Under the pieces are notes generated by a model. That model saw nothing but the letters and a program-made list of their open reading frames with translations, had not been told where the DNA came from and ran no database searches. A stretch of 64,000 nucleotides of DNA, taken from an uncultured Planctomycetota bacterium. Its GTDB lineage: Bacteria > Planctomycetota > PUPC01. Below are positions 1 to 64,000 of this stretch, one piece after another (the stretch's first letter is position 1; each line of letters opens with the position of its first letter). Position numbers and translations under genes: made by a program. The stretch is taken from contig CAYLQD010000001.1 in the NCBI GenBank assembly GCA_964385685.1, positions 13,432 through 77,431 of the forward strand, given 5' to 3'.

Positions 1-26
1 CCGCCACGTACAGGACACGGCCCCGT

Positions 27-1769
27 CTAACGTTCGGCGGGAGAGACAAGCCCGTGCCGCCCGATGAAGGCCCGCTGCGCGCGCACGAACTCGCGGAAGA
101 ACGCCTCGGATTTCGTGAGGCGCGCCACGCCGGCCGCTGCCTCGGCCGGCCTCTGCTCGCCGAGCCCGCGAGCCAACGACCCGAGGCCCGCCGCCTGCTC
201 GGCCGCCGCCGCGATCAGCTTCTTGTGCAGGGCCGCCAGCTCCTTGTTCGCGGGCGACACCTCCTCAAGTTCGGCCAGATTGTCCTCCGCAGCCCGCGCC
301 AGAGCCGCTGCGTACGGGAGCGCCTCGGGCGGCGGTGTCGGCCGCTTCGACAGGGCCCGCAGCAACTTCCGCCCGGCCACGGCGAACTTCTGGTAACGCA
401 GGAGGGGCGCCGCCACGGACGCCATGTAGCTGTTGTATGCCCGCGCCACCCCGCCGAGCGCGGGCTCCAATCGCGGGGCGTCGTCCGGCACGCGCGACGC
501 GGCGAACGCGCCGCCGGCCACGAGCACGGCCACGACGACGAGCACCCGAACATAGCGCCGGCTCCGCGCGCCGGCGGCGGGGACCGGGATGCGGCGACTC
601 AGGAGCATGCCGCACAGGAACCCGATGAACAGCCCGCCCCCGTGCGCAAAGTTGTCGATGTGCTGCGTTGTCAGCCCGAAGTAGATGTTGTAGCCGAGGA
701 ACGCGAGGACGCCGAGCACCTGCGGTTTGAAGACACGGACGGGGATCATCTTTCGGCGCACGATCATGAAACCGAGAATGGCGCCAAAGAGCCCAAAGAC
801 CGCGCCGGACGCGCCCGCGCCGATCCCGACCGGGTTATGCGCGATGCTCGCGATGGCGCCGCCGATTCCGCTCAACGTATAAGCGATCAGAAACGCCCAG
901 TTCCCGAGCAGCCGCTCGGTGAACCGCCCAACGACCCACAGGCACCACATGTTGAACGCCACGTGCAGCAGCCCGAAATGCACGTAGTTGGCCGTGAGCA
1001 GCCGCCACCATTCGCCGTCGACGACGTTCGGCCCGTATGACCCGCCGAAGAACAGAACGTCGACCGGTGACGGCCACCAGATGTTCGTTCCGACCAGCGC
1101 CATGGCCGCGAACACGACCGCGTTGAGCCCGATGATGGTGGGCGTCACCCACGTCCGCGGCGTCGCGGCCTCCAGCAGGTCGTAGAATTCGTCCTCCTGC
1201 TCGAGTTCGCCGTTGTGCTCGGCGATGGCCCGGTGGATGTCGAGGTCGGCGTGCGCGCGAAAGCCCGCGTCCCCCGTGACCCGCGCGAGCCGCTCACGCA
1301 CCCGCTCCGGCCCGGTGACGGCCAACGTGGCGGCGTGCACGGCGAGCAGCGTGATGCCCGGTTGCTCGCCCGCCCGCGCGATCTCGGGCGCCGGCAGTCC
1401 CGCCGGAACGACCAGGATGAACCGCTTCGGCTTCACCTCGCCGAACGTGCCGAGCGTGGCCCGGAGGTACTCGGCGGGCGACGCCGTCACATCGGGCGTC
1501 CACGCCGCGACCACCCAATACTCCTCATCGTGCGAGACCGTTGTGGGAATGTCGACATCGAGGATCACAGGCAGCCGCGGCCAGTGCTCGGGGTCGACCG
1601 ACCGGTCGCCATAGCTGGCGTGGCCGGAGCCGAGCAGCGCCTTGTGGACGCTCTCGACGGCGCGGAGCGTCGCGTCGTCGATCGCGTCGACGGCGGCTCC
1701 CGCGGCCCGCAGTTGTCTCATCACGCCCGAGCGGGTCTCGGCCGACGCTGTTTCCGGGGCGTCCGTCAT
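27..1769 (-). CDS. rhomboid-family intramembrane serine protease with a long N-terminal cytoplasmic extension
   Basis: ORF 27..1892. GASGAVFG catalytic-Ser motif, downstream His (NFAHGGG), about 6 hydrophobic helices. Start placed at ATG 1769 (GGAGGGA SD 9 nt upstream). Earlier in-frame ATGs at 1799 and 1892 are possible. Confidence 0.65.
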   Translation of the reverse strand: MTDAPETASAETRSGVMRQLRAAGAAVDAIDDATLRAVESVHKALLGSGHASYGDRSVDPEHWPRLPVILDVDIPTTVSHDEEYWVVAAWTPDVTASPAEYLRATLGTFGEVKPKRFILVVPAGLPAPEIARAGEQPGITLLAVHAATLAVTGPERVRERLARVTGDAGFRAHADLDIHRAIAEHNGELEQEDEFYDLLEAATPRTWVTPTIIGLNAVVFAAMALVGTNIWWPSPVDVLFFGGSYGPNVVDGEWWRLLTANYVHFGLLHVAFNMWCLWVVGRFTERLLGNWAFLIAYTLSGIGGAIASIAHNPVGIGAGASGAVFGLFGAILGFMIVRRKMIPVRVFKPQVLGVLAFLGYNIYFGLTTQHIDNFAHGGGLFIGFLCGMLLSRRIPVPAAGARSRRYVRVLVVVAVLVAGGAFAASRVPDDAPRLEPALGGVARAYNSYMASVAAPLLRYQKFAVAGRKLLRALSKRPTPPPEALPYAAALARAAEDNLAELEEVSPANKELAALHKKLIAAAAEQAAGLGSLARGLGEQRPAEAAAGVARLTKSEAFFREFVRAQRAFIGRHGLVSPAER

Positions 1770-1912
1770 GCGGTGGCGTCCCTCCGAACTCGAAGCCATT
1801 GTAGCGGCCGCCCGCCGCGAGCGCAACGCGGCCCGGCCGCTGGATTTCGCTTGCCCGGCGCCCGTGCCGGCACTATACTCTGCGCAAGACACGCAAAAGA
1901 ACGAGAGCCGGC

Positions 1913-2443
1913 ATGCCCGAACTCGAACGCAAGAAAACCGGAGGCCTTACCGCGCTGGGGGCTCTGTGCCTCGTGCTTGGCGGGGTCGCGCTCATCACGG
2001 TCGTCTGGGCCTTTCTCCAGCCCGAGGTCATCCGACACCAGGCCGAGCGATATGGCGCTCCCGACCTGCTCGCCGGCTTCGGAATGATCGCCGCCTACGT
2101 CGACGCCTCGGTTAACCTGATCCTCGCCGGCACGCTGTTCGTGGCCGGAATCGGGCTGCTGATGCTGAAGCGTTGGGGGCGCACCCTCGCGCTGTGGTAC
2201 GCTTGGCCGCGGATCGCGTGGAGTTTCGTCTCGGCCATTTTCGCGCTCGTCGGCCCGTATTCCGCCCAGCCCGACGCCGAGGCGCTCAGGGGAATCCGCC
2301 CCGAGTACCGCGAAGCCATGCAGCATTCGTTCTCGGCCAACGCGCTGACGTTGATCGTCGGCGGGCTGATCCTCTCGACCCTATTTGCCGTCATCCTCAT
2401 CTGCCTGCTCTCGCGCCAGAGCTACAAAGACAACCTTTCGTGA
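1913..2443 (+). CDS. hypothetical integral membrane protein (about 4 TM helices)
   Basis: 176-aa ORF with native codon usage and four long hydrophobic segments. No recognisable motif. Confidence 0.45.
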   Translation: MPELERKKTGGLTALGALCLVLGGVALITVVWAFLQPEVIRHQAERYGAPDLLAGFGMIAAYVDASVNLILAGTLFVAGIGLLMLKRWGRTLALWYAWPRIAWSFVSAIFALVGPYSAQPDAEALRGIRPEYREAMQHSFSANALTLIVGGLILSTLFAVILICLLSRQSYKDNLS

Positions 2444-2464
2444 TTCTTCTATAATGGCCCCGCT

Positions 2465-3628
2465 ATGATTTCGCGGCGCAACATCGCGCGCCTCGCGCGC
2501 AAGGCGCTGGCCGACCCGGGATATGCGATCCGCGCCTTTCGGCAGCGGTGGCGCGGCCACCGCTCGTATCGCCGGGGCGACGGCTGGAGCGCCCTGCCCG
2601 AGACCGTCAGCTTGTTCCTCACGTTCCAGTGCAACCTGCGCTGCCGGATGTGCGGGCAGTGGGGCCCGGCGGGCGCCGCGAAGGGTTATCCGCCCGAGAC
2701 CCTGAAGAGCCGCCTGTCCCGCGAAGAGGTCCGCTGCCTGCTCGACGACGTGACCCCCTCCCGGCCCAACATCACCCTCTTCGGCGGCGAGCCCATGCTG
2801 CACCCGGAGTTCGCCGGCATCGTCGAGGACGTGAAGGCTGCCGGGCTCCGGTGCAACGTCATCACCAACGCGACGCTCCTCGAGCGCTTCGCGGAGCCGC
2901 TCGTCACACTCGGGCTCGACGAGATCATCTTCTCGCTCGACGGCCCGCGCGAGGTGCACGACGACATCCGCGGCGCCCCGGGCACGTTCGACAAGGCGAT
3001 GGCCGGGTTCGAGAAGCTGCTCGCGGCGAAACGGGAGGGACGGGTCAAGCGGCCAAAGATCAACCTCACGAGCGTCGTCTACGAGTCCGGCTATGAGCGC
3101 CTGCCGGAGCTGATTCCCATCGCCGAGCGGCTCGGAGCCGATTCGCTCACCGTCCATCACCTCATCTTCCTCGATCGCGAGACATACGACCGGCAGAACG
3201 CATTTTGTGAGCGCGAGTTCGGCACGCGGTGTTTCGACTGGGAGGGATTCATCGTCGACGAGCTGCCTGCCGTCGATCCCGCAAAGCTGATCGCGATCAA
3301 GGACGAGATGGCGCGGGCGCGCGCTTCCGCGGACGTCTCGTTCTATCCGAACCTGACCGACGACGAGATCCGCGCGTGGTACGGGGGATTCGAGTTCGAC
3401 CCGCGATCGTATTCCGGCCGGTGCGAGAGCCCGTGGATGGCGGCGACCGTCTTTCCCGACGGCGGCGTGCGGCCGTGCCATTCGATGAACTTCATCGCCG
3501 GCAACATCCGCGAGGCGCGCTTCACGGAGATCTGGAACAACGACGCCTACCGCCGCTACCGCCGCACGGTGAAGCGGTGCGGCCGCTTCCCCATCTGCTC
3601 CCGCTGCACAGAGCTATACAGATTCTGA
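2465..3628 (+). CDS. radical SAM enzyme with C-terminal SPASM-like Cys-rich domain
   Basis: FQCNLRCRMCGQW contains a CX3CX2C [4Fe-4S]/SAM cluster motif. C-terminal CHSM...CGRFPICSRCTELY Cys cluster is typical of SPASM/twitch maturases. High-GC native codon usage. Confidence 0.75.
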   Translation: MISRRNIARLARKALADPGYAIRAFRQRWRGHRSYRRGDGWSALPETVSLFLTFQCNLRCRMCGQWGPAGAAKGYPPETLKSRLSREEVRCLLDDVTPSRPNITLFGGEPMLHPEFAGIVEDVKAAGLRCNVITNATLLERFAEPLVTLGLDEIIFSLDGPREVHDDIRGAPGTFDKAMAGFEKLLAAKREGRVKRPKINLTSVVYESGYERLPELIPIAERLGADSLTVHHLIFLDRETYDRQNAFCEREFGTRCFDWEGFIVDELPAVDPAKLIAIKDEMARARASADVSFYPNLTDDEIRAWYGGFEFDPRSYSGRCESPWMAATVFPDGGVRPCHSMNFIAGNIREARFTEIWNNDAYRRYRRTVKRCGRFPICSRCTELYRF

Positions 3629-3653
3629 GCCCCAAAAAGACCGAAGAAACGAC

Positions 3654-3720
3654 TTGACAAGTCCAGGTAGAAGATGTAAGCTACTAACGTTATCTGACGG
3701 AAGATAACGGAACCTAACGG
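3654..3720 (+). promoter_or_regulatory. candidate promoter plus operator of the RM operon
   Basis: TTGACA (3654-3659), 17-nt spacer, TG-TAAGCT (3675-3682). Immediately downstream is a perfect inverted repeat CGTTATCT-GACGGA-AGATAACG (3688-3709) flanked by direct CTAACG(G) repeats (3684-3689, 3714-3720). Confidence 0.4.
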
Positions 3721-3844
3721 AGCGGTTGCTGCTCATGAGGGGGTAGGCCGATGGGAAAGCAGGAGCACGGTGCGCTGGGCCACGAAGGAGCCGCCAACCT
3801 GAAGCCGGGCCAAATACGTGACTTCATCTCGGGTCGGCCGTGCA

Positions 3845-6328
3845 ATGCGACGCCGGAAGAAGTCGAGGCCCGTGCAGGTCTTCGCCCGACGCCTGGTCGA
3901 AGACTACGGCTATCCGAAGTCACATCTGCAAACACGCCCCCAGTTCCGCGTCCGGAAGCACCCGTCGGACGAGAAGAAATCGTATCCCGTCGACATCGCC
4001 GTGTTCAAGTCCGCTGACAGGAGCGAGCAGCAGTTGTCTATGGTGGTCGAGTGCAAGAAAAAGACTCGAAAAGACGGAGTTGCCCAGCTCAAGCTGTACC
4101 TGGACATGTCCGCCGCCGACGTTGGCGTCTGGTTCAATGGCGACGAGCACGAGTACCTGCATAAGATTCACCACAAGGACGGGTCGCGCACCTACGACCG
4201 GTTGCCGAACATTCCACGACACGGACAGCGCATCGAGGACATCGGTCTCTTCCAGCGCAAGGACCTGAAGAAGCCGTCGAACCTCAAGGCCGTCTTCCGC
4301 GATCTGCGCAACCACCTTGCAGGCATGACCACCGGAATCACGCGCGACGAAGCGCTGGCACAGGAAATCATCAACATCCTGTTTTGCAAGATTCTCGACG
4401 AGCAGGAGACGGAACCGGAGGACACAGTCAACTTTCGTGCCGGTGTCGGGGAGAAACCCGATGCGGTCCGCAGGCGCATCCTCAAGCTGTTCGAGCGCGT
4501 GAAGACCGCCACGTTCGAGGATGTCTTCGACGCCACTGACACGATTGGCCTTGACGCCGAAAGTCTGCGGTACGTGGTCGGTGAGCTGCAGAACTACTGG
4601 ATCACGGGGGCCGACAGGGATGCCATTGGCGACGCGTTCGAGGTATTCATCGGCCCCGCCCTTCGAGGGTCGGAAGGACAATTTTTCACGCCGAGGAACG
4701 TTGTCAAAATGATGGTGGAGATCCTGGAGCCAAAACCGGGCGAAAAGATCGTCGATCCGGCTTGCGGGTCTGGCGGATTTCTTATTTGTGCTTTGGAGCA
4801 CGTCTGGGCGCACCTCAAAGAGGAAGCTAAACGGAAGAAATGGAACGATCGCCTTCTGTTCAAACGCGAAGTGGAGGTTGCTACGGATTGCTTCAGGGGG
4901 ATTGACAAGGACGCTTTCCTGGCAAAAGTCTGTAAGGCGTACATGGCCTTGGTGGGCGACGGGCGTGGCGGCGTTTTCTGTGCCAACTCCCTCAGCCGGC
5001 CCGAAGAATGGCACCCGGTCATGCGGGATAAGATAGGTTTGGGCCAGTTTGATGTCCTGCTGACCAATCCTCCTTTTGGGAAGAAGATCATCGTCAAGGG
5101 TGCGCCCGTTCTTTCGCAGTTCGACCTCGGCTACAAGTGGAAGCGGGACAAAGAAACGAAGGAACTGGAAAAAACCACAACCCTTCACGACGACCAGCCG
5201 CCGCAGATTCTGTTTCTTGAACGCTGCCTGCAATTGCTCAAACCCGGCGGACGGCTCGGCATTGTCCTACCGGAGGCCGTCTTCGGCATGCCAACCTATG
5301 AGTACGTCGTCGCTTGGCTGCGCAGGCGCGCGAAGATACGGGGCATTGTTTCAATGCCGGAACCGCTTTTCAAGACGAGCGGCAAGGGTGGGACCCACGC
5401 CAAGGTCTGTGTTTTGTTCCTGGAGAACGCCGTGCCGGAGGAAGACGAGGACTGGGACATCTTCATGGCCGATGTGAAGTGGTGCGGACATGATTCTAGG
5501 GCTAACCCCACAGTCCGGAAAGACGAAGACGGGAACTTGACGCTCCTGGATGACATCCCTGCTGTGGCGCAAAGATATGTTGAGGTCGTCAAACAGAAAG
5601 GTGTGTGTCCCCGCGACCGTTACGGTTTCCTGCAACGGCTGTCTAAGATGCACAATGGGATTTTCATTCCCAAGTACTATGACCCCCAGATCGAAGGTGA
5701 TTTATGTGCGCTCGCGATAACACATGAGCTTGTGCCGTTGCAGGAACTTGTAGAGAAGCGAGTATTGTCTTGGGACACCGGCATTGAAATCGGCAAGATG
5801 GCCTATGGTACGGGGAACATTCCTTTCATTCGAACGTCGGACATCTCAAACTGGGAACTCAAAGGTGATCCCAAACAGAATGTGAGCGAGGAAATCTATG
5901 AGGCAAACAAGCAAGACGTACAGGCCGAGGACATACTCGTTGTTCGAGACGGGACGTATCTGGTAGGCATCTCCTGCATTTTGACCGAGCACGACACGAA
6001 GATTCTCTATTGCGGCGGCATGTACAAGCTACGCGTGGAACACAAGGCGAGACTGGACCCGTACCTGCTGCTGGCTCTCCTGAACTCGCCAATCGTCCGT
6101 CGTCAGATGCGCTCCAAACAGTTCACCCGCGACATCATCGATACGCTCGGCAAGCGGCTATTCGAGGTCGTGTTGCCCATCCCCAAAGACGCTCAGCTTC
6201 GCCGCCGCATTGCAGAAGAGACCCGGCGTGTGATCGAGACGCGGGTGGAACTCCGGAACCGAGCAAAGCAAATCTCACGAGAGGTGGAAGGATTGCCGGG
6301 TTCGGACGCGGAAACCGAGGAGCAATGA
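3845..6328 (+). CDS. single-chain Type IIG-like restriction-modification protein: N-terminal PD-(D/E)xK (HSDR_N-like) nuclease domain + gamma-class N6-adenine MTase + C-terminal HsdS-like target-recognition domain
   Basis: N-terminus VFARRLVEDYGYP...PVDIAVF...MVVECKKK gives a D...E-x-K nuclease signature. FFTPRNVVKMMVEILEPKPGEKIVDPACGSGGFL is motif X/I and LTNPPFGKK is motif IV of N6A MTases. C-terminal about 230 aa resembles an HsdS TRD. ORF begins with GTG at 3818; ATG at 3845 chosen as start. Confidence 0.65.
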   Translation: MRRRKKSRPVQVFARRLVEDYGYPKSHLQTRPQFRVRKHPSDEKKSYPVDIAVFKSADRSEQQLSMVVECKKKTRKDGVAQLKLYLDMSAADVGVWFNGDEHEYLHKIHHKDGSRTYDRLPNIPRHGQRIEDIGLFQRKDLKKPSNLKAVFRDLRNHLAGMTTGITRDEALAQEIINILFCKILDEQETEPEDTVNFRAGVGEKPDAVRRRILKLFERVKTATFEDVFDATDTIGLDAESLRYVVGELQNYWITGADRDAIGDAFEVFIGPALRGSEGQFFTPRNVVKMMVEILEPKPGEKIVDPACGSGGFLICALEHVWAHLKEEAKRKKWNDRLLFKREVEVATDCFRGIDKDAFLAKVCKAYMALVGDGRGGVFCANSLSRPEEWHPVMRDKIGLGQFDVLLTNPPFGKKIIVKGAPVLSQFDLGYKWKRDKETKELEKTTTLHDDQPPQILFLERCLQLLKPGGRLGIVLPEAVFGMPTYEYVVAWLRRRAKIRGIVSMPEPLFKTSGKGGTHAKVCVLFLENAVPEEDEDWDIFMADVKWCGHDSRANPTVRKDEDGNLTLLDDIPAVAQRYVEVVKQKGVCPRDRYGFLQRLSKMHNGIFIPKYYDPQIEGDLCALAITHELVPLQELVEKRVLSWDTGIEIGKMAYGTGNIPFIRTSDISNWELKGDPKQNVSEEIYEANKQDVQAEDILVVRDGTYLVGISCILTEHDTKILYCGGMYKLRVEHKARLDPYLLLALLNSPIVRRQMRSKQFTRDIIDTLGKRLFEVVLPIPKDAQLRRRIAEETRRVIETRVELRNRAKQISREVEGLPGSDAETEEQ

Positions 6329-7902
6329 AGACGTCGCCGAGCGAAACGGAAGTGTTGACCCTCAAGGAGGCGGCGGCCTATGTCCGGGTGAGCCAGAAGA
6401 CCCTGCGGGAACGGGCCAACGCCAAGCAAGTTCCGGGCCAGAAGGTCGGCCGTGAGTGGCGGTTCCTGAAGAAAGCTCTCGACGAATGGCTGTCGGGGGC
6501 GCAAGTCGTTGGCGACGGGGCGGGCGCTGTATCGGAGTCGGTGGGGCAGTTGTACTTGCCCGCCGCCGAGAAGGTGCGCGAGCCGACTAGGGCAGGGTTC
6601 GGCGACACGGCCTTCACCAAGAATCGAGAGGAACCTGTTCACCGCTGGGTGCCATGGGTCGCTGGCTTTTCCTCATCCTTCGTCCGGGAAATACTCGACC
6701 GCGAGGGGATCGACAGTCCCCGCCAGATCGTGCTGGATCCGTTCGCCGGTGTCGGCACGACCCTTGTGGAGAGCGTCAGAGGCGGTGCCAACGCCATCGG
6801 CTTTGAGATTAACCCGTATGCCGCGTTGGCGTGCAAGGTCAAGCTCGAAGCGGTCCGGAAGCCTCCCCGTGAAGTCCGGGACGCCGCGAAGCAACTCGAA
6901 TCCGCCTTGCGAAGATCACTCCGTAACGGTTCACGCCCGACGACCAGCAAGCCGCCGACAGGGTTCCGCACTCGCGACCCGTTCTTCAGCCCGAACGTGG
7001 AACGCCAAGTCCTGCTAGTCAAAGATTTCATCGCCCAGGAGAAACATGCGTGGCTGCGGCGCGTGCTCAACGTTGCCTTTGGTTCGATAATGGTGGGCGT
7101 GTCAAATTACTCCTACGAACCGAGCCTCGGGCGACGTGTTTCCGCTGGGAAGAAGCCGATCCTTGACGCGGACGTCGGTGGCATTCTGCGGGATCAGTTG
7201 CTGCGCATGGCCCAGGATATCGAAATCTTGCAGGCCGACAGGGGCAGCTGGCGCAGCGCCGCCAAGGGGAATGTGTTCAACGAATCCTACATGACGGGAG
7301 CCGGCGGACGCCTCGATCCTGAAACGGTCGACGTTCTAATCACTTCTCCGCCGTATCTGAACAACTACCACTACGTCCGGAACACACGCCCGCAGATTTA
7401 CTGGCTCGATTTTGCGAAGGAAGCCGCTGATTTACGGGACCTCGAAACCACAAGCTTCGGCAAGTTCTGGCAGACGGTCCGCAGTGAGCCGGAGATTGCG
7501 CTGGAGTTCAGTTTTCCCGAACTGGAAGTAAGGCTCTCTGGACTACGGTCCCTTCATCCTGAGAAGGGCGCATACGGCGGGGCGGGCTGGGCGAACTATG
7601 CCGCCACCTATTTCAATGACTGCGCCCGGTTCTGCTCGGTCACCGCGCAAGTGATGAGACCCGGTGGCCTGGTTGTTGTCGTGATCGGCAACAATATCCT
7701 CCAAGGCGTAGAATTCAAGACGGACGAGTTCTTTGCTCATATTGCCGAACAGAGCGGGTTCGAGACCATCGGCCTGCATAGGGTCCGTAAGAAGCGCACC
7801 GGATCGAGTATCGTGAACTCATCCGTGCGGGTGGGGGCAACAAAGAAACGAACTGAGCTGTACGAAACTGCCGTTGAGTTGCGCATGGGAACGGCAACCT
7901 AG
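6325..7902 (+). CDS. DNA amino-methyltransferase (N4-C or N6-A) with N-terminal excisionase/MerR-type HTH
   Basis: Start ATG 6325 overlaps the upstream stop (ATGA at 6325-6328). N-terminal LTLKEAAAYVRVSQKTLRERAN HTH. IVLDPFAGVGTTLVESV SAM-binding motif and LITSPPYLNNYHY catalytic motif. The long in-frame upstream extension from 6010 overlaps the previous gene and is rejected. Confidence 0.6.
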   Translation: MKTSPSETEVLTLKEAAAYVRVSQKTLRERANAKQVPGQKVGREWRFLKKALDEWLSGAQVVGDGAGAVSESVGQLYLPAAEKVREPTRAGFGDTAFTKNREEPVHRWVPWVAGFSSSFVREILDREGIDSPRQIVLDPFAGVGTTLVESVRGGANAIGFEINPYAALACKVKLEAVRKPPREVRDAAKQLESALRRSLRNGSRPTTSKPPTGFRTRDPFFSPNVERQVLLVKDFIAQEKHAWLRRVLNVAFGSIMVGVSNYSYEPSLGRRVSAGKKPILDADVGGILRDQLLRMAQDIEILQADRGSWRSAAKGNVFNESYMTGAGGRLDPETVDVLITSPPYLNNYHYVRNTRPQIYWLDFAKEAADLRDLETTSFGKFWQTVRSEPEIALEFSFPELEVRLSGLRSLHPEKGAYGGAGWANYAATYFNDCARFCSVTAQVMRPGGLVVVVIGNNILQGVEFKTDEFFAHIAEQSGFETIGLHRVRKKRTGSSIVNSSVRVGATKKRTELYETAVELRMGTAT

Positions 7903-8531
7903 CTGCCCCAAGCCGATGCGATCTCACGAAGTATGTCTTCCGTCTTTTCCTCTGCCGTTCGTGTGGCCGCCCACGGCCGCCCGGGATGAAGGATGTCCCA
8001 ACGAGAGCGCTTGCCCGTGCTCCGATACTTCCCTTGTGGATTATTGCCGAAGCCGGTCACAACGGTATTCCAGACCGGGCCCAAACGCTCTATCAGGAAC
8101 CGCTCGGCGAGCGGAATCCAGACCGGTTCAAGAACAAGGTAACGACAACGAAAATCGGAGGTGATCAGGTTTTCAGCATGATCGATACTCTTGGCGTGTT
8201 GCCCCAAACGCTGGCGCAAGGGGCGCTCATCCTCGCGCGCCGAGGATAGCCCCTTCCGTCTGCCAGAAGGAACGGCCTTACCGACATATATTGGCCTGTC
8301 CGACCGACTGATCTTGGCATACCACCCGAGATCTCCCGCGTAGTAGACAGCGTATACTCCAGCGCCCGTGAACTGACGTTTCGGTGGCAGGAGGCCTAAC
8401 GGTTGCGCCATTAGCGCGCCCTCCACGTTCTGGGCGAGATTCTCGTAATCCAGCGGGTCATGCGGTTCGGGCTGCTCGGCTTGGACTCGGGCCACTGACA
8501 CTCCTCCGGGGAACGGTCGCCCTTTCGGCAA
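7899..8531 (-). CDS. GIY-YIG restriction endonuclease, Eco29kI-like
   Basis: 210 aa. GVYAVYY ... PIYVGKA pair (GIY / YIG) followed by Arg/His (RQRLGQH), Glu and Asn positions consistent with the GIY-YIG active site. Size matches the Eco29kI family (about 214 aa). TTG start at 8531. Stop codon overlaps the convergent MTase stop. Confidence 0.5.
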   Translation of the reverse strand: MPKGRPFPGGVSVARVQAEQPEPHDPLDYENLAQNVEGALMAQPLGLLPPKRQFTGAGVYAVYYAGDLGWYAKISRSDRPIYVGKAVPSGRRKGLSSAREDERPLRQRLGQHAKSIDHAENLITSDFRCRYLVLEPVWIPLAERFLIERLGPVWNTVVTGFGNNPQGKYRSTGKRSRWDILHPGRPWAATRTAEEKTEDILREIASAWGS

Positions 8532-8578
8532 GCTCTTATACGCGCCGATGCCGAGACTGTCAACCGGCTCTTGTTGAG

Positions 8579-9643
8579 CTATCGCTTCAGGGCGGTGGCG
8601 AGGGCCTTCTCGTAGGCGGGCGGGATCCGGTGGCCGAGCTTCTTCGCCGTGACCATGTCCGTCCAGGCCTTCCGGAACTGTTTCTTACGGAAGTATCCCA
8701 TCGAGCGGTAGAAGTGCAGGGCGGGGTTGTCGGGCAGCAGCGCGATGGCCTTCGTGAAATCGCTGATCGCGCGGCCGTTCTTCTCCTGCTGGAGATAGAT
8801 GAGGCCGCGCGTGTAGTAGACCTCCGCCCTGTTGGAGCTCTTGTCGATGGCTTTGTCGCAGTCGGCGAGCGCTTTGTCGTGCTGGCCTTTGGCGGCGTAG
8901 GCCTGGGCGCGCCGCCCGTAGGCGTCGCCGAATTTTGGATCGAAGCCAATTGCGCGGCTGGTCCAGCGCAGTTTGTCGTCCGGGTCGTCGGCGGCGCTCG
9001 CCCGGGCGTAGGCCTCGTAGGCCTTGACGCTGTCGGTCGCCGGCTTGCGAAGGTTCGCGAGTTGCTCGGCGGTGAGGGCGATCCGGTCGCCGGCCGCCGC
9101 GTCCCGGACCGCGGGCCGGTTGTCCACGATGACGACCGTCTTGTCGAACGACTTGATGACCGCGTCGGCAAGGTCGAAGAGCGTGTCGAAGAGCTTCGAC
9201 TTCGTCCCGGTGACGCTCGTGGCGCTGAGGATCGCTCCGCTCGCGACGTCGACGACGCGCACGTTGAACATCAGGGTATCGCCGTCGGTGACGTAGGTGC
9301 CGAGCACGACGCGTTCAGCGCCGAGCAGCTTGCCGGCCTTCGCGGCGCCGGCGGGCTCGACGAGGTCCGACTCCTGGAAGCCCCTTTCCCGCGCGATCTG
9401 CGCGACCTGCGAGCGCTCGATCGCGATCAGCCCGGGCACGGCGGCGAGCTTCGTCGTGAGCGTCTCGACGGCGCCCGCGCCGATCCAGTCGGTATCGGCA
9501 TCCGGCCGCAGATTCTTGAACGCAAGCACGGCGATCCGCTTGCTGCGCGGGGCCTCGCGGGCGTCGGCCGCAGGCGCGGCCGCGAACAGGCCCGTTATCA
9601 GTAACCCGATCAAGAGAGTCCGTCGGCTCATCATCCACCCCAT
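8579..9643 (-). CDS. secreted TPR-repeat protein with N-terminal TolB-N/LpoB-like periplasmic domain
   Basis: Signal peptide MMSRRTLLIGLLITGLFAAAPAADA. IAVLAFKNL...DWIGAGAVETLTTKLA domain. C-terminal TPR-like repeats (AYGRRAQAYAAKGQHDKALADCDKAI...). Start at ATG 9643 (internal to ORF 8579..9685). Confidence 0.55.
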   Translation of the reverse strand: MGWMMSRRTLLIGLLITGLFAAAPAADAREAPRSKRIAVLAFKNLRPDADTDWIGAGAVETLTTKLAAVPGLIAIERSQVAQIARERGFQESDLVEPAGAAKAGKLLGAERVVLGTYVTDGDTLMFNVRVVDVASGAILSATSVTGTKSKLFDTLFDLADAVIKSFDKTVVIVDNRPAVRDAAAGDRIALTAEQLANLRKPATDSVKAYEAYARASAADDPDDKLRWTSRAIGFDPKFGDAYGRRAQAYAAKGQHDKALADCDKAIDKSSNRAEVYYTRGLIYLQQEKNGRAISDFTKAIALLPDNPALHFYRSMGYFRKKQFRKAWTDMVTAKKLGHRIPPAYEKALATALKR

Positions 9644-9753
9644 TTCGGAGACCCCTCGCCGATCCGGCCGATCCCGCACTGGCATGATACCCCCGCCCGT
9701 GTGCTTTTCAAGCGAGAAAGATGCGGCGGGTGCTGGCCTAGGATGGACGGCGG

Positions 9754-10209
9754 TCAGTTCGTGCCGGTGTGGCCGAACCCGCCGTGGCCGCGCTCGGAGT
9801 CAGGCAATTCGTCGACCCGCCGAAGGTCGGCCTGGAGCACCGGCTGGATGACCATCTGCGCGATGCGGTCGCCGCGATTGATCTCGAACGGCTCCTCGCC
9901 CAGGTTGCAGAGGATGACCTTGACCTCGCCGCGGTAGTCGGCGTCGATTGTGCCCGGCGCGTTGACGATCGTGATCCCGTGCTTGACGGCGAGGCCGCTG
10001 CGGGGCCGGACCTGCGCTTCGTAGCCCGGCGGCAGGGCCATGTGGAACCCGGCGGGCACGAGGAACCGCTCGCCCGGCTTCAGCGTCACGGGCTCGGCGA
10101 CGGCGGCGCAGAGATCCATTCCGCTGGCGTGCTCGCTCATATAGCGCGGGAGCGGCAGATCCTGGCAGTCCTCGCGGAGCTGGATGAGCAGTTCGATCTT
10201 GTCCATCAC
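9754..10209 (-). CDS. dut: dUTP diphosphatase
   Basis: 151 aa with the full dUTPase motif set ([38 protein letters not shown]). Confidence 0.9.
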
Positions 10210-10835
10210 GCCTCCCTTGGTATGAGCGATTCGACGGCTTGCACGATGCGGCTCGCGATTTCGAGCTTCGGGGCGTCGGCGATGATTTCGGTCTCGCCCG
10301 ACGCGAAGAGAAGCTCGACGGTCGTCCGCCGGGCGCCCATCGCCGCCGGGCCATTGACGACGATCAGATCGAGATTCTTCTCGCTCAGCTTGCGGAGCGC
10401 GTTCTCCCGCGCGTTCTCGGCCTCCAGCGCAAATCCCACGAGGACCCGCCCGCCCTTATCGCGGCCAAGTTCCGCGAGGATGTCGGTCGTACACATAAGC
10501 CGCAGAGCCAATTCGCCGTCGGCCTTCTTGATCTTGCCGGGCGAGCGCTCGGCCGGGGCATAGTCGGCGACGGCCGCGGCCATGACGACGGCGTCGGCCC
10601 GCGGGACGTGCTCCCGCACTGCCCGCAGCATCTCGTCGGCCGACGTGACGGGGATGAGGGTGTCGCACTCGGGCGGCTCGCACGTGATGGGCCCGCAGAT
10701 GAACGTGACGCAGTGGCCGGCGTCGGCCGCGGCGTGCGCGAGCGCGCAGCCCATCAGCCCGGTCGATGCGTTGCTGATGTACCGGACGTCGTCGATGAAT
10801 TCGCGCGTCGGCCCGGCGGTGATGAGGAGGTTCAT
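10206..10835 (-). CDS. coaB: phosphopantothenate--cysteine ligase (CoaB)
   Basis: [29 protein letters not shown] is the CoaB signature. ATG 10835 overlaps the coaC stop (ATGA). Confidence 0.8.
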
Positions 10836-11377
10836 GGAAGCGCCGCCCCGACGGCTTCGAGGATCTCGCCGGGCTCGACCATCCGGCCCACGCCCTTCGT
10901 GCCGCAGGCGAGCCACCCCTCGCCCGGCCCGATTATCTTGTAGCCGAGTTCGGTGAGCGTTTGGACGTTCCGCTGGACGACGGGGTTCGCCCACATCCCC
11001 ACGTTCATCGCCGGCGCGACAAGAACGGGCACGGCCGGGAACGCCGCCGCGATGGTCGCCGTGACGACGTCGGCGGCGATGCCCGCGGCGACCTTGCCGA
11101 GGAAGTTCGCCGTCGCGGGCGCGACGACGATCAGCTCGGCGCGTTCCGACAGGGAGATGTGGTCGAGCGGACGGGTGCCGGGCGGCGGCCAGAGGGTCGT
11201 CGCGACCGGGTTGCCCGAGACCGCTTCAAACGTGATCGGGGAGACGAGGCGCTGCGCCGCGTCCGTCATGGCGACGGTGACGTTCGCCCCGGCCTGCCGG
11301 AGCTTCGATGCGAGGTCCGCCGCCTTGTACGCGGCGATCCCGCCCGTGACACAGAGCACGATCTCCCGCCCGTCCAT
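10832..11377 (-). CDS. coaC: phosphopantothenoylcysteine decarboxylase flavoprotein (CoaC)
   Basis: IVLCVTGGIAAYKAADLASKL...PAMNVGMW flavoprotein motifs. Separate ORF in a different frame from coaB. Confidence 0.8.
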   Translation of the reverse strand: MDGREIVLCVTGGIAAYKAADLASKLRQAGANVTVAMTDAAQRLVSPITFEAVSGNPVATTLWPPPGTRPLDHISLSERAELIVVAPATANFLGKVAAGIAADVVTATIAAAFPAVPVLVAPAMNVGMWANPVVQRNVQTLTELGYKIIGPGEGWLACGTKGVGRMVEPGEILEAVGAALP

Positions 11378-11389
11378 CGTGGCCCCTTC

Positions 11390-11650
11390 CTACTCGTCTG
11401 CCTCGCCGGGAGCATCGGCCGGCTCGGCGTCGGCCGTCGGTGTGATTTCCTCGCCCTCCGGCGAAAAGAGTTGCAGCCTGCCGCCCGCGACCTGATCGAC
11501 GACCAGCCGCACGGGGCGGCCGCCGCTGTTCTTCGTGATCACCTCGTCACGAGCAATCATCAACTGGACCAGCCGTTTCTGTACCAGCGAGGTCAAGCGA
11601 AACCGACCGCCCAGCTGCCCCGACAGTTTGTGCAACGCTGCCTCGTTCAT
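11390..11650 (-). CDS. rpoZ: DNA-directed RNA polymerase subunit omega
   Basis: 86 aa, RFRLTSLVQKRLVQL omega signature. Conserved rpoZ-gmk neighbourhood. Confidence 0.8.
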   Translation of the reverse strand: MNEAALHKLSGQLGGRFRLTSLVQKRLVQLMIARDEVITKNSGGRPVRLVVDQVAGGRLQLFSPEGEEITPTADAEPADAPGEADE

Positions 11651-11670
11651 ATGAGTCCTCCGTCCGCGGC

Positions 11671-12270
11671 TTAGGATGTCGCGGCCGCCGGTTTGCCGGC
11701 GGCGATCAGTTTCCGTATCTCCTCGACGGTCGCGTCGAGGTCGTCGTTGATGACCGTGTAATCGAAGCCCGCCTCCTGCGCCTCCTCGCGCTCGCGGTCG
11801 GCCGTTTCGGTGCGGCGGCGGCGCTCTTCGGCCGACTCCGTGCTTCTGCGCTCGAGCCGCTCGACGGCGACGTCGCGGCCGGGCGCGTCCAGGAAAATGT
11901 ACGTCCCCTCCGGATAGACCCTCCGGAGCTGAGCCACGCCCTGGATGTCGATCTCGAGCAGCACGGCGCGACCGGCGGCCAGCTCCCGTTCGAGCAGGTC
12001 GCGGGGCGTGCCGTACAGGTTGCCGTTGTACTCCGCGTGCTCGGCGAAGAGGCCCCGCTCCGCACGCTCCAGAAACTCATCCCGGCCGAGGAAATGATAG
12101 CTTTCGCCTTCCTTCTCGCCGGGCCGCGGCGGCCGCGTGGTCGCCGACACGCTGAGCACGATGCCCGGGTCTTCGAGCAGTCGCCTGCAAACCGTCGTCT
12201 TGCCGGACCCCGAGGGCCCGGAGATGATGATCAGCTTGCCCGGTCGCGCCTGTCCGCCGCCGTCGGTCAT
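11671..12270 (-). CDS. gmk: guanylate kinase
   Basis: GKLIIISGPSGSGKTT P-loop plus GMP-binding motifs. True start ATG 12270 inside the long ORF 11671..12765. Overlaps the yicC stop (ATGA). Confidence 0.9.
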   Translation of the reverse strand: MTDGGGQARPGKLIIISGPSGSGKTTVCRRLLEDPGIVLSVSATTRPPRPGEKEGESYHFLGRDEFLERAERGLFAEHAEYNGNLYGTPRDLLERELAAGRAVLLEIDIQGVAQLRRVYPEGTYIFLDAPGRDVAVERLERRSTESAEERRRRTETADREREEAQEAGFDYTVINDDLDATVEEIRKLIAAGKPAAATS

Positions 12271-13136
12271 TCGAGGTTGAGCACCTGCTCGCGTATCTTG
12301 TCGACCTCGCCGCGGAGGTCGATGATCAGTTCGGTCGTGACCGGATCGCTGGCCTTGGAGGCCATTGTGTTCGCCTCGCGGTGCATCTCTTGCGCGATGA
12401 ACTCGAGCTTGCGGCCGCAGGGCTCGGCCTTGAGGGCCTCGTTGAAGTGCACGATGTGCGCCCGCATACGGCAGATCTCCTCCGACACGTCGGACCGCTC
12501 GCTGTAGAGGATGACCTCCCGCGCGAGGAAGCCCGGGTCGACGAGTTCGGCGCCCGAGTCTTCGAGCAGCGTGTCGATGCGTTTCGTGAGCCGCTCGCGG
12601 AAGTCGGCGGCCCCTTTCGGCGCCCGCGTCTCGACCTGCCCGAGCAGCTTCTTGCAGGCGGCGCACGCCTTGCGCAGCGCCGTGGCGAGCGCCCGCCCCT
12701 CCGACGCGCGCATCCGGACGGCGCGCTGAAGGGCTTCCTCGACGGCGGGCCGCAGTTTCCGCCACACCCGGTCGGCCGCCCGCGTCGACAGCCCGCCGGT
12801 CGTCATCGCGCCGGGAAGCTGGGCGATCCGGTCGAGCGAAATCTCGGCCGACAGCCCGAGCTGCTTCCGCAGCTTCTCCAGCTCGCGCGCGTAGCCCGCG
12901 ATCAGGCGGTCGTTGAACGCGAGCGTGCCCGCGCCGGCCCAGTCGAGCCGGACGTTCACGTCGACGGTCCCGCGGCGCATATGCTTACCGACGAGCGTCG
13001 CGATGCGCTCCTCGACGGCCGGCAGGCCCAGGTCGAGCCGGACCTTGGTCTTCAGGTGCTTGCCGTTGATCGAGCGCACGATGACATCGGCCGACATCTT
13101 TTCGTCGGCGAAGCTCGCCTGCCCGAATCCGGTCAT
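12267..13136 (-). CDS. yicC: YicC-family stress-induced protein
   Basis: 289-aa C-terminal part of the 725-aa Arg-rich ORF 12267..14444. Start at MTGFGQ (ATG 13136). YicC_N-like N-terminus and DUF1732-like C-terminus. Confidence 0.75.
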   Translation of the reverse strand: MTGFGQASFADEKMSADVIVRSINGKHLKTKVRLDLGLPAVEERIATLVGKHMRRGTVDVNVRLDWAGAGTLAFNDRLIAGYARELEKLRKQLGLSAEISLDRIAQLPGAMTTGGLSTRAADRVWRKLRPAVEEALQRAVRMRASEGRALATALRKACAACKKLLGQVETRAPKGAADFRERLTKRIDTLLEDSGAELVDPGFLAREVILYSERSDVSEEICRMRAHIVHFNEALKAEPCGRKLEFIAQEMHREANTMASKASDPVTTELIIDLRGEVDKIREQVLNLE

Positions 13137-13150
13137 GCTGTTCGGCACGG

Positions 13151-13534
13151 TTACTCCGATCCGCCCGTCCCGGCGGCGGGAGATGTCGTGGCCTTGGGCG
13201 CGGGAGACGTCGCGCCCGCCGGCGGCGGGGTCGTGCCGCCCACGGCCGAGAGTTCGTCTCGCCCGCGTTTCTTCGGCTCGGGCAGGTCGCCGCTCTTCGC
13301 CCGCGGGATGAAGGCGAGGGCGATCGCAAGCACGAAGAAGATCACGCCCAGAAGCCCGGTAAGTTTCTCGATCTGGCTGGCGGCGCGGACGCCGAACGCC
13401 GAGTCGGGGCTGCCGATCCCGCCGAGCGCGCCGGCGAGCCCGCCGCCGCGGCCCGACTGAATCAGGACCGCCAACACAAGCAGGAGGCAGTCGAGGACAA
13501 AGATAACGAGCAGAACTGTTCTGAGAGTGTCCAC
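13151..13534 (-). CDS. secG: preprotein translocase subunit SecG
   Basis: Two TM helices with Gly-rich loop (GRGGGLAGALGG). Conserved position next to tpiA. Confidence 0.75.
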   Translation of the reverse strand: MDTLRTVLLVIFVLDCLLLVLAVLIQSGRGGGLAGALGGIGSPDSAFGVRAASQIEKLTGLLGVIFFVLAIALAFIPRAKSGDLPEPKKRGRDELSAVGGTTPPPAGATSPAPKATTSPAAGTGGSE

Positions 13535-14293
13535 CTATGCCTCCTTGGGATTGACAATCGCGAGGAAGGATTCTGCGTCCAGGCTTGCGCCGCCGACGAG
13601 CGCTCCGTCGATGTCCGGCTGTGCGAGCAGTTCCGCGGCGTTGGCCGGCTTCACGCTCCCGCCGTACTGGATGCGCACGGCCTCGGCGACGTCCTCCGCC
13701 ACGTTCTCGGCCAGGACTGTCCGGATGAACCGGTGCACCTCCTGCGCCTGGTCGGGCGTCGCGGTGACGCCGGTGCCGATCGCCCAGACAGGTTCGTATG
13801 CGACGACGATGTCGCGGATCTGTTCGGGCGTCAGGCCGTCGAGCCCGGCCGTCACTTGCGTGCCGACGATGTCTTCCGTTGCGCCGGCCTCGCGCTCTTC
13901 GAGCGTTTCGCCGACACACAGAATCGGCTGGAGGCCGTACTCGAGCGCGGCCTTGAGTTTCGTGTTCACGCCTTCGTTCGTCTCGCCGAAGACGTGGCGC
14001 CGCTCGGAGTGGCCGATGATGACGTGTGTCGCTCCGATGTCGAGGATCATCGGGCCGGAGATCTCGCCGGTGAAAGCGCCCTTGGGCGCCGGATGGTAGT
14101 TCTGCGCGCCGACAATCACGGGGCTGTCCGCGAGCGCCTCGGCGACAGCCGGCAGGTACACGAACGGCGGGAACACGCCGACGTCGACGGGGCAGTCGTC
14201 CGAGACAGCAGCTTTCAACGCGGCGGCCAGTTCGAGCGCGCCCGCGAGATCCTTGTTCATCTTCCAGTTGCCTGCGACAAAGATGCGCCTCAT
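13535..14293 (-). CDS. tpiA: triose-phosphate isomerase
   Basis: FVAGNWKMN, HSERR and catalytic Glu-containing motifs. 252 aa. Confidence 0.9.
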   Translation of the reverse strand: MRRIFVAGNWKMNKDLAGALELAAALKAAVSDDCPVDVGVFPPFVYLPAVAEALADSPVIVGAQNYHPAPKGAFTGEISGPMILDIGATHVIIGHSERRHVFGETNEGVNTKLKAALEYGLQPILCVGETLEEREAGATEDIVGTQVTAGLDGLTPEQIRDIVVAYEPVWAIGTGVTATPDQAQEVHRFIRTVLAENVAEDVAEAVRIQYGGSVKPANAAELLAQPDIDGALVGGASLDAESFLAIVNPKEA

Positions 14294-14314
14294 GCTGCCC
14301 TCTCCACGAAAAGA

Positions 14315-15376
14315 TCAGTCGGCCCTGGGAAACGACCCGAGCACCTTGAAGAAACTGCAATACGTCTCCGCTGCCTCGAGCGCGGCCGCCAGGTTCGCGT
14401 CGCCCTGGTGCCCGGCCAAGTCGATAAAGAAGAAGTACTCCCACGGCTGGTCTCGCGACGGCCGCGGGTAGAGATAGGTCATGTTGATCTTGTGGCGGCG
14501 AAACACGTTGAGCAGGCCGACGAGCGAGCCGGCCCGGTGCTTGACCGAACAGAGAATCGAGGTCTTGTCACTGCCGGTCGGCTTCTGTCGGTCGAAGCCG
14601 ATCACGAGGAAGCGGGTCACGTTGCGTTCGTAGTCCTCGATGTGCGCCCGCAGGACCTTGAGTTTGTAGAGCCGCGCGACGGTTTCGTGCGCGACGATCG
14701 CGGTGCCCTTGTCCTTCGTCGCCAGTTGGGCCGCCGCGGCCGTGCTGACGGTCTCGACAAGATCGGCGTCGGGCAGGTGCTCGGCCAGCCACGAGCGGCA
14801 CTGGGCGAGCGCGATGGGCTTCGAGGCGACCCGCTCGACGGCGGACAGCTTGCTCCGCCCGAGCAGCGTCAGGTGAATGGGCAGGATCTCCTCCGAGACG
14901 ATCTGGAGCTCGCTGGCCAGGAACGTGTCGAGCGTCTCGCGCACGGCGCCCTCGGCCGAGTTCTCGATCGGCACGACGCCGCAGTAGGCGCGGCCGGCTT
15001 CGACGGCGGCAAAAACCGAGCGGATGTCGCGCGACGGGATGTACGCGGCCTCGTTGCCGAAGATGTCATATGCGGCGACGTGGGTGAACGTGCCCTCGGG
15101 GCCGAGGTATGCGACGCTGATAGTGCCCTCGATCGCCCGGCAGCACGAGATGATTTCGCGGAAGATGCCGCGCAGGGCCGCGTCGGTCAGCGGGCCCTCG
15201 TTGAGCTTGCGCAGCCGCGAGTAGATCTGTTTTTCGCGAGCGGGGACGAAAATGCCCTTGGCGCCGGCCAGCTTCGCTCGGCCGATCTTCTTGACGATAT
15301 CGGCCCGTTTGGAGACCAGGCGCGCGATCTCCTCGTCAACCTTGTCGATCCGGCGCCGCCATTCACCTATGGCCAT
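14315..15376 (-). CDS. pheA: bifunctional chorismate mutase / prephenate dehydratase
   Basis: N-terminal AroQ chorismate mutase helix (IDKVDEEIARLVSKR), PDT domain (VAYLGPEGTFTH...), C-terminal ACT domain. Start ATG 15376. Confidence 0.85.
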   Translation of the reverse strand: MAIGEWRRRIDKVDEEIARLVSKRADIVKKIGRAKLAGAKGIFVPAREKQIYSRLRKLNEGPLTDAALRGIFREIISCCRAIEGTISVAYLGPEGTFTHVAAYDIFGNEAAYIPSRDIRSVFAAVEAGRAYCGVVPIENSAEGAVRETLDTFLASELQIVSEEILPIHLTLLGRSKLSAVERVASKPIALAQCRSWLAEHLPDADLVETVSTAAAAQLATKDKGTAIVAHETVARLYKLKVLRAHIEDYERNVTRFLVIGFDRQKPTGSDKTSILCSVKHRAGSLVGLLNVFRRHKINMTYLYPRPSRDQPWEYFFFIDLAGHQGDANLAAALEAAETYCSFFKVLGSFPRAD

Positions 15377-15504
15377 GCAGGGCTTCCTTGCCGCGCGGAG
15401 AGGGTAGACAGACTCCGCCCGCAGCCGCAGTCGCGAATTGCGGACTATAACCCAGTTAGGGGCTGGAGTCAATCAAAATCGCCGCTGGGGGCCGATGGGG
15501 GCGG

Positions 15505-16272
15505 CTACTGGTCCGGCTGGTGTTCCTTGATCCAAGCGTCGACGCTCTCGAGAAATTCGCGGCGCTGAGAACCAAGGTTGTCGTCGTCGTGAAATTCCAC
15601 GTGAGAGTCGAAGTAGACAACATTGAAACCGTCGGAGTGGTTGTCCGGCTTGTCCCACGCGAGCGGCACGTCGGACCCGGCGACGGCCTCCGTCAGCGTG
15701 TAGCCCGCCCGGCCGAGGATACATTCGTAGTCCGTCTCGAACTCGCCCGCCGCAGACGCGGGCTCCTGGCCCTTGCCCGGGCAGAGGAAGGCCCTCGGGT
15801 CGACGATGATCCCGTCGTCGTAGAGCGCCTTGAGCGACGGGGGCCACTTTTCATTGTCCCCGAACTTCGTCAACCAGATGTTGGCCGCGGTCCCGATCTG
15901 CCTCAGGTTGCTCGAGCAACGGACCTTCCGCGCTTCGTCGCGGGCGCGCCCGAGCGCCGGCAGCAGCATGCCGGCCATAATGGACATAAACGGCACAGCA
16001 AGGAGGAACACGGCCGAGACGACGATCCCCCCGGTCGCCAGGCCGGCGCCCTTCAGCCGCCCCTCGCTGCCCTTGATCGACACCAGCCCGACGATGCCCA
16101 GTATCAGTCCGACGAGGGCCGTCACGCCGCACGTGAGCAACCCCAGGATCCCCAGCACCAGCGACGCGATGGCGAGGCCCGACGTCTTTCCCTCCGGCTC
16201 TATGTACTCGTCCGGCGGGGCGGGCGGAACATTCGATTCGTACGGAGCGCCTGCCGGCACTTGCTCAGACAT
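15505..16272 (-). CDS. DUF1559 / H-X9-DG protein with N-terminal TM segments
   Basis: C-terminal HSDGFNVVYFDSHVEF matches the H-X9-DG motif of Planctomycetota prepilin-like proteins. N-terminal hydrophobic segments. Confidence 0.55.
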   Translation of the reverse strand: MSEQVPAGAPYESNVPPAPPDEYIEPEGKTSGLAIASLVLGILGLLTCGVTALVGLILGIVGLVSIKGSEGRLKGAGLATGGIVVSAVFLLAVPFMSIMAGMLLPALGRARDEARKVRCSSNLRQIGTAANIWLTKFGDNEKWPPSLKALYDDGIIVDPRAFLCPGKGQEPASAAGEFETDYECILGRAGYTLTEAVAGSDVPLAWDKPDNHSDGFNVVYFDSHVEFHDDDNLGSQRREFLESVDAWIKEHQPDQ

Positions 16273-16332
16273 GTCATCCCCTCCTGCCAGGGTTCATGAA
16301 ACGCGGCCTTTGGCGTGTTATGACGCCCCGAT

Positions 16333-16659
16333 TCAGTCCTTGAAAAGCTTTTCGAACCTCTCACGGGCGGAGAGGCCCCGAGATTCCGTCTGCTGCTGCT
16401 CCTCCGCAGCCGCGGCGTCGGCCTTCGAGGGCTCGGGCTCTTCCTGCTCACGGAAATGGAACTCGTCGCAGTAGTTGCCGCGCTCGACGTCCGGGACGAA
16501 CTCGGTGGTCGGGCTCAGGCAGTGGTTGTGGGCGTCGGGCGAGTAGAGCCGGCAGTTACAGCAACAGTGGAGAAACGCTTCGCAGGTGGGGCACAGCTCT
16601 TTGAAGGGGACGCGGTCGCGCCTCGGCAACTCGGAGCCACAACTAAAACATCGTCGCAT
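16333..16659 (-). CDS. small Cys-rich zinc-ribbon protein
   Basis: 108 aa from ATG 16659 (MRRCFSCGSELP). CxxC...CPTC...CCCNC...HC pattern. Confidence 0.45.
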   Translation of the reverse strand: MRRCFSCGSELPRRDRVPFKELCPTCEAFLHCCCNCRLYSPDAHNHCLSPTTEFVPDVERGNYCDEFHFREQEEPEPSKADAAAAEEQQQTESRGLSARERFEKLFKD

Positions 16660-16743
16660 GGGTGGGCCTCTCACAACAAGGAACGGTCTACTGGGAACAA
16701 CCCCCGAGTGAAGGATAGCAGGGGGGCGGTCAAAAGTCAAGTT

Positions 16744-16772
16744 TTGCACGACGCCCGGCGGCGGGTTATAAT
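16744..16772 (+). promoter_or_regulatory. sigma70-like promoter for the DUF2062 gene
   Basis: TTGCAC (16744-16749), 17-nt spacer, TATAAT (16767-16772), 36 nt upstream of GTG 16808. Confidence 0.4.
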
Positions 16773-16807
16773 GCGGTTTCCCGGGGTCCAACGGCAGAGG
16801 GACGCGC

Positions 16808-17434
16808 GTGGTCAAGTTTGGAGGCTGGCGCCTGTGGCTCTATCGCCGCGTGGTCCGGCTGGGCGACTCGAAGATCTCGATCGCCCGCGGGATGGCGCTG
16901 GGCGTTATCTTCGGGTGCCTGATGCCCCCGGGCCTGCAGCTCGTCACGGTCGTGCCGCTCGCGCTGGTGCTGGGCGGCAACCCGATCGCCGCGGCCGCGG
17001 GAACGCTCGTCTCGAATCCGGTGACCTATATCCCGCTCTACCTCTTCACGTGTCGGGTCGGCTCCCTTCTCGTGGGGTCGTTCGGGCCGCCGGTCGACAT
17101 CAAGGAACAGCTTCTGGCCGGCCTGCAGGCGCTGTCCGCCTTCGATTTTCTCAGCCCCGTTCAGTCGGCTCGGCACGCGCTCGACATGTTTGCCCCGTTC
17201 GTGACATACTGGATCAGCGGCGGGCTGGTCGTCGGGCTGGCCGCATGTGTCCCGACATACTACATCACGTATCTTGTGGCGCTCGAAGTGCAGAAGATCC
17301 GCGAGTTCAGCCGGGCGCGTCGGGAGGGCCGAAAAGAGCGCCTCGCCGCTCGGCTCTCGAACCAACCCCCGCGGCCCGGCCGCGACCCCGACGAAGAAGC
17401 CCCGGACGAGCAGCCCCCGCCCCCGCCGGGCTGA
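16808..17434 (+). CDS. DUF2062-family membrane protein
   Basis: ISIARGMALGVIFGCLMPPGLQ...GNPIAAAAGTLVSNPVTYIPLY is the DUF2062 signature. Pro-rich acidic tail. Confidence 0.55.
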   Translation: MVKFGGWRLWLYRRVVRLGDSKISIARGMALGVIFGCLMPPGLQLVTVVPLALVLGGNPIAAAAGTLVSNPVTYIPLYLFTCRVGSLLVGSFGPPVDIKEQLLAGLQALSAFDFLSPVQSARHALDMFAPFVTYWISGGLVVGLAACVPTYYITYLVALEVQKIREFSRARREGRKERLAARLSNQPPRPGRDPDEEAPDEQPPPPPG

Positions 17435-17456
17435 CGCCCCCGCAGGACGCCGCCGG

Positions 17457-18014
17457 TCACTGCGGCGCGTCCCAGTGGCGTCGTATCCGCTGGCTGTGTG
17501 CTTGATCGACCCAGTCCACGTGGCCGTCCACAAAGAGCACGTTGGCGCCGCCCATGTGGCGCCAGCCGATGCCGTCCGAGCCCGCCGTCTCTATTTGCGG
17601 GCCGGCCTCGGGGCCGTCGGCCAGCAGCCCGATCTCCAGCCGCAGCCGGAACGTGTCGAGGGTGCGGTCCGGGGCGAACAGACTTCGGTTGCCGACATAC
17701 TCGCCGGCCGGACAAGTCGAGCGGAGCCGCCGCTCTTCGGGCCCCAGCCGGCCGCCCTCGAGGAACTCACCGACGCTTTCCCGCCACCCGCGGTCGTCCT
17801 GCAGCGGCAAATATCCGTCGTTGTCGAGTGCGTACCTCTGAAGCGCCGTGTAGAGGCCCCTCAGCCGCTGCCGGCACCGCAGGGCCAGGGCGGCCTCCCG
17901 TGTGCGAACGATAACGAACGACAGGACGCCGACCAGCGCCGCCACGATCAGAACGACGACCAGCAACTCGATTCTCTTTCGGAGGGCGGGACCGGCCCGC
18001 CGGGCGGCGCTCAT
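17457..18014 (-). CDS. prepilin-type N-terminal cleavage/methylation protein with H-X9-DG (DUF1559) domain
   Basis: 185 aa from ATG 18014. N-terminal hydrophobic helix LLVVVLIVAALVGVLSFVI. C-terminal HMGGANVLFVDGHVDWV is the canonical H-X9-DG motif. Confidence 0.65.
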   Translation of the reverse strand: MSAARRAGPALRKRIELLVVVLIVAALVGVLSFVIVRTREAALALRCRQRLRGLYTALQRYALDNDGYLPLQDDRGWRESVGEFLEGGRLGPEERRLRSTCPAGEYVGNRSLFAPDRTLDTFRLRLEIGLLADGPEAGPQIETAGSDGIGWRHMGGANVLFVDGHVDWVDQAHSQRIRRHWDAPQ

Positions 18015-18367
18015 CTGGGCTGCTCCACCGTCGGGACCGGAATTATAGCCCGCCCGGCTCGCAGGTACAAGGCCGGCCACGGCGCGCGCCAACGCCGCGC
18101 GGGGAGTGGGTATTTCGAACGGGGGCCGGGCGGAGGCGAAAAGCGGTGACAGGGCGGCAGCGAAGCCGCCGTCGGAGTTTGCGGAGCAAACTCCCGCCGT
18201 TCCAGCGGAACGGCACGTCTCCGCTTCGCTCCGCTGGTGCCAGTCCCCGTTTGTCGCCAGCACTCAGGCGCCACGGGGCCGGAAAACCGGGACTGCCACC
18301 CGCTGGCTGTACCGGCTTTCCGGCAAGGAGCCCCCGTTCAGAGCGTCCACTCCCGCGCGGTGTCGGC

Positions 18368-18396
18368 TTGACCCTTTCCGGCGGCGGTGTTACGAT
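18368..18396 (+). promoter_or_regulatory. sigma70-like promoter of the lipoprotein/phosphatase operon
   Basis: TTGACC (18368-18373), 17-nt spacer, TACGAT (18391-18396). SD ACGGAGAC before ATG 18425. Confidence 0.45.
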
Positions 18397-18424
18397 GTCC
18401 CTTGGTTGTTCACGGAGACACGCA

Positions 18425-18817
18425 ATGCGGGTCCGCATGCTCGGCGTTCTTCTGGCCGCCCTCGTCCTGGGCGGGTGCGCCTTCACGAATCCGGTCAACA
18501 CGCCGCTGCTGACGGCGCTCGACGGCGTCGTGCAGCCGGGATCCACCGAGGCGCAGATCGCTCTCGGCTCGGTCTTTGTGCCCGTGGGCGTCGGATGCGG
18601 CGCGCTCGACGTGGCCGTCGTGCATCCGATCCAGTCGCTCGGGTTCGCGGCGGAGGACACGCGGCGGGCCCTCTGGTCGGAGCCGGCGGACGACTTCTCG
18701 GAGGAGGTCGCTCTCGCGGTGCCCAAGGCCCTGTTCACGCCGGTTGTCTACGCCTTCTTCTGGGTCGGGGAGTCGCTGTTCGACCTCCGGCCGCAGGAAC
18801 GGAAGGGCGCGCAATGA
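18425..18817 (+). CDS. small lipoprotein
   Basis: Signal peptide with lipobox LVLGGC|A. Stop overlaps the next start (ATGA). Confidence 0.5.
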   Translation: MRVRMLGVLLAALVLGGCAFTNPVNTPLLTALDGVVQPGSTEAQIALGSVFVPVGVGCGALDVAVVHPIQSLGFAAEDTRRALWSEPADDFSEEVALAVPKALFTPVVYAFFWVGESLFDLRPQERKGAQ

Positions 18818-20085
18818 AACGCATTCTGATCATCACGGCTCTGGTCCTGTCGTGCTCGTCCTGCGCCTTCATGAATCGGCGCAATCGCCCTGCGATGAAC
18901 TTCTGCAGCGAACGCCTGATCCCAGAACACACGGCGGCAAAGGCCGCCACGGCCGTCCTCTGGGCGCCCGCCTGCCTGGTCGCCGGAGCCGCGGACGCCG
19001 TTCTGCTCCACCCCGTCTCCGTGATGGACGACGCCTGGTTCCAGACGCAGTCGCTCGTGTGGCAGCCGACGAACCGCGGCTACGTGACCGAGTGCGCCGT
19101 CTTCCCGCTGCGCGTCGCGGCGACCCCGCCGCTCTGGGCGCTCGACTTCGCGCGCCGCGCGGTGTTCGACGTGCCCCACTGGCCGCCCGCCCCGCATCGT
19201 CTCGAGCGCCTGCTGCTCGAGGAAAGCCCCAGCGTTCGCCTGCTCGTGCTGCGCGACCTCACGCCGAAGTCGTACACCGGCGACGACGCGGTCGCCGCGA
19301 CGACGGCGATTATCAAGGCGTGCAAGGCACACGCGAAAAACTTGACGTTCTGTGAGACCGCCATCGCGCGGATGCCCGCCCCGCTGACCGACGAGGCGCT
19401 CGCCTACCTCACCGAACTGGGCCGGACGGGGCGCGGGCGGCGCTGCGCGGCCGCGCTCTGGCAACTGTTTATGGGCTGCACGTACCGCGCGCGTGATGAC
19501 GCGGACGCCGCGCGTGTCGACAAGACGCTCGAGACGCTGTCCGGCGTGTACGACGATCTGGTGCAGAACGGGCACCGCGAGGCCGAGCTGTTCATCGCCG
19601 GGCGCGCCGGCTACTACGCGTCCCGGTCGTGGCGGGTCCGCGCATTCGCCCTTCATGTTGCCCGATCGCTCGCCCGCCGAAACTGGCCCGACTACGCGGA
19701 GCGTTCCGCCTTCACGGTGCAGGCCGCCCTTCTCGACAGTTCGGATGCGGCGCGGTTCGAGGCGATGGAACATGAATGGCGCGCCCTTCGTGTGCGTCTC
19801 AAGTGGCCGTCGGCGGTCAAGGACGCGGTCAAGCGGCTGCAATCCGCCCAGGGGGCTGGCTCGCTCCGCGCCATTCTCATCCGACAGCAGAACGCGCTCT
19901 CTGAGCAACTGCGGGCGACGGGCATCGGTGCGAAAGAGCGCCTGCAACTGAACGAGGGGCTCGTCGACATCAAGACGGCGCTCGATGCCGAGGAGATCGC
20001 CGAGCGGCTCGTCGCAAATCCAGATAACCTGCGGCTGTTCCTGGGCGACCCTCTGAAGCTCCTGGTCGAGAAAGGAGAGCCGTGA
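18814..20085 (+). CDS. lipoprotein of unknown function
   Basis: MKRILIITALVLSCSSC lipoprotein signal. 423 aa. No known domain recognised. Confidence 0.5.
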   Translation: MKRILIITALVLSCSSCAFMNRRNRPAMNFCSERLIPEHTAAKAATAVLWAPACLVAGAADAVLLHPVSVMDDAWFQTQSLVWQPTNRGYVTECAVFPLRVAATPPLWALDFARRAVFDVPHWPPAPHRLERLLLEESPSVRLLVLRDLTPKSYTGDDAVAATTAIIKACKAHAKNLTFCETAIARMPAPLTDEALAYLTELGRTGRGRRCAAALWQLFMGCTYRARDDADAARVDKTLETLSGVYDDLVQNGHREAELFIAGRAGYYASRSWRVRAFALHVARSLARRNWPDYAERSAFTVQAALLDSSDAARFEAMEHEWRALRVRLKWPSAVKDAVKRLQSAQGAGSLRAILIRQQNALSEQLRATGIGAKERLQLNEGLVDIKTALDAEEIAERLVANPDNLRLFLGDPLKLLVEKGEP

Positions 20086-20564
20086 GCGACAAGGAGCCCG
20101 ACGTGGAGGACGGCGGGCGGCTTCAATCGCCGCTCGGGGTCGGTGCGTTGGTGGGGGCCTCCGCCGGCGTGCTGCTGGTGGCGCTCCTGCGGCATTACGG
20201 CGCGCTGCCTCCGCCCGGCCTGCTGCGGGTGGCGGACCATTGGTACATCGAGGGATATGAACTGCCGGTGGCGCTTCTGACCGCCGGCGCCATCTGGTTG
20301 TTTTGCCCGGGCCGCGGCGTCGTGCATGGGCTGGCGGGCGCGGGGGCCGTGCTGCTGGGGATGCTGGCCGCCGACGTCTGCCGGGCTCTGAGCCACAATC
20401 CCCCGTGGGAGTGGCTCGACGCGCCGCGCTGGGTCGCGCGATCGTTCACTTGGGGTGGCTGGCCGAAGACGGTCCGGTATGTATTCGGCGTCTACCTGGG
20501 CTGGTATGTCTGCTCGAGCGGTCGCGCCGCCCCGGAGAAGGAGGCCCGCCGTGAGGCCGCATGA
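20082..20564 (+). CDS. hypothetical membrane protein
   Basis: GTG start overlapping the upstream stop (GTGA). Several hydrophobic helices. Confidence 0.45.
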   Translation: MSDKEPDVEDGGRLQSPLGVGALVGASAGVLLVALLRHYGALPPPGLLRVADHWYIEGYELPVALLTAGAIWLFCPGRGVVHGLAGAGAVLLGMLAADVCRALSHNPPWEWLDAPRWVARSFTWGGWPKTVRYVFGVYLGWYVCSSGRAAPEKEARREAA

Positions 20565-21501
20565 ACGCGCCCTGGTTCTGGCCCTGCTCGTCGCGCTGTC
20601 CGCCGCAAGCTCGGGCTGTGCCTGGCGCTGGGGGGCTGCGAAGAGCCAAGATGTCGCGGCCATGTCGGAACCGGAAGCGGGCTCGCTGCTGATTCGCGCT
20701 CGAAAGCACCTCTACGAAGACACCGACAAAGATCGGGACACCGCCGTTCGCCTGGCGGACTCCATCATCCTCAACTGCGATACCGAGCGCTACGTCTGGG
20801 AGGCCTTCGTGGTCAAGGCGTCGGCGTACGTCCAGGGCGGGTGGTACAACGACGCGCTGGCGACCGCCAAGCAGGGGGTGCACGCCATCCTGACACTGGA
20901 CCCGGGCCCTCTCAGTGGAGACTCCTGGACCGCCCTCCGAATGCTTGTGCCCCGCTACGTCGACGCCTTCGCCCTCGCCGACGCACACGAGGAGGGGATG
21001 GCGACGCTCGCCTCCTGGCGGAAGGAGCTTCTGGCCCGGCACGCCGGAGAGGGCCGCTGGGAACAGGACCGGCGTGAGGCCGTGGAGAACGCGTTCGCAC
21101 TCCTGACAGATATGGCCGAGCAATACGCCGCGTCGGAGGCGCGGGGCAGCTCGGCCAAAGCGACCGTGCTGGAGTACGTTCGCGTCTATAACCGAGCCGC
21201 CCCGGGCGACCTGCCGGCGCTGTTCGTCTCCGAGGACGAGTGGTCCCCGTCGGTTCGCCGTCTCCTCTCCGTCGACCCCGTGCAGGCGGGGCGCCCCGCC
21301 CGGCTCTACCTGTCTGGAGACGTCGAGGTGAAGCTCTCGTTGGATTCGCGGCACGCCTCCGCGTTAGGAGCTGAGGCCACCTGCGACATGATCTGCACGT
21401 CGGCGTCCGGTTGGGCCCGCCGGTTCCCGGGGGTCCGCTTCGTGCTCGTGCGCGGCGCCCGCGGCAGGTGGGTGATCGCCGACATCATCGGCCACCCGTA
21501 G
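20551..21501 (+). CDS. lipoprotein of unknown function
   Basis: GTG 20551 preceded by GGAGAAGGAGG SD. LSAASSGC|A lipobox. Confidence 0.5.
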   Translation: MRPHERALVLALLVALSAASSGCAWRWGAAKSQDVAAMSEPEAGSLLIRARKHLYEDTDKDRDTAVRLADSIILNCDTERYVWEAFVVKASAYVQGGWYNDALATAKQGVHAILTLDPGPLSGDSWTALRMLVPRYVDAFALADAHEEGMATLASWRKELLARHAGEGRWEQDRREAVENAFALLTDMAEQYAASEARGSSAKATVLEYVRVYNRAAPGDLPALFVSEDEWSPSVRRLLSVDPVQAGRPARLYLSGDVEVKLSLDSRHASALGAEATCDMICTSASGWARRFPGVRFVLVRGARGRWVIADIIGHP

Positions 21502-21514
21502 GACAGGATGTGTT

Positions 21515-22804
21515 ATGACCTCCTCTTCCCCCGACAGCTCGCCGCCGCTCGATGACGCCACGTCGGTCCAGGTGCTCATCAAAGAAAACCTGCCCGCGCT
21601 GGCCGCGGCCTGTCGGGCCGAGTTGCTCAAGCGGCCACGATTGGAGAAACTCGTCAAGCCGCTGCACATCGATCATTCCGAAGACTGGGTCCGACAGGCG
21701 GTTTCGCTGTTCGGCATGTGCATCGTGCAGTCCCAGGGCCCGGCGGCCGAGTGGCACGACGAGGTTGGCGGGCTCAACTTCGCCGCGGGGTTGAATGTCG
21801 CCGACGCGAACGTTTTCCTTAACATCCTCCGAAGCGCCGTTCTGCAGGTCGTGTGGGGCGCAGTCGATCGCGGCGCCTTCCCGCGGGAACGACAGGGCGG
21901 CCTGGTGCAGGCCGTGCTCGAGGCCTACGATCACGCAATGGCCCTCCAGGCCGAGGCCTACGTCCGCGAGGGTCAACGTCATCTCAGCGAAGTGAACCGC
22001 CAGCTTGAACTTCAGAAACAGACGATCGAACGCGACATCGCTCTGGCGGAACTGGTTCAGAAAAGCTTCATCCCCAAGTCCTTCCGTTCGCAATGCCTTC
22101 AAGCGGAAGTGCGATACGTTCCGACGACAGGAATCGGTGGCGACCACACCGGCATCTTCGGCTTGTCCCACGATCGCGTCTTCGTGAGTATCTACGACGT
22201 GACCGGGCACGGCATCGCATCGGCGCTCGTTGCTGAGATCATCAACTCGCAACTGCGGGCGCTCCTTCGTCAACAGGTCGACGCGACGTTCCAGTACTCG
22301 ACAGAACCGGTCGACATCATTCGCGAGTTGAACACGGTCGTGTACGAAGAGTTCCTGCCGCTCGGCATGCTCATCTCGTTCTTCGTCGCCTTTGTCGATA
22401 CGTCCGCAGGAACGCTCACGTATTCCGGCGCGGGCCATCCGCCCCCAATCCTGCAGTGCTGCTCTGCTCACAACCTTATCGAGCTTCGGTCGCAGAACGT
22501 GATGCTCGGCGCCGTTGAAGATTGCATTATTGGCGATGGACAAGATGTTGTGGAGTTACACAAGAACGACCGGGTCATCTTCTACACGGACGGGATCATT
22601 GAAGCGACTGACGGCCGGGCAGATCTGTGGGGAATTGACGGCCTGAAGGGGCTCGTTGAACAGCATTATGATTCGGCTCCCGCGGACCTGGCCGATGAGG
22701 TCCTCGCCGCAGCTACGGCGCGCTACCGGGGCACCAAAGGCGATGACATGTCGCTCATCCTTCTGGATGCAATCGACGACGGCCTTTCGTCCTGCCGCCA
22801 GTAG
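21515..22804 (+). CDS. PP2C-family (SpoIIE/RsbU-like) serine phosphatase with N-terminal sensor region
   Basis: GGDHTGIF, DVTGHGIASAL, YSGAGHPPP, FYTDGIIEA and DDMSLILL metal-binding motifs of PPM phosphatases. Confidence 0.8.
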   Translation: MTSSSPDSSPPLDDATSVQVLIKENLPALAAACRAELLKRPRLEKLVKPLHIDHSEDWVRQAVSLFGMCIVQSQGPAAEWHDEVGGLNFAAGLNVADANVFLNILRSAVLQVVWGAVDRGAFPRERQGGLVQAVLEAYDHAMALQAEAYVREGQRHLSEVNRQLELQKQTIERDIALAELVQKSFIPKSFRSQCLQAEVRYVPTTGIGGDHTGIFGLSHDRVFVSIYDVTGHGIASALVAEIINSQLRALLRQQVDATFQYSTEPVDIIRELNTVVYEEFLPLGMLISFFVAFVDTSAGTLTYSGAGHPPPILQCCSAHNLIELRSQNVMLGAVEDCIIGDGQDVVELHKNDRVIFYTDGIIEATDGRADLWGIDGLKGLVEQHYDSAPADLADEVLAAATARYRGTKGDDMSLILLDAIDDGLSSCRQ

Positions 22805-23176
22805 TGAGAAGAGATATTCTTTATATATATAGAAGAGTAGAAGTAGTATGAGAAAGAGGTGCGGGTTTTGGGGTTGAGCGGCAAGGCCAAAACATAACAG
22901 ACGAGTATAAAACAGGTTACAGCTTATGGGAGGGCGTGCGGGAACAGGGGATAACTCTCGGACGAGCGAGCAGAAGAACAGACGTACCCCCACCAAGGGG
23001 GACGAAAAGACACATCACGAGCAAAGTACCCGAGCAGTTTCCGAGTACACCCGGCCGTTATCCCCAGAATACCCACCGGGCTATCCACAAGAAGCTTGTG
23101 TGTTGTCTGCCCACAGTCAGCGACTCGTTTGCGGATTACTTGCGGGTGTCCGGGGATAAGTTGTGGACAGTTGCCG
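22805..23176. other. AT-rich non-coding region in a gene-convergence zone, with DnaA-box-like 9-mers and short repeats
   Basis: About 370 nt without a credible ORF. AT palindrome TCTTTATATATATAGAAGA, AGAAGAG purine repeats, four (A/G)TACCC repeats. TTATCCCCA, CTATCCACA, and inverted GGGGATAA / TGTGGACAG motifs. Confidence 0.4.
22983..23004 (-). terminator. possible rho-independent terminator downstream of uvrA
   Basis: GC hairpin CGTACCCCC-ACCAA-GGGGGACG. On the minus strand it is followed by UCUGUUCUUCUG, about 175 nt after the uvrA stop. Confidence 0.3.
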
Positions 23177-25981
23177 TCACGACAGGGCTTCTTTCAAGAA
23201 TCGCGCGGTATGGGATCCCCGTTTCCTGGCGAGCGACTCCGGCGGCCCCTCGGCCATGACGTTCCCGCCGGCCGCTCCGCCCTCGGGGCCGAGGTCGATA
23301 ATCCAGTCGGCGCACTTGATGACGTCGAGGTTATGCTCGATCGTGACGACCGTATTGCCGCGCGAAACCAGCCGATCCAGCACGCCCAGGAGCTTATTGA
23401 TGTCGGCGAAGTGAAGGCCCGTCGTGGGTTCGTCAAGAATGTAGAGCGTCATGCCGGTGGCCCGTTTCCCGAGTTCGGACGAGAGCTTCACGCGCTGCGC
23501 CTCGCCGCCACTCAATGTCGTGCTCGACTGGCCCAGGCGAACGTAGTCCATGCCGACGTCGGAGAGAGTCTGCAGGATTCGCTTGAGCGTCGGGATGTTC
23601 TCGAAGAGACCGAGCGCTTCTTCGACCGTCATGTCGAGCACGTCGGCGATGCTCTTGGCGCGGAAACGGACCTCGATGGTCTCGCGGTTGTAGCGGCGGC
23701 CGCCGCACTCCTCGCACGTCACGAAGATATCGGGGAGAAAGTGCATCTCGATTCGCTTGGTGCCCTGCCCCTCACACGCCTCGCAGCGGCCGCCCTTCAC
23801 GTTGAAGCTGAACCGGCCCGGCTTGTATCCGCGAACGCGCGCTTCTTTCGTTTGCGCGAACAGCTTCCGGATCTCCGTGAAGGCGCCGGTGTATGTGGCC
23901 GGGTTCGACCGCGGCGTGCGGCCGATCGGCGACTGGTCGATCTCGATCACCTTGTCGATTAAGTGGGTGCCGTCGATCCGCTTGTGCGGGCCGCCGCGGT
24001 CGCGCGCCCGGTGCAGCTCGTGGGCGAGCGCCTTGTGCAGCGTCTCCGTGATGAGCGAACTCTTGCCGGAGCCCGAGACCCCGGTGACACACACAAACAC
24101 GCCGAGCGGAATGGCGACGTCGATGGTCTTCAGGTTGTTCAGGCTGGCCCCGCGGACGACGAGAGCGCGGTCGCCATCGATGGGCCGGCGGCTTTCCGGG
24201 ACGGGGATGGACAGCGCCCCGCTGAGGTACTTGCCGGTGATGGAGGCGGCGGAGCGGGCGACCTGGTCGGGAGAGCCGGCCGCGATGACGAGGCCGCCGT
24301 GCTCGCCGGCGCCGGGGCCCAGGTCGATCACGTGGTCGGCCGCGCGGATTGTCGCTTCGTCGTGCTCGACGACAATGACGGTGTTGCCGAGGCCCTGGAG
24401 CCGTCGCAGGGTGTGGAGCAGTTTCTCGTTGTCGCGCTGGTGCAGCCCGATGCTCGGTTCGTCGAGCACGTAGCAGACCCCCACGAGGCCGGAGCCGACC
24501 TGTGTCGCGAGGCGAATCCGTTGCGCCTCGCCGCCCGCGAGGGTGCCGCTCGACCGATCCAGCGTCAGGTAGTTCAGGCCGACGTCGGCGAGGAAGCGGA
24601 GCCGCTCGCGAATCTCCTTCAGGAGTTGCCGCGCGATGACGCGCCGCTCCTTGTTGAACGTCAAGCCGGCGAAGAAGTCGACGGCCTCGGCCACGGAGAG
24701 CGCGGAGATCGCGCTGATCGACCGGCCCCCGACCTGGACCGCGAGGGACTCCGGCCGGAGCCGCGCCCCGTCACACGCCGTGCATGGCAGCACGCTCATG
24801 TACTCGAGGATGCGCTGCTTGACGGAGTCGCTCTCGCTGTGCTCGAAGCGGTATTGGAGGACGGGGATCACGCCCTCGAAGGTCGCCGCATGCCCTTCCT
24901 CGATCTTCGGGGTCGACCCCTGCAGGAGGACCCGCTGCTGCCAGCGCGGCAGCTTGTTGAACGGCGTGGACAGCGACGCGCCGAACTCGACGGCCGCGCG
25001 CCGCAGGCGGCGCGTATACCACACGGGCATGCCGGGGCCGGGCTTGAGGGCCTCGACCGCGCCTTCGGCGAGCGTGCGACGCGGGTCGGGCACGACAAGC
25101 TCCGGATCGATCTCGAGGCACGTTCCCAGACCGGCGCAGACGGGGCACGCGCCGTACGGGCTGTTGAACGAGAACATCCGCGGCGTCATCTCTTCGAGCG
25201 AGGTGCCGCACTCCGGGCAGGCGTAGAGTTCGCTGTAGAGCGTGTCCTCCCACGTCTCTCCGCGCTCGACGGAGACAATGATCAGGCCGCCCCCGAGCCG
25301 GAGGGCCGCCTCGACGGAGTCCTGGAGCCGCGCGCCGAGGCGGGGCTTGACGACGAGCCGGTCGACGACGACCTCGATCGTGTGCTGGGTCTTCTTGTTC
25401 AGCTTCGGCGGGCGGTCAAGCTCGATCAGCTTGCCGTCGACGCGCGCGCGGACATATCCCTCACGTTTTGCGCGGACGAACACCTCGCGATGCTCGCCCT
25501 TCCGGCCGCGGATGAGGGGAGCGAGTATGATGATCCGCGATCCGGCCTCGAGCGCGCGCGCGGCGTCGGCGATCTGCTGAGCCGTCTGCCGCGCGATCGG
25601 CCGTCCGCAAAGATGGCAGTGCGGATCGCCGGCCCGCGCGAACAGCAGCCGGAGATAGTCGTAGATCTCGGTCGTCGTCGCGACGGTCGAGCGCGGGTTG
25701 GCCGCAGCCGACCGCTGCTCGATGGAGATCGTCGGCGGCAGGCCCTCGACCGATTCGACATCGGGCTTCTGCATTTGTTCGAGGAACTGGCGCGCGTAGG
25801 CGGACAAGCTTTCGACGTACCGCCGCTGCCCCTCGGCGAAGACCGTGTCGAACGCGAGTGAGGACTTGCCGGACCCGCTGATGCCCGTGATGACGACGAG
25901 CTTGTCGCGGGGGATAGCGACATCGATATTCTTGAGGTTATGCTCGCGGGCGCCGTGGATGTGTATGAACTTGTCGGCCAC
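23177..25981 (-). CDS. uvrA: excinuclease ABC subunit A
   Basis: Two ABC ATPase modules ([20 protein letters not shown]), zinc-finger Cys pairs, 935 aa from probable GTG 25981 ([16 protein letters not shown]-terminus). ORF reaches 26161. Confidence 0.9.
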
Positions 25982-25992
25982 CGCTCTCGTAC

Positions 25993-28900
25993 CTATCGGG
26001 CGCCGGTTCCGGCGCGCCCGGGCCTGATGTAGTGATCCTCGAGTTCCGCGATGAGCTGCCTGAAGCGTTCCCTGAAGGTCGCCTGAGCCAGGCCCGAGCC
26101 CAGGAGCGTCGCCATGCGCCGGTCGGGCGGCTGGATACGGGTCAGGACCGCGAGGTAGCACTCGTCGGTGCGGTTGCCGGGCACGAAGGGCCCGCCGACC
26201 TCGGCCAGCCGCAGCGACAGGAGTTCGTTCATGGTGCGGTAGCGGAACATCATCTGCGGATAGTAGCGAATCTGTCGCGCGATCTGCTGGAGGCCCGGGA
26301 TGCTCACCGGGCCCGTGTCTTGCACCCCCAGCGGCTCGACGTGGAACGTGTCTACCTTGAAGTCCGCGGCGGCGGCCTGCATGGCGGCCAGAGATGGCGG
26401 CGAGGCGAGCTTCGCCCGGACCTGCTCCGCCAGGGCCTTCGCCATGTCCAAGCCGCGGATTCGGGCGACGTCTTCGCGCACCCGTTCCTCGACGTCCTCG
26501 AACGGAGGCGCGCCGGCCGCGAGGACCTTGGTGACTCGCACGATCATCGGCCCGTCCAGCGTGCGCAGGACCGGGCTCGTGTCGCCCTCCTTGGCGGCCC
26601 CGAGGAATGCGTCGAGGCCCGGCACGCCGCGGAGCGGCGGTGCCGCATCGGGGCCGGGCTCGTGCTTCACGGAGTGGGTCCGCAGCTTCTTGAGATCCTT
26701 GGCGATCTCGTCGAGCGGGCGCTTCGCGTCTTTCGCGACGACGGCCGCCGCCTCCTCGAAGAGATCGTTCGCCTCCGTCCTGCTTCGGTGTGTCTTGAGT
26801 TGCCCGACGACGTCATTGCGGACAACCTGGAGGGACAGGTAGGCCCCGGGGTTCTTCCGGTCGGGGAATCGGTGCAGAAGCTGCTCGTAAGCCGCGGCGA
26901 CAGCGTCGTCGTCGGGCGAGATATCCGCCTTGATCTTCGCGCTGTCCGGGCGGAGGCACTCAAGCTCGAAGCGGCGGGGCCGGGCGTAGTCGGCCTTGTG
27001 CGCGTTATAGTGGGCCTTCGCGTCTTCGCCGCTGACGGTTTGCATTGGCGAGAAGAGCGCCGCATCGACGCGGATGTAGTCGACCTTGACCACGCGATTC
27101 TTCCTGGCCTCGCGCACGCGGGCGAGCTGCAAAACGGACGGGCTCTTGACGACCGCGGTCGGCCGGCCGGGCTCCGTCGCCAGGACGGCGTCGCGGAGCG
27201 CCTCGGTGACGAAGGGCTGCTCGGCGGCTCGTTCCTTGTCGAAGAACGGGGTCGTCTGCACGCTCGGCGCGAAGGGCAGGTCTTCGGCCAACTCGGGGCG
27301 CGCGAGCGCGTCGCCGAGGGACGTGCCCGGATGCGCGGCGAGGTAGGCGCGGACCTTATTCAAGGCGGCCTCGGCGCGGGCGGCCAGGAGCGCTTCGCGC
27401 GCGGCCCGGCGCACCCCCACGAGGGCGTCCTTCAGTTCGGGGATCCGGCTGTCCTTCTTCTCGAAGACGCGGAAGAGCGCCCATCCGTTTCCGGTGAGTA
27501 CGGGCTCGCTCAGAACCCCGTCCGGGGCTTCGGTGATGGCTTTCACGAGCGCGGGCGCGAATCCGACCCGCGGGACCACGACGTCGTCCGCGGCCAGAGG
27601 TGGGGTCGTGCCGGAAACAAGGGGCAGTTTCGCGTTCGCAGCCGCCACCTGAGCGAGCGGGATGGGCTTGGCCGTCGCGGCCATGCGGGCCGCCGCGATC
27701 ATCTGTTGGGCGCCGCCCGAGGTTGCGTGTCTTCTCGCCAGTTCGGCACGGATCTCCCGCTGCAGCGCGCGGTCGAGTTCCCGGTCCTTGTACGTCGTCG
27801 TGGCGCGCTCCTGGAAGTAGGCCTCGACGTCCTTCCCGGGGATGTTCTTCTTGAAGAGGCGGGCGACCTCGTCGAACGACACGAACAAAAACTCCGCGCG
27901 GGCCCGCGCGGGCTCGCGGAACTCCTCGCGATGCGCCTCGTAATACTCGGCCGCTTCGCCCTCGTTGACCTTGACGGACAGCGGATCGTACGCGTTGGGG
28001 TCCGTCGGGTCGACGGAAACGAACTCGATCTTGCGCTCGTCGCGGGTCTCCTCTTCGGCCAGATGCAGGATGGCGGCGGCCGATTTGTCGGTGAGCACGG
28101 CGCTGAGGTCGCCTTTCTTGAGGGCGAAGGCGGCCTTGACGATCCCTGGATTGCCGCCGAGGAGGAAGTCATCGTCGATATGGAAGAAACCGGAGGTCGC
28201 GGCATCGAGCGAGGCCGTCCTCGGGATACGGAGCGGGTTGGCCTTGAAGTGCTCGCGGAACACCTCGCTGAGTCGGAGCGCGAGATACTCGTTGTACCGG
28301 GCCTCGAAGTCGCCGCGCTTCCATTCCTCGATGAGTTCGGCCTCGGCCTGCTTGACCTGGTCCTCGGTCGGTTCGGGCTTCGGCTTGTCGTCGTCGGTGT
28401 CCTCGGCCTTGGTTTCTTTCTCGAGGGCGGCGTCGCGGATGGCCCGTGCCCGCTCGTCGATGGCGTTATTGGCTGGCGGGACGACGGCCGTGAATTCCTT
28501 CGGCGTGAGGCGGACGAACTCGATTGTCTGGGTTCGGGTTTCCGGGTCGGGATTGGCGACGGCGGCGGTGTAGTACGTCTCGCCTTCTCGAGCCATGGGG
28601 ATAATGGTGCCGGGCGCGGCGTCTTTGACGCGCCGCACGAGCGCCGGCGGGATGGCCGCGGCCCCGTCGCCGGCCGTCTTAACGGCCGTGGCCTTGAGGG
28701 CGAGTTTGTTTTCGGCGGCGACGGCGGCGAGAAACGCGCGGGCGATATCGACACGGATCTGTTGGGCCGCGTCGCGGGCCCTGTCGACGGCTCGCGCGTG
28801 GCGGAAGTCGCGAGTCACCCTTGCTTCCAGCCGCGGGCTGAGGGTCGAGTATACGATACTGTGGGGACCGCGGTACGCCATCACGCGGAAGGCGAACATC

Positions 28901-30609
28901 GTGTCGCCGCTTTCGAACTGCGTGCTGAACGGGTGGACGGCCACCTCCTTGTCGGCGGCAACACGGCGCGGGGCGGGCCGCATGCCCTCGCTGAACGCGG
29001 TGGCGAGGAACTTGGGTGCCGCCGCGAGTTCCCCGAGGGCGCCTCTCGCGTCGTTCTGGTTGGCGGTGAAGAGACGCGACATCCGATACGTCAGGCCGGC
29101 CTCTCGGGCGACCGAGGCGAGCGGGAGTATTCCGCCGTCGTTGTCCTGTGCCTTCCGGGCGACCTCGCTGAGCGCGCGGGCGGCCGCCTGGCGCGCGCGG
29201 ACGGCCTTCCTCATCTCCAGGATTTCCTCCCGGACCTCCGCGAGCAGCTTGGGCGTCTCGCCGTCGTCGGACAGGAACGCGCGGGTCTTGTGCTGTTCGT
29301 AGTAGCGCGCGATCTCGCTCTCGGTGACACGAACGCGCCGCCGCAGCTCGGCCAGGTCGGCGGCGGCGTACTCGATCTGGACCTGCGCCTCCTGCCTGTA
29401 AGCGAACGAGGTCACGTCGGGCCTGCGAGCGATGTTCTTGTGTCGCTCGTAGAAAGCCTGCACGTCGTCGGGGTTCAGCGGTTCCTGCCGGTCGACGAAC
29501 CCCTCGACAGGCACGGGAACCAGCAGACCCGTCACGGTCTGGCCCAGCCACGCGGCCCACTGCTCGCGGGCATCCTGAGAGGTCGGCGACCCGCCTCTGG
29601 CGGGCCCGCATACGGTGCGGACGAACTTTCGGACGGTGAGGAACTCGTCGATCGTCCGGCGGACCTGCCCCGGGGCCATCTGGGCCTTCTCACGAATGAC
29701 GGCCGCGTGGTCGGGGTAGGTGCGGGTCGTTGTGAACTTGCCGTTGAGCCAGCCCTCGTCGTGTGCGAAGAGGGTGCCGTCGGAGGCGATGCCGGCCGAT
29801 GTGGCGACGACGCGCAGGACGACACGTTTGTCGCCGACCGTCCAGACACGGCCGGGCACGCCCGGGCGGGCCCGGAACAATTCCGCGCTGATTCCCTCGG
29901 GAGCGTTCGCGCCAAGCCGCCGGGACAGCTCCGCGCGGAACGTATCCGGGGAGAGGCGCTTGAGCCGCCCCCACTGGAGCCCCGATTCCTTCGCAACGTT
30001 CGCGAAGGCCGTCTGCCATTGTCTCTTCTGCTGGGGCATCTTGGCGAGCGCGCCGACGGCTTGGTTGATCTGCGCGAGAGCCGCCTCGCCCGCCAGCTTC
30101 TTCTTGACGGTGTCGCGGACGCGGTCCTTGACCGCTTCGAACGTCTCAGACTTGTCCGGCCACGTGGCGTCGTAGTGGGCCTTCAGTTCCGCGTCGGTCG
30201 GCTCGATGTTCTTGGTGAGCTCCGCCGGATCGGCGGCGACGTACTCGATGTTGATATGGATCGGGGGATACCGGAGGAGCTTCCTGGTTACGGCATCGGG
30301 GCCGACCCGAACACCGTGCCTGCGACCCGCGCGATGCAGAACGAACAACCGCTCTATGGGGTCCTCGACGTCACCGACCAGCGCGGGGGCCTCCGGATCC
30401 GAGGTCATGAGCCAGACGAGGAGGGTCTGCCACCGGCGTGAGAAGTCCGCTCTCTCGGTCCACGTCACCGGTTCGCCGTAGAAGGTGCTGACGATCTGGT
30501 CGCCCGGGCCCCGCTGGCACCCGCCCCTTGGGACCGCAAAGACGGCCATCAGGAACGCGGCCAGCAACACCAGCAGCCACTTCTGATACTTATCGAACGT
30601 CCTGAACAT
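25993..30609 (-). CDS. giant membrane-anchored periplasmic chaperone with repeated SurA-N/PpiD-like modules and degenerate parvulin-like domains
   Basis: 1538 aa from ATG 30609 ([25 protein letters not shown] signal anchor). At least 7 recurrences of the SurA_N-type motif ([DE]xx[AK]xYYExH...). Two parvulin-like segments lack the catalytic His ([33 protein letters not shown]). Confidence 0.55.
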
Positions 30610-30632
30610 CTCGGCCTCTCCAACAGAGCGCG

Positions 30633-31652
30633 CTAGAATTGCTTGAGGAAGCGGGCGTCGTTCTCGTAGAACAACCGGATATCGTCGATCCCGAGCTTGA
30701 GCATCGCGATCCGGTCGATACCCATCCCGAACGCGAAACCGGTGTATCGCTCGGGGTCGTAGCCCACGTGGCGGAACACCTCGGGGTCGACCATGCCCGC
30801 GCCGAGCACCTCGATCCACCCCGACTGGCCGCAGACCTTGCAGCCGCCGCCGGAGCAGAACGGGCAGGACACGTCGACCTCGGCGCTGGGCTCGGTGAAC
30901 GGGAAGAATGAAGGGCGGAACCGCGTCTTCGTCTGCTCGCCGAAGACCTCCTGCATGGCCATGCTGAGCACGGCCTTCAGGTCGGCGAACGTGACGTGCT
31001 CGTCGACATAGAGCCCTTCGAGCTGGTGGAACACGGGGAAGTGGCTGGCGTCGACGGTGTCGGGCCGGAATACGCGTCCGGGCACGACGATCCGGAGCGG
31101 CGGCTGCCGCGATTCCATCACGTGGATCTGCACGGGCGACGTGTGGCTCCGCAGCAGGTGCTTGTGCCCGCCATCGCATTCGAGGTAGAGCGTGTCGAAA
31201 CTGTCCCTGGACGGATGGTCGGGCGGGATGTTGAGTGCGTCGAAGTTGTGGTATTCGTCGTCGATCTCGGGGCCGTAGGCCGTCTCGAACCCGAGCCGGG
31301 CGAAGATCGCGACGAGTTCATCGTTCGTCTGCGTGATCGGATGGCGGGTGCCGAGCCGCCGGCGGGTGCCGGGCACGGTCACGTCGATTGCCGGGCCGGC
31401 GGAGCGAGGCGCGGCCACGCCGTCCTGTCGCCCGGCCAGGGCCTGTTCGATGGCGCGCTTGACCTCGTTGGCCAACTTGCCGGCTGCGGGTTTCTCGTCG
31501 GGCGGAAGCTGGGGCAGGCGGGTCATCAGCGCCTTGAGCGCGCCCTTGCGCCCGAGGTACTGGACGCGCAGGGCTTCGAGCGCGGCGGCGTCGGGCGCGG
31601 CGGCGATGGCCGCGACGGCTTCGTCACGCAGGGCTTCCAGGTCGGTCAGCAT
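30633..31652 (-). CDS. pheS: phenylalanine--tRNA ligase alpha subunit
   Basis: Class II aaRS motifs (HPSRDSFDTLYL, FRPSFFPFTEPS). 339 aa. Confidence 0.9.
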   Translation of the reverse strand: MLTDLEALRDEAVAAIAAAPDAAALEALRVQYLGRKGALKALMTRLPQLPPDEKPAAGKLANEVKRAIEQALAGRQDGVAAPRSAGPAIDVTVPGTRRRLGTRHPITQTNDELVAIFARLGFETAYGPEIDDEYHNFDALNIPPDHPSRDSFDTLYLECDGGHKHLLRSHTSPVQIHVMESRQPPLRIVVPGRVFRPDTVDASHFPVFHQLEGLYVDEHVTFADLKAVLSMAMQEVFGEQTKTRFRPSFFPFTEPSAEVDVSCPFCSGGGCKVCGQSGWIEVLGAGMVDPEVFRHVGYDPERYTGFAFGMGIDRIAMLKLGIDDIRLFYENDARFLKQF

Positions 31653-31655
31653 GGC

Positions 31656-32009
31656 TCACGCCGCCTTGAGGGCGGTCTCCACGAGCGCGTCGAACGCGGC
31701 GGCGTCGGCGATGGCGATCTCGGACAGCATCTTCCGGTTGACCTCGACGTTCGCCTTCTTCAGCCCGCTCATGAACTTGCTGTAGCTGATGTCGCGCATG
31801 CGGCAGGCGGCGCTGATGCGGGTGATCCACAGGCGCCGAAATTCGCGTTTCTTGCGCTTGCGGTCCTTGTAGGCGCTCGCCATCGCGCGGTCGACGGCGT
31901 CGGCCGCGGTGCGGAGCCGCCGGCTGCGGGCGCCGTAGAACCCCTTGGCGGCTTTCAGGATACCCTTGCGGCGGCGTCGCCGGGCGGGGGCGTTGGTCGC
32001 TCTGGGCAT
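31656..32009 (-). CDS. rplT: 50S ribosomal protein L20
   Basis: [17 protein letters not shown]20 signature. Confidence 0.9.
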
Positions 32010-32036
32010 TGGGGACCTCCTTCGACAGAATGGCTG

Positions 32037-32228
32037 TTATGTCATGGAGCGCTTCACGCGCGCCGAGTCGACGGCCGCGACGACGACGGACTTGCGGAGC
32101 TGCCGCTTGCGCTTGCGGCTCTTGCTCGACAGCAGGTGCCGCCGGCCCGCTTTCCGGCGCATGACCTTGCCGGTTTTCGTAACGCGGACGCGTTTCGACA
32201 CCCCTTTTCGGGTCTTTTGTTTCGGCAT
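32037..32228 (-). CDS. rpmI: 50S ribosomal protein L35
   Basis: [31 protein letters not shown]. Start at ATG 32228. Confidence 0.85.
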
Positions 32229-32328
32229 GGATAAAACCTCCGGCGTCAGGATCAAATCGCCCGGCGACAGTGCGGCTCCCCCGCGATCCCCCCGGGAACG
32301 CGGCAGGAACGGCTGCTCGGGCGGTTGT

Positions 32329-32835
32329 CTATTTCGGCGTCATCAGGACGGACATGCGGCGCCCTTCCCGTTTCATTGGCGTCTCGACCTTGGCGATGTC
32401 TTCGAGCTGTTCGACGACCCTCGCCAGCACGGCTTGGCCGACCTCGATGTGGGCGAGTTCGCGGCCGCTGTAGACCATGGAGAACAGGACCTTGTCGCCC
32501 CGCGCGAAGAACTCGCGCGCGTGGTCCAGGCGATAGCTGATATCGTGCGGGCCGGTCTTCGGATGCAGCCGAATCTCTTTGATGTGCTGCACGTGCGACT
32601 TCGACTGATGGGTCTGGCGCTTCCGCTTGTACTTGTACTTGCCGTAGTCCATCAGCTTGCAGACCGGCGGGTCGCCGTCGGCCATGACCTGCACGAGGTC
32701 CATCTCGGCCGCCTTCGCCGCGTTCAGGGCGTCGGCCTTCGACACGATGCCCTGCTGCTCTCCGTCCTGGCTGATGAGTCGGACCTGGGTTGCCTTGATC
32801 TCTTCATTGACCGCAAGTCGCTTGCTGTCGGCCGT
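32329..32835 (-). CDS. infC: translation initiation factor IF-3 (non-canonical initiation codon)
   Basis: Conserved N-terminus [24 protein letters not shown] lies upstream of the first GTG/ATG. Between the in-frame TGA (32841-32839) and that conserved N-terminus there is no ATG/GTG/TTG. AAGGAGG SD sits at about 32842-32848. Confidence 0.8.
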
Positions 32836-32891
32836 CGTTCACCTCCTTGGGCCTGGGGCCCGGTAAAACCAAACGTGTTGCGGCTCCGGCC

Positions 32892-34817
32892 TCACCGCTT
32901 CTCGCTGATGTCCTCGAGCATGGTGCCGATCAAGTCGTCCAGGACGATGGAGCCGGCGTCGCCCTCTTTATAGGTTCGCACGGAGACCTCGCCGGACTCG
33001 ACCTCGCGGTCTCCGATGATCAACATGTACGGGACCTTCTGCGTCGTGTGCTCGCGGATCTTGGCGCCCATCTTCTCGCTGCGCGAGTCGAGCGTGACGC
33101 GGATGCCGGCCGCGGCGAGTTTGTCGCGCACCGCTTCGCCGCGAGCGTGGTGTCGCTCGGTGATGGGGATGACGGCCGCCTGGACGGGCGCGAGCCACAT
33201 GGGGAACGCTCCGCCGTAATGTTCGACGAGGCAGCCGAAGAACCGCTCGATCGACCCCATCAGGGCGCGGTGGATCATGATCGGCTGGTGGGCGGCTCCG
33301 TCCGATCCGGTGTAGGTCATGTCGAACCGGTCAGGGATGTTGAAGTCGACTTGGATGGTGGAGCACTGCCAGACGCGCTTGAGCGAGTCGCGGATGTTGA
33401 GGTCGATCTTGGGCCCGTAGAAGGCGCCTTCGCCCTCCTGCACGATGTAGTCGAGCCGGCTGTTGGCGAGCGCGCGTTCGAGCGCCTCGGTCGACTTGTC
33501 CCAGTTCTCCTGCTCGCCGACGAACTTCGCGGGCTGCGTGCTCAGGGCCACGTCGAAGTCGTCGAACCCGAACGTGCGGAGGATGGTGAGCGTGAAGTCG
33601 AGGGTCTTCTGGATCTCATCGTCGAGCTGATCGAGGCGGCAGAAGATGTGAGCGTCGTCCTGGGTGAAGCCGCGCACGCGCAGGAGGCCGTGGAGCACGC
33701 CGGGCTTCTCATAGCGATAGACGGTGCCCAGCTCGGCCCACCGCATCGGGAACTCGCGGTAGCTGCGGCGTCGGCTCTTGTAGATCTGAATATGAAACGG
33801 GCAGTTCATCGGCTTGATCTGGTACTGCTGCTCGTCGATCTGCATCGGCGCGTACATGTTGTCGCGGTAGAAGCCGGTGTGCCCGCTGCGGTCCCAGAGC
33901 TGGAGCCGGCCGATGTGGGGCGTGTAGATGATTTCGTAGCCGTGCTCGAAGTGGGCGTCGCGCCAGAAGCGCTCGATGATGGTGCGGATGCGGCCGCCTT
34001 TGGGGTGCCAGAGGACGAGGCCCGGGCCGACGAGGTCGTCGGTCGAGTACAGCTCGAGTTCCTTGGCGAGCCGCCGGTGGTCGCGCTTCTTCGCTTCTTC
34101 GACGAGGCGGAGGTGTTCGTCGAGCTGCTCCTGTGTCGGGAACGCGGTGCCGTAGATGCGCTGGAGCATGGCGTTGTGCTCGTCGCCACGCCAATAGGCG
34201 CCAGCGACGGACAGGAGCTTGACGGCGCCGATGCTGCCCGTGGCCGGGACGTGCGGCCCGCGGCAGACGTCGATGAAGTCGCCGCTCGTGTAGGTGCTGA
34301 CGGTCTCCGCCCCGGCCTGCTGAATCTCGTCGACGAGTTCCGCCTTGTATGTGTCGCCCTGCTCCCGGGCCTCGCGGAGCACGTCGCCGGCCGGGCGCTC
34401 GGCCCGGACGAAGGGGGCGTTTTCGGCGACGACCTTCGCCATCTCGGCTTCGATCTTCGGGAGGTCGTCTTCGGTGAGCCGGTGCTCGAGGTCGATATCG
34501 TAGTAGAAGCCGTCGCTGATCGCGGGGCCGATGGCGAACTTCGTGTCGGGCCAGAGGCGCCGGATAGCGGCGGCCATCACGTGGGACGCGCTGTGGCGGA
34601 GGATCTCGAGGCCGTCTTCGCTGTCGGGAAGGATGGGCTCGACGGCGCAGTCTGCGTCGATAGGGCGGGCCAGGTCGGCCGGGTCGCCGTCTATGTTCAC
34701 CCCGACGGGTTGCGGGGTGTCTTGTGCGCCCGATTCGTTCTCGGCGAGTATCTCGGCGGCGGTTACGCCTTCCGGATACTGCTTCACCTGGCCGTCGGGC
34801 AGCCGGATGTTGACCAA
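32892..34817 (-). CDS. thrS: threonine--tRNA ligase
   Basis: TGS, second-additional, class II catalytic and anticodon-binding domains. TTG start at 34817 with AAGGAGG SD. Confidence 0.9.
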   Translation of the reverse strand: MVNIRLPDGQVKQYPEGVTAAEILAENESGAQDTPQPVGVNIDGDPADLARPIDADCAVEPILPDSEDGLEILRHSASHVMAAAIRRLWPDTKFAIGPAISDGFYYDIDLEHRLTEDDLPKIEAEMAKVVAENAPFVRAERPAGDVLREAREQGDTYKAELVDEIQQAGAETVSTYTSGDFIDVCRGPHVPATGSIGAVKLLSVAGAYWRGDEHNAMLQRIYGTAFPTQEQLDEHLRLVEEAKKRDHRRLAKELELYSTDDLVGPGLVLWHPKGGRIRTIIERFWRDAHFEHGYEIIYTPHIGRLQLWDRSGHTGFYRDNMYAPMQIDEQQYQIKPMNCPFHIQIYKSRRRSYREFPMRWAELGTVYRYEKPGVLHGLLRVRGFTQDDAHIFCRLDQLDDEIQKTLDFTLTILRTFGFDDFDVALSTQPAKFVGEQENWDKSTEALERALANSRLDYIVQEGEGAFYGPKIDLNIRDSLKRVWQCSTIQVDFNIPDRFDMTYTGSDGAAHQPIMIHRALMGSIERFFGCLVEHYGGAFPMWLAPVQAAVIPITERHHARGEAVRDKLAAAGIRVTLDSRSEKMGAKIREHTTQKVPYMLIIGDREVESGEVSVRTYKEGDAGSIVLDDLIGTMLEDISEKR

Positions 34818-34923
34818 CGTGCCTCCTTGTTAATGCAGCTCGTGGCGCGTCTCGCTTCCGCCCGGGTTACGCCGGACAGAGCGACTCGAATGGCCCGCTA
34901 TGAGCGAGCAAAGCGAGTCGAAT

Positions 34924-35000
34924 GGTGGGCGATACTGGATTCGAACCAGTGACCTCTTGCTTGTCGAGCAAGCGCTCTAAACCAACTGAGCTAATCGCCC
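34924..35000 (-). tRNA. tRNA-Val (anticodon GAC), CCA encoded
   Basis: GGGCGATTAGCTCAGTTGGTTTAGAGCGCTTGCTCGACAAGCAAGAGGTCACTGGTTCGAATCCAGTATCGCCCACCA folds into a perfect cloverleaf (7-bp acceptor, GCTC/GAGC D stem, CTTGC/GCAAG anticodon stem, TTCGAAT T loop). Position 33 is C. Confidence 0.8.
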
Positions 35001-35024
35001 ATTTGGCGAGACCCGAGAAAGCCG

Positions 35025-35052
35025 ATTATCCAATTCCGTTCGGTCTTGTCAA
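35025..35052 (-). promoter_or_regulatory. sigma70-like promoter for tRNA-Val (and probably thrS)
   Basis: Minus-strand TTGACA (35052-35047), 16-nt spacer, GATAAT (35030-35025). tRNA 5' end about 25 nt downstream. Confidence 0.5.
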
Positions 35053-35298
35053 GAGCATGCCGCGCATGTGAGAGCCATACACAATGTGGTGTCGCGGTAG
35101 ATGAACGCGCGGCGTTTCGACCCAGCCCCATGGGCAAGGATCGGTGGCCGCACACGTGGCCGCCGGTGAGGCCCGAAGGCGCTATGTCGAATGCTCCGGG
35201 TGCATGTTGGGCCGGTTGCCTCACTAGGCGCGACTAATCGGGGCCCCTGGCCTTGGCGGGCCTTAGCGTCCGGCCGCAGGCGCCCCCGAGCTGAGTGC

Positions 35299-35880
35299 TC
35301 AGCGCGCCTCGGTCGTGCGCGAGAAGAATGGCTCCAGCTGTTTCGAGAAAAGGTCCAACAGTCTCGCCAGGACGGGCAGGAGCACACGATAGGCCGTCAA
35401 CTGCACGAGCGGTTGCGAGTCATCTGTCTCAAGCCAAGTTGTTATATGCGCAACCAGGTCTCGTATGGGGCCCACGAGGGCTTCGGCGCCTTGAAGTCTG
35501 CCGTGTGCTTGGAGGGCCCGTCCGAGGTTGTCGGACAACAAGTCCTTCGCCAGTCCTCGGTGCCACGCGTCCCACTCTTGCCGCCAGCTAACGCGACGGT
35601 TGAGTAGTCTCGCTGTGTCCTCGGCGGGAAGTCCTTGCGCGACGGTAGATAGGTCCCCCGAGCTGTGGTCTATCTCGGCCGCGGTCCTCCACGCGCACTT
35701 GTAGCTCTCGAAAAGCTCGTCGTTGACCTCACGAGGAAGGCTTTTCCGTTTGCCCCAGAAACACACGAGATCCTCTTCCTCCTCAAAGAGCCGACACCCG
35801 TGCGAAAGACCCCTTCGGTTTCGTTGGAGCCTCCCGGTCTTGGCGCGCCCTGTGTGCCGGAGCGTGAGATGACGTCCCAC
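35299..35880 (-). CDS. hypothetical protein (low-GC cassette gene 4)
   Basis: Foreign codon usage. GTG 35880 with GGGGAG SD, 5 nt after the upstream TGA. The same frame is open back to 36042, so a frameshifted fusion with the upstream gene cannot be excluded. Confidence 0.35.
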   Translation of the reverse strand: MGRHLTLRHTGRAKTGRLQRNRRGLSHGCRLFEEEEDLVCFWGKRKSLPREVNDELFESYKCAWRTAAEIDHSSGDLSTVAQGLPAEDTARLLNRRVSWRQEWDAWHRGLAKDLLSDNLGRALQAHGRLQGAEALVGPIRDLVAHITTWLETDDSQPLVQLTAYRVLLPVLARLLDLFSKQLEPFFSRTTEAR

Positions 35881-35885
35881 GTGCG

Positions 35886-36287
35886 TCAGTTCTCCCCGCG
35901 CTGCTCCAGAACGGCGCAAAGATGGGTGAGGTGCGTGTGGACAAGGTCGTCCATGGCCTCGATTGTCCGAAACCAGATATCGCGAACACGATCTAGCCCC
36001 GGGCTCCCGCTGGCCACGGGCAGCGCCTCCTCGGGGAACCACTTGGCCACTCTGCGCGCCGCGCGTCCGATGACTTGCTTCAGCACGCGGACTTCAATGT
36101 CTGGGTCCGAAGTTGATGCGGCAGGCGGAATATCGAGTCGGCTGAGGCCGCTCGCAAACGCGCGCCAAGCGCAAGCCACGTTCGCATGGGCGCGAGGGCC
36201 AAAATCCGCCTCTTCCGCCCATTGCCGAACCATCAGATTCAAGAAACCACGAACTCGTACCAAGCCGGCAAGAAAGCTTTCCTCCAT
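35886..36287 (-). CDS. hypothetical protein (low-GC cassette gene 3)
   Basis: 133 aa. ATG 36287 preceded by a GGGGGGGA SD. About 34% A/T at third positions. No recognisable motif. Confidence 0.4.
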   Translation of the reverse strand: MEESFLAGLVRVRGFLNLMVRQWAEEADFGPRAHANVACAWRAFASGLSRLDIPPAASTSDPDIEVRVLKQVIGRAARRVAKWFPEEALPVASGSPGLDRVRDIWFRTIEAMDDLVHTHLTHLCAVLEQRGEN

Positions 36288-36335
36288 CGGTCCCCCCCGA
36301 TGCGATTGTTGTTCATGTGGCCGTGAACTATCTGG

Positions 36336-36668
36336 TCACAGCGCAGGAACGGCCCATCCGGACTGCACCAATTCTCTCAGTATACCGACCCGGTTCTCGA
36401 TGTTCTTCACATGCTGCCGTTGCTCATCGGTAGTTGCCAACTTCGAGGCGCGTTCATAGGAGCGGTCAAACAACTCTACACATTCGGTGGACATGCTTTC
36501 TGTCCACTGCTCAGGGAAGTACGCATGCGTGATGCACCCTACGCTCAGGACCATGCGCGAAGATTCGCAGATCTCCGACGTATCTGCCCCGAGCAGGGCG
36601 TTCCGGAGCTTGCCGGTCCATTCCTCATACATGTCCATCACGTCCTTGGCTTCCAGCACGTCTTCCAT
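36336..36668 (-). CDS. hypothetical protein (low-GC cassette gene 2)
   Basis: 110 aa, AAGGGGGAAGG SD abutting the ATG. Acidic, no recognisable motif. Confidence 0.4.
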   Translation of the reverse strand: MEDVLEAKDVMDMYEEWTGKLRNALLGADTSEICESSRMVLSVGCITHAYFPEQWTESMSTECVELFDRSYERASKLATTDEQRQHVKNIENRVGILRELVQSGWAVPAL

Positions 36669-36855
36669 CTTCCTTCCCCCTTATTCGTTGGCAGTCTTGT
36701 GCCTTCCACTGGCCACGGCGAAAGCGTCCTTCAGCCACTTGCGGGCGCTGAACGCGATAACGTTGCGCTCCACCCAACTGAGCGTTGCGCGTGGGAAAAA
36801 GACGCATGCACCCATAACGCAAATGCTGTGCCAGGCGTGCGTGTATTCGGGCGCA

Positions 36856-37122
36856 TTAATCGTTTCTCATTGCAGAGACAGAACTTAGGCGGCAGATGGT
36901 TGTTTCGAGCTTGGCGACGGAGGACTGAATCGTTGCATTTGCGGAACACCCAAGGAGCGCATCGTCGCTCCTGCGAAACGCAAGAACGTTGGATTTCTTC
37001 ATTGGCTCGACGAGACTCTCGGAATCGGCTTCCACACATACTATATCGGCATCGGCCGAGCAGTTCTTGAGTGCCTTCGAGCTGGCTTCGAACGTGGCGA
37101 ATTCAAGAGCGGAAACGGTCAC
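36856..37122 (-). CDS. hypothetical protein (low-GC cassette gene 1), translationally coupled to rplQ
   Basis: 88 aa. GTG start 37122-37120 overlaps the rplQ TGA 37121-37119 (GTGA). About 41% A/T at third positions. Confidence 0.4.
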
Positions 37123-37628
37123 TGGGCCTCCTGTTCTGCCTCCGCTTCGAGCCCGAGCTCTTCCTGCACTTCGGCCTCAGGTTCGGCCGGGGGCTCCGGC
37201 TCCTCGTCAAGGGCGACCTCGGGCCGCACGGGCGTGCCGCCCTCCTCGGCGAGTCCGACGAGTTCGAAGATGACTTGCTGGGCGGCATCCCCGACACGGC
37301 GCCGGCCGAGCCGCAGGATGCGGGTGTAGCCGCCGTTGCGGTCGGCGTAGCGCGGGGCGATCTCGGCGAAGAGCTTGCGGACGGCCTGCTTGTTTGGGAG
37401 CAGCTCGAGCGCCCGCCGCCGCGCGGCGAGCGTGCCCTTCTTGCCGAGGGTGACGAGGCGCTCGGCGAGCCGCCGGGCCTCCTTCGCCTTCTCGGGGGTC
37501 GTCTGGATTCGCTCGGCGTGCTCTTCGGTCGGCGTGGCGAGGAAGAGGGCTTCGACGAGGTTCCTCAGCAGGGCCCGTCGGGCTCCCGACCGGCGGCCGA
37601 GCTTTCTGTTGGCATTTCTATGACGCAT
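37119..37628 (-). CDS. rplQ: 50S ribosomal protein L17
   Basis: [25 protein letters not shown]17 N-terminus. Acidic Ala/Glu-rich C-terminal tail. Confidence 0.9.
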
Positions 37629-37659
37629 GCGGTTGCTTCCTGTTGCGGTCTCCGCTGGG

Positions 37660-38640
37660 TCAGTCGAGCATCATGCCCAACTGAAGATCGAGTTCGGACA
37701 GTTTTTCGACGATCTCAGTCAACGAGGTCTGGCCGAAGTTGCGCAAGCTCAGGAGATCGGCCTCGGTCTTGGTGACCAGGTCGCGCAGCGTGGCAAGCTT
37801 CTGCGACGCAAGGCAGTTGGCCGAGCGGACCGACAGGTCCAGTTCGTCGACCGATTTCGAGAGCAGTTTTTCCAGCTCGTTCTGGTGTTCGAGTTCTTTC
37901 TGCGCGGCGAGCTGAGCGGCCGCGTCTTCGATCGGCGGCCCCAGCTCGAAGTACTGCACGAACGGGTCGAGGTGCTTCCGGTAGATCCGCGCGGCCTCGA
38001 CGACGGCCATCTCGGGGTCGACGGTGCCGTCGGTCCAGACCTCGAGGGTCAGCCGGTCGTAGTCCGTTGCCTGCCCGACGCGGCAGTTCTCGATCGTTGG
38101 CTTGACCTTGACGACGGGGGAGAACACGCCGTCGAGCGCGATGTGCCCGATGTCCTCAGAGACAAACTCCTCGGCGACCTTATAGCCGCGGCCGGGCTGG
38201 GCCTCGAGGGTGGCGACGACCTTGCCGCCCTCGCTGACGGTCGCCAGGTGCAGGTCGGGGTTGGCGATCTCGACGTCGGCATCGTGCTGGATGTCGCCGG
38301 CGGTCACCTCGCCCTTGCGGCGGACGTCGAGCTGCAGCTCCTTGGGCCCGTCGGCATGCAGCCGGACGAGCACCTTCTTCAGGTTCAGGCAGATGTCCGT
38401 GACGTCTTCCACGACGCCGGGGAGCGTCTGGAACTGGTGCTGCACGCCGTCGAACCGGACGGACGTGACGGCGGCGCCGCGCAGCGACGACAGGAGCACG
38501 CGCCGGAGGCCGTTCCCGACCGTGATGCCGTATCCCCGTTCGAACGGCTCGGCCGTGAACTTGCCGTACGTTTCCGTGAGCGAGTCCTTGTCGCACACAA
38601 CTCGAACCGGAAGCTCAAAACCCATCCACCTCTTTCGCAT
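37660..38640 (-). CDS. rpoA: DNA-directed RNA polymerase subunit alpha
   Basis: NTD and CTD motifs ([17 protein letters not shown], ...[11 protein letters not shown]). Confidence 0.9.
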
Positions 38641-38683
38641 CGTGTCTCCTCCGCACCCTGAGCGAGTGGGGTCTGTGTTCTCT

Positions 38684-39310
38684 CTATTTCGACAGCAGCT
38701 CGACGATCAACTGTTCTTGGATCGGCAACGTAACGTCCTCACGGGTCACCGGCCGGCTGACCCGGGCCCCGGGCGGCTCGGTCGCGACTTCGAGCCACGT
38801 CGGAACCGCGCGGCTCTGTGTCCTCTCCATCTGCGCCAGCAGCATCGCCTTCGACTTGTCGCGGCTCGCGACAGAGATCTCGTCGCCGACCTTGATCTCG
38901 CGGGACGGGATGGTCACGCGCTTGCCGTTGACGAGGACGTGCCCGTGCAGGATCATCTGCCGGGCGGTGCTGCGCGACGTGGCAAAGCCGGCGCAGGCGA
39001 CGGCGTTGTCGAGCCGCCGCTCGAGCGCGAGCAGCAGGTTTTCGCCCGTGTTGCCGCGGGTGCGCTCGGCGCGGCGGAAGGCCAGCCGGAACTGGGCTTC
39101 GAGGACGCCGTAGTAGCGCTTCACCTTTTGTTTCTCGCGCAGCTGCAGCCCGTACGGGGTGACCTTCCGTCGAGCCCAGGAGCGCATGCCGGGCGGGAAC
39201 TCACGCCGCTCGAGCGCGCACCGCGCGGTGTCGCAGCGTTCGCCCTTCAGGAAGAGCTTGGCGCCCTCCCGCCGGCACAACTTGCATTTGGGTCCGGTGT
39301 AACGAGCCAA
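38684..39310 (-). CDS. rpsD: 30S ribosomal protein S4
   Basis: MARYTGPKCKLCRREG zinc-ribbon N-terminus, S4 domain. Confidence 0.9.
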   Translation of the reverse strand: MARYTGPKCKLCRREGAKLFLKGERCDTARCALERREFPPGMRSWARRKVTPYGLQLREKQKVKRYYGVLEAQFRLAFRRAERTRGNTGENLLLALERRLDNAVACAGFATSRSTARQMILHGHVLVNGKRVTIPSREIKVGDEISVASRDKSKAMLLAQMERTQSRAVPTWLEVATEPPGARVSRPVTREDVTLPIQEQLIVELLSK

Positions 39311-39337
39311 TAGGCAACTCCTCAGTCGGTTTGCTCT

Positions 39338-39715
39338 CTAGACACGCCGCCGCTTCTTCGCCCGGCATCCGTTATGCGGCAGCGGGGTCACGTCTTCGAT
39401 GGCCTTGATCTCGAGCCCGGCGGCCTGCAGGGCGCGGACGGCCGACTCGCGGCCGGAGCCGGGGCCCTTGATGCGGACCTCGACCTGCCGCACGCCCATC
39501 TTCTGGGCCTTTTCAGCCACGCTCTCCGCCGTGCGCTGCGCGGCGAACGGGGTGCTCTTGCGCGAGCCCTTGAACCCGATCGTGCCGGCGCTCGCCCAGC
39601 ACAGCACGTCGCCGTTGAGATCGGTGATGGACACGATCGTGTTGTTGAACGTGGCCTTGACGGTGGCGAGCGCCTGCGTGGAAACTCGCCGCAATCGTTT
39701 TCGGGCTTTCGCCAT
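39338..39715 (-). CDS. rpsK: 30S ribosomal protein S11
   Basis: Start ATG 39715 (MAKARKRL...). [18 protein letters not shown]11 signature. Confidence 0.9.
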
Positions 39716-39745
39716 GGGGCACTCCTGTACCTGCAACAAGCCGGA

Positions 39746-40129
39746 CTAGCCGAGCGCCTTGACGCTCTTCTTGCCGGCGACAGTTTTCTTCGGGCCTTTC
39801 CGGGTCCGGGCGTTCGTTCGCGTCCGCTGCCCGCGCACGGGCAGGCCGCGCCGATGCCGCTCGCCGCGGTAACACCGGATCTCTCGCAGCCGCGCGATAT
39901 TCTGTGTGACCATGCGCCGCAGCTCGCCCTCGACCGTGTGGCTGCGGTCGATGATGCCCACGATGCGCGAGAGCTGTTCCTCGGTCAGATCGTCGGCGCG
40001 CGTCCCGACGGCGATGTCGGCCTCTTTCATGATGTTGAGGGCGCTCTTGCGGCCGATCCCGTGGATGTACGTCAGCGAGATTTCGGCCCGCTTCCGTCCG
40101 GGAATGTCGACTCCCATCACGCGGGGCAT
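39746..40129 (-). CDS. rpsM: 30S ribosomal protein S13
   Basis: [28 protein letters not shown]13 signature. Confidence 0.9.
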
Positions 40130-40153
40130 GTCTGGTCTCCTTCGTCCTCTACG

Positions 40154-40270
40154 TTATTTTCCCTGCCGCTGCTTGTGGCGGGGGTCGGTGCAGATGACGC
40201 GCACGACGCCCTTCCGCTTAATCAGCTTGCAGTTCTCGCAGATGCGCTTCACTGAGCTACGCACCTTCAT
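40154..40270 (-). CDS. rpmJ: 50S ribosomal protein L36
   Basis: Not in the ORF track. [38 protein letters not shown] read from the minus strand. Start overlaps the infA stop (ATGA). Confidence 0.85.
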
Positions 40271-40527
40271 TTCGATGCTCCTTCCTCGCCGGGCGCGGAC
40301 CGCTGCGGCCGCCGGCCGCGGTAGACGATCCGGCCACGTGTCAGGTCGTAGGGCGACAGCTCGAGGGTCACCGTGTCGCCCGGCAGGATCCGGATGAAGT
40401 GCATCCGCATCTTACCGGAGACGTGTGCGAGGACCCGGTGTCCGCCCTCGAGTTCGACGCTGAACATCGCGTTCGGCAGGGCCTCGCGCACGACTGCTTC
40501 GACCGTGATTGCTTCTTCTTTCGCCAT
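40267..40527 (-). CDS. infA: translation initiation factor IF-1
   Basis: S1-like OB fold, [30 protein letters not shown]. Confidence 0.9.
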
Positions 40528-40543
40528 ATTTCCTCGCGCCTCT

Positions 40544-41320
40544 CTACGGCAGCGTCAAGATTTCGTGCCCGCTCGGCGTGACGGCGACGGTGTGCTCGAA
40601 ATGAGCCGACCGTTCTCCGTCCGCCGTCCGCACGGGCCATTCGTCCGGAGCGACTCGCACCTGGTGCCCGCCGGCGTTGATCATCGGCTCGATCGCCAAC
40701 ACCAGCCCGGGCTCCATCGTCACGCTGCGGTACTGCGTCGTCTTGAAGTTGGGCACTTCCGGCGCCTGGTGCATCGCGGTGCCGATTCCGTGGCCGACGA
40801 AGTCGCGGACCACGGAAAACCCGTTCTTCTCCACATGCCGCTGGACGGCTTCTCCGATTTTCGAAAGAGCGTTGCCAGGCCGGACCTGCTCGATGGCCTG
40901 CCCCAGCGCCTCGCGACACACCCGCAGCAGCTTGGCCGTGCCGGCCGACACGTCGCCGACGGGAATCGTCGTGGCGGTGTCGGCGAAGAAGCCCTGGTGC
41001 TCGACGCCGACGTCGATGCTGACTACGTCGCCTGCGGCCAGCGCCCGGTCATCCGGGATACCGTGCACGACGCCGTCGTTGACCGACGCGCAGATCGTCG
41101 CGGGGAACGGCGGCCGCCCGGCCGCCTGATACCCCTTGAACGCCGGGACACCGCCGTGGCTGCGGATGAGCTCCTCGGCGGCGGCGTCCAGCTCGAGCGT
41201 GGTCACGCCCGGAGCCGCCGTCGCCTCGAGGCGCTCAAGAACCGCGGCGACGATCCGGCCCGCCTCTCGCATGATGGCGATTTCTTGAGGCGTCCGGAGC
41301 GGTATTCCGCCTGGCATCAC
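40544..41320 (-). CDS. map: type I methionine aminopeptidase
   Basis: Metal-ligand motifs ([36 protein letters not shown]). Confidence 0.9.
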
Positions 41321-41360
41321 ACAAGTTTCTCAAAGACCATACTCACGTCGGCCCCGCCTC

Positions 41361-42005
41361 CTATGCTGCGAGGGCCTTGTTGACTGTTCCGGCGATCTCG
41401 CCGACCTTGCCGGCGCTGTCGATTTCGACGAGCGAGCCGGCCTGCCGGTAATGATCGATCAGCTCGGCGGTCTGGGCCGCATAGACCTCGAGCCGGTTCT
41501 GAATCGTCTCGGGCTTGTCGTCGTCCCGCTGAATCAATTCGGTGCCGCACTTGTCGCAAATGCCTTCCGTCTTCGGCGGCATGGCCTCGACGTGGAAGCC
41601 CGCCTTGCAGGCGGGGCAGGCGCGCCGGCCGGAGAGCCGCCGGATGAGCACGTCGTCGGGGGCGCTGAAATACAGCACCGTGTCGACCGCCTCGTTTCGC
41701 TCCGCGAGCTTGGCCTCGAGGGCCGCGGCCTGCGCCATCGTCCGGGGGAATCCGTCGAGCAGATATCCGCTCGCGCAGTCCGGCTGGGCGAGTCGCTGGG
41801 CGACCATCGCGACGACGAGGTCGTCGGGCACAAGCTCGCCGCGGTCCATATAGGCCTTGGCCCGGCCTCCGAGATCGGAGCCCGCCTCGACTTCGGCGCG
41901 GAGAATCTCGCCGGTCGAGATGTGCGGGATCCCCTGTGCCGCGGCCGCCTGAGCGGCCTGCGTGCCTTTGCCGACGCCGGGGGGGCCAAGAAAAATGATC
42001 TTCAC
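41361..42005 (-). CDS. adk: adenylate kinase with zinc-binding lid
   Basis: GPPGVGKGTQA P-loop. CPACKAG...CDKCG lid Cys. Confidence 0.9.
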   Translation of the reverse strand: MKIIFLGPPGVGKGTQAAQAAAAQGIPHISTGEILRAEVEAGSDLGGRAKAYMDRGELVPDDLVVAMVAQRLAQPDCASGYLLDGFPRTMAQAAALEAKLAERNEAVDTVLYFSAPDDVLIRRLSGRRACPACKAGFHVEAMPPKTEGICDKCGTELIQRDDDKPETIQNRLEVYAAQTAELIDHYRQAGSLVEIDSAGKVGEIAGTVNKALAA

Positions 42006-42011
42006 GATAAC

Positions 42012-43388
42012 TTACCCCTGCCGTCCTTTGATTCGGGAGCCGCCCTTGAGGAAGCCGTCGTAGTGGCGCATCAGCAGGTGGTTTTCGATCTTCTGAACCA
42101 GGTCGAGGGCGACGCCCACGACAATCAGAATCCCGGTGCCGCCGTAGATGAACGCGGCCGGACCGATGTTGATCTGCCGCTGAATAATGTACGGCAGGAT
42201 GGCGATGACCGAGATGAACGCGGCGCCGGCGAGCGTGATGCGCGTCATCACCCGCTCGAAATACTCCGCGGTCCGCTTGCCGGGCCGGATGCCCGGAATG
42301 AAATTTCCGCGCTCCTTCATGTCATCCGCCATCTTGATGGGGTTGAACTGGACGGCGGTCCAGAAGAAGCAGAAGAACACGATCAGGGCGACGTAGGCCA
42401 CCAGGTAGCTGTTGGTCTGCATGTCGAAGAGAGCGCCGATCTGGTAGCACAAGTCCGACAGGAAGCCCTGGGGGACCTTCTGGGCCACCCATCCGAAGAT
42501 CGACCGCGGGAACATCAGGAGGGACTGGGCGAAAATGATGGGAATGACGCCTGCAGCCCCGACCTTCAGCGGGAGATAATAGCGCTGGCCGCCGAAGACC
42601 CGCCGCCCCTTGATTTGTTTCGCCGTCTGAACCGTCACGCGGCGCTGCCCCTGGTTCAGCAACACCACCCCGACCACGACGAGCACGTACATCATAATCA
42701 GGCCCGAGACGCCGAGGATGCCGATCTTGTCGGCGGCCGGGTTGAACATGTTCGGGTCGACCTGCGTGCGGAACATCCGGCCGATCGTTGGCGGCATGCG
42801 GGCGACGATGCCGGTCATGATGATGAGCGAGATGCCGTTGCCGATCCCGTGCTCCTGAATCTGCTCGCCGAGCCACATCAGGAGGAGCGTGCCGGTCGTC
42901 AGCGACGCGATGCAGATCATCTCGAAGCCGATCCCCTCACGCACGCCCGGCGGCACGACAAACGTGCTCTTGACCTGGAACCCTTCGATCTGCCGCGCGA
43001 GGAAATAGCCCTGAACGAAGCACAGCAGAACGGTGGCGTAGCGCGTGTACTGGTTGATCTTTTTCTGCCCGGCCTCGCCCTCTTTCTGCAGTTCTTCGAG
43101 CGGCTTGATGATCGTCGCCAGGAGCTGGAACACGATCGACGCGCTGATGTAGGGCATGATGCCGAGGCCGAAGACGGCGCAGCGGCTGAGCGCGCCGCCG
43201 GCGAACATGTCGACGAGCCCGAGCGCGCCCGTCGTGCCTTGAGCGGCGTAGTCGCCCACGGCCCTCGTGTCGACGCCGGGCACCGGGATGTAGGCGCCGA
43301 TGCGGAACACGGCGAGCAGCACGAGCGTGAAGAGGATCTTCCGCCGCAGCTCTGGAATTCGGAAGCAATTGATGAGCGGTTCTATCAT
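42012..43388 (-). CDS. secY: preprotein translocase subunit SecY
   Basis: 458 aa, 10 TM segments, conserved SecY motifs. Confidence 0.9.
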   Translation of the reverse strand: MIEPLINCFRIPELRRKILFTLVLLAVFRIGAYIPVPGVDTRAVGDYAAQGTTGALGLVDMFAGGALSRCAVFGLGIMPYISASIVFQLLATIIKPLEELQKEGEAGQKKINQYTRYATVLLCFVQGYFLARQIEGFQVKSTFVVPPGVREGIGFEMICIASLTTGTLLLMWLGEQIQEHGIGNGISLIIMTGIVARMPPTIGRMFRTQVDPNMFNPAADKIGILGVSGLIMMYVLVVVGVVLLNQGQRRVTVQTAKQIKGRRVFGGQRYYLPLKVGAAGVIPIIFAQSLLMFPRSIFGWVAQKVPQGFLSDLCYQIGALFDMQTNSYLVAYVALIVFFCFFWTAVQFNPIKMADDMKERGNFIPGIRPGKRTAEYFERVMTRITLAGAAFISVIAILPYIIQRQINIGPAAFIYGGTGILIVVGVALDLVQKIENHLLMRHYDGFLKGGSRIKGRQG

Positions 43389-43398
43389 TACGTTCGGC

Positions 43399-43842
43399 CT
43401 ACGAAATCATCTCCGCTTTTCCGCCGGCGGCGAGGATCTTCTCCCGCGCGGTCTCCGAGAAGGCGTTGGCCCTGACCGTCAGCGGCTTCGCCACGTCGCC
43501 CGAGCCGAGGATCTTAACGCCGTTCGCGGCGCTGCGGATCAGGCCCGCGGCGAGCAGCGACTCGGGGTTGACTTCCTCTTCGCCGGGCCAGGTGGCCAGG
43601 TCGCCGACGTTGATCGTCGCCGGCCGGCGCTGGAAGCGCTTGTTGTTGAACCCGCGCTTGGGGATCCGGCGGAACAACGGCATCTGGCCGCCTTCATAGG
43701 TGGCCTCGATGACCTCGCCGGCCCGCGATTTCGCGCCGCGATGGCCCCTGCCGGATGTCTTGCCCCAGCCGGACCCGTTGCCACGCCCGATGCGTCGGGC
43801 CTTCTTGTATTTCTTGCCTGCGGTGGCGTCCGACAGGTTCAC
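43399..43842 (-). CDS. rplO: 50S ribosomal protein L15
   Basis: RIGRGNGSGWGKTSGRGHRGAKSR L15 signature. Directly follows rpsE (ATGA overlap), so no rpmD (L30) gene is present. Confidence 0.9.
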   Translation of the reverse strand: MNLSDATAGKKYKKARRIGRGNGSGWGKTSGRGHRGAKSRAGEVIEATYEGGQMPLFRRIPKRGFNNKRFQRRPATINVGDLATWPGEEEVNPESLLAAGLIRSAANGVKILGSGDVAKPLTVRANAFSETAREKILAAGGKAEMIS

Positions 43843-44357
43843 TCGAGCGTCACTCCTCTGAGTTGTTCCACAGTCTGCCGGTCGCGCATCTCCAGCAGTC
43901 CCTGCAGGGCCGCTTTGACGAGGTTCTTGGCCGACGTGCTGCCGTAGGATTTCGTGAGCACGTCCCGGACACCCGCGGCCTCGACGACGGCGCGGACGGC
44001 TGCTCCGGCGATGATGCCGGTACCGGGCGCGGCGGGCTTCATAAACACGCGCGACGCGAGGTACCGCCCGATCACCTCGTGCGGGAGCGTGTGCCCGGTG
44101 AGGGTGACCTTTTTCATGGAGCGGCGCGCCTTCTTGAATCCTTTCTCGATGGCGGACGGCACTTCGTTCGCCTTGCCGTATCCGATGCCGACGCTGCCGT
44201 TCTGGTCGCCGACGACGGTCAGCGCGGCAAAGCTGAACCGGCGGCCGCCCTTGACGACTGCGGCCGAGCGATACACCTTGACGACGGACTCGAACAGCTC
44301 GGAGCCCTCACGCTCCGGCCCGTCTCTCCGGCCTCGGCGTCTTCCTGCTTCTGACAA
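43839..44357 (-). CDS. rpsE: 30S ribosomal protein S5
   Basis: dsRBD and S5 C-terminal domains (VVKGGRRFSFAALTVVGD). Confidence 0.9.
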   Translation of the reverse strand: MSEAGRRRGRRDGPEREGSELFESVVKVYRSAAVVKGGRRFSFAALTVVGDQNGSVGIGYGKANEVPSAIEKGFKKARRSMKKVTLTGHTLPHEVIGRYLASRVFMKPAAPGTGIIAGAAVRAVVEAAGVRDVLTKSYGSTSAKNLVKAALQGLLEMRDRQTVEQLRGVTLE

Positions 44358-44388
44358 CGGTCACCCCCAATCGATGACGGTGTGCGTT

Positions 44389-44763
44389 CTAAAAGACGAG
44401 TCCGCCCTCACGCGCGGCATCGGCCAGCGCCTTGATGCGGCCGTGGTAGCGATAGCCCGCGCGGTCGAAGACGACCTTCTTGATGCCGTGCGCGAGCGCT
44501 TTTTCGGCGAGCCGGCGGCCCACCGCCGACGCAGCGGCACACCCGCCGGCGCTCGCGTCGCCCAGCTCCTGCCGGAGATCGGGCTGAAGCGTCGACGCGG
44601 CCGCAAGCGTGCGGGCGACGGTGTCGTCGATGATCTGCGCGGAAATATGTTTCAGGCTGCGAAAGACGACCAGCCGCGGCTGCCCTTCCGTGCCCGAGAC
44701 CTTTTTCCGAACGCGCCGGTGCCGCCGAATGCGTTGCTGTCGTTTCTCTTTCTGTCGATCCAT
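44389..44763 (-). CDS. rplR: 50S ribosomal protein L18
   Basis: [21 protein letters not shown]18 signature. Confidence 0.9.
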
Positions 44764-44784
44764 CGCCGTGTCCTATCGAGCCGC

Positions 44785-45399
44785 CTAGGCCGTTGTTCCC
44801 GCGAGGGCCTTGCCGGCCTTGCGCTTCACTTCCTCGTCCAGATACCGGATGCCCTTGCCCTTGTAGGGCTCGGGCTTGCGGAGCGAGCGGACGGCCGCGG
44901 CGAACTGCCCGACCGCCTGCTTGTCGACGCTGTGCATCTTGACGTTCACACACGGCGCCTGTCCGGCCCCGGTGATCGTCAGGTTGCCCGACTCGGGCGG
45001 GTCGACCGTGATGCCTTCGGGAATCGCCACGCGAAGCTCGTTGGCGAAGCCGCACCGGAGCACGAGCGTCTGCCCTTCGACCTTGGCGTTGTACCCGACG
45101 CCGACGACCTGGAGCTGCTTCGTGTAGCCCTCGTGGACGCCGACGATCAGGTTCGAGATGAGGCGTTGGGTCGTGCCCCACATCGCGCGCTGCTTGCGGG
45201 CCACGCGGATGCTGAGGCCGCTCATGTCGCGCAGGGCCACGCGGACCTCCCGCGCCGAATCGTCGACGGTCACGTCGACGGCGTCGCTCAGCGAGAGTTC
45301 GGCGGACCCCTTCGGGCCTTCGGCCCGGATCACGCCGCTCTCGAGCGACACCTTGACGCCGTCCGGGATCGGGACGGGCATTTTTCCGATTCTTGACAT
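44785..45399 (-). CDS. rplF: 50S ribosomal protein L6
   Basis: MSRIGKMPVPIPDGVKV. Two L6 repeats. Confidence 0.9.
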   Translation of the reverse strand: MSRIGKMPVPIPDGVKVSLESGVIRAEGPKGSAELSLSDAVDVTVDDSAREVRVALRDMSGLSIRVARKQRAMWGTTQRLISNLIVGVHEGYTKQLQVVGVGYNAKVEGQTLVLRCGFANELRVAIPEGITVDPPESGNLTITGAGQAPCVNVKMHSVDKQAVGQFAAAVRSLRKPEPYKGKGIRYLDEEVKRKAGKALAGTTA

Positions 45400-45403
45400 T
45401 CGC

Positions 45404-45802
45404 TCACCACACCGTACAGAGGACTTCGCCGCCGACGCGCTGCTTGCGGCATTCGCGGTCGCTCAGCACGCCCTTCGGGGTTGACACGATATAGATGCCG
45501 AGCCCGTTCCTGGCGGTGCCGAGGTCGTCGGCTCCGCGGTAGAGACGCCGGCCCGGCCGGCTGGCTCGTTCGATACGATTGATCACGTCTTCGTCTTCGG
45601 GCCCGTATTTCAGGTAGATCTTGACGAGCGGTTGGGGCTTCGCGTCGATCGGGGCGTAGTCGTCGATGAACCCCTCGCGCTTCAGCACATCGGCCACGGC
45701 GAGGTTCAGCTTCGAGTGGAGCACCTCGACGGTCTTGGACCGGTTGCGCAGGGCGTTCCGGATACGGGTCAACATGTCGGCGACAAGGTCAGTCATTGTC
45801 AT
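45404..45802 (-). CDS. rpsH: 30S ribosomal protein S8
   Basis: DLVADMLTRIRNAL S8 signature. Confidence 0.9.
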   Translation of the reverse strand: MTMTDLVADMLTRIRNALRNRSKTVEVLHSKLNLAVADVLKREGFIDDYAPIDAKPQPLVKIYLKYGPEDEDVINRIERASRPGRRLYRGADDLGTARNGLGIYIVSTPKGVLSDRECRKQRVGGEVLCTVW

Positions 45803-45834
45803 GTATCATGTGCTCCTGCCGGCGCTCGTCTGGC

Positions 45835-46020
45835 TCACCAACTCGCTTTCCGGACACCCGGGATCTGCCCGGCGGACGCCAGGTTGCGGAAACAGATCCG
45901 GCAGATGTTGAACTTCCGGAGGTACGCGCGGCGCCGGCCGCACAGCGCGCAGCGGTTGTATTGCCGCACGCCGAACTTGGGGGGCCGGTTGCACCGATTG
46001 ATCCAGCTCTTTCGCGCCAT
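45835..46020 (-). CDS. rpsN: 30S ribosomal protein S14 type Z (zinc-binding)
   Basis: 61 aa, [20 protein letters not shown] zinc motif. Confidence 0.9.
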
Positions 46021-46028
46021 AGTCGTCC

Positions 46029-46565
46029 TCAGCTTGTTGCGAACGGCATCCCAAACAGGCGGAGCAGCTCGCGGCCCTCGTCGTCGGACCGGGCCGACGT
46101 GACGATGGTGACGTGCATCCCCTGCGCGACCTTGACCTTGTCCGGGTCGATCTCGGGGAACACGGCCTGCTCGTTGATGCCAAACGTATAGTCACCGCGG
46201 CCGTCGAACGACCGCTCCGACAGGCCGCGGAAGTCACGCAGTCGCGGGATGGCGACTGAGATAAGCCGCTCGAGAAACTCGTACATCCGGGCGCCCCGTA
46301 GGGTGACGCGGGCGCCGACGGACATGCCTTCGCGGACCTTGAAGCCCGCGACCGACTTGCGGGCCTTCGTTGCCACCGCCTTCTGGCCGGTGATCAGCGC
46401 GAGGTCGTCGAGCGCCTGCGGCAGCCGCTCCTTGTCGTCCTGCCCGGTGCCCGCGCTCAACACGATCTTTTCGAGCCGGGGCACGGCGAGGGAGTTCTTG
46501 TACCCGAACCGCTCGACCATGGCCGGGAGGATGTCTTCTTTGTACTGTCGCAGCAGGTTCGTCAC
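46029..46565 (-). CDS. rplE: 50S ribosomal protein L5
   Basis: Conserved L5 N- and C-terminal motifs. 178 aa. Confidence 0.9.
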
Positions 46566-46592
46566 CGGTCTTAAGACTCCACGACCTGTTTC

Positions 46593-46937
46593 CTACACGG
46601 CGGCCTCGATGGGTTCGCCACATTTCTTGCACACGCGGACGGAACGGCCTTCAGCGGCTTTCCGTGCGGCGTGCGTTTTCGACTCGCACCTGGCGCAATA
46701 CAGGGCGACGTTCGACACGCTGATGGGCGCCTCCTTGCGGATGATGCCGCCGCGGGGGTAGTCGCGGTTCGCATTCGCCCGGAGGTGCTTGTGCTTGACG
46801 TTCACGCCCTCGACGATAATGAGGTCTTTGCTTCGGAAGACCTTGAGCACGCGGGCGGTCGCGCCTTTCCGCGCGGGCGTCGCGCCGCTGAAGTCCTTCA
46901 GAAGAATGACCATGTCGTTCTTGCAGATGTGCGCCAT
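46593..46937 (-). CDS. rplX: 50S ribosomal protein L24 with C-terminal zinc-ribbon extension
   Basis: KOW core ([24 protein letters not shown]). C-terminus [30 protein letters not shown] has CxxC...CxxC. Confidence 0.85.
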
Positions 46938-46943
46938 AGTTCC

Positions 46944-47312
46944 TTACACCACCTCGGTCGCCAGCGAGATGATCTTCATGAAGTTCCTGGCCCGGAGTTC
47001 GCGGGGGACGGCTCCGAAGATGCGCGTGCCCCGCGGGTTCTTGTCGTCGCCGATGATGACGACGGCATTGCTGTCGAAGCGGACATAGGAGCCGTCGGGC
47101 CGCTGGAGCCCCTTCTTGGTCCGCACGATCACGCCGCGCACCACGTCGCCCTGCTTGATGGCGGCGTTGGGGGCGGCTTTCTTCACGCTCAGCACGACGA
47201 TGTCGCCGATGCTCGCGTAGCGGCGCCGGGTCCCGCCCAGCACCTTGATGCAGGCGACGCGCTTTGCGCCGCTGTTGTCCGCCACGTCCAGCTTGGTCTC
47301 GGCCTGAATCAT
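46944..47312 (-). CDS. rplN: 50S ribosomal protein L14
   Basis: [18 protein letters not shown]14 N-terminus. Confidence 0.9.
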
Positions 47313-47315
47313 CGT

Positions 47316-47582
47316 TTACTCTTCGGGGCCCTGCTCGAGGATCTCAATCAGGCGCCAGCGCTTGCTCTTGCTGAGGGGCCGGGTCGCTGCGATGCAGACG
47401 CGCGCGCCGATCCGCGCCTCGTTGTTCTCGTCGTGCGCCTTGAACCGCCGGCGCTGCCGGACGAACTTGCCGTAGAGCTTGTGCTTTACCTTGCGGACGG
47501 ACTCGACCGCGATCGTCTTGTCCATCGCGGCGCTCGTGACGACGCCGATAACGGTCTTGGCCGGTTTGCGCTCGTTGCTCAT
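47316..47582 (-). CDS. rpsQ: 30S ribosomal protein S17
   Basis: OB-fold S17 motifs (GVVTSAAMDKTIAV...KFKAHDENNEARIGARV). Confidence 0.9.
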   Translation of the reverse strand: MSNERKPAKTVIGVVTSAAMDKTIAVESVRKVKHKLYGKFVRQRRRFKAHDENNEARIGARVCIAATRPLSKSKRWRLIEILEQGPEE

Positions 47583-47815
47583 GTCTGGGGCGCCTCATTC
47601 TCGGTCTCGGCGGCCTGGGCGGCCTGGGCGCGCCGCCGCTCGGCCAGGATCGTCCGCAGCCGGGCGACGTCTCGGCGCGTCTTTCCCAATTCGGCCGTGC
47701 TCTCCAGGTTCTGCGTCGTGCGCTGAAAGTGGAGATTGAACAGTTTCTGCACGGCGTTCTCCAACTCGTTGACCAGTTCGGTGTCGGACAACGCTCGGAT
47801 TTCTGCGGGCCTCAC
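47579..47815 (-). CDS. rpmC: 50S ribosomal protein L29
   Basis: 78 aa from GTG 47815 (overlaps the rplP TGA: GTGA). LSDTELVNELENAVQKLFNLHFQ L29 signature. Confidence 0.85.
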   Translation of the reverse strand: MRPAEIRALSDTELVNELENAVQKLFNLHFQRTTQNLESTAELGKTRRDVARLRTILAERRRAQAAQAAETENEAPQT

Positions 47816-48231
47816 CAGGCGTGTCTCCTGTGCACGAACTTGGTCTTGACGGGGAACTTGTGTGCGGCCCGGTTGAACGCCTGGATCGCGGCGTCTTCGG
47901 GCACGCCGCCGATCTCGAAAATAACCGTGCCGGGCTTGACCTCGACGACCCACATCTCGGGCTCGCCTTTGCCCTTCCCCATCCGTGTCTCGGGCGGCCG
48001 CGAGGTGACGGGCTTGTGGGGGAAGACGCGAATCCACAGCCGCCCCTCGCGCGAGAGGAAGTGCGACACGGCGACGCGGCCGGCTTCGAGCTGGCGTGCC
48101 GTGACCCAGCCGGGCTCGAGTACCTGCAGGCCATAGTCGCCGAACGCGACATAGTGGCCGCGGGTGGCGTTGCCCTTGATCCGGCCCCGCTGGACCTTGC
48201 GGTGCTTGACTCGTTTCGGCATCAGGGGCAT
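47812..48231 (-). CDS. rplP: 50S ribosomal protein L16
   Basis: MPKRVKHRKVQRGRIKG L16 N-terminus. Confidence 0.9.
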   Translation of the reverse strand: MPLMPKRVKHRKVQRGRIKGNATRGHYVAFGDYGLQVLEPGWVTARQLEAGRVAVSHFLSREGRLWIRVFPHKPVTSRPPETRMGKGKGEPEMWVVEVKPGTVIFEIGGVPEDAAIQAFNRAAHKFPVKTKFVHRRHAW

Positions 48232-48917
48232 CAGTCAGTTCCTCCAGCCGCTGCCGGTTCCTCGGCGGCTTCCCCGGCCTGCAGGGAGCCGGGGGGCTTG
48301 AGCCCGTTGTAGACCCAGACCTTGACGCCGATCGTGCCGGACTTGGTGACGCAGGTTGTGAACCCATAGTCGATATCGGCATCGAGCGTGTGGAGCGGGA
48401 TCATCCCATTGACGACGCGCTCGCTCCGGCGCATTTCCGAGCCGCCCAGGCGGCCGGAGATCTCGATCTTGATGCCCTTGGCGCCCATCTGCATCGCGGT
48501 CTCGGCGGCTTTCTTGAGCGCCCGGCGAAACGACGAGCGCTTCTGAAGCTGCTCGGAGATCGCCTGCCCGATGAGGGTCGCATCGCGCTCGGGCCGTTCG
48601 ATCTCCTTGATGTCGATATGGACCGCGCAGTCGGCCAGGTCCTCCAGCTCGCCGCGGAGCCGGTCGACCTCCTGCCCCTTGCGGCCGATGATGACGCCGG
48701 GCCGGGCGCAGTGCAGGGTGACGCGTGCCTCGCCGCTGGTCCGCTCGATGTCGATGCGGGGGATGCCGGCGAACTGGTACTGTTTCTTGATGTGTTTCCG
48801 GATCTTCTGGTCGGACACGAGCATCTTGCCGAAGTTCTTCTTGTTCGCGTACCACCGGCTCCGCCAGGTCTGGTTCAGGCCCAGGCGAAGCGAGATCGGA
48901 TTGACTTTCTGGCCCAC
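48231..48917 (-). CDS. rpsC: 30S ribosomal protein S3
   Basis: GTG 48917 (VGQKVNPISLRLG) with GAGGAAA SD. KH and S3 C-terminal domains. The ORF continues upstream to 49349 through rplV in another frame. Confidence 0.9.
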   Translation of the reverse strand: MGQKVNPISLRLGLNQTWRSRWYANKKNFGKMLVSDQKIRKHIKKQYQFAGIPRIDIERTSGEARVTLHCARPGVIIGRKGQEVDRLRGELEDLADCAVHIDIKEIERPERDATLIGQAISEQLQKRSSFRRALKKAAETAMQMGAKGIKIEISGRLGGSEMRRSERVVNGMIPLHTLDADIDYGFTTCVTKSGTIGVKVWVYNGLKPPGSLQAGEAAEEPAAAGGTD

Positions 48918-48918
48918 G

Positions 48919-49260
48919 TTAGTTTCCTCGGTCAGACAACGTGACGCTGATGTGACAACTTCGCTTCTGGATCGGCCGGACGCGGCCGCGGTCGCCCGGG
49001 CGAAAGCGCCGGAGCGACGGGCCCTGATCGACCGTGGCGGAGGCGACGACGAAGTCGGCCTCGTCGAGCCGGCCGCCGAGTTCGATCGCGTTGGCCCATG
49101 CCGATTTGACGACCTTCTCGAGCAGGCGGGCCGAGCGCTGCGGACTGACTCGCAGGGCGTCCAAGGCGTCGGGCAGCGCCATGTTCTTGATGACCTTCGC
49201 CATCGGCCGCACCTTGGTCGGCGATACCCGAACGAATCGGTGTCTGGCGGTCGCTTCCAT
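48919..49260 (-). CDS. rplV: 50S ribosomal protein L22
   Basis: ARHRFVRVSPTKVRPMAKVIKN L22 signature. Confidence 0.9.
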   Translation of the reverse strand: MEATARHRFVRVSPTKVRPMAKVIKNMALPDALDALRVSPQRSARLLEKVVKSAWANAIELGGRLDEADFVVASATVDQGPSLRRFRPGDRGRVRPIQKRSCHISVTLSDRGN

Positions 49261-49266
49261 CGCCTC

Positions 49267-49530
49267 TTACTTCCTGCCCGAATGGCTCTTGAAGGTCCGG
49301 GTCGGCGCGAACTCGCCCAGCCGGTGCCCGACCATGTTCTCTGTGACATACACCCGGGCGAACGTCCGCCCGTTGTGCACGAGAAACGTGAACCCGACGA
49401 AGTCGGGGATGATGACCGATGCCCGCGACCAGGTCTGGATGCCCTCGGCGCTGCCGGAGTTCATCGCCCGGGCGACCTTCTTGAGCAGTTTCTCGGCCAC
49501 GAAGGGCCCTTTTTTCACCGATCGCGACAT
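49267..49530 (-). CDS. rpsS: 30S ribosomal protein S19
   Basis: [11 protein letters not shown]...GHRLGEF S19 signature. Confidence 0.9.
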
Positions 49531-49551
49531 ATCGACTCCTTACGCCACATG

Positions 49552-50385
49552 TCAGCGCGACTTCGAGCGGCGGCGGACGATGAACTTGCTCGACGTCGAC
49601 CGTTTGCTGCGGGTCTTGCCGCCCTTCGCGAGCACGCCCGAGGGGGAGACGGGCGGGCGGCCACCGCCGCCTCGGCCTTCGCCACCGCCCATCGGGTGTG
49701 CGACAGGGTTCATCGCCGAGCCACGTACCTTCGGCCGCCGGCCCAGCCAGCGGTTCCGGCCGGCCTTGCCGATCTTGATCGCCGAGTGCTCGACGTTGCC
49801 GATCTGGCCGATCGTGCACAGGCATTTCTGGTGGATCCTTCGCACCTCGCCCGACGGCAGCGTGACGAGAGCGTGGGTCCCTTCCTTCGCCGAAACGGTC
49901 GCCGAGGTGCCTGCGCCGCGAACGAGCTTCGCGCCCCCGCCGGGTGTCAGTTCGATGTTGTGGACGGGCATGCCGGGCGGGACGCTGGCCAGCGGCATTG
50001 CGTTGCCGGGCTTCGGCTCGACGTCCGGGCCCGCGACCACCTGCTGTCCGACCAGCAGGCCCTTCGGGGCGAGGATATAGCGCTTCTCGCCGTCGGCGTA
50101 GTGCAGGAGCGCGATGCGGGCGCTCCGGTTCGGGTCGTATTCGATCGCGGCGACCTTGGCCGGCACGCCGACCTTGTCCCGCTTGAAATCGATGATGCGG
50201 TACCGCCGCTTGTGGCCGCCGCCGCGCCGCCGGCTCGTCAGGCGGCCGTTGCTGTTGCGCCCGCCGGTCTTCTTGAGCGACGTGGTCAGCGACTTCTCCG
50301 GCTTCGACTTCGTGACTTCGGCGAAGTCGGAGTGCGTCATCTGTCGCTGGCCGGGCGTCGTCGGTTTTCGTTTCTTCAGGGGCAT
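49552..50385 (-). CDS. rplB: 50S ribosomal protein L2
   Basis: Start ATG 50385 ([16 protein letters not shown]). Conserved GGGRPPV...H motif region. Confidence 0.9.
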
Positions 50386-50387
50386 AG

Positions 50388-50693
50388 TTATCTCAGCTCG
50401 ATCTTGTGTCCTTCGCGCAGCGTGACGATTGCCTTCTTCCAGGCCGCCGTCTGCGTGCGGCCGCCGCGCCGCGTCCGCCGTTGCTTGCTCTGGCGCCACA
50501 ACGTGTTGACCGACTTGACCTTGACGTTGAAGATCGCCTCGATCGCCTGGCGGATCTCGGGCTTCGAGGCCCGGCGGTCGACCTTGAACGTATACTGGTT
50601 CAGCGCCCGGCCCTGCTGGTCTTCACCTTCCATGAGCTGCGTGCTCTTCTCGGTGATCACCGGCAGCAGGATGACTTTTCTCGGGTCGTCCAT
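50388..50693 (-). CDS. rplW: 50S ribosomal protein L23
   Basis: [11 protein letters not shown]...[20 protein letters not shown]23 signature. Confidence 0.9.
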
Positions 50694-51343
50694 CAGCTTC
50701 CGCCGTCCGTTTCAGTGTCTTCGCCCTGGAACCGCTCGACGATGCTCTCGAGGGCTCGGCGGGTGACCACAAAGTCCCGCGGGCTCAGCAGGTCGTGTGC
50801 ATTGACATCGCGTATGCGCTTGATTCTAACGCCGGGCAGGTTCCGCACGGACTTGACGACGGGGTCCGCGGTGTTAAGTGTGGCGACGAGACACGTGCCC
50901 TGCACGCCGAGGTTCTTGAGTATCCGGGCGACCGCGCCGGTTTTGGGTTCGTCGAGCTTGAGATCGTCGAGGACGTGTGTGGCGGCTTGAAGCCGGTCGA
51001 GGTAGGCGCTCTTGAGTGCGGCGAGTCGTGCTTTCTTGGGAATCGAATAGCGGAAGCTTCTGGGCTGGGGCCCGTGTGCGACGCCGCCGCCGCGGTGGTG
51101 GGGCGCCACCATCGTGCCCTGCCGGGCGCGCCCTGTTCCCTTCTGGCGGAACGGTTTCCGCTGCGTGCCGTGGACGGCCACGCGATTCTTGGCCGAGGCC
51201 GTGCCCGTGCGGCTGTTGGCGCGGTGCATCAGGATGGCCTCGCGGAGCAACGGCCGGTTGACCTCGCCCCCGAAGACCGCCTCGTCGATCCGGAGCGAGT
51301 CGACCTTCTTGCCGTCGGCGTTATGAACGTCAAGTTCCAGCAT
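50693..51343 (-). CDS. rplD: 50S ribosomal protein L4
   Basis: [17 protein letters not shown]4 signature. Sits 3 nt downstream of rpsJ, so there is no rplC between them. Confidence 0.9.
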
Positions 51344-51346
51344 AAC

Positions 51347-51658
<312 letters not shown>

Positions 51659-51841
51659 CCATTCTCTCCTGTCCGCCCGCCGAGGGGCGGCTGTGACAGG
51701 GACCGCTTGCGCCCTGCGCGGGAACCACACAGGGCTTTTGGCCCCTGCGCAAAGATAGTATTCCCGCTGGCGGGCGGTGATAAATCCCGCCGCCGCAACG
51801 GGAAAAGATCGCCATTATAGTTACCGGCGCCGGATCGTCAA
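51659..51841 (-). promoter_or_regulatory. S10-operon promoter and structured leader
   Basis: Minus-strand TTGACG (51841-51836), 16-nt spacer, TATAAT (51819-51814), with an AT-rich UP-like tract upstream. About 150-nt leader with two GC hairpins (CAGGGGCC-AAAA-GCCCTG; CCGCCC-CTCGGC-GGGCGG) before the SD. Confidence 0.5.
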
Positions 51842-51890
51842 GCGAAAATCGACGCACGAAAAGGCATCTTTTTGTTGATTTCGCCGGCCA

Positions 51891-53969
<2,079 letters not shown>

Positions 53970-54028
53970 GTGTGCCGCGAGCCGGTTTCGCGATTGCGAA
54001 ACCGGCTCGGTTGATTATGAGCGTGTTC

Positions 54029-54502
54029 TTACCACGCGAAGTGCGAGAACGCCTTGTTGGCCTCGGCCATCTTGTGCACGTTCTCGCGCACGGTGATGGC
54101 CGCGCCCTCGCGGTTGAACGCGGCGACAAGCTCCGCGGCAAGTAACTCGTGCATGGGCTTGCCCGAGCGCTTGCGGACCGCGTCGCGTATCCAGCGGATG
54201 GCGAGACTGAGGCGGCGCTTGGGGGTGACCTGGACGGGCACCTGGTAGGTCGCTCCGCCGACCCGCTTCGCCCGGACCTCGACCTCGGGCTTGACGTTGG
54301 CGATCGCCGTCTCGAACACCTCGAGCGGCTCCTTGCCGCTGACCCGCTGGCCGATCATGTCCATCGCCTTGTAGACGATGCGCTCGGCCGTGGCCTTCTT
54401 GCCGTCCAGCATGAAGTTGTTGATGAACTTTGCCAGGAGCACGTTGTTGTACTTGACGTCCGGCTTCAGGAAGCGTTCGGTTGACTCAAACTTCTTTGAC
54501 AT
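54029..54502 (-). CDS. rpsG: 30S ribosomal protein S7
   Basis: 157 aa with conserved S7 motifs. Confidence 0.9.
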   Translation of the reverse strand: MSKKFESTERFLKPDVKYNNVLLAKFINNFMLDGKKATAERIVYKAMDMIGQRVSGKEPLEVFETAIANVKPEVEVRAKRVGGATYQVPVQVTPKRRLSLAIRWIRDAVRKRSGKPMHELLAAELVAAFNREGAAITVRENVHKMAEANKAFSHFAW

Positions 54503-54521
54503 GTGTTCCTCTTGATTCGTT

Positions 54522-54893
54522 CTACTTGGGCCGTTTGGCTCCGTACTTCGACCGGCTGCGGCGGCGGTCGTCGACGCCGCTGGCGTCGAGCGTGCCGCGG
54601 ACGATATGATAGCGCACGCCGGGCAGATCGCGAACGCGGCCGCCGCGCACGAGCACGATCGAGTGCTCCTGCAGGTTGTGGCCTTCGCCCGGGATGTAGG
54701 CCGTGACCTCGCGCCCGTTGGTCAGGCGCACGCGCGCGACCTTCCGCAGCGCGGAGTTGGGTTTCTTCGGTGTGCGGGTCATCACCTGAAGGCACACGCC
54801 CTTCCGCTGCGGGCACTTCTCCAGGTCGGGGCGCTTCCGCTTCTTCTTGATCTGCTTCCGTCCCTTCCGGACGAGCTGGTTCAGCGTCGGCAT
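54522..54893 (-). CDS. rpsL: 30S ribosomal protein S12
   Basis: [12 protein letters not shown]...[12 protein letters not shown]12 signature. AAAGGAGAC SD. Confidence 0.9.
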
Positions 54894-54952
54894 ACGGCAT
54901 GTCTCCTTTCCGGCCGCCGCAGCCAGGGGCTGCTATGGCGGAGGCGGCTCGT

Positions 54953-60481
<5,529 letters not shown>

Positions 60482-60536
60482 CGTTGCCTCCGTTGTGCAA
60501 CCGGTGTGGCCCGCGGCGGCGCGGGCCGGAAATCTC

Positions 60537-64000
<3,464 letters not shown>

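What the first reader, a model, noticed from the sequence alone, without database searches (positions are those of the whole stretch)
3630..8560. Compact restriction-modification island: a Type IIG-like single-chain enzyme, an HTH-methyltransferase and a convergent Eco29kI-like GIY-YIG nuclease
Seen directly: a 4.9-kb block of about 55-58% GC with foreign codon usage sits between a native radical-SAM gene and a native TPR gene. Gene 1 (3845-6328) combines a PD-(D/E)xK nuclease-type N-terminus (D in PVDIAVF, E-x-K in MVVECKKK), an N6-adenine MTase core (DPACGSGGFL, NPPF) and an HsdS-like TRD. That is the architecture of MmeI-like Type IIG enzymes (established knowledge). Gene 2 (6325-7902) is translationally coupled by an ATGA overlap and encodes an HTH fused to an amino-MTase (DPFAGVGTT, SPPY). 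Gene 3 (7899-8531, opposite strand, stop codons overlapping) has GIY...YIG spacing and a size like Eco29kI. The island therefore appears to hold two restriction activities and two methyltransferases, which is unusual in so small a space. Which MTase protects against which nuclease is not obvious from sequence.
Basis: partly seen in the sequence, partly recalled or inferred. Interest (0 to 1): 0.6.

Follow-up and report, generated by a model that had tools for sequence, protein, structure and literature searches.

The report
Two stacked restriction-modification modules, one broken
The block holds an ordinary Eco29kI-type restriction enzyme with its partner methyltransferase, and a separate single-gene restriction-methylation enzyme that was inserted behind the partner's promoter and, as sequenced, is interrupted by one extra base near its start.

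Summary
The three genes and the low-GC block are real. They are two unrelated restriction-modification (R-M) modules, not one system.

**Module A, genes 2 and 3.** Gene 2 (6325-7902) is an HTH_17 domain fused to an alpha-class amino-methyltransferase. It is 44% identical to M.DraR1, the N4-cytosine methyltransferase for CCGCGG in Deinococcus radiodurans. Gene 3 (7899-8495, minus strand, GTG start) is an Eco29kI-family GIY-YIG nuclease with all six catalytic residues. This pairing recurs in 57 of 68 metagenomic loci. It also sits at the same chromosomal position in a related organism that lacks gene 1.

**Module B, gene 1.** This is a single-chain protein made of a nuclease, an N6-adenine methyltransferase and half of a specificity subunit. 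Its closest solved relative is the Type IIB enzyme BsaXI, not MmeI. The family is very large and occurs as a solitary gene across many phyla. Gene 1 never co-occurs with genes 2 or 3 elsewhere (0 of 160 loci). Here it sits between gene 2's promoter and leader repeats and gene 2's start codon.

**New observation.** Gene 1 carries a one-base insertion (CCC, 3869-3871) that cuts off its conserved first 40 codons and native start (ATG 3751). Otherwise the gene looks pristine.

**Verdict.** Ordinary members of known kinds, in an instructive arrangement. Interest is low to moderate.

The parts
3654..3682 (+). Sigma-70-like promoter (TTGACA 3654-3659, 17 nt, TAAGCT 3677-3682) that now precedes gene 1. 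It is positionally homologous to the promoter in front of the gene 2 homologue in the syntenic relative L006.
   Evidence: Read directly from the sequence. L006 has TTGACA-16-CATAAT at the same place, directly after the radical-SAM stop codon. The consensus scan did not report the window site because the -10 box is weak. Function is inferred.
3695..3724 (+). Three tandem 10-bp leader repeats, TGACGGAAGA / TAACGGAACC / TAACGGAGCG. Putative operator for the HTH_17 domain of gene 2.
   Evidence: The same GGAAGATAAC-GGAA element lies between promoter and start codon of gene 2 homologues in L006, L092-L094, L096-L101, L104 and L108. The motif with at most 1 mismatch is present in 11 of 18 HTH-bearing loci against 8 of 57 HTH-less loci, Fisher p = 2e-4. 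Binding is inferred, not shown.
3751..3870 (+). Native 5' end of gene 1: codons 1-40 (MGKQEHGALGHEGAANLKPGQIRDFISGRPCNATPEEVEA), with SD GAGGGGG at 3737-3743. It is now out of frame with the rest of the gene.
   Evidence: The segment aligns with the conserved N-terminus of all close homologues. D24, E36 and E37 are invariant in 39 sequences and 84-93% conserved in 61 diverse representatives.
3869..3871 (+). Frameshift site: a CCC run with one C more than in homologues (GAGGCC-C-GTGCAG here, GAGGCCGTCCA in the 82%-identical homologues).
   Evidence: The JGI assembly of the same contig (L001) is identical over 16.3 kb, including the CCC. None of the single-chain loci changes frame near this point.
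3872..6328 (+). Main body of gene 1 (818 codons; the annotated 827-aa ORF starts at ATG 3845). Residue numbers below are in the repaired 858-aa sequence.
- PD-(D/E)xK nuclease core: D81 at 3992-3994, E100 at 4049-4051, K102 at 4055-4057, then Q112xxxY116.
- Helical connector.
- N6-adenine methyltransferase: DPACGSGGF from 4754, NPPF at 5066-5077.
- One HsdS-type TRD (about 5609-6300) ending in a long helix (residues 814-845).
6325..7902 (+). Gene 2: HTH_17 (aa 10-57) fused to an alpha-class amino-methyltransferase. Motif I is DPFAGVGTT (aa 138-146), followed by a central TRD and then SPPY (aa 341-344). M.DraR1-like, so probably an N4-cytosine methyltransferase.
   Evidence: tblastn gives 44% identity over aa 89-519, E 3e-87, to the methyltransferase on D. 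radiodurans plasmid CP1. That is M.DraR1, which makes C(4m)CGCGG (PMC6712171). A large HTH-fused family exists.
7899..8495 (-). Gene 3: Eco29kI-family GIY-YIG Type II restriction endonuclease, 198 aa from GTG 8495.
   Evidence: Pfam 6.8e-50. PDB Eco29kI 2e-32. 38% identical to R.DraR1. Eco29kI residues Y49, Y76, R104, H108, E142 and N154 (PMC1952068) correspond to Y60, Y82, R108, H112, E143 and N155 in the 210-aa ORF numbering. All are at least 97% conserved in 121 sequences.
8535..8563 (-). Gene 3's own promoter (TTGACA 8563-8558, 17 nt, TATAAG 8540-8535), followed by SD GGAGGA at 8507-8502.
   Evidence: Read directly from the sequence. It lies in the 83-nt gap after the TPR gene's stop codon. 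Function is inferred.

Best explanation
The block is two independent restriction-modification modules placed end to end.

**Module A (genes 2 and 3).** This is a conventional Type II pair of the Eco29kI/DraI kind.
- The GIY-YIG nuclease cuts an unmethylated palindromic site, most likely CCGCGG (inferred).
- The convergent alpha-class SPPY methyltransferase protects the host, most likely by N4-methylating a cytosine in that site (inferred from 44% identity to M.DraR1).
- The methyltransferase's fused HTH_17 domain probably binds the 10-bp GGAAGATAA-type repeats in its own leader and autoregulates the operon (inferred).
- The nuclease has a separate promoter.

**Module B (gene 1).** This is a one-gene R-M enzyme of the Type IIB/IIG kind.
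- It combines an HsdR-type PD-(D/E)xK nuclease domain, an N6-adenine methyltransferase and a single HsdS-type recognition domain with a dimerisation helix.
- By analogy with (RM)2S BsaXI and the HaeIV homodimer, it would act as a dimer on a symmetric bipartite site. It would methylate adenine and cut nearby (inferred).
- It was inserted between module A's promoter and operator and gene 2's start codon. It is therefore co-transcribed with gene 2 and translationally coupled to it.
- As sequenced, one extra C after codon 40 disconnects it from its native start and from the first beta-hairpin and half of helix 1 of the nuclease domain.
- If the extra C is real, module B makes at best an N-terminally truncated protein that may still methylate. 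In that case only module A restricts.
For: **Modularity**
- 57 of 68 gene 2-family loci with room downstream carry an Eco29kI homologue immediately next to the methyltransferase (48 convergent). None of 80 carries gene 1.
- None of 80 gene 1-family loci carries gene 2 or gene 3.
- Gene 1 homologues stand alone among housekeeping genes.

**Insertion**
- The syntenic relative L006 has dUTPase | Eco29kI | HTH-methyltransferase | radical-SAM, without gene 1.
- Its promoter and GGAAGATAACGGAA leader are homologous to the sequence now upstream of gene 1.

**Module A identity:**; PMC1952068, PMC6712171, PMC10855626.

**Module B identity**
-.
- The motif D81...E100xK102...Q112xxxY116 is 92-100% conserved in 61 representatives that are only 24-74% identical.
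- In BsaXI, the N-terminal E73/D90/E105/K107 residues are needed for cleavage (PMC11997821).
- Split RM + two-TRD S forms occur in about 25 of 80 loci.
- Small upstream regulators typical of toxic R-M genes: XRE HTH in 6 loci, RHH in 3 plus L173, HTH_17 in 3.

**Frameshift:**
Against: - No biochemical or methylome data exist. The CCGCGG specificity of module A rests on 38-44% identity to characterised enzymes.
- CCGCGG is not avoided in the window (93 observed, 96 expected).
- Operator function of the repeats is inferred. 8 of 57 HTH-less loci also show the motif.
- No member of the gene 1 family has been shown to cut DNA. Its best curated hit is MAD2, a methyltransferase of a multi-gene system, below cut-off. 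Many relatives lack the nuclease domain altogether.
- The frameshift could be an assembly error. The gene has no other lesion and no private change at invariant columns. An untranslated 2.3 kb ahead of gene 2 would risk polarity on the protective methyltransferase (inference).
- The insertion junctions could not be resolved to the base, and no flanking repeats were found.
Confidence: 0.72

Rival explanations
1. The extra C is a sequencing or assembly artefact, or a minority allele. Gene 1 would then be an intact 858-aa enzyme starting at ATG 3751, and the locus would carry two active restriction systems. This is essentially the first reader's picture with a corrected family assignment.
For: - The repaired ORF is 858 aa, matching homologues of 857-862 aa.
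- There are no private substitutions at columns invariant in the other 38 sequences, against a family median of 1.
- The out-of-frame N-terminal 40 codons are still perfectly conserved.
- Polarity on gene 2 would be dangerous if gene 1 were untranslated (inference).
Against: - The JGI contig record fetched separately (L001) carries the same CCC, and the same 827-aa ORF is recorded under NCBI, JGI and ENA. These probably derive from the same reads.
- A 3-base homopolymer is not a typical error site for short-read consensus (established knowledge).
Confidence: 0.25
2. Gene 1 is only a modification and specificity protein. Its N-terminal PD-(D/E)xK-like domain would not be a restriction nuclease, for example serving as a DNA-binding or partner-docking module as may be the case for MAD2 in the multi-gene MADS system. 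The locus would then have one restriction activity regardless of the frameshift.
For: - The best curated family hit is MAD2 (378 bits, E 1e-112), and the TRD hits MAD5.
- The closest PADLOC models are labelled MTase_II and MTase_I rather than Type IIG.
- A large set of relatives lacks the N-terminal domain entirely and is about 650-700 aa.
- No family member has been characterised, as far as the searches here showed.
Against: - The MAD2 score is far below the curated cut-off of 720, and no mad3-mad8-like neighbours occur in the window or in the other loci examined.
- The catalytic-type residues D, ExK and QxxxY are 92-100% conserved across distant relatives.
- The fold matches active nuclease domains of BpuSI, HsdR and DrdV.
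- The homologous domain of BsaXI is catalytic (PMC11997821).
- Solitary genes with small upstream regulators are the pattern of toxic, self-contained R-M enzymes.
Confidence: 0.12
3. All three genes form one integrated system, for example with gene 1 and gene 2 both needed to protect against gene 3, or with gene 2's HTH evolved as gene 1's controller.
For: Operon structure: a shared promoter and leader, the ATGA overlap between gene 1 and gene 2, and tight convergent packing with gene 3.
Against: - Co-occurrence is 0 of 80 and 0 of 80 in the two scans.
- The gene 2/gene 3 pair with the same leader exists without gene 1 at the same chromosomal site.
- The HTH fusion and its leader motif are properties of the gene 2 family wherever it occurs.
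Confidence: 0.03

Closest known systems
DraI system of Deinococcus radiodurans R1 (R.DraR1 + M.DraR1; PMC6712171, PMC10855626)
   Same: An Eco29kI-family GIY-YIG nuclease combined with an alpha-class amino-methyltransferase (FxGxG, then TRD, then SPPY). Gene 2 is 44% identical to M.DraR1 and gene 3 is 38% identical to R.DraR1.
   Different: - Here the two genes are adjacent and convergent. In D. radiodurans they lie about 10 ORFs apart on plasmid CP1.
- Gene 2 carries an extra N-terminal HTH_17 domain.
- Specificity and the methylated base are untested here.
- The paper calls such m4C systems rare (3 against 310 m5C systems in REBASE). The metagenome scan found at least 569 relatives of the methyltransferase, and most of those examined are paired with an Eco29kI homologue.
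Eco29kI / Cfr42I (CCGC^GG, GIY-YIG Type IIP; PDB 3mx4; PMC1952068, PMC2241918)
   Same: Gene 3 matches the Pfam family (169.5 bits) and the Eco29kI chain (2e-32), and conserves all six active-site residues.
   Different: The cognate methyltransferase of Eco29kI is a C5-cytosine enzyme. Here the partner is an amino-methyltransferase. Oligomeric state and metal preference are unknown.
BsaXI and BcgI (Type IIB, (RM)2S; PDB 8w0p; PMC11997821)
   Same: BsaXI is the best sequence, profile and fold match of gene 1. Both have an N-terminal PD-(D/E)xK domain, a helical connector and an N6A methyltransferase. About 25 of 80 relatives of gene 1 have exactly the two-gene form: RM plus an S gene with two TRDs.
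   Different: - Gene 1 has one TRD fused to the RM chain.
- It has no counterpart of the BsaXI 'paddle'.
- Only about 22% identity.
[quoted passage not shown]
HaeIV, and AloI/TstI (single-chain Type IIB RM-S enzymes; PMC4027205)
   Same: Restriction, modification and recognition are in one polypeptide. HaeIV acts as a homodimer, which is the expected mode for a chain with a single TRD.
   Different: AloI and TstI carry two TRDs and are tetramers.
MAD2 / MAD5 of the methylation-associated defence system MADS (NCBIfam NF047738, NF047740)
   Same: The N-terminal domain plus methyltransferase of gene 1 aligns over nearly the whole MAD2 model (E 1e-113). The TRD hits MAD5. Gene 2's HTH hits MAD1.
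   Different: All scores are below the curated cut-offs (378 against 720, 32 against 400, 49 against 80). No other mad genes are nearby.
   Different: Only the MmeI_Mtase model is touched, at 28.4 bits against a cut-off of 27, over 69 residues. There are no MmeI N-terminal, helical-spacer, TRD or C-terminal domains. The TRD is HsdS-type.

Membership tests
Eco29kI family GIY-YIG restriction endonuclease (PF09517) | Full-length match to the family profile above the curated threshold | tested here: met
   169.5 bits against a cut-off of 30.8, E 6.8e-50, profile positions 2-161 of 164. Eco29kI chain 3mx4 at E 2e-32.
Eco29kI family GIY-YIG restriction endonuclease (PF09517) | Active-site residues Y49, Y76, R104, H108, E142 and N154 of Eco29kI | tested here: met
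   They correspond to Y60, Y82, R108, H112, E143 and N155 in the 210-aa ORF numbering. All are at least 97% conserved in 121 aligned sequences (residues from PMC1952068).
Eco29kI family GIY-YIG restriction endonuclease (PF09517) | Adjacent cognate methyltransferase | tested here: met
   Convergent with gene 2 and overlapping it by 4 nt. The same pairing occurs in 57 of 68 loci and in L006, L008 and L009.
Eco29kI family GIY-YIG restriction endonuclease (PF09517) | Cleavage of CCGC^GG | not testable with these tools
   The only indirect test was motif avoidance: CCGCGG is not avoided in the window (93 against 96 expected). This neither supports nor excludes the specificity.
M.DraR1-like alpha-class N4-cytosine methyltransferase | Motif order FxGxG (N-terminal), then central TRD, then SPPY (C-terminal) | tested here: met
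   DPFAGVGTT at aa 138-146 and SPPY at aa 341-344, both invariant in 32 sequences. The Pfam N6_N4_Mtase model matches only its motif I end, consistent with a permuted order.
M.DraR1-like alpha-class N4-cytosine methyltransferase | Homology to M.DraR1 (DR_C0020) | tested here: met
   44.2% identity over aa 89-519, E 3e-87, on D. radiodurans plasmid CP1. An Eco29kI-family gene is on the same plasmid.
M.DraR1-like alpha-class N4-cytosine methyltransferase | N4-methylation of the second C of CCGCGG | not testable with these tools
   Needs SMRT or nanopore methylome data or an in vitro assay.
Single-chain Type IIB/IIG RM-S enzyme (BsaXI/BcgI-related) | N-terminal PD-(D/E)xK nuclease fold with catalytic D...(D/E)xK | tested here: met
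Single-chain Type IIB/IIG RM-S enzyme (BsaXI/BcgI-related) | Gamma-type N6-adenine methyltransferase core (motif I, then NPPF) | tested here: met
   N6_Mtase at 118 bits. DPACGSGGF and NPPF are invariant. BsaXI RM at 3.7e-38 by profile.
Single-chain Type IIB/IIG RM-S enzyme (BsaXI/BcgI-related) | HsdS-type target recognition domain | tested here: inconclusive
   - Pfam Methylase_S scores only 13.8 bits against a cut-off of 22.
- NCBIfam MAD5 S-subunit gives 4.5e-8 and Type I S gives 1.9e-4. PADLOC mad5 gives 6.8e-12.
- Relatives have a separate S gene with two copies of this domain.
Single-chain Type IIB/IIG RM-S enzyme (BsaXI/BcgI-related) | Intact reading frame from the native start | tested here: not met
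   A one-base insertion at 3869-3871 separates codons 1-40 from the rest.
Single-chain Type IIB/IIG RM-S enzyme (BsaXI/BcgI-related) | Site-specific cleavage at fixed distance, with self-methylation of the same site | not testable with these tools
   No family member was found with biochemical data.
MmeI family (Type IIL) | MmeI-specific N-terminal nuclease, helical spacer, TRD and C-terminal domains | tested here: not met
   Only PF20473 MmeI_Mtase matches, at 28.4 bits against a cut-off of 27, over aa 301-369. No other MmeI models match.
MADS (methylation-associated defence system) | MAD2 equivalog score, and presence of the other mad genes | tested here: not met
   377.6 bits against a cut-off of 720. 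The neighbours are radical-SAM, TPR, dUTPase and CoaBC genes. Flanks of 80 relatives show no conserved multi-gene partner set.

The most novel reading that the evidence does not exclude
Two related readings remain open.

1. Gene 1 may belong to a very large, uncharacterised family of one-gene R-M elements. The whole chain, including the recognition domain, stays 47-81% identical across Nitrospirota, Chloroflexota, Planctomycetota, Acidobacteriota, Actinomycetota, Bacillota and archaea. That would make it a promiscuously transferred selfish gene of fixed specificity.

2. Here that gene has landed precisely between another R-M system's promoter/operator and its methyltransferase gene. It would thereby have replaced its own usual small regulator (RHH, XRE or HTH_17) with the host system's autoregulated leader. 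One R-M system would be piggy-backing on the expression control of another.

The conserved GGAAGATAA 10-bp repeats would then be a previously undescribed operator for HTH_17-fused methyltransferases.
Probability: 0.3. Interest if true: 0.5.

Novelty: new member of a known kind. Interest (0 to 1): 0.3.

Why it matters
The SPPY methyltransferase is the partner of the Eco29kI-like nuclease, and the large fusion protein is a separate self-contained module.

It shows that DraI-type R-M pairs (amino-methyltransferase plus GIY-YIG nuclease) are common in environmental bacteria. A 2024 paper described them as rare on the basis of REBASE.

It flags a very widespread, biochemically untouched family of BsaXI-related single-chain enzymes that might yield new specificities.

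It gives a clean natural example of one R-M gene inserted into the regulatory leader of another.

It is also a caution for annotation. The source gene calls missed the nuclease gene altogether and hid a frameshift behind a plausible internal ATG.

None of this changes what is known about how R-M systems work.

Tried and rejected
1. **CCGCGG avoidance as a proxy for module A's specificity.** No avoidance was found (93 observed, 96 expected). The island itself has no sites, but only about 2-3 are expected there. Uninformative.
2. **Direct or inverted repeats flanking gene 1 as insertion scars.** Only short chance-level matches were found.
3. **Exact-pattern scan of metagenome contigs for intact (CC) and frameshifted (CCC) alleles.** There were no matches at all. 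Even the source contig is not in that collection. Population-level evidence on the frameshift is therefore lacking.
4. **Cluster look-up for organism names of the source proteins.** No names were recorded, so the host taxon is left unassigned.
5. **Programmed +1 frameshifting or transcriptional slippage at GCC-CGT.** Rejected by inspection. There is no slippery or hungry codon context and only a 3-base run (inference).
6. **Internal start at ATG 3845 or GTG 3818.** No convincing Shine-Dalgarno sequence lies upstream of either.
7. **The MADS reading of gene 1 and of gene 2's HTH.** Scores are below cut-offs and no partner genes are present.
8. **The MmeI-family reading.** Rejected.
9. **Mapping BsaXI's catalytic E73 onto gene 1.** The only N-terminal sequence alignment is insignificant (0.2 bits). 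It places E73 near residues 60-64 rather than at E36/E37. The role of the residues lost to the frameshift therefore remains inferred.
10. **The consensus promoter scan.** It did not report either promoter proposed here. Both were identified by eye and by comparison with relatives.

Full report
**1. Observation**

The composition dip is real. GC falls from 0.66-0.73 in the flanks to 0.51-0.61 between about 3500 and 8500. GC3 is 0.71, 0.73 and 0.65 for the three genes, against 0.84-0.92 for eight neighbouring genes.

| Gene | Pfam matches | Motifs |
|---|---|---|
| Gene 1 | HSDR_N_2 (4e-12) and N6_Mtase (6e-34) | DPACGSGGF, NPPF |
| Gene 2 | HTH_17 (8e-12) and the motif I end of N6_N4_Mtase | DPFAGVGTT, then SPPY |
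| Gene 3 | RE_Eco29kI (6.8e-50) | GIY-YIG active site |

The ATGA overlap of genes 1 and 2 and the 4-nt convergent overlap of genes 2 and 3 are as described.

**2. Gene 3**

Gene 3 matches the solved Eco29kI chain at 2e-32 and is 38% identical to R.DraR1 of Deinococcus radiodurans. The six Eco29kI active-site residues defined by mutagenesis are Y49, Y76, R104, H108, E142 and N154 (PMC1952068). They align with Y60, Y82, R108, H112, E143 and N155 of the 210-aa ORF. All are at least 97% conserved in 121 aligned sequences.

Homologues start where the window has GTG 8495, preceded by GGAGGA at 8507-8502. The TTG at 8531 lies 4 nt after a TTGACA-17-TATAAG promoter (8563-8535) that fills the gap after the TPR gene's stop codon. 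The gene is therefore 7899-8495, 198 aa.

The source annotation did not call this gene at all. It placed a 71-aa ORF on the other strand. The exact protein is absent from the 5.8-billion-protein collection; the best hit is 77% identical.

**3. Gene 2 and its pairing with gene 3**

Residues 89-519 are 44% identical (E 3e-87) to the methyltransferase on D. radiodurans plasmid CP1. That enzyme is M.DraR1, shown experimentally to be an alpha-class N4-cytosine methyltransferase making C(4m)CGCGG (PMC6712171). Its cognate nuclease is an Eco29kI homologue (PMC10855626). Gene 2 has the same motif order, FxGxG then TRD then SPPY, plus an N-terminal HTH_17 domain. That domain is a fixed feature of a large subfamily.

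In a metagenome scan, 57 of 68 loci with at least 500 nt downstream of the methyltransferase carry an Eco29kI homologue immediately next to it. Of these, 48 are convergent and 9 co-directional, and gaps are mostly -5 to 113 nt. The same arrangement is seen in L006, L008 and L009. Gene 2 is therefore the protecting partner of gene 3.

Recognition of CCGCGG is an inference from family membership. CCGCGG is not depleted in the window (93 against 96 expected), which decides nothing.

**4. Gene 1: family**

- By sequence, the best solved relative is the RM subunit of the Type IIB enzyme BsaXI (3e-25 with the single sequence, 3.7e-38 with a profile).
- An AlphaFold2 model of the repaired protein (pLDDT 81.6) also finds BsaXI first (7.5e-22 over 658 columns).
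- In 61 cluster representatives whose N-terminal domains are only 24-74% identical to the window, D81 is 100% conserved. E100 is 93%, K102 92%, Q112 93% and Y116 92% conserved (repaired numbering). This is the D...ExK...QxxxY signature of HsdR/RecB-type nucleases (established knowledge).
- In BsaXI, alanine changes at E73, D90, E105 and K107 of the corresponding domain abolish cleavage (PMC11997821).

The C-terminal 230 residues hit S-subunit models only weakly. NCBIfam MAD5 gives 4.5e-8, a Type I S model gives 1.9e-4, and PADLOC mad5 gives 6.8e-12. Pfam Methylase_S is below threshold.

About 25 of 80 genomic relatives are split into an RM gene (query residues 1-613) and a following gene with two copies of this domain. 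That is the BcgI/BsaXI layout. The family also includes forms without the nuclease domain, about 650-700 aa.

The MmeI comparison fails. Only the MmeI methyltransferase model is touched, at its threshold. The MADS comparison also fails, at 378 bits against a cut-off of 720 and with no partner genes.

**5. Gene 1 is independent of genes 2 and 3**

More than 6,600 homologues were found. The best 120 are 67-82% identical over the full length. Relatives at 47-81% identity occur in Nitrospirota, Chloroflexota, Verrucomicrobiota, Acidobacteriota, Planctomycetota, Mycobacterium, a Lactobacillus johnsonii MAG and several archaea.

None of 80 such loci contains a gene 2 or gene 3 homologue. None of 80 gene 2 loci contains gene 1. 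The homologues are solitary genes among housekeeping genes.

They are often preceded by a small regulator:
- an XRE-type HTH in 6 loci and in L004;
- a ribbon-helix-helix (RHH) protein in 3 loci and, overlapping the start, in the 82%-identical L173;
- HTH_17 in 3 loci;
- a RadC-like JAB protein in 9 loci.

This is the pattern expected of a self-contained, potentially toxic R-M gene.

**6. How the two modules came together**

Contig L006, from a related organism, shares the gene order dUTPase-CoaBC-Gmk-YicC-SecG-TIM on one side and radical-SAM/SPASM on the other, at 71-75% nucleotide identity. At the same place it carries Eco29kI | HTH-methyltransferase, but no gene 1 and no TPR gene.

In L006, the 96 nt between the radical-SAM stop codon and the methyltransferase start contain TTGACA-16-CATAAT. 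They are followed by TGGCGGAAGA TAACGGAAGC TAAGGGAGGT. The window has the equivalent TTGACA-17-TAAGCT (3654-3682) and TGACGGAAGA TAACGGAACC TAACGGAGCG (3695-3724). Gene 1 then follows with its own Shine-Dalgarno sequence, and only after gene 1 comes gene 2.

The same GGAAGATAA-type 10-bp repeats lie in the leaders of other HTH-bearing gene 2 relatives. The motif is present in 11 of 18 HTH-bearing loci against 8 of 57 HTH-less ones (Fisher p = 2e-4).

The parsimonious reading is that gene 1 was inserted between module A's promoter/operator and the methyltransferase start codon. It now rides in that operon. Operator function of the repeats is inferred. The exact junctions could not be defined, and no flanking repeats were found.

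**7. The frameshift**

Every close homologue begins about 30 residues before the window's ATG 3845, with a conserved LKPGxIxDYISGxPVKATPEExEAVQVFARRL. In the window this segment is encoded from ATG 3751 (SD GAGGGGG) in a different frame. That frame runs into a stop codon at 4017.

The two frames are joined by deleting one C from GAGGCC-C-GTG (3869-3871). This gives an 858-aa protein, against 857-862 aa for homologues. The 82%-identical homologues read GAGGCCGTCCA at this point.

In the model, the break falls inside helix 1 (residues 35-51). It removes the beta-hairpin at residues 21-32 and residues D24, E36 and E37. These are invariant among close homologues and 84-93% conserved among distant ones. 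No good ribosome-binding site precedes ATG 3845 or GTG 3818.

Apart from this one base the gene is immaculate. It has no private change at any column that is invariant in the other 38 sequences, against a family median of 1. The JGI contig record fetched separately (L001) carries the same CCC, but it probably derives from the same reads. A scan for alternative alleles found nothing.

I therefore regard the frameshift as probably real and very recent (about 0.7). An artefact is not excluded.

If it is real, the nuclease domain is disrupted. At best an N-terminally truncated protein that may still methylate is made. That outcome would mirror the natural nuclease-less members of the family.

**8. 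Verdict**

- There are two methyltransferases and two nuclease domains, but they belong to two unrelated modules whose pairing is now clear.
- The large protein is BsaXI/BcgI-like rather than MmeI-like.
- That protein is broken as sequenced.
- Close packing of R-M systems is not in itself unusual.

All parts are members of known kinds. The modestly interesting points are the precise insertion of one R-M gene into another's regulatory leader, the abundance of DraI-type pairs in metagenomes, and the size and conservation of the uncharacterised gene 1 family.

Noticed in passing
L001 2032-6128 (source contig, ending 28 nt before window position 1): Just upstream of the window the same contig carries another large N6_Mtase/Eco57I-type protein (1093 aa), followed by an overlapping 277-aa ORF with no Pfam hit. 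A third R-M-like module therefore lies within about 4 kb of the island.
   Followed up: no
window 1-64000: The hexamers CAGCTG (5 observed, 22.8 expected) and GAGCTC (7 observed, 29.6 expected) are strongly depleted. AAGCTT is at 0.5 of expectation. The core AGCT is not depleted (1.19). CTAG is at 0.32. This may be a footprint of past or present R-M systems with SAGCTS-type sites elsewhere in the genome.
   Followed up: partly
window 7899-8495 (minus strand); L001 14190-14405: The source annotation missed the Eco29kI-like gene and called a 71-aa ORF on the opposite strand. The exact protein is absent from the 5.8-billion-protein collection.
   Followed up: yes
L018, L019, L038, L040, L048, L049, L052, L053, L060, L064-L067, L070, L071, L073, L085, L088, L090: Relatives of gene 1 occur in alternative architectures. 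One is an RM gene plus a separate S gene with two TRDs. Another is the fused RM-TRD followed by an extra half-S gene. Others lack the nuclease domain (L057, L062, L083; many representatives of about 650-700 aa). L086-L088 show frame changes elsewhere in the gene.
   Followed up: partly
L036, L065, L069, L082, L087, L091 and others, about 40-800 nt upstream of the gene 1 homologue: A RadC-like JAB/UPF0758 protein (250 aa) lies directly upstream of the gene 1 homologue in 9 of 80 loci. In 3 of these it is preceded by a 67-aa HTH_17 protein. The link between RadC-JAB proteins and this R-M family is unexplained.
   Followed up: partly
L107, L110, L111, L148, L120 (leaders of HTH-bearing gene 2 relatives): A subgroup of HTH-methyltransferase relatives has a leader containing CCGCGG or CGCGG half-sites instead of the GGAAGATAA repeats, for example TCCCGCGGATTTCGCGG. 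L110, L111 and L148 have no Eco29kI neighbour in the sequence held (L107 was not listed among the loci lacking one, and L120 has too little downstream sequence to tell). This fits a CCGCGG specificity for the family and suggests a different, methylation-linked autoregulation.
   Followed up: no
window 8579-9685 (minus strand): The TPR/CsgG-FlgO-like lipoprotein gene between gene 3 and the dUTPase gene has native GC3 (0.90). It is absent at this position in the syntenic relative L006, so the locus has undergone more than one gene gain or loss.
   Followed up: no
L009 about 9190-9330 (reverse strand): Upstream of the gene 2 homologue in L009 lies DNA encoding the C-terminal ...CSRCTELYRF end of the radical-SAM/SPASM protein, although no such gene is called there. 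The R-M pair may occupy the same chromosomal site in a third lineage.
   Followed up: no
L173 1-2454: The 82%-identical gene 1 homologue P0003, with its overlapping RHH gene, sits next to Mu-like capsid (gpT) and Prim-Pol/AAA_25 genes. This suggests carriage on a prophage or other mobile element.
   Followed up: no

Follow-up and report, generated by a model that had tools for sequence, protein, structure and literature searches.

Background

Each of the described elements closest to the locus reported here shares some of its features. ORFan islets, acquired horizontally and specific to a strain or lineage, have a lower GC and GC3 content, are absent from relatives at a conserved syntenic site, and are made up of small genes devoid of homologues. 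Phage 'morons', or read-through cargo, are small sets of foreign genes, placed after a strong operon and provided with their own ribosome-binding sites. Integron arrays and CALINs line up promoterless, co-directional, small and mostly orphan ORFs under an upstream promoter. Mobile insertion cassettes measure about 2 kb, contain only passenger genes and are flanked by a short direct repeat; tRNA-associated integrative islands adjoin a tRNA gene. These traits recur, expression from an upstream promoter only putatively, in a block of four ORFs, lying between rplQ and a tRNA-Val gene in a Planctomycetota genome. The reading favored here, with a probability of roughly 0.7, is that of a foreign insertion of about 2.05 kb, located after the rplQ stop codon in the spacer that leads up to the -35 box of the tRNA promoter: three small orphan genes would be carried as cargo and expressed by passive read-through, and ORF1 would be a chimera made by the junction.

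Layout of the locus

The features of the locus are listed below, in the order in which they occur on the minus strand of the window, the whole stretch of 64,000 nucleotides that was analyzed.

37119–37628, minus strand: rplQ (ribosomal protein L17), with which the r-protein/rpoA block ends, from the ORF list and PF01196
37121–37119, minus strand: TGA stop codon of rplQ
37103–37110, minus strand: left copy of the 8-bp repeat GCTCTTGA, left over from the ancestral spacer and from the -35 box, of which it keeps the first four bases
35057–37102, minus strand: insert, about 2,046 bp, delimited by composition and by the points where homology to relatives breaks off and resumes
36856–37122, minus strand: ORF1, 88 aa, with a GTG start within a GTGA that includes the stop codon of rplQ
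36669–36855, minus strand: non-coding spacer between ORF1 and ORF2, 187 nt, with frame scores about zero or negative in its middle
36336–36668, minus strand: ORF2, 110 aa, indicated by a Shine-Dalgarno (SD) sequence, coding composition, structural model and independent gene callers
35886–36287, minus strand: ORF3, 133 aa, indicated by an SD and by helical periodicity
35299–35766, minus strand: ORF4, 155 aa if started at GTG 35766; a longer version of 193 aa (35299–35880) starts at 35880
35057–35298, minus strand: 3' tail of the insert, non-coding, about 240 nt, negative in all six frames
35049–35056, minus strand: right copy of the 8-bp repeat GCTCTTGA, overlapping the -35 hexamer
35025–35052, minus strand: tRNA-Val promoter, TTGACA-16-GATAAT, sigma-70-like
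34923–35000, minus strand: tRNA-Val (anticodon GAC), from ARAGORN and Rfam (tRNA, 71.6 bits)
32892–34817, minus strand: thrS, followed by infC-rpmI-rplT-pheS, the conserved downstream neighbor

Four co-directional ORFs thus follow rplQ and precede the promoter, tRNA-Val(GAC) and thrS, and 2,118 nt separate the rplQ stop from the tRNA. Within 10 kb on either side, the called genes are those for r-proteins, rpoA, thrS, infC, rpmI, rplT, pheS and a Rotamase_2 giant protein. The block had been singled out in an earlier note, made from the sequence alone, and is real, as shown by the ORF coordinates, the drop in GC3 and the empty junction of the relatives described below. As that note had stated, it stops just before the tRNA-Val promoter (TTGACA-16-GATAAT at 35052-35025), and the GTG of ORF1 overlaps the rplQ stop, in a GTGA seen at 37122; codons 1-6 of this ORF, however, correspond to host spacer and not to insert.

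Composition and origin

GC3 amounts to 0.85 in rplQ, 0.89 in rpoA and 0.91 in thrS, and to 0.60, 0.71, 0.67 and 0.70 in ORF1 to ORF4, respectively; the resulting third-position A/T content, 29–40%, is close to the 34–41% initially claimed for the block. Overall, the insert is about 60% GC, versus 65.7% across the whole window. The other low-GC3 stretch of the window is a restriction-modification island.

Relatives were gathered by a protein search with L17, followed by exact-protein contig look-ups. Seven distinct related Planctomycetota lineages were obtained, whose L17 is 77–90% identical, and none of them features the cassette. In all seven, the rplQ stop is followed by 12–29 nt, a CTTGACA-N16/17-GATA promoter, a leader, tRNA-Val(GAC) and thrS, with no additional genes. 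Synteny at the rplQ/tRNA-Val junction, the comparison that had been proposed as a check, accordingly shows an insertion specific to this lineage: the junction is empty in every relative examined (7 out of 7), and no orthologous cassette is present. Six of the relatives were aligned at the DNA level. Their flanking genes are 77–82% identical, while homology breaks off inside the 3' end of rplQ, and resumes at the tRNA. When positions 35057-37102 are excised, together with one copy of the repeat, a junction is obtained which can be aligned to the relatives, with -35 and -10 boxes in register.

The insert has no match, and no second copy, elsewhere in the window, in any fetched related locus, or in phage and plasmid DNA collections (INPHARED among them); similarly, no relatives of ORF2, ORF3 or ORF4 were found by scanning IMG/VR. 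Composition and comparison with relatives indicate that the block is foreign DNA, specific to one Planctomycetota lineage.

A block with an abrupt change in composition, sitting between two highly conserved regions, might be suspected to be an assembly artefact, produced by a chimeric join. The probability of such an origin is negligible, as the junction sequence recurs, at 99.8–100% identity, in JGI, ENA and Logan assemblies which are independent of each other and derive from different samples and pipelines, and short contigs span both rplQ-ORF1-ORF2 and ORF2-ORF3-ORF4. The cassette is present in 4 out of 4 contigs bearing this exact L17, and its proteins are also carried by an NCBI contig of 106 kb. 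Three SNPs are found among the available contigs, two of them intergenic (36691 and 36687), seen in another sample and both within the 187-nt spacer between ORF1 and ORF2, and one, in ORF3, non-synonymous (D99G): they are too few for a population-genetic test of selection to be informative.

Coding potential

The length of the ORFs provides no evidence that they are genes, because equally long ORFs are found in shuffled sequence: after shuffling of the insert with dinucleotides preserved, the longest ORF of a strand averages 173 aa, and the observed set is unexceptional by comparison (P about 0.04 to 0.3). The 'shadow' ORFs of the plus strand are as long as those of the minus strand, or longer. 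No homologues of the ORFs were found in the searches described below. These data would also fit an insert made of non-coding or decaying, dead foreign DNA, where the ORFs are chance frames or pseudogene remnants; to the same effect, about 430 nt of the insert are free of any coding signal, ORF1 appears to be a product of the junction, and the model obtained for ORF4 is a poor one (see below). Such a reading is unlikely, in view of signals which follow the ORFs themselves. The frame-specific amino-acid signal shifts frame exactly at ORF boundaries and disappears in both gaps, while the long plus-strand ORFs cross stretches that score negative in the very frame they use. Of the six strongest anti-SD pairing sites on the minus strand, four fall 4–12 nt before the four starts. 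At ORF2 and ORF3, the SD lies at the first start codon, and the chance that three of the six best sites are so placed is estimated below 1e-4. Taken with the confident fold predicted for ORF2 and with the periodicity of ORF3, frame-matched coding signal and SD sites suggest that ORF2, ORF3 and ORF4 are genes.

The individual ORFs are not equally well supported. ORF2 is the best-supported gene: it is called by independent gene callers, its GC1/2/3 values are 0.57/0.41/0.71, and an SD (AAGGGGG, -11.0 kcal/mol) is found 7 nt before its ATG. The encoded protein is acidic (pI 4.6), and is folded by AlphaFold2, in single-sequence mode, into a four-helix bundle (pLDDT 84.5, pTM 0.73). ORF3, preceded by an SD (GGGGGGG) 4 nt before the ATG, has a weak composition signal (0.02–0.18). 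It is strongly amphipathic, with a helical hydrophobic-moment z of 4.0 versus shuffles, against about 0.8 for two long plus-strand shadow ORFs, and is therefore probably helical.

A strong SD had originally been attributed to each ORF. This holds for ORF2 and ORF3, while the best ribosome-binding site of ORF4 (GAGGAGG, -12.0 kcal/mol, the strongest anti-SD pairing of the region) precedes the internal GTG at 35766, and not the start at 35880. The 155-aa form starting there is also the version of another gene caller and the database representative, and the frame signal of ORF4 (m0) spans about 35390-35810: a length of 155 aa is more likely than one of 193. The AlphaFold2 model of ORF4 is made of helices throughout, with a pLDDT of only 46.8. 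As to the suspicion that ORF3 and ORF4 are halves of one frameshifted gene, a sequencing error is refuted by the independent assemblies covering the boundary, which agree at 100%; a single frameshifted gene is conceivable, but not needed, ORF4 also having a strong ribosome-binding site of its own.

ORF1 is the weakest coding candidate and, from the position of its first codons, looks like a chimera made by the junction: its amphipathic periodicity is low (z = 0.6), and its SD is located in the GAG-rich tail of rplQ. No paralogy was detected among the four ORFs, or between them and the rest of the window.

On the coding strand of the insert, no promoter-like or terminator-like site was found, the sole promoter-like site being that of the tRNA. 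Read-through from rplQ is thus the only visible route of expression; passive read-through from the rpoA-rplQ transcript is suggested by the absence of such signals only.

Homology and function

None of the four proteins had been assigned to a recognizable family when the ORFs were first noticed, and profile searches were likewise empty for all of them: no known family was found in Pfam, NCBIfam, PADLOC or PHROGs, the latter giving noise only. The protein search returned no homologues for ORF3 and ORF4, and ORF3, compared with 5.8 billion proteins, retrieves no cluster but its own. An exact-sequence cluster look-up, by which alone ORF1 and ORF2 were covered in the protein databases, placed ORF1, ORF2 and ORF3 in clusters of 1–2 members. 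A marginal match (E = 8e-4) between ORF4 and a kinase of 2,834 aa that contains TPR-like repeats was discarded as most likely compositional, due to an Ala/Glu/Leu-rich helical repeat. No match at E <= 0.001 came from the BFVD fold search.

ORF4 contains the motifs RDLVAH (residues 102–107 of 155) and RQEWDAWH. In HEPN toxins, an Rx4-6H motif is located in the last helix of a four-helix fold. For ORF4 a HEPN assignment is doubtful: chance alone would give about one such motif, Pfam shows neither HEPN nor DUF86 even at E <= 1, and the model is too poor to define a fold.

The earlier note had put forward a toxin-antitoxin or anti-phage module, which is not supported by these searches. None of the four ORFs matched a family of the PADLOC-DB 2.0 defense models at E <= 1, toxin and antitoxin families had no Pfam, NCBIfam or PADLOC match, PHROGs gave none either, the only confident model, that of ORF2, shows a four-helix bundle of generic type, and no gene neighborhood is conserved anywhere. 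A working accessory system of this kind, formed by ORF2, ORF3 and ORF4 and driven constitutively by the r-protein transcript, would agree with the compact arrangement of small, co-directional genes with strong ribosome-binding sites, with their foreign composition, and with the presence of the block in every contig found of this population. The acidic four-helix bundle predicted for ORF2 would also fit, this shape being common among antitoxins, immunity proteins and anti-defense proteins. Weighed against the empty searches, such a system is quite unlikely.

Junction repeat and route of insertion

The 8-bp direct repeat GCTCTTGA is found at 37110-37103 and 35056-35049, exactly at both junctions, and is the only 8-mer common to the two junction windows; its right copy leaves the tRNA-Val promoter intact. 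In windows of this size, a repeat of 8 bp has an estimated chance expectation of about 2%. Target-site duplications of 8 bp are typical of several IS families. A direct repeat at both ends agrees with such a duplication, but is suggestive only, as it could also stem from coincidence or microhomology.

The repeat may be read as the trace of a non-autonomous mobile element, such as a mobile insertion cassette or a transposon remnant, moved by a transposase acting in trans. This is highly improbable, given the ends and the contents of the insert. Terminal inverted repeats are absent: when the first 80 nt are aligned locally with the last 80 nt, taken as reverse complement, the score is 12, the mean of shuffles being 13.1 (P = 0.79). 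No transposase was recognized among the four ORFs by Pfam or NCBIfam, no second copy of the insert turned up in the window, in the fetched loci or in the phage and plasmid collections, and the protein databases gave no copy of ORF3 or ORF4. For lack of inverted ends, assignment to a transposon or mobile insertion cassette was rejected.

Integron cassettes were also rejected, no attC cores being available. A scan of both strands over 35000-37150, based on a simple consensus (RYYYAAC ... GTTRRRY) and not on the IntegronFinder covariance model, showed no core pair at 45–160 nt spacing, and no intI tyrosine recombinase is present among the genes called within 10 kb on either side. The gaps give no indication of structured RNA (fold z = -0.9 for the 187-nt spacer, z = -1.7 for the 3' tail; no Rfam match).

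The locus had been described as different from a classical tRNA-integrated island, lacking both integrase and transposase. This is confirmed: no recombinase or integrase is found in the insert, which is located upstream of the tRNA promoter, and the repeat consists of promoter rather than tRNA sequence. As for a remnant of the tRNA-Val 5' end within the insert, only the 7-mer CGATTAG is in common, which is at chance level.

Because mobility genes, inverted ends and attC sites are all missing, a single illegitimate event, of the microhomology or staggered-break type, is the most likely route by which the insert was brought in. The favored reading of a foreign insertion may then be described as follows. 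About 2.05 kb of lower-GC foreign DNA entered the few bases of spacer that follow the rplQ stop and precede the -35 box of tRNA-Val. It would carry three small, all-helical orphan genes (ORF2, ORF3 and ORF4), which are probably genuine; the joining of insert and host spacer would have created a fourth frame, the chimeric ORF1, starting on the rplQ stop. Most likely, the genes are cargo from a phage or another mobile element, with no role assigned, whose presence at this site is tolerated; a defined toxin-antitoxin or defense system is the less likely alternative.

Two bolder proposals are, taken together, very unlikely: either ORF2, ORF3 and ORF4 form a new three-protein, all-helical accessory system (defense, anti-defense or toxin-immunity), captured once and placed on the rpoA-rplQ transcript, or the 8-bp duplication, accompanied by neither inverted ends nor a recombinase, marks an unrecognized route of DNA capture at tRNA promoters.

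Significance and comparison with known systems

The conservation of the rplQ/tRNA-Val/thrS junction in every relative sampled makes this a clean and datable insertion of foreign DNA. It took place a few bases away from an essential operon, inside a tRNA promoter, and was then retained. If the orphan genes are expressed from the r-protein transcript, their products would be made at high level, and would offer a convenient test case for the functionality of orphan genes acquired in this way. As a practical caution, in GC-rich DNA the length of an ORF does not, by itself, prove a gene.

When the cassette is set against the systems listed at the beginning, each resemblance is found to be partial. 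tRNA-associated islands differ in that the cassette occupies the 5' promoter side of the tRNA, and neither an integrase nor a duplication of the tRNA 3' end accompanies it. Mobile insertion cassettes have terminal inverted repeats, absent here, and the present insert is in single copy. Unlike integron arrays and CALINs, the cassette features neither attC-like R''/R' pairs nor significant hairpins in its gaps, and no intI occurs in the 20-kb annotated neighborhood. Morons typically bring a promoter and a terminator and sit in prophages; the cassette has neither signal, no prophage around it, and no PHROG or IMG/VR match. From ORFan islets it departs by its position, at the end of a gene block that is among the most conserved in bacteria and splitting a tRNA promoter in its -35 region, by the lack of a mobility gene, and by its apparent dependence on the transcript of an essential operon. 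The cassette is, in sum, an orphan-gene islet of an ordinary kind, found in an unusual place.

Layout and composition of the locus

On the minus strand, genes follow one another, from 5' to 3', in the order rpoA, rplQ (encoding ribosomal protein L17), ORF1 to ORF4, promoter, tRNA-Val(GAC) and thrS.

Features of the rplQ/tRNA-Val region
37660-38640, minus strand: rpoA
37119-37628, minus strand: rplQ
36856-37122, minus strand: ORF1, 88 aa; its GTG lies within the GTGA holding the rplQ stop
36669-36855, minus strand: ORF1-ORF2 gap, 187 nt
36336-36668, minus strand: ORF2, 110 aa
35886-36287, minus strand: ORF3, 133 aa
35299-35880, minus strand: ORF4, 193 aa as read; 155-aa form from the GTG at 35766
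35057-35298, minus strand: 3' tail of the insert, about 240 nt, non-coding
35052-35025, minus strand: tRNA-Val promoter, TTGACA-16-GATAAT, sigma-70-like
34923-35000, minus strand: tRNA-Val(GAC)
32892-34817, minus strand: thrS

The earlier note had described a low-GC block of four ORFs, and computed coordinates, GC3 and GC showed this account to be accurate: GC3 is 0.60, 0.71, 0.67 and 0.70 for ORF1 to ORF4, and 0.85-0.91 for rplQ, rpoA and thrS; GC is about 60% in the block versus 65.7% in the whole window. A second stretch of low GC3 (0.58-0.71), at 3818-8531, corresponds to a restriction-modification island, indicating that horizontal acquisition goes with low GC3 at other places in this genome as well.

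Genes of the restriction-modification island
3818-6328, plus strand: HSDR_N + N6_Mtase protein, 836 aa
6010-7902, plus strand: HTH_17 + N6_N4_Mtase protein
7899-8531, minus strand: Eco29kI-family endonuclease

Exact-protein look-ups assign the window to Ga0118727_1000517, a JGI metagenome contig of 96 kb (3300009128); its ORFs recur on contigs of other JGI, ENA and Logan assemblies, and on a 106-kb NCBI contig. All these are 99.8-100% identical across the region, and such agreement between separate assemblies rules out an assembly artefact. Between the contigs, three SNPs occur in the cassette: a non-synonymous one in ORF3, and two that lie between ORF1 and ORF2.

Comparison with related genomes

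The nearest named L17 homologues belong to Planctomycetota MAGs. Contigs encoding L17 homologues 77-90% identical to that of the window (proteins P0010, P0011, P0012, P0016, P0017, P0020 and P0027; loci L167-L181 and L184-L186) were compared. The order rplQ, tRNA-Val(GAC), thrS is found in all seven related lineages and, where contigs are sufficiently long, infC-rpmI-rplT-pheS and a giant Rotamase_2 protein come next, as in the window, in all but L185, where sulfatases follow thrS. DNA comparison of six lineages gives 77-82% identity with the window for the flanking genes. In the relatives inspected, 12-29 nt separate the rplQ stop from a conserved promoter (C-CTTGACA, 16-17 nt, GATA), followed by a 20-150-nt leader, and no gene is found between rplQ and the tRNA in any of them; in the window the rplQ stop and the tRNA are 2,118 nt apart. 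Orthologous cassettes in all relatives would have spoken against a foreign block, as the earlier note pointed out: the opposite was found, the junction being empty in relatives, while the cassette is present in all four contigs encoding exactly the window's L17. The cassette is a lineage-specific gain.

Other differences were seen around the locus. L184-L186 encode identical L17, with infC-rpmI-rplT after thrS in two of them and two sulfatase genes in L185 (6657-8474): this may reflect rearrangement at the strain level or a difference in assembly. The giant Rotamase_2-domain protein, directly downstream of pheS (window 25993-31179, minus strand; a 1,728-aa ORF, called as 1,538 aa), keeps this arrangement in L173 and L175.

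Boundaries of the insert

The rplQ stop is immediately followed by CCGTTTCC-GCTCTTGA-ATTCGCC, and the sequence at the far end of the insert is GCGGCAT-GCTCTTGA-CAAGACC, where TTGACA is the -35 box of the tRNA promoter. The two copies of GCTCTTGA (37110-37103 and 35056-35049) are the sole 8-mer common to both junction windows, for which the chance expectation is estimated at about 2%. In-silico removal of 35057-37102 and one repeat copy yields TGA-CCGTTTCCGCTC-TTGACA, which aligns with the empty sites of relatives, -35 and -10 boxes in register: this indicates an insert of about 2,046 bp with an 8-bp duplication, and an insertion point inside the -35 hexamer, the promoter being left intact by the right copy. 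As an insertion mark, the repeat is good, if not conclusive, evidence. No terminal inverted repeats are present in the insert (end alignments score below the shuffle mean), no other flanking repeats stood out, and no attC-like cores were found at the cassette.

The tRNA-Val leader of the closest relatives contains 36-nt tandem units, each headed by a sequence that mimics the 5' end of the tRNA (GGGCGATTAGGGTCGCC...AAGGAAGAGAAAC), in two copies in L167 (4696-4832) and L168 (2692-2828) and three in L169 (1884-2056); L170 and L176 feature instead a long hairpin on GGCGAT(T/C)AGGG...GAT(T/C)GCC. In this clade, the rplQ/tRNA-Val spacer is a variable spot. A direct repeat of 17 nt (minus strand: CCATTCGACTCGCTTTG / CCATTCGAGTCGCTCTG) lies just 3' of tRNA-Val in the window, at 34877-34925; its first copy takes in the CCA end of the tRNA, and the stretch also holds CGACTCG and CGAGTCG as an inverted pair. 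A hairpin for processing or termination is one possible reading, an old att-like scar another.

Coding potential of the ORFs

That the length of an ORF carries no information in this GC-rich genome is shown by long plus-strand open frames antisense to the cassette (264 aa, 35665-36459; 219 aa, 36411-37070) and to thrS (701 aa, 32847-34952). In dinucleotide-preserving shuffles of the insert, the longest ORF per strand averages 173 aa, and the set seen here does not stand out (P about 0.04 for the longest ORF, about 0.3 for the total). Coding was evaluated by amino-acid log-odds, trained on the confident genes of the window against their other five frames. The best-scoring frame is that of ORF4 at about 35390-35810, of ORF3, weakly, at about 35930-36170, of ORF2 at about 36350-36710 and of ORF1 at about 36950-37070; every frame scores below zero in the 3' tail, and below or close to zero between ORF1 and ORF2. 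As is typical of shadow ORFs, the long open frames of the plus strand cross regions in which their own frame is negative.

When minus-strand sites within 35000-37200 are ranked by anti-Shine-Dalgarno pairing, four of the top six stand 4-12 nt ahead of the four ORF starts, and comparable sites are used by host genes such as thrS, rpoA and rpsD. In ORF4, it is the GTG at 35766 that follows the region's strongest site (GAGGAGG, -12.0 kcal/mol), and a 155-aa form is also given by a second gene caller and by the 50%-identity representative: this start is more likely than the one at 35880, which gives the roughly 193-aa protein originally proposed.

AlphaFold2, run with no alignment, models ORF2 as a four-helix bundle (mean pLDDT 84.5, pTM 0.73; two of five models above 80), while the poor ORF4 model (pLDDT 46.8) counts against gene status. 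Helical hydrophobic moments, relative to sequence shuffles, reach z = 4.0 for ORF3, 1.9 for ORF4 and 1.6 for ORF2, with z about 0.8 for the two long plus-strand shadow ORFs. Frame signal, ribosome-binding sites, ORF2 structure and helical periodicity favour the minus-strand ORFs as genes: a real protein is very probable for ORF2 and probable for ORF3 and ORF4.

ORF1 is doubtful as a real protein. Host sequence supplies its GTG, its first six codons and its Shine-Dalgarno site, which lies in the GAG-rich tail of rplQ; this indicates that it was created by the junction and did not arrive as an intact gene. The C-terminal extension of L17 (rplQ 3' end, 37119-37270), whose GAG-rich codons provide the Shine-Dalgarno-like site, is acidic, low-complexity and rich in Glu, Ala and Pro, and varies in length and sequence among relatives (proteins of 143-201 aa).

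Similarity searches

No match better than E about 0.07 was obtained for the ORFs in Pfam, NCBIfam, PADLOC or PHROGs. For ORF3, a k-mer/HMMER search of 5.8 billion proteins recovered its own cluster only; for ORF4, an exhaustive HMMER search of 1.84 billion representatives returned itself and one marginal match (E = 8e-4), regarded as compositional, in a giant kinase, where it falls on helical repeats rich in Ala, Glu and Leu. In a cluster look-up, ORF1-3 each fall in a cluster of one or two members. PDB sequence searches with ORF2-4, phage and plasmid DNA searches and IMG/VR scans were all empty, and no paralogy was seen among the ORFs or with the rest of the window. Hydrophobicity is not marked in any of the proteins (GRAVY -0.37 to +0.08); ORF3 and ORF4 are near neutral and the other two acidic. 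A toxin-antitoxin or defence role, suggested in the earlier note, is not supported.

Probable origin and expression of the cassette

The insertion falls within the short span that, in relatives, leads from the rplQ stop to the -35 box, and from rplQ to the tRNA promoter the coding strand shows no promoter-like or terminator-like site. Transcripts of rplQ would read on through the cassette into the tRNA region, the ORFs riding on the rpoA-rplQ message; stop-start coupling might allow translation of ORF1, with ORF2-4 each using a ribosome-binding site of its own. The proposal of a foreign block hitch-hiking on rplQ is backed, as to the block, by synteny. Acquisition was most likely a single illegitimate event, by staggered-break fill-in or microhomology-mediated joining at GCTCTTGA; no recombinase, inverted ends or second copy of the insert were found. 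The most economical view is that the cassette is a tolerated cargo fragment from some phage or other mobile element. It belongs with the lineage-specific islets of orphan genes, a familiar kind of feature, and stands out mainly through its location.
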